DNA of 14,072 nt. It comes from an uncultured virus (IMG/VR IMGVR_UViG_3300012012_002042) (lineage: Duplodnaviria > Heunggongvirae > Uroviricota > Caudoviricetes). Shown piece after piece: positions 1 through 14,072 of the stretch (position 1 is the first letter of the stretch; the number at the start of each line of letters is the position of its first letter). The notes below the pieces were generated by a model. It saw only the letters and a list, made by a program, of their open reading frames with translations. It was not told the DNA's origin and made no database searches. Both the position numbers and the translations under genes were made by a program. Location: IMG/VR virus record IMGVR_UViG_3300012012_002042. One strand, 5' to 3'.

Positions 1-51
1 AAGGGCGGGTTCAAAACCTATAAGGCATATTGCAACGCCTACAAAAAATGA
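1..51 (+). CDS. 3' end of an upstream gene (partial; ...KGGFKTYKAYCNAYKK*)
   Basis: Frame 1 is open from base 1 to TGA at 49-51, which overlaps the next ATG (48-50) in the ATGA arrangement seen throughout the window. Confidence 0.6.
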   Translation, partial: KGGFKTYKAYCNAYKK

Positions 52-305
52 AACACGGAGACATTAATTTCTGCGCGATCTGCGGTGGCGAGTTAAAACA
101 CGGATCGCGAGTGGTGTCGAATAATCGTGTGGAGACCACCCGATGCTTGGATTGCGATCATGTCGGACGAAGGGGTGAACATCGGTGGAGATTCCGCGTG
201 GACACGGGCTTCCCGCTGACGGTCGCGGAGCAGTCATGGATGGAGACAACGAAGGCCCTCTTTCATGCGTTTATCCAGCGAGAGCCGTACCCTACGAAAA
301 CGTGA
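48..305 (+). CDS. Hypothetical Zn-ribbon protein (85 aa)
   Basis: ATG at 48 is coupled to the upstream stop. Two CxxC pairs (CAIC ... CLDC). Confidence 0.7.
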   Translation: MKHGDINFCAICGGELKHGSRVVSNNRVETTRCLDCDHVGRRGEHRWRFRVDTGFPLTVAEQSWMETTKALFHAFIQREPYPTKT

Positions 306-574
306 GCAAGCCATTCAAAATAATCGGACGCGAGGAAGGTCGCGACGAGAAGAAATTCGAGACCGAGTTCGAGACACTCGCCGACGCCGCGAAATACATT
401 CAGGAACGCTGGCAGGGCCCTGAGTATTGCACTCACGAATGGCCGCAGGGATTCCACACGGATTATTCCACCTACGAGTGTGTCGGCTTTACCCTGAAGG
501 AGATTGCCGATCGGAAATGGGAGTCGGAATGGCAGTCGTTCGAGATTCGGTTCAAACCGGAGTTCTGTACGTAG
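302..574 (+). CDS. Hypothetical protein (90 aa)
   Basis: GTG at 302 forms a GTGA overlap with the previous stop. It is the 3' part of track ORF 185..574. Acidic/aromatic globular composition. Confidence 0.7.
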   Translation: MSKPFKIIGREEGRDEKKFETEFETLADAAKYIQERWQGPEYCTHEWPQGFHTDYSTYECVGFTLKEIADRKWESEWQSFEIRFKPEFCT

Positions 575-590
575 AGTCCCACGAAATACG

Positions 591-695
591 ATGAAACTCA
601 CAAACGACGAGCGCGTAATGATGCGCCTGGCGAAGCTGGGGCATATGGGATGTCGCCTGGTCAAGAAGAAGCCGAAGCCAAATGATCCAGCCTGA
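591..695 (+). CDS. Small basic hypothetical peptide (34 aa, MKLTNDERVMMRLAKLGH...)
   Basis: ATG at 591 follows an A-rich leader and fills the gap between 574 and 682. It overlaps the next gene by 14 bp. Confidence 0.45.
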   Translation: MKLTNDERVMMRLAKLGHMGCRLVKKKPKPNDPA

Positions 696-975
696 CGTAT
701 TCAAGATTGCCAAACAGATGTTCGGAGCCATCGAAGTCCCCGATGATGGTCTGGACTTGGAAATGAATGAGCGCCTGCATTGCATCGCTACCCTGCTCAG
801 GAAAACGGACAGCAAAGGGCGGGTGGCGTTCACGGAGACGGAGATTGAATCCTGCATCATCGGTCTTCGAGGATTCAAAGGAGATCACCCAAGAATTGAC
901 GAAATGTTGCTGCGGCTGAAAGCAGCACTACCAAAAGCACTCACATGGCAAAAACTGGCAAAAAGAAAAACGTGA
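682..975 (+). CDS. Hypothetical protein (97 aa)
   Basis: ORF in the co-oriented array with protein-like helical composition. No motif recognised. Confidence 0.7.
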   Translation: MIQPDVFKIAKQMFGAIEVPDDGLDLEMNERLHCIATLLRKTDSKGRVAFTETEIESCIIGLRGFKGDHPRIDEMLLRLKAALPKALTWQKLAKRKT

Positions 976-990
976 AGAAGCTCAAATAAT

Positions 991-1215
991 ATGGCTGACT
1001 ATCGTGTGACATGGGCAATCGATTTGCAGGCAGATAATCCAAAGTTCGCCGCCGAGAAGGCCCTGAAATATATTCAGGAGAATGGGTCCGAACAAGTGTT
1101 CACCGTGGTGAAAATACGCGGCAAGCACCTCGGCAAAACGATCGTGGTGGATCTCGCGGCAAGCTCAGTAAGTGTGACACCCAGGGCGGACGAACCCTTG
1201 ATCGAATCAGCATGA
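991..1215 (+). CDS. Small hypothetical protein (74 aa; YxVxWxIDxxAxxPxxAA pattern)
   Basis: ATG follows A/T-rich CTCAAATAAT. The beta-alpha-beta pattern YRVTWAIDLQADNPKFAAEKA...VFTV resembles small phage/plasmid accessory proteins (recollection, not searched). Confidence 0.75.
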   Translation: MADYRVTWAIDLQADNPKFAAEKALKYIQENGSEQVFTVVKIRGKHLGKTIVVDLAASSVSVTPRADEPLIESA

Positions 1216-1553
1216 AAACGCCCGAAGAAGTGGAAGCGCAGTTGACTCTGGAAATTGAAGCGGCGTTGAAAGCAGGGTGGAAATTGAGGAAGGGATCGTT
1301 CGGCTCCAGCGCCCTCAAAAATTGCTGTGCGCTCACGGCGAAGTTTGCCGTATTGGATCCGCTCGATCAGCATGCAATGAACACGATGCCTCTCACCAAT
1401 CGATTGGAGGAATTCGGAATAGAAGACTCGGCATGTCTATGGTCGTTGGTGGACGGATTTGACGATCATTGGAACAGGTTGGCAGAGGATCGCGCCTGGT
1501 TTGCAGTAGGGGTGCGACTTCGGAAGAAATTCGAGGCAGTTCTGTCCCGATGA
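1212..1553 (+). CDS. Hypothetical protein, paralog A of the GWK/CCAL/GFD pair (113 aa)
   Basis: ATGA coupling at both ends. Shares ordered motifs with 1750..2061. Confidence 0.85.
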   Translation: MKTPEEVEAQLTLEIEAALKAGWKLRKGSFGSSALKNCCALTAKFAVLDPLDQHAMNTMPLTNRLEEFGIEDSACLWSLVDGFDDHWNRLAEDRAWFAVGVRLRKKFEAVLSR

Positions 1554-1753
1554 TCACCGCTCGTGGAATCCCCAGTGCTACATTGCCGGTGACGGTGCAT
1601 TTGCGTGTTGGCGCAAAAGAGGATGATACGGATAAATTCGGATCACCACTGTGCGGTATCGGCGACTTCGACCTGTTCTGGACGAATCTGAAAACGGAGG
1701 TCACCTGTGAAGCATGCCGCGCACGCATGGATTTGCCACCAAAACAGAAATGA
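1550..1753 (+). CDS. Small putative Zn-finger protein (67 aa; H...C...CxxC)
   Basis: ATGA overlaps at both 1550-1553 and 1750-1753. Motif VHL...PLCG...VTCEAC. Confidence 0.75.
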   Translation: MITARGIPSATLPVTVHLRVGAKEDDTDKFGSPLCGIGDFDLFWTNLKTEVTCEACRARMDLPPKQK

Positions 1754-2061
1754 AACTGAAAGAAATTAAAGATAAGCTGTGTCTGGAAATTGATGACGCA
1801 CTGTCGAAGGGTTGGAAAATGAGGGCCTCCATGTTCATTCATCGTGAGAGTAAATGCTGCTGCGCTCTCGGCGCATATTACGCCGCGGCGGGTGAGTGTG
1901 ATATATCCACCGAGGAAATCATGGAAAATCGTGCGGAGGAGTTCGGAGTGAGCATTGAGCAACTGTGGACGCTTGCAATGGGGTTCGACGGTATCAAGAT
2001 GTTCACCAATACGTCATTCAATACTCTAGGACGGCAATTGCGTGAGAAATATCTGAAGTGA
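1750..2061 (+). CDS. Hypothetical protein, paralog B of the GWK/CCAL/GFD pair (103 aa)
   Basis: ATG at 1750 is in an ATGA overlap. Homologous to 1212..1553. Confidence 0.85.
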   Translation: MKLKEIKDKLCLEIDDALSKGWKMRASMFIHRESKCCCALGAYYAAAGECDISTEEIMENRAEEFGVSIEQLWTLAMGFDGIKMFTNTSFNTLGRQLREKYLK

Positions 2062-2399
2062 AAATATTTACGCACCCTCAGGAGACGTGGTCGGAGGCTG
2101 AATGTGAAAAGTGGACCAAGAAGGCAAACCGAGACGGCATGGGGACAGTCGGAGGCCCTCGTGGGCTGATCAACTGTGACTCGGCGCCGTATCCTCGATA
2201 CGGGCAGGCTCGCATCTACAACGGTGGATGCATCAGGGGAGACGAATGGTATAACGGTGAGGCAGTGCCGCTCCCGGTGATCCCTGCGACCTACGAGTTC
2301 ACGAAGATTTCCTCCTGGGGCACGGTCATCACGAGGAAAGAGAGTGATGAGAATAAAGGGACCAAGTTATTGAAATTCAAAAAATGCAAAGACAAATGA
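2058..2399 (+). CDS. Hypothetical protein (113 aa)
   Basis: GTGA overlap at the start and ATGA overlap at the end. No motif recognised. Confidence 0.75.
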   Translation: MKIFTHPQETWSEAECEKWTKKANRDGMGTVGGPRGLINCDSAPYPRYGQARIYNGGCIRGDEWYNGEAVPLPVIPATYEFTKISSWGTVITRKESDENKGTKLLKFKKCKDK

Positions 2400-3316
2400 A
2401 CCGATACATTACCGCGCGTGCAAAGCCGCTTCAAGATGCTGCCGATATTCTGGACCCACACGAGTCACACGGCCCGACAACAGGCCTCCACACCGCGGAA
2501 CGTGATGCCATCTCGGTCACATTCCACGATGATGACTGGGAGGCGTATCTGGGAGACCTTGGCATTGATCCCACAGATCCGCTGCATGACCGGAATCCGG
2601 ATGAAATGACTGTGTCGGAGTTGAACGAATTCCATCAATGGTTGCAGGCTGAAAATATGTGGGCCTCTGTGGAGAGCGATTTCGATGCGCGCCTCGCCGC
2701 CCTGGAAAAGGCGCTGCCGGCAGCCATCCAGCGCTCTGCGGTCCTGAAGGATGAACTGGCCCTGGTGAAGGAGAAACACCTCGATAATTATCACCGACTG
2801 CAAGCGCAGGCACTTGCGCTTGCGGAGGAACGGGATGCTCTCCAGAGCGGGATCGACAAGATTGCTGTTCTGATCGGTATTCCGCCGAAACATCATTGGC
2901 ACCCAAACCATGTTCTGATCGGTATTACGCCGAAACATCATTGGCACCCAAACCATGTTCTGATCGGTATTACGCCGAAACATCATTGGCACCCAAACCA
3001 TGTTCTGATCGGTATTACGCCGAAACATCATTGGCACCCAAACCATGTTCTGATCGGTATTACGCCGAAACATCATTGGCACCCAAACCATGTGGTGGAG
3101 GAGCTCCGGAAGCAGATGGAGGACGATCAGACTCTGTCGGTGACGCCGGAGCACCTGAAGGCTCTGTATTTCGAGGCGCACAATTCCGGCTACGGAAACG
3201 GGATTCGCAATGAGGGACAGCAAGCCCATTACAATTGGGAGCACTCCACGATGAGGATGAATATGGCTATGCTGAATTTTTCAGGAGCACCGCATGATTC
3301 GAAGGATGAGAAATAG
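2396..3316 (+). CDS. Hypothetical protein with acidic N-terminus, coiled-coil segment and 5x His-rich 15-aa repeat (306 aa)
   Basis: ATG at 2396 is in an ATGA overlap (alternative ATG at 2384). A heptad-like helix (RLAALEKAL...LQAQALALAEERDALQ) is followed by VLIGI(P/T)PKHHWHPNH x5. Confidence 0.8.
   Translation: MNRYITARAKPLQDAADILDPHESHGPTTGLHTAERDAISVTFHDDDWEAYLGDLGIDPTDPLHDRNPDEMTVSELNEFHQWLQAENMWASVESDFDARLAALEKALPAAIQRSAVLKDELALVKEKHLDNYHRLQAQALALAEERDALQSGIDKIAVLIGIPPKHHWHPNHVLIGITPKHHWHPNHVLIGITPKHHWHPNHVLIGITPKHHWHPNHVLIGITPKHHWHPNHVVEELRKQMEDDQTLSVTPEHLKALYFEAHNSGYGNGIRNEGQQAHYNWEHSTMRMNMAMLNFSGAPHDSKDEK
2866..3093 (+). repeat. Tandem repeat, 45-bp unit x5 (+3 bp), in frame
   Basis: Unit TGTTCTGATCGGTATTACGCCGAAACATCATTGGCACCCAAACCA at 2866, 2911, 2956, 3001 and 3046. 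Copies 2-5 are identical. Copy 1 differs only by A>C at 2882. The array is followed by TGT (3091-3093). Confidence 0.98.
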
Positions 3317-3366
3317 CATGAGCTCAATCACGAAGACACAGCGGCAAATGACACCCACTGAATGCT

Positions 3367-3669
3367 ATGGTCATCCTAGATCCAGGAACCCCTAGAGACA
3401 TGCGGCTGCTCATGCTCTCTGCCGCCACCACTACCGGGGTCCGGGTAGAGGTGGTCTGTTCAACACATCAGCCCGAAGCGAAGACTGGGGTGACCATCAC
3501 TCGATCGGGCGGCATCTCTCCGGCAGACACTCTCCTGAGCATGGCAATTACGACGGCCTGTGAATACGGTAGGGACAATATCGATTTGAGGGATTTCAAG
3601 AAAAACTCAGAGCCGTTTTATGCCGGAGTATCCCAGCGTAAACGCGGACAAAAACAAAAACGTAAATGA
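3367..3669 (+). CDS. Hypothetical protein (100 aa, basic C-terminus)
   Basis: The stop forms an ATGA overlap with 3666. The start is uncertain (3367 or 3400). Confidence 0.6.
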   Translation: MVILDPGTPRDMRLLMLSAATTTGVRVEVVCSTHQPEAKTGVTITRSGGISPADTLLSMAITTACEYGRDNIDLRDFKKNSEPFYAGVSQRKRGQKQKRK

Positions 3670-4097
3670 TGACCGAAGACAAAGAAGCAGTGCATACAGC
3701 GGGGACAATTACCCTCACGGGTTACAGGTTGGAAGTGCGAGTGTTGATGCACCACCCAGCGCGAGTTTTGAAAATCGGCGAGGTCCTGGTGACGGAGAAA
3801 TGGCTGGAGGTTGGAAAAGCATGTGCCTTCAATTTCACCCTACCGGAAGAAGCATCTGATCTGCTGTTGCATCAGTATGGCTTGATGGGACTCGAATTGG
3901 CACAGTCCGTGAAATGGGAACTGCTGGCCAAACACAGCGCTGTGATCCCATATCTGCAATGCCGACTGGTCGGATACGAACTCGAAGTCCGCCACACCAT
4001 CCGACAAATGGGCGTCCTGAAGGGTTCACTCGTAGAGCGCGATCACGCGGAAACGCTGCAGTTTGAACGCGAGAAACCTGAAGACTCAGGGAAATGA
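3666..4097 (+). CDS. Hypothetical protein (143 aa)
   Basis: ATGA coupling to both neighbours. Lies directly upstream of the GHKL ATPase gene. Confidence 0.75.
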   Translation: MMTEDKEAVHTAGTITLTGYRLEVRVLMHHPARVLKIGEVLVTEKWLEVGKACAFNFTLPEEASDLLLHQYGLMGLELAQSVKWELLAKHSAVIPYLQCRLVGYELEVRHTIRQMGVLKGSLVERDHAETLQFEREKPEDSGK

Positions 4098-5818
4098 GCA
4101 CAGCAACAGTACGGGAATTCAAAACCCATCCGCGGGTAATTCTCACACTTATTCGGGAGCAGTCAGGCTCACTGTCAAAGGCTGTCGGAGAAGCCGTCAT
4201 GAACTCAGCCGACGCCGGCGCCACTTGGGTGTCGATTACGCTCAGTCCGCAGCAACTGATCATCGAGGACAACGGCAAGGGCATCAATGCCGAGGCGGAG
4301 ATCGAGGAATTCTTCAACACGTTCGGCACTCCCCATGCGCTGGACGAGAATGAGAATTCCACCGATGCCAAATACGGGAAGTTCCGAATCGGTCGCGGGC
4401 AACTGTTCAATTACGGCCACAACACCTGGTTGACTGGTCCATTCAAGATGGTCGTGGATTTGAATGCCATGATGGCGCGGGGAGACATGAAATGGGAGAC
4501 GCACAGGCTCCCGAAGGCTGTGGATGGCTGCACCATCAAGATCGAATTGTATGACCGCCTGTCCGCTGCGGAGATGATCAATATCACGGAGGAGATCACT
4601 CGCATGTGCAAATACATGGATATGGAAATCCGGCTGAATAATGAACTCGTGAATACTCCGCCTTCAACCGTGCGGTGGACTGAGGAGACCGAGGATGCCT
4701 ACATCAAGGTGAACGACAGTCACACACGCGGCGTGGAGTTCTACCAGCAGGGCATTTACGTGATGACGGTTCCCAGCTGGCAGGTGGGATCCTCGGGAAT
4801 AATCGTGACGAAGAAACCCGTGGCCCTGAACTTCGCCAGGAACGACGTCAAACGCACGGACAAATTATTCACCAGGGTCATCGCAAAGTTCAAAAAGGAC
4901 TCCGCCGTTCGGGCCCGCACCAAGCGTGATCTGACCCACGGCGAACGGAAGGCGCTGTTGAATCAACTGCTGTCCGAAGAGGAATCCTGGAGCCACAATC
5001 TGGCAGTCAAACTGTTCCCTGACACGAACGGGACATGTTGGTCGATCAATCAACTGCGCCGGCTGCCAGGCCAGGAAAAGATCATCACACAGCCCGACAC
5101 AACCATCGGGTATTGTTTCGCCGAGAAGGGTGATCGTCGTGGTGACGTCATCATGAAGATGGGTCTGGGAATTGTGTTCGATTTGGAATTGCTGGACATG
5201 ACCCGGCTGAAGGCTGAGACGTTCTTCGACAAAATCGATTATTCCCTGAAGGGCGCCTACTCCCATATCCCGATCCTCCAATTGGGAAAAGGTGCGGATA
5301 GCAAATTCCGGGTGATCGAAGAGAAGGATCAGACCTCACTGGAAACCGAAATTCTGCGCACGCTGGAGGATATCATGTGGTTTATTCTGCGCGCGAAGTC
5401 GGATATCGATGGTGACCACTTCTCTCACGAAGACCACAGAGTTTTGCGTGTCGGCATTTCGACGTGCGCTGAAGCGTGGACTGACGGTAAATCCTACGTA
5501 GCCTTCAGCCGCGACTTTCTGCAGAAGTGTGGACAAGGCTGGGGCTGGGTGGATTTGGCAAATCTGTTGCTCCACGAAATGTGTCATGCCGATGCCGACA
5601 CCGGCACGCACGTGCACGGGCCGGAGTTCCATCAATTGTATCACGATATTCAGGCGTTTCAGGCGCCGGCGTATGGGAAGGCGATTGGGAAGGCATACAT
5701 CAGATTCTCGCAGCGTCTGTCAGAACTGGCGGGAAAAGTGACGAAGAAGCAGCGCATGGAGGCCATCAAAAATAATACCCTGCAAGAAGACCTTGCGGCA
5801 GTCGGAGGAACCGAATGA
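4094..5818 (+). CDS. GHKL (Hsp90/MutL/HATPase_c-like) ATPase fused to a C-terminal HEXXH zincin-like metallopeptidase domain (574 aa)
   Basis: N-box EAVMNSADAG (E33, nt 4190), G1 IEDNGKGI, G2-like GKFRIGRG (G95), G3-like GCTIKI. C-terminal AWTDG (A461), LLHEMCH (H494-H498, nt 5573-5587) and HGPEF (H508). Confidence 0.9.
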   Translation: MSTATVREFKTHPRVILTLIREQSGSLSKAVGEAVMNSADAGATWVSITLSPQQLIIEDNGKGINAEAEIEEFFNTFGTPHALDENENSTDAKYGKFRIGRGQLFNYGHNTWLTGPFKMVVDLNAMMARGDMKWETHRLPKAVDGCTIKIELYDRLSAAEMINITEEITRMCKYMDMEIRLNNELVNTPPSTVRWTEETEDAYIKVNDSHTRGVEFYQQGIYVMTVPSWQVGSSGIIVTKKPVALNFARNDVKRTDKLFTRVIAKFKKDSAVRARTKRDLTHGERKALLNQLLSEEESWSHNLAVKLFPDTNGTCWSINQLRRLPGQEKIITQPDTTIGYCFAEKGDRRGDVIMKMGLGIVFDLELLDMTRLKAETFFDKIDYSLKGAYSHIPILQLGKGADSKFRVIEEKDQTSLETEILRTLEDIMWFILRAKSDIDGDHFSHEDHRVLRVGISTCAEAWTDGKSYVAFSRDFLQKCGQGWGWVDLANLLLHEMCHADADTGTHVHGPEFHQLYHDIQAFQAPAYGKAIGKAYIRFSQRLSELAGKVTKKQRMEAIKNNTLQEDLAAVGGTE

Positions 5819-6177
5819 ACAATATTCACAAATTGAAAACGAAGGAAGACTGGGAAAAGGCAGACCGCGAAACCCGATTCGAATACCGAGACCAGTTCAA
5901 GCGCGGGCAGGTTTACAAATGTTTGAAGCCTGTCCGCATCAGCGGCATGCGCTCTCTCGGCCCGAATGCGTGGCAGGGGTTCTCAGTGTTAATTCCTGAG
6001 GGGGACACCATTGTCTGCGCTGGGGAGTCCATGACTGCAGGAGACGGAGTGCCGGCCATTAAATGGAATGACGGGAACAACACGCCATTTGGTCGTGATG
6101 CCATCATGAGTGAAATTGTCGGCGGGATGTGGGGCGGTCAAGTCCCCGAGCCAGGATATTTGGAATTGGTGCCATGA
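5815..6177 (+). CDS. Hypothetical protein (120 aa)
   Basis: ATGA coupling to the ATPase stop and to the next gene. Gly-rich, beta-like C-terminal half. Confidence 0.75.
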   Translation: MNNIHKLKTKEDWEKADRETRFEYRDQFKRGQVYKCLKPVRISGMRSLGPNAWQGFSVLIPEGDTIVCAGESMTAGDGVPAIKWNDGNNTPFGRDAIMSEIVGGMWGGQVPEPGYLELVP

Positions 6178-6530
6178 CCTTCTGGACACTACTCATAATC
6201 AACGCCGACAAAAAAGGCGTTAAGATTTTCACGACAGAGCGGGCTGCGGTGAAATGCTGGGTGGAGAATGTGTTCCTGACGAAGACCAACCGCAGGGCAT
6301 TCATGAAGAAGTATGACGAGGGTGGTTTGGAAGCGGTGAAGGATCTTCTGCGGGCGCATACAGGTAAGCGGGACGTCTATATTCTTGAGAAGCAAGAATT
6401 GCATTTCCCTGCGCGGGCGGAACAATTGCTGAGCGCGTGGAGGTTTGTGGCCGACGAATCCCATCGCGGGAACGCTGGGCGGGTCGATGTGTTGAATGAA
6501 TTGAATGAAATTATGATGTTCCTAAAATGA
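6174..6530 (+). CDS. Hypothetical protein (118 aa)
   Basis: ATG at 6174 is in an ATGA overlap (inside track ORF 6129..6530). The stop overlaps the ATG at 6527. Confidence 0.75.
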   Translation: MTFWTLLIINADKKGVKIFTTERAAVKCWVENVFLTKTNRRAFMKKYDEGGLEAVKDLLRAHTGKRDVYILEKQELHFPARAEQLLSAWRFVADESHRGNAGRVDVLNELNEIMMFLK

Positions 6531-6853
6531 CCGTAACCAGCACAAATCAAATGCCAGTCGTTCGCATCAACGCACCCGAGTGGTATGAGAAAAAGGGATG
6601 GCTGGAATTTATCACTTCCGAAGGGGTTGCGACCTGGCATGTCGCTGGCGAGAAAGTCGGGGAATTTTCAGACGTGTTCTTCACGTATACGGATGACGGG
6701 GATGGATCCAACTCCCCGAAATTCATTCAGAACGTGCCTGGAATTATCCAGATCGGATTGATCCCGAAGGGTATTTGGAAGCAGATCGAACGGGTCGTAA
6801 AAAAAGCAGGCCACACTGAATGTCTGGTCTGGGTTTCAAACCTTGCAGAATAA
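6527..6853 (+). CDS. Hypothetical protein (108 aa; INAPEW...TWH...EFSDVF...GxNS...IW...SNL pattern)
   Basis: Coupled on both sides (ATGA, TAATG). The motif spacing is reminiscent of uncharacterised mobile-element proteins (recollection). Confidence 0.8.
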   Translation: MTVTSTNQMPVVRINAPEWYEKKGWLEFITSEGVATWHVAGEKVGEFSDVFFTYTDDGDGSNSPKFIQNVPGIIQIGLIPKGIWKQIERVVKKAGHTECLVWVSNLAE

Positions 6854-7596
6854 TGCCGAAAAACAAAAAATCACCGAAGAGGGAAGCGAAGGCTATTACG
6901 AAATTGAATAAGCGACGATTCTCGATCAGCCTGACGTCTGTTGGAAATCCGGACTTCTCGCAGTATTGTCCGATCTCGAATCCGGAGAGTGTCTACGCCG
7001 ATACGCTGGAAGGATTGGTGGTGGAAGTGTCCGCCTACATCAAAAAGTGGAGTCTCGGCGGAGGCAATTGGCCCAATCCTACGTTTTATTATAAAGGCAA
7101 AGCGTCCGGCTACATCACATACAACGGGCGCGTCTGGGATAAGGACAAAAATGAGATCCGCGCGGGTGGAGGCAAACTCGCCTCCGAACATGAGGCTGAG
7201 AATTGGAAGGATTTCAAGAAGCTCCCCGAACCAGAATTGTATGAGTGTGCAAATTGCAGTTTGAAGCTGAAGCGAGATTTATTACTGCCGGCGAAGGATT
7301 TGTCAAAACGGTTCACACCAGGAGACATCTATACGGACAAGGAATGTCCGCTGTGCGGAGCCTTGTGCTTCCCCAGCGAGACCCATGCGAGTCGCATCGA
7401 GGCACGCTTCAGCAATTTGTTGGAGGGTATTGGGCACACTGACAGCAATGACTGGGAAATTCAGACCGTGAGGGATTTACTGGACGTCGCCTGGGATCTT
7501 CTATCACAGGAGGCGCGGGACCGATTCTTCGGGCACTCGGATGTGTTGACTACGGAAAAGCATGCCACCGACCTTTTGAAACAAAATGAATCCTGA
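6853..7596 (+). CDS. Modular hypothetical protein: GNPDF/LGGGNW/YNGRVW domain + Zn ribbon + helical tail (247 aa)
   Basis: ATG at 6853 is in a TAATG overlap. Motifs SVGNPDFSQ, LGGGNW and YITYNGRVW, then CANC...PGD...ECPLCGAL. Confidence 0.8.
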   Translation: MPKNKKSPKREAKAITKLNKRRFSISLTSVGNPDFSQYCPISNPESVYADTLEGLVVEVSAYIKKWSLGGGNWPNPTFYYKGKASGYITYNGRVWDKDKNEIRAGGGKLASEHEAENWKDFKKLPEPELYECANCSLKLKRDLLLPAKDLSKRFTPGDIYTDKECPLCGALCFPSETHASRIEARFSNLLEGIGHTDSNDWEIQTVRDLLDVAWDLLSQEARDRFFGHSDVLTTEKHATDLLKQNES

Positions 7597-8185
7597 ACTC
7601 GCAATGCCGCAGGACTTGACTGCGGTCGGACGAATGGCCTGGAGAATTATTTACGACCTCCTGCAAAAGCATGAACTGACGTTTACAGGAGGCTGCAACG
7701 TCTTCCGCTCGCCGAAATACTGGGAGGAACGCAAAGAGGAATACTTCAACCGGGAAAACTCCGAGTTGATTCTGGTTTATGACGGCGCCGCGGTCAAAGA
7801 ATTGTGCAGCCTGGGCGCGGAGCAATATGCCTTGAACAACGAGTTCCAGAAAGCGCTGGAAAACGTGGGCCTGACATTCGAGGAAGGCGCACACTGGTTC
7901 GGTGCTGTTAGTAAGCGTAATTCCTTTCGGGACGAGATGCGGAGAATCCGCGGGATGATCAAACACGCCCCTCGAGAAGACCTGGTGGAGATCGTGACCA
8001 GCATTGCAGACGGCATGTATGAAGACGAATCCGAAATCGAGAAGGATGGAGCGTCCCGAGGGCTGCTCTACGATGCCGGCAAGAAAGTGAGCGGTGGAGA
8101 CCTGATCGGCATTGCCGCCAATGCATTGACCCGGGCAGGCTTCGAGCCAGACTTCAATCGGGATTTCGACGATGAAGCTCAGTAA
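7586..8185 (+). CDS. Hypothetical protein (199 aa; TGGC...SP..W..R.EEY...LVYDG pattern)
   Basis: 11-bp overlap with the upstream gene. Globular N-terminal domain plus an acidic helical C-terminus. Confidence 0.8.
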   Translation: MNPELAMPQDLTAVGRMAWRIIYDLLQKHELTFTGGCNVFRSPKYWEERKEEYFNRENSELILVYDGAAVKELCSLGAEQYALNNEFQKALENVGLTFEEGAHWFGAVSKRNSFRDEMRRIRGMIKHAPREDLVEIVTSIADGMYEDESEIEKDGASRGLLYDAGKKVSGGDLIGIAANALTRAGFEPDFNRDFDDEAQ

Positions 8186-8528
8186 TTACGAGCGGGTAGT
8201 CCCGCGTGATCTGTTCAATGAGGCGAACCTGCTGAAGTGTATTGGAAAGCTGGTTCTCGAGATCGAAGAGGGACGTTTGCCGTGGCTGACCTACATAAAT
8301 GATGGCAAACGCTTCGAGATTGCGCAGGACGACAGCGACGGCAGTCTGGAAGTGGTAAATGTGCGCTTCTACTATCGGGATAGAACGCGTTTGCATTTTA
8401 TCCGCCCACTGAACGCGCGTTCCGGCTGGTCGCTGTATTACGCGACGGCCGACGAGTGGGTGTTCGACGAATGTGGTCACGTAAACTTGACGGAACAGAT
8501 GGTTCGGGAAAATACTCAACAGGAATAA
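8172..8528 (+). CDS. Conserved-looking phage hypothetical protein (118 aa; YxRVVPRDLFNEAxLLKC)
   Basis: The N-terminal motif YERVVPRDLFNEANLLKCIGKL resembles a phage hypothetical family as I recall it (not searched). Confidence 0.75.
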   Translation: MKLSNYERVVPRDLFNEANLLKCIGKLVLEIEEGRLPWLTYINDGKRFEIAQDDSDGSLEVVNVRFYYRDRTRLHFIRPLNARSGWSLYYATADEWVFDECGHVNLTEQMVRENTQQE

Positions 8529-8530
8529 TC

Positions 8531-8800
8531 ATGGAATACACACCACAGAATTATGACATCCCAATCTTCGAGGACGAATTCCCCGAGGCCGCGGCTGTCC
8601 TGTATCGGATCTACGAATGGAGCATCAGAGGACTGTTCGGCATCTTCGAACACAATGGTGGGTGGGAGTTTTACGCGCAACGAGCGGCCCTGCGAAACAT
8701 ACCTCGCGCCTCACAGCCGTGTGGTTGTGGTAGCGGGCGGAAATTCCTCCAGTGCTGCCGGGAATTCATCAACGATTGGGTGAACATGTGCCACGTCTGA
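8531..8800 (+). CDS. SEC-C (SecA C-terminal type) metal-binding motif protein (89 aa)
   Basis: ATG at 8531, with AGGA about 6 nt upstream. PCGCGSGRKFLQCC matches the SEC-C consensus CxCGSGxKxxxCC. Confidence 0.8.
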   Translation: MEYTPQNYDIPIFEDEFPEAAAVLYRIYEWSIRGLFGIFEHNGGWEFYAQRAALRNIPRASQPCGCGSGRKFLQCCREFINDWVNMCHV

Positions 8801-8801
8801 T

Positions 8802-9254
8802 ATGGGAGGATTCGCAGCTCTCCCAGATCACCAGACGATGGCCTGTCCATTCTGCGGTGATCGCACGAAATCCAAAGTGACGCAGACGAGATATTTGCAC
8901 AACGACACCATAATCCGGCGGCGTCGGGAATGTGCGAACGGACACCGCTACTCCACCTGTGAGCGCATAGCGGCTCCGGAAGATCGGGCAGAAATCTCCG
9001 GCGTGGTTTCGATCGCCCGAATAGCTACGGTGGTGTTCCCGTCTCTGTATCGGGATTTTCTGCTGACTCACTTTATTCCAAGACTGCGTGATTGCGGTCA
9101 CATGGGTAATGTGTTTGCTCGTGATGTGACGTTGGGTGCCGTGCTTGCGATGGGGCGGCAATTGTGGACTGAGGCGGAAGCGGAGCTGGCCATTGACTGG
9201 CTGCGGAAGCTCCTGGAAAAATGGACCACGGCGAACCAATTCGAATTCAATTAA
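8802..9254 (+). CDS. NrdR-like N-terminal Zn-ribbon protein with an unrelated C-terminus (150 aa; alternative start 8838)
   Basis: MACPFCG...SKVTQTR...IRRRRECANGHRYSTCE matches the NrdR Zn-ribbon signature (CPFC...RRRREC...RFTTxE). No ATP-cone is recognisable, so it is not called nrdR. Confidence 0.75.
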   Translation: MGGFAALPDHQTMACPFCGDRTKSKVTQTRYLHNDTIIRRRRECANGHRYSTCERIAAPEDRAEISGVVSIARIATVVFPSLYRDFLLTHFIPRLRDCGHMGNVFARDVTLGAVLAMGRQLWTEAEAELAIDWLRKLLEKWTTANQFEFN

Positions 9255-9731
9255 ATGGCAATACGCAAAATCAAATGTGATTCCGGCCTGACCGGCTGGA
9301 TGGACAAACTCCAGAATGTTTACAAGTCCTACGCAGAGTTCCAAGGGTATTGCGACAATTACAATATTCACGGACGGCTTGGATTTGACTGCGTAGGCGA
9401 TGCCTGGCTGTCGAACCCGTGGATCCAAGGTTCTGTGAGTCCATCTGATCTGCGCATCTGCAAACCCAGTGAGGTGCGTCGCAAGACCCGGCCAAAGACC
9501 AAGTGGTGGATTGTCACAGGACGCACTTGCGGGAGGGATGAAGACGTATTGGCAGTAGTCAGAGTGCGCGATGAAGAGGCCGCCACCGAGAAGTTTGCGA
9601 AAATGTTGACGGGAGCCGATTACCACAAGGATTGGCGTGATTGGGGCAGTATGAAGGAGCCCCCTCACCCGCCCATTTACATCAACTCCACAGTGGAGTG
9701 CGGAAAAACGAAACCAAAAATCTGGAGCTGA
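9255..9731 (+). CDS. Two-module hypothetical protein (158 aa)
   Basis: Abuts the previous stop. N-module GW...RLGF...AWxxNPxIQGS, a basic linker, then C-module WIVTGR...DED...A...F...IYIN. Confidence 0.8.
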   Translation: MAIRKIKCDSGLTGWMDKLQNVYKSYAEFQGYCDNYNIHGRLGFDCVGDAWLSNPWIQGSVSPSDLRICKPSEVRRKTRPKTKWWIVTGRTCGRDEDVLAVVRVRDEEAATEKFAKMLTGADYHKDWRDWGSMKEPPHPPIYINSTVECGKTKPKIWS

Positions 9732-9944
9732 ATGAAAATCATTTCCGAAATGGAGCGGCTGCTCCAATTGCTTGATAGTCCATTTAAGCATGAAGGCGAG
9801 ACCCAGGAACTGACAGACCTTTATGAGCGTCATGTTTCTTCGGAACGCATCGACGCACTGATCGGCGCGCTGAAGACGATGGAAGGTGCCAGTGGATTCT
9901 GGGTGGATTGCAAAACCGCCCTAGACAAACTCAACCAACAATAG
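9732..9944 (+). CDS. Small helical hypothetical protein (70 aa)
   Basis: The ATG directly abuts the previous TGA. Confidence 0.7.
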   Translation: MKIISEMERLLQLLDSPFKHEGETQELTDLYERHVSSERIDALIGALKTMEGASGFWVDCKTALDKLNQQ

Positions 9945-9945
9945 A

Positions 9946-10056
9946 ATGCCTTGTAAAAAATGCGGAAAAGAAACTGAAATGCCATTCCATACGTGCTCGG
10001 GCTATCCCGGGATTGCGGGCGCGCTCGTAATCGCCGCCGCGCAGCCATCGTGCTGA
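9946..10056 (+). CDS. Micro-protein with CxxC...HxC (36 aa, MPCKKCGKETEMPFHTCSG...)
   Basis: Not in the ORF track (<60 aa). The ATG is 1 nt after the stop at 9944, and the ORF fills the gap up to the next gene. Confidence 0.5.
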   Translation: MPCKKCGKETEMPFHTCSGYPGIAGALVIAAAQPSC

Positions 10057-10241
10057 AACAGATTGACGCCCGAATATCAGCAATCTCTGGCAACTGGCCC
10101 GACGAGTCTCGCGCACTGCGCTGCCTCAAGACGGCGATTGAGTGGATGATTGATGACATGTCCTGCCCCGACGAAGCCACGAAGGAATTTTACGCCAAAC
10201 GTCTCACCACTCTCTGCGACCAATGGGAGGCTACACCATGA
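10050..10241 (+). CDS. Hypothetical protein (~63 aa; start uncertain, 9993 or 10050)
   Basis: The stop forms an ATGA overlap with 10238. GTG at 10050 overlaps the end of the 9946 micro-ORF. Confidence 0.55.
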   Translation: MLKQIDARISAISGNWPDESRALRCLKTAIEWMIDDMSCPDEATKEFYAKRLTTLCDQWEATP

Positions 10242-10609
10242 GCCCTGAAGCACAACGAATCGCGATTGCGGAGGCGTGCCCATTCGTGGAGTGGAACGGC
10301 GACGCTCCATTCTGGCGAGATGCCCGAGGCTCGATCATAAGATTCGACCCACTCAACGACCTCAACGCCATGCACGAGGCGGAGAACGCTGTGTTGGGTT
10401 TGCGATATTTCGAGACAGGGGAGGACAATCCGCTTGCGACCGTTTACTGGCTTTCACTGGGGAGACTACTTCGGAGACAGGCCGCACATTTGTCTGCGAC
10501 CGCCGCCCAACGCGCCGAAGCCTTCTGCCGAACCGTGCCGAGCAAACAAAACTCGTCACTCTCAATTTGGGAGTGGAATGAAAGGAACAACGCGAATGCT
10601 CGAGCATAA
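10238..10609 (+). CDS. Phage protein, probably ABA-sandwich-like family (123 aa)
   Basis: The pattern QRIAIAEAC...DPLNDLNAMHEAE...ATAAQRAEAF is typical of a widespread phage family. The fold assignment is from memory. Confidence 0.6.
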   Translation: MSPEAQRIAIAEACPFVEWNGDAPFWRDARGSIIRFDPLNDLNAMHEAENAVLGLRYFETGEDNPLATVYWLSLGRLLRRQAAHLSATAAQRAEAFCRTVPSKQNSSLSIWEWNERNNANARA

Positions 10610-10943
10610 AGCCCGCGCATTCCTGGAAGCCCGTGGAGAAACCACAGACGACTGGGAAGGTACTTGCGGCGAACTGGCGAACGAGATTGTCAGGCCGGAT
10701 GATGACATCATCTACGTCGAGGGATGTGCCCGCTGGCGCTTTCACATGGTGCCTCTCATCGACGGATTGATTCATGATGCCTGGTGTGAGGGCCCGCCGC
10801 TCCCGATCGCGGAGTGGTTGGCAAAAATGTTTTGGGGAGAGGAAATTGAATTATCACTGAACGGAGAAACGATTTACACGGGAACAGCACATGAATATTC
10901 AAGCAGGAATGCGCTGCGTGAGACGCAGCCACTGATGCAATGA
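10596..10943 (+). CDS. Hypothetical protein, candidate papain/transglutaminase-fold Cys-His-Asp enzyme (115 aa)
   Basis: AGGA lies 9 nt upstream of the ATG at 10596. GTCGELA (C24), WRFHMVP (H50), GLIHDAW (D61). Confidence 0.6.
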   Translation: MLEHKARAFLEARGETTDDWEGTCGELANEIVRPDDDIIYVEGCARWRFHMVPLIDGLIHDAWCEGPPLPIAEWLAKMFWGEEIELSLNGETIYTGTAHEYSSRNALRETQPLMQ

Positions 10944-11245
10944 GCCAGAACTTACCGATCGAAATGATTGAGGCGGAACGGAGCCGGCAGATCGAGGTCA
11001 AAGGTTGGACCCTGGAGCACGATGACGGACACACGGATCACCAGCTCGCCATGTATGCCGGCCTGCTAGCGATTCCTGCGAGTCATCGTAGTCTTGCACT
11101 CCGGAGACTGCTGTTCCCGACGTCGGCGTGGCTTGCAGGGGCAATCAAGGACCCAAGCGATGAGGATGAACGTCTGCAGGAACTGGCAAAAGCCGGCGCT
11201 TTGATTGTGGCTGAGATGGAGAGGATTCAAAGATCTAAACGATGA
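10940..11245 (+). CDS. Phage ERxRQ...HDD...KAGALIxAExER family protein (101 aa)
   Basis: IEAERSRQIEVKGWTLEHDD...LAKAGALIVAEMERI is a recurrent all-helical phage family of uncertain function. Confidence 0.8.
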   Translation: MSQNLPIEMIEAERSRQIEVKGWTLEHDDGHTDHQLAMYAGLLAIPASHRSLALRRLLFPTSAWLAGAIKDPSDEDERLQELAKAGALIVAEMERIQRSKR

Positions 11246-11259
11246 TGAAAAAGATTCCA
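11237..11259 (+). repeat. Direct repeat copy 1 (23 bp)
   Basis: AAACGATGATGAAAAAGATTCCA; 22/23 identical to 11543-11565. Confidence 0.85.
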
Positions 11260-11364
11260 CCACACTGTCCACATGACAAGCCGTGGGGTGAATGCGCGGC
11301 GTGTGACCATGCTTCGGATATTGCGTTTGATGCGGCTCGGGAGCAGCGCCATTTCGGACGATGA
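11242..11364 (+). CDS. Micro Zn-binding protein (40 aa, MMKKIPPHCPHDKPWGECAACDHASDIAFDAAREQRHFGR)
   Basis: Not in the ORF track. ATGA overlaps at both ends (11242-11245 and 11361-11364). CPH-x6-CxxC. Confidence 0.7.
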   Translation: MMKKIPPHCPHDKPWGECAACDHASDIAFDAAREQRHFGR

Positions 11365-11588
11365 GCATGACTTGTCCGAAGTGTATGGGTGGCGGGAAAA
11401 TTCCGTTCGGTCCGTTTCGAATACACAATGCGCTCGGCATGCCCACTACGATGCAAAAGTGTCCTTGCTGCAGTGGTGGCGGGAAGCATATCGGATGCGG
11501 CTGCTCTTGCTGCTACACCGGGAAGCAGAATTCCAAAAATAAAAACGATGATGAAAAAGACTCCAGCCACCTTCAACGAACAGTATGA
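11361..11588 (+). CDS. DnaJ-type CxxCxGxG Zn-finger mini-protein (75 aa)
   Basis: CPKCMGGG and CPCCSGGG repeats plus CGCSCC. ATGA start overlap. No J-domain. Confidence 0.65.
   Translation: MSMTCPKCMGGGKIPFGPFRIHNALGMPTTMQKCPCCSGGGKHIGCGCSCCYTGKQNSKNKNDDEKDSSHLQRTV
11543..11565 (+). repeat. Direct repeat copy 2 (23 bp)
   Basis: AAACGATGATGAAAAAGACTCCA; 306 bp downstream of copy 1. Confidence 0.85.
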
Positions 11589-11625
11589 AGTCAGCCTGGA
11601 TTACAAAAAGCCTGACAAATCGTGA
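11548..11625 (+). CDS. Micro-ORF or gene remnant (25 aa, MMKKTPATFNEQYEVSLDYKKPDKS)
   Basis: Starts within repeat copy 2 exactly as the 11242 ORF starts within copy 1. The stop forms a GTGA overlap with 11622. Confidence 0.4.
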   Translation: MMKKTPATFNEQYEVSLDYKKPDKS

Positions 11626-12038
11626 ACGCCTTCATCCTCACATTTGACGGAGACAGGCTTCTCAACCGCAAGACGCTGGAAAAGCATTTATCCCAAGAGG
11701 CCTTCGAGAAAATCCAGGCCGGCGGAGATATTTATTCCATCGACGAATTGCCTCCGCTCGGAAGCAATCAGGCCGTGGAGCTGCATGGAGATGAGTGGAA
11801 ACCTCCGGAGGAGTGCCTCACCTACGATGACGTCGTCATTTGTTCCTGCTGCAACAAGCCAGTGCTGTTCCGGGACTCCTGGTCGCCGGAAGACGAGGCG
11901 CTGTGTTCGGAGTGTGATACGGAGGTCACGGGAAGGAAGCACAGCCCCACGTTGCCTGTGACGTTTGAGGCATTGCGGCTTTTTGATAAATTTGGAAAGT
12001 CTCCTGAACCAGTATATCGGGAAGCGGGTCACGATTGA
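11622..12038 (+). CDS. Hypothetical protein with Zn ribbon (138 aa; 3' end possibly frameshifted)
   Basis: GTG start in a GTGA overlap. ICSCC...LCSEC. Confidence 0.7.
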   Translation: MNAFILTFDGDRLLNRKTLEKHLSQEAFEKIQAGGDIYSIDELPPLGSNQAVELHGDEWKPPEECLTYDDVVICSCCNKPVLFRDSWSPEDEALCSECDTEVTGRKHSPTLPVTFEALRLFDKFGKSPEPVYREAGHD

Positions 12039-12109
12039 GTGTCTGAGGGAATTGCAGAGAGAAATCGAGAAAGTTTTGAACCAAACCGCAAAAGTATTTA
12101 CCAAACCAA

Positions 12110-13021
12110 ATGACCAATAATAAAACAGTGATTCAAGTGGTGGCCGGAGAGTTTATCCCGGATCCCGAAGAACCAGGAGAGATGATGCAGATGAACACGC
12201 AGGTGTCCTGCCTGGATTGTGTCACAGTCATGATCCACGCCCCTGTGGAATACCGGATTCACGTGCTGCTCCGTGCAGTTTATGCCGCCATGACCGGATT
12301 AGGATATGCGCCTGAAACCCTGGCAAAATTCATGAAATCCCCGGAGGAACTCTGGAAGATGCAGGACGCAGACGACGCAGACNNNNNNNNNNNNNNNNNN
12401 NCCGCAGTCGACGCCGTAGCAGCAATGGCTGCTGATATGAAAGCCGCTGTCGAAAAGGACAATCCGCCCCCGGATCTGTTTGAGATTATTCTGAAGAAGG
12501 GTCAGGAATTGGCTGGCGGTGCGGATAAACTGACGGCGAAGGAATTCTCCAATTGGGTTCGCATAGCAACTCCAGACCCCGACAAGCCGAATGTCAGAAC
12601 TTTACAGTTCAAACATGCCGCCAATCGTCCTGCGTGGGCAATCAAAATGGCAGAGTTGTCCACTAGCGGAATGTTGGTTATGGAGGGCTCAGGTCATCAG
12701 GTCGTTCCGCTGCCCGCGGGCATAGACTGTAATGCTCCAATGTCGACTTTGCGGTTGCCGAAAGGTTCGAATGCTGAAATGACAGCGGCTGAGCTGATGA
12801 AGAACGCCTTTCATACGTTGCGGTTGAAGTTTCCCATCTCCCGAGAGTTGTTCGACACGCATGTCAAATGTGAAGTTGGGCAGAATGGGAAAGGGGAAAA
12901 GAAAATGCTTATTTTCACCTTTCCGAAAACCGACAATCCGCCGCCTTGGTTGGGCCTTGCGATAGATGCATTCATTCAGACCAATAAGGAAATGGAAAAA
13001 CTATACGGGTTCGAACCATGA
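12110..13021 (+). CDS. Hypothetical protein (~303 aa, spans an assembly gap)
   Basis: Open on both sides of the N-run. The stop is coupled by ATGA to the methyltransferase. Continuity across the gap is unproven. Confidence 0.65.
   Translation: MTNNKTVIQVVAGEFIPDPEEPGEMMQMNTQVSCLDCVTVMIHAPVEYRIHVLLRAVYAAMTGLGYAPETLAKFMKSPEELWKMQDADDADXXXXXXXAVDAVAAMAADMKAAVEKDNPPPDLFEIILKKGQELAGGADKLTAKEFSNWVRIATPDPDKPNVRTLQFKHAANRPAWAIKMAELSTSGMLVMEGSGHQVVPLPAGIDCNAPMSTLRLPKGSNAEMTAAELMKNAFHTLRLKFPISRELFDTHVKCEVGQNGKGEKKMLIFTFPKTDNPPPWLGLAIDAFIQTNKEMEKLYGFEP
12383..12401. other. Assembly/scaffold gap (19 N)
   Basis: Run of N flanked by low-complexity GACGCAGACGACGCAGAC and CCGCAGTCGACGCC. Confidence 0.99.
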
Positions 13022-14072
13022 AGCATCCGAATAATTTCAGGAAGACTCCCTACGACGGACTGATTATCGACAACTTCGCCGGCGGCGGCGGAACCTCGAC
13101 GGGAATTTACATGGCGCTCGGACGGCATGTGGACTTCGCCATCAACCACGATGAGCACGCCCTGATCATGCACAAGGCGAACCACCCGGAGACGCATCAC
13201 ATCTGCGAGGACGTGTTCGACGTGAACCCGGTGGAATTGTGCCAGGGACAACAGGTGGATCTCGCCACCTTCTCGCCTGATTGCACTCACTTCTCAAAAG
13301 CACGAGGAGGGAAGCCTGTGGAAAAGCGAATCCGCGGTCTCTCTTGGGTTGTTGTGAAATGGGCAGCCACCGTAAGGCCTCGTGTGATGATCATGGAGAA
13401 CGTGGAGGAGATCACTACCTGGGGGCCGTTGAAAAACGGACAGCCGGATCCAAAACATGAAGGGCGCACATGGAAAGCCTTTATTGCCTGCCTCACCACA
13501 GGTCTGCCTGCGAACCACCCGGACATGCCGGAGGTAAGAAAAGCGATCGGTCTTGGCATCCCTTTATCCCGACTCACGCAGGGTCTGGGATATAATGTGG
13601 AGCACAGGGAATTGATCGCCTACGAATATGGCGCACCGACCACCCGTAAACGATTGAAGCTGATTGCCCGAGCTGACGGGAATCCAATCGTCTGGCCCGA
13701 GCCCACGCACGGGAAGCCCGATGCTCCGATGGTGAAGGCTGGATTGAAGAAATTATGGCGAATGGCCTGGGAGTGCATCGACTTCTCAATTCCGATTCCG
13801 TCGATATTCACGCGCGGAAAACGTCTCGCCGACAATTCTCTCAAACGGATTGCACGCGGGCTGTGGAAATTCGTGCTCGCCTGTGCAAAACCGTTTATCG
13901 TGCCGGAGTCCAATATCTCTCCGATGATCCAGCACATCCAGCACGGCTCGGCCGTCACAGGATGCATGCCGCCAGATGGACCGCTGAATACCATCACAGC
14001 ACATCCCAAGGGTGGAGGTATGGCGGTCACCGCGGCGCATCTGCTGAAGATTCGCAGCGGGAGCATTGGCAC
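13018..14072 (+). CDS. DNA (cytosine-5)-methyltransferase, phage/mobile-element type (partial, runs off window)
   Basis: Manual translation from ATG 13018 has no stop before the window end. Motif I DNFAGGGG, AINHD, motif IV FSPDCTHFS, motif VI MENVEE, motif VIII YGAPTTRKRL, then WPEPTH and PLNTITA. It is missing from the ORF track because it has no stop. Confidence 0.95.
   Translation, partial: MKHPNNFRKTPYDGLIIDNFAGGGGTSTGIYMALGRHVDFAINHDEHALIMHKANHPETHHICEDVFDVNPVELCQGQQVDLATFSPDCTHFSKARGGKPVEKRIRGLSWVVVKWAATVRPRVMIMENVEEITTWGPLKNGQPDPKHEGRTWKAFIACLTTGLPANHPDMPEVRKAIGLGIPLSRLTQGLGYNVEHRELIAYEYGAPTTRKRLKLIARADGNPIVWPEPTHGKPDAPMVKAGLKKLWRMAWECIDFSIPIPSIFTRGKRLADNSLKRIARGLWKFVLACAKPFIVPESNISPMIQHIQHGSAVTGCMPPDGPLNTITAHPKGGGMAVTAAHLLKIRSGSIG

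Follow-up and report, generated by a model that had tools for sequence, protein, structure and literature searches.

The largest complete gene in the window (the whole stretch of 14,072 nucleotides analyzed here) lies at 4094..5818 on the plus strand, starts with ATG, and encodes 574 amino acids followed by a stop codon. As the initial annotation proposed, it is the longest complete ORF among the 119 ORFs with 50 or more amino acids in the window; next in length are a shadow ORF on the minus strand (354 amino acids), an ORF of 351 amino acids without a stop at its 3' end, and one of 310 amino acids. The ATG of the gene overlaps the stop codon of an upstream ORF of 143 amino acids (3666..4097, plus strand), and its stop codon overlaps the ATG of a downstream ORF of 120 amino acids (5815..6177, plus strand) that is preceded by GGAGGA. 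Both overlaps have the form ATGA, and the two flanking ORFs, which have no family assignment, are translationally coupled to the gene. The gene array of the window is phage- or plasmid-like. A megablast comparison of the whole window with phage records gave no match, and scans of the window for tRNA, Rfam families, promoters, and terminators all remained at chance level. For the 574-amino-acid protein, a phmmer search of PDB sequences returned chance-level matches only. The matches to NCBIfam models were rejected because their scores are far under the cut-offs (BbrUII 22.4 against 550, MutL 20.2 against 180, and the sacsin domain 15.1 against 50).

The N-terminal part of the protein is a GHKL (Bergerat) ATP-binding domain (residues ~3–182; 4100..4639, plus strand), as judged from the HATPase_c_3 match, hhalign, and invariant columns. 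The Pfam model HATPase_c_3 matches residues 27–97 with 36.1 bits (cut-off 25) and is also matched by all 50 members of a family alignment. Every GHKL and zincin motif listed in the initial annotation was found in the translation. In this domain, these are EAVMNSADA at 33, DNGKG at 59, GRGQ at 100, and GCT at 145, which provide motif I (E33xxxN37xxD40), motif II (D59xG61xG63), and a lid-like box (G100-R-G-Q103), then G145-C146. Within the 50-member alignment, E33, N37, D59, G61, G63, and G100–Q103 are invariant, and D40 is kept in at least 90% of the sequences. The GxT motif that had been proposed stands in part, as G145 and C146 are conserved but T147 is variable. Among 232 homologs, DxGxG and GRGQ are present in all and ExxxNxxD in 230. 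With motifs I and II, the lid box, and a profile score above the cut-off, the protein belongs to the GHKL superfamily. By sequence, the motif I–II region is nearest to MutL/PMS2 (E 1e-4), with TRAP1 only at about E 0.1, and the affinity to Hsp90 is therefore mainly structural. In hhalign comparisons, residues 3–182 pair with residues 3–211 of Escherichia coli HtpG, and the alignment of the family profile with HtpG as a single sequence was confined to the N-domain (58.7% probability).

Two further domains follow on the plus strand, namely an S5-like transducer (residues ~183–280; 4640..4933), recognized by its structural match to MORC3 and MutL, and a second middle lobe (residues ~281–400; 4934..5293), recognized by its structural match to TRAP1. 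The monomer model is confident (pLDDT 90.2), and the best Foldseek matches of the full model are full-length Hsp90s (E 1e-17). TRAP1 (4z1i_C) aligns with model residues 10–396 (353 aligned, Z 18.9, rmsd 6.7), and MORC3 (Z 17.0) and MutL (Z 16.4) align over model residues 10–279/281. For the second middle lobe, the structural matches are Hsp90-family middle domains only. The Atlas structure matches of the protein include HtpG clusters with TM 0.54–0.56. The transducer contains the loop L245-N-F-A-R249-N250, in which N246, R249, and N250 are present in all 50 members, and the NxxRN pattern is kept in 208 of the 232 homologs. This LNFARN loop pairs with LNVSRE (R336) of E. coli HtpG (BLASTP E 0.18), the observed score being reached by three of 1000 shuffles. 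R249 is likely the gamma-phosphate sensor and would contact ATP. The presence of a transducer after the GHKL domain, with R249 as a basic candidate sensor, places the protein in the GHL subclass. It falls outside the Hsp90 family proper, as the Pfam HSP90 model (PF00183) has no match in the protein at E ≤ 0.1 and the C-terminal part is a zincin instead of the dimerization domain. In the model, Hsp90-like N-terminal and middle domains are thus combined with a minimal zincin at the position of the Hsp90 C-terminal domain.

The minimal zincin domain covers residues 405–523 (5306..5662, plus strand). For the Pfam SprT-like model (cut-off 25.6), the score is 23.3 bits when the whole protein is scanned and rises to 27.1 bits for the isolated domain, the match being limited to profile positions 57–98 of 108. 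In layout, a W462-T-D-G465 strand precedes the H494-E-x-x-H498 helix, the third ligand H508, and then F512 and H517. The corresponding motifs are AWTDG at 461, HEMCH at 494, and HGPEF at 508, exactly nine residues past H498. Such an HExxH helix with a downstream His ligand is characteristic of SprT-like/WLM proteins (Peptidase MA clan), and the domain shares with SprT/Spartan, Wss1 (WLM), and the minimal zincins selecase and abylysin an HExxH and a downstream His followed by xEF. The SprT-like model matches one of 50 full-length members and four of 26 isolated domains, the WLM model matches 3/50 and 3/26, respectively, and the domain profile finds Wss1 (E 0.18) and Spartan (E 0.35), in both cases through the HExxH...H.xEF stretch. 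The substrates of these two proteases are DNA-protein crosslinks; unlike in those proteins, the zincin here is fused to an ATPase clamp and not to ubiquitin- or PCNA-binding modules, and the protein showed no sign of a zinc-binding DNA subdomain of the Spartan type. When modeled alone, the zincin domain has a pLDDT of 87.1 and modest fold matches by VIA-align (selecase Z 8.4, Wss1 7.0, and Spartan 7.0 with 20% identity). The 35 chains at Z ≥ 5 for the C-domain are mostly zincins, joined by RNases of the YbeY type and a small number of unrelated folds, and Foldseek gave no match at E ≤ 0.001 for the isolated C-domain. The Glu of HExxH is the general base in zincin peptidases, and the YbeY motif is not known to contain it.

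The initial annotation had staked its proposal on conservation of H494, E495, H498, and H508, and these residues are indeed invariant in 26 of 26 C-domains. In the 50-member alignment, W462, T463, and G465 are invariant, and at least 90% of the members retain the four residues as well as F512 and H517. HExxH is found in 225 and a WTDG-like motif in 230 of the 232 homologs, and of the 202 homologs with a match to the complete motif, 171 have nine residues between HExxH and the third His. Of the copies encoded at the surveyed loci, 33 of 39 have HExxH and the third His whole, and two of the other six are ORFs without the C-terminal part. The GHKL-zincin fusion is therefore real, given the HATPase_c_3 score and the conserved catalytic residues, and its zincin is nearest to SprT/WLM. 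Less fortunate was the comparison with DUF2201-type peptidases of MoxR/vWA systems, for which there is no Pfam match at E ≤ 0.1; genes for MoxR or vWA proteins are likewise absent from the window and from the 256 scanned neighbor ORFs. The zincin is followed by a C-terminal helical tail (residues 524–574; 5663..5815, plus strand) with a net charge of +4 and, in the model, helices at 524–545 and 551–573. A net positive charge of the tail is shared by 80% of 226 homologs (median +4), and the zincin core has a mean charge of −4.8. The only hints of DNA binding are the positively charged tail and the gene company.

The N-terminal strap (residues 2–12) is predicted to be swapped in a dimer, with a score of 0.80 compared with 0.00 for the best of three controls. 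In the predicted interface, residues 2–12 contact residues 75–80 and 131–138 of the partner copy; at least 79% of the contacts recur between the dimer runs, with a partner pLDDT of at least 84. Among proteins of solved structure, the same mark was attained by 20 of 30 same-chain pairs and one of 23 single chains, although these benchmark counts are only roughly valid here because the prediction was made with our own alignment and with ATP included. The pass may also mirror likeness, because GHL dimers have already been solved. The predicted dimer is in line with the ATP-type clamp that the initial annotation envisaged.

The family is large, with 859 clusters (50% identity) at E ≤ 1e-30 and 1380 at E ≤ 0.001. 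Its members are 534–687 residues long and are spread over many bacterial phyla. They were found on 34 viral contigs and in 198 plasmid records, with 132 of the plasmids being conjugative or mobilisable, and their carriers include megaplasmids of Pseudomonas, Xanthomonas, Aeromonas, and Acinetobacter, as well as integrative elements and uncultured phages. Several replicons carry two diverged copies. A metagenome scan with the single protein gave no match, and a scan with the family alignment found 48 loci, all with at most 43% identity, such that the element in the window has no close relative there. On plasmids, the neighbors include ssb, topoisomerase III, ParB-N, PAPS-reductase family, LPD7, and T4SS genes. 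In genuine phages, the homolog is found near the large terminase, NAD-ligase, and exonuclease genes, and the neighbors of ICE type include TraD-like, DUF4400, and RAQPRD genes. HipA, Mrr, HNH, RES, or restriction genes are present in some neighborhoods. The neighbors are thus DNA-metabolism and establishment genes of mobile elements.

The neighborhood survey that the initial annotation called for revealed no conserved partner, as clustering of the neighbors across genome loci placed any one family in at most five of 42 sources. Larger shared neighbor clusters trace to one syntenic phage group. When 27 proteins of the window were compared with 123 loci by tblastn, neither flanking ORF had a relative there. 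Four small ORFs considered as a conserved downstream partner, in a comparison of the window with three plasmids, were discarded; they are 14–21% identical and have only the initial Met in common. Taken together, these findings indicate that the family is a stand-alone gene that has spread through phages, plasmids, and integrative elements. T4 RIIA-type GHKL proteins, to which the initial annotation also alluded, are likewise encoded by phages and start with a GHKL domain, whereas their C-terminal part varies (PMC7824862). Unlike T4 RIIA, the 4094..5818 gene has no adjoining membrane partner of the RIIB kind, and kinship was not seen in the PHROG search, in which the sole match of the protein is phrog_6203 (function not known; residues 12–78).

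The two domains, the conserved catalytic residues, and the Hsp90-like domain order are established by computation. For function, the interpretation that we favor, with a chance somewhat below even, is that of an ATP-gated dimeric GHL clamp-protease that mobile elements would direct at DNA-bound or client host proteins, in aid of establishment or counter-defence. The protein would be a homodimeric GHL (gyrase-Hsp90-MutL) clamp with an active SprT/Wss1-like zinc protease at the position of the Hsp90 C-terminal domain. Binding of ATP (through E33, N37, D59, G61, and G63) would lead to exchange of the straps and thereby shut the gate at the N-terminus, with R249 in the transducer loop sensing the gamma-phosphate. 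Closure may then hold a captured substrate beside the two zincin sites (H494, E495, H498, and H508), and cleavage would therefore be gated by the ATPase cycle. The putative role is the removal or inactivation of host proteins on, or crosslinked to, the DNA of the element. Restriction or other defence complexes and roadblocks are candidate targets, by analogy with ArdC and EcoKI proteolysis. ArdC provides an anti-restriction precedent from conjugative plasmids (PMC7213743), and DNA-bound EcoKI is proteolysed by ClpXP in restriction alleviation (PMC11109961). ArdC is alike in combining a DNA-directed module with a zincin metalloprotease, in being borne by mobile elements, and in its location near transfer or establishment genes. 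However, the present protein has an ATPase clamp as its targeting module, and the analogy is functional only; the Pfam models ArdC-N and MPTase have no match in the protein at E ≤ 0.1, which places it outside the ArdC group.

A similar theme of clamp ATPases with a C-terminal effector in conflict systems is found in MutL, MORC, and paraMORC, in which GHKL and S5-like transducer domains likewise occur together. In contrast to these proteins, the effector here is a peptidase and not a nuclease or TIR domain, and no helicase or restriction operon is linked. In the covered text of the GHL ATPase survey by Iyer, Abhiman and Aravind (2008) (PMC2292703), the terms peptidase, protease, and zincin are absent. 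No paper on a GHKL ATPase fused with an active SprT/WLM-type zincin was found in the literature, supplementary lists of Tiamat-like proteins being outside the scope of the search. In line with the initial annotation, profile, sequence, and literature searches found no characterized member of the family.

If true, the coupling of a GHL clamp to a zincin would be a different route to ATP-gated proteolysis. To our knowledge, the well-studied ATP-dependent proteases of bacteria and phages all use AAA+ unfoldases. A bolder and rather doubtful extension is that the family represents a new ATP-dependent protease built on the Hsp90 plan and not on AAA+, in which a dimeric GHL clamp carries a live Wss1/SprT-type zincin. 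Phages, plasmids, and ICEs would use it to trap and cleave either HtpG clients or host proteins acting on newly entered DNA, for example complexes of restriction, SMC-type, or other defence systems, and it would be an active relative of the dead protease-like fold in Tiamat/sacsin-like proteins. An aid to establishment in new hosts would bear on how plasmids and phages pass host barriers. With 574 residues, the protein is a short and tractable model that could be used to probe the Wss1-like fold in the larger Tiamat, NO VEIN, and sacsin lineage.

Alternatively, the protein may be an Hsp90-like chaperone-protease that cleaves partly folded soluble clients, either for host takeover or for processing of the element's own proteins; in one variant, it would mimic HtpG and capture HtpG clients. 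The top structural matches to full-length Hsp90, HtpG, and TRAP1 across the N-terminal and middle domains are in favor of this hypothesis, as are the HtpG clusters of the Atlas, the pairing of the LNFARN loop with HtpG, and the acidic zincin core. Indeed, the protein shares with Hsp90 (HtpG, TRAP1, and Hsc82) the GHKL N-domain, the two-lobed middle domain, and, as predicted here, the strap-swapped N-terminal closure. However, the zincin replaces the C-terminal dimerization domain, and the gene resides on mobile elements, unlike that of a housekeeping chaperone. The lack of a PF00183 match, ATP-binding motifs that favor MutL profiles, neighbors that are overwhelmingly DNA-metabolism genes, and the activity of the nearest protease relatives, Wss1 and Spartan, on DNA-protein crosslinks all argue against soluble clients, and we regard this alternative as unlikely.

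Quite improbable is a role as a defence or exclusion effector, in which a short active cousin of Tiamat-like GHL proteins senses an invader and cleaves a host or invader protein, leading to abortive infection or competitor exclusion. According to the Tiamat study (10.64898/2026.09.30.754977), Tiamat (TmtA) and sacsin-like GHL proteins resemble the present family in having an Hsp90-like ATPase, a transducer arginine, and a Wss1-like fold further along. By the same study, Tiamat has at least 900 residues, TPR-like repeats, a PD-(D/E)xK nuclease, and no HExxH in its protease-like fold, and sequences of less than 900 residues were dropped from that study. In contrast, the members of the present family are shorter, lack the nuclease, and have HExxH intact (225/232). 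Pfam searches found DUF3684, the TPR core, and the nuclease all absent from the 574-amino-acid protein, which places it outside Tiamat. The PADLOC TmtA models are weakly matched, via the ATPase, by four of 50 members (best E 3.2e-4), but the protein itself matches no PADLOC model except a GHKL-containing restriction-enzyme one (E 0.016). HipA, Mrr, HNH, RES, and restriction genes near some homologs and the two diverged copies on several replicons would fit an effector, whereas the location of the family in phage replication modules and plasmid establishment regions is not that of typical defence islands. Because mobile elements carry defence genes too, the context is compatible with either direction of the conflict, which also limits the counter-defence interpretation favored above.

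It is very unlikely that the C-domain is no protease and serves as a YbeY-like metal-dependent enzyme of the zincin fold (a nuclease or another hydrolase), or mainly as a dimerization module in place of the Hsp90 C-terminal domain. YbeY-family structures have Z scores near those of the peptidases (1oz9 7.5, 1xm5 6.0, and 7y7o 5.9), Hsp90 C-terminal domains match at Z 4.7–5.0, and nucleases are the usual fusion partners of GHL modules in the covered text of the GHL survey (PMC2292703). Nevertheless, the Glu of HExxH is kept in all 26 C-domains and at least 90% of the 50 members, and the sequence-profile matches are to Wss1 and Spartan, not YbeY. An ImmA/IrrE-like regulatory protease that cuts a repressor of the element and switches its life cycle seems hardly credible, since, although the protein is a zincin protease borne by mobile elements and PprI/IrrE appears low in the Foldseek list (8slm, rank 43, probability 0.06), an adjacent HTH repressor is conserved nowhere among the surveyed loci, Peptidase_M78 has no match at E ≤ 0.1, and the ATPase clamp has no counterpart in the ImmA/IrrE system.

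Finally, the C5 methyltransferase that the initial annotation had connected with the clamp-zincin gene is present in the array (13018–14070, open at the 3' end; PF00145, E 1.2e-16), 7.2 kb and about 17 ORFs downstream of the 4094..5818 gene. Its link with the family is weak: a methyltransferase gene lies within four ORFs of the homolog in three of 35 genome loci, and a relative of the C5 methyltransferase of the window is present in five of 123 loci.

The longest complete ORF of the window (4094-5818, + strand; 574 residues) belongs to the one co-directional run of short plus-strand ORFs that makes up the window; in many cases the stop codon of one overlaps the start of the next. This holds on both sides of the gene: its ATG overlaps the stop codon of a 143-aa upstream ORF, and its stop overlaps the ATG of a 120-aa downstream ORF, which is preceded by GGAGGA. 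GC content ranges from 0.49 to 0.57 along the window, with no break at this gene. Scans of the window for tRNA and Rfam families gave no match, promoter-like or terminator-like sites show no excess, and close relatives of the window's own element are absent from the collections searched. All motifs that the initial annotation had assigned to the protein are present, namely EAVMNSADA at residue 33, DNGKG at 59, GRGQ at 100, and GCT at 145, followed in the C-terminal part by AWTDG at 461, HEMCH at 494, and HGPEF at 508. The feature is real: the protein adds a member to a large, so far uncharacterised family (the clamp-zincin family), in which the GHL-ATPase-effector fusion pattern takes a new form. 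The family is of interest because both predicted activities are clearly maintained and because it is abundant on phages and plasmids; its function is wholly a matter of what we infer. The reading that we favor, tentatively, is an ATP-gated dimeric clamp-protease used by mobile elements on host proteins engaged with element DNA. The computed part of this proposal consists of domains, conservation, architecture, and distribution.

For the ATPase part, Pfam HATPase_c_3 matches residues 27-97 (36.1 bits; cut-off 25), and PHROGs provided one family of unknown function at residues 12-78. The suggested kinship with RIIA is unsupported by any PHROG match. The AlphaFold2 model (50-sequence alignment; mean pLDDT 90.2, pTM 0.75) has full-length Hsp90s (HtpG, Hsc82, and TRAP1) as its top Foldseek matches (E ~1e-17). 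In VIA-align comparisons, TRAP1 (4z1i_C; Z 18.9, rmsd 6.7 A, 353 aligned) spans model residues 10-396, whereas MORC3 (Z 17.0, rmsd 4.1, 256 aligned) and MutL (Z 16.4) both span only residues 10-280. These spans indicate that the modeled protein starts with the GHKL-transducer pair that every GHL ATPase shares and continues into a second middle lobe, for which Hsp90s are the only matches. In a sequence profile of the ATP-binding motifs, MutL and PMS2 are closest (E 1e-4) and TRAP1 is at about E 0.1. The invariant loop L245-N-F-A-R249-N250 aligns weakly to LNVSRE of E. coli HtpG (arginine 336; BLASTP E 0.18 in a single comparison, with 3 of 1000 shuffles reaching the local alignment score). According to the accessible text of the preprint on the Tiamat system (10.64898/2026.09.30.754977), the arginine touching the gamma-phosphate in Hsp90 comes from this domain; by analogy, R249 may be the gamma-phosphate-contacting arginine here.

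Two copies of residues 1-400, predicted together with ATP from a custom alignment, gave a dimer score of 0.80; the highest-scoring of three controls gave 0.00. Of proteins solved as one-chain pairs, 20 of 30 attain the mark applied, as does 1 of 23 solved as single chains. At least 79% of contacts agree among the runs, and partner pLDDT is at least 84. In the predicted interface, residues 2-12 contact the partner at 75-80 and 131-138, and the 246-254 loop is part of this interface as well. This pairing resembles the strap-exchange closure of GHL ATPases, and is a likeness rather than proof because GHL dimers have already been solved and because a custom alignment and a ligand were used. For a protein predicted to share a lobe with Hsp90s, a chaperone-like protease of soluble clients is an alternative to action on DNA-engaged proteins, albeit one that we consider unlikely.

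The nearest described system is Tiamat, which, in the accessible text of its preprint (10.64898/2026.09.30.754977), combines an ATPase resembling that of Hsp90, including the transducer arginine, with TPR-like folds, a Wss1-like fold without HExxH, and a PD-(D/E)xK nuclease; the same text states that sequences shorter than 900 residues were dropped. Compared with Tiamat as described there, the clamp-zincin family is shorter, lacks the nuclease, and has an intact HExxH. Models of the Tiamat protein TmtA matched 4 of 50 family members weakly and did not match the query. No published study of the family was found in the literature. The accessible part of the paraMORC survey (PMC2292703) does not mention a peptidase fusion, a polyvalent-protein survey mentions neither GHKL nor SprT, and the main text of a leading-region paper lacks SprT, ArdC, and HATPase. 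NCBIfam and PADLOC searches with the query found GHKL matches only, all far sub-threshold (MutL, a BbrUII-type restriction enzyme, and a sacsin domain). A role as a defence or exclusion effector is more doubtful still than the chaperone-like one.

A word-indexed search scored 7997 candidates, 611 of them at E<=0.001; the top relative is 95% identical to the query and all others are at most 54% identical. An exhaustive search of 50%-identity cluster representatives yielded 1380 proteins at E<=0.001, of which 859 reach E<=1e-30. The 232 homologs retrieved have 534-687 residues (median 579), and named homologs are labelled only as 'hypothetical protein' or 'ATP-binding protein'. Alignment of 50 members shows E33, N37, D59, G61, G63, and G100-Q103 of the ATP-binding part to be invariant, along with N246, R249, N250, W462, T463, and G465 further on. 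H494, E495, H498, and H508, whose loss among homologs would have spoken against a protease according to the initial annotation, are kept in at least 90% of members together with F512 and H517, so that, on conservation, the proposal withstands this check. Among the 232 homologs, DxGxG and GRGQ are universal, ExxxNxxD occurs in 230, the N-x-x-R-N loop in 208, a WTDG-like motif in 230, and HExxH in 225; the complete HExxH-x(5-20)-H..EF pattern is found in 202, of which 171 have a spacer of exactly 9. All four metal-site residues are present in 33 of the 39 copies encoded in fetched loci (the other six being two ORFs without the C-terminal part and four degenerate or misaligned copies). Such motif conservation across homologs and locus copies indicates that both predicted active sites are under selection. 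Some homologs (P0045, P0053, and P0109) continue past the basic tail with a conserved extension of ~80 residues (columns ~830-925 of the family alignment A1) and share a VLANP-x-H motif.

For the C-terminal domain, Pfam SprT-like matches query residues 485-522 at 23.3 bits, slightly below the 25.6 cut-off, and the C-terminal 170 residues alone score 27.1 bits over only profile positions 57-98 of 108. Matches to these Pfam models are rare in the family: SprT-like is found in 1 of 50 members and 4 of 26 C-domains, and WLM in three of each set. The proposed likeness to DUF2201 found no Pfam match at E<=0.1. Against PDB sequences, the C-domain profile has Wss1 (E 0.18) and Spartan (E 0.35) on top, aligned on HExxH...H.xEF. 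A model of residues 405-574 alone (26 sequences; pLDDT 87.1) was compared with structure representatives, giving selecase (Z 8.4), YbeY-like AQ_1354 (7.5), abylysin (7.3), Wss1 (7.0), and Spartan (7.0; 20% identity); this VIA-align ranking agrees with the profile search in bringing up Wss1 and Spartan. The 35 chains at Z>=5 are mostly zincin peptidases, with YbeY-type RNases and a few unrelated folds. Since Foldseek with this model found no match at E<=0.001, the evidence for a zincin fold is moderate. We classify the domain as a putative divergent minimal zincin beside SprT and WLM and a member of neither. Of 226 homologs, 80% have a net positive charge in the tail that follows (median +4; a few with lysine-rich runs), which is compatible with nucleic-acid binding, and the zincin core averages -4.8. 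A non-proteolytic C-domain is improbable, and a self-regulatory protease of the element is hardly credible. In the favored clamp-protease, gate closure would be coupled to substrate cleavage, proteolysis would be DNA-dependent, and the conflict would be directed by the mobile element against its host.

Sampling one genome per species gave 38 loci, found in Pseudomonadota, Armatimonadota, Nitrospirota, Verrucomicrobiota, Planctomycetota, Saccharibacteria, Chloroflexota, Actinomycetota, and two archaeal bins. In PLSDB, 198 plasmid records contain a match (Acinetobacter 89, Pseudomonas 50, and Xanthomonas 22), 64 of them at >=80% coverage; of the 198, 91 are typed as conjugative, 41 as mobilisable, and 66 as non-mobilisable. 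On annotated plasmids, the gene lies within co-directional runs of small hypothetical genes. Its neighbors include ssb, topoisomerase III, thermonuclease, an LPD7 protein, StbB, and VirB5 (Photobacterium); ParB-N, a phosphoadenosine-phosphosulfate (PAPS) reductase family protein, and DinG (Xanthomonas); and PAPS-reductase family, cytosine methyltransferase, DndB, DUF262, and DUF4942 (Aeromonas and P. aeruginosa). PAPS-reductase family proteins of 293 to 874 aa are encoded less than 5 kb from a homolog on three unrelated megaplasmids (L041:4002-4880, L125:13899-16523, and L126:14804-16684); none was seen among 256 genome-locus neighbor ORFs. IMG/VR contributed 34 viral-contig loci, of which one syntenic group represents genuine phages. 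A large terminase blastp cluster (containing two PHROGs-called ORFs) is present in 18 loci and an NAD-dependent ligase cluster in 13, and an exonuclease, a dNMP kinase-like gene, and a deoxyribonucleotidase are close by. On several replicons, two diverged family members were observed (L004 and L029 on one contig; plasmid matches H4-H7 and H18-H20).

Most of the 256 neighbor ORFs scanned with Pfam (35 genome loci, four per side, one very long ORF excluded) have no match, and the remainder point mainly to mobile-element and DNA functions. In 6 of the 35 loci there is a HerA/DUF87-type ATPase, in one case within a TraD-like coupling protein adjoining DUF4400 and RAQPRD; topoisomerases occur in two, DNA methyltransferases in three, integrases in three, and transposases in five. 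RecJ, NurA, UvrD, RadC, SSB, HNH, Mrr, and DUF1173 were also found. Among immediate neighbors, 203 of 268 point the same way as the family gene. Because unrelated loci have no neighbor family in common, the gene is a stand-alone module. An Acinetobacter copy (L127:3998-6109; 704 aa), annotated as a mismatch-repair ATPase, carries WTN...HEYAH...H.FEF and has a separate Peptidase_M48 gene directly upstream (L127:3042-3833; E 1.4e-29). A stand-alone SprT-like gene (L037:13234-13671; 45.4 bits) is located 1.6 kb downstream of a distant archaeal homolog from Nanosalina, whose own C-terminal motif does not align, and a weaker one (L018:7004-7993; 22.6 bits) lies two genes upstream of another copy.

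The C5 cytosine methyltransferase of the window (13018-14070, + strand, ORF open at its 3' end; PF00145 E 1.2e-16, phrog_116 E 1.2e-67) had been proposed as a source of crosslinks for the protease. Linkage does not support this: of 35 genome loci, 3 have a methyltransferase close to the homolog, and relatives of the window enzyme occur in 5 of 123 loci. The enzyme is 51% identical to one located 3.5 kb upstream of the family member in L029, and orphan methyltransferases near homologs are also found in L017 and on plasmid pAC1520.

Elsewhere in the window, a 101-aa ORF (10940-11245, + strand) matches nine PHROG families (E down to 1.4e-14), aligning only with the C-terminal 80-90 residues of these families (186-685 positions); it looks like a shuffled C-terminal module standing alone. 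A 150-aa ORF (8802-9254, + strand) carries at its N-terminus a zinc ribbon of the NrdR type (PF22811, E 1.7e-10) and scores 26.7 bits against an NrdR equivalog cut-off of 124.65, which makes it a zinc-ribbon protein of another kind. The 354-aa minus-strand ORF that overlaps it (8769-9833) is probably a shadow ORF.
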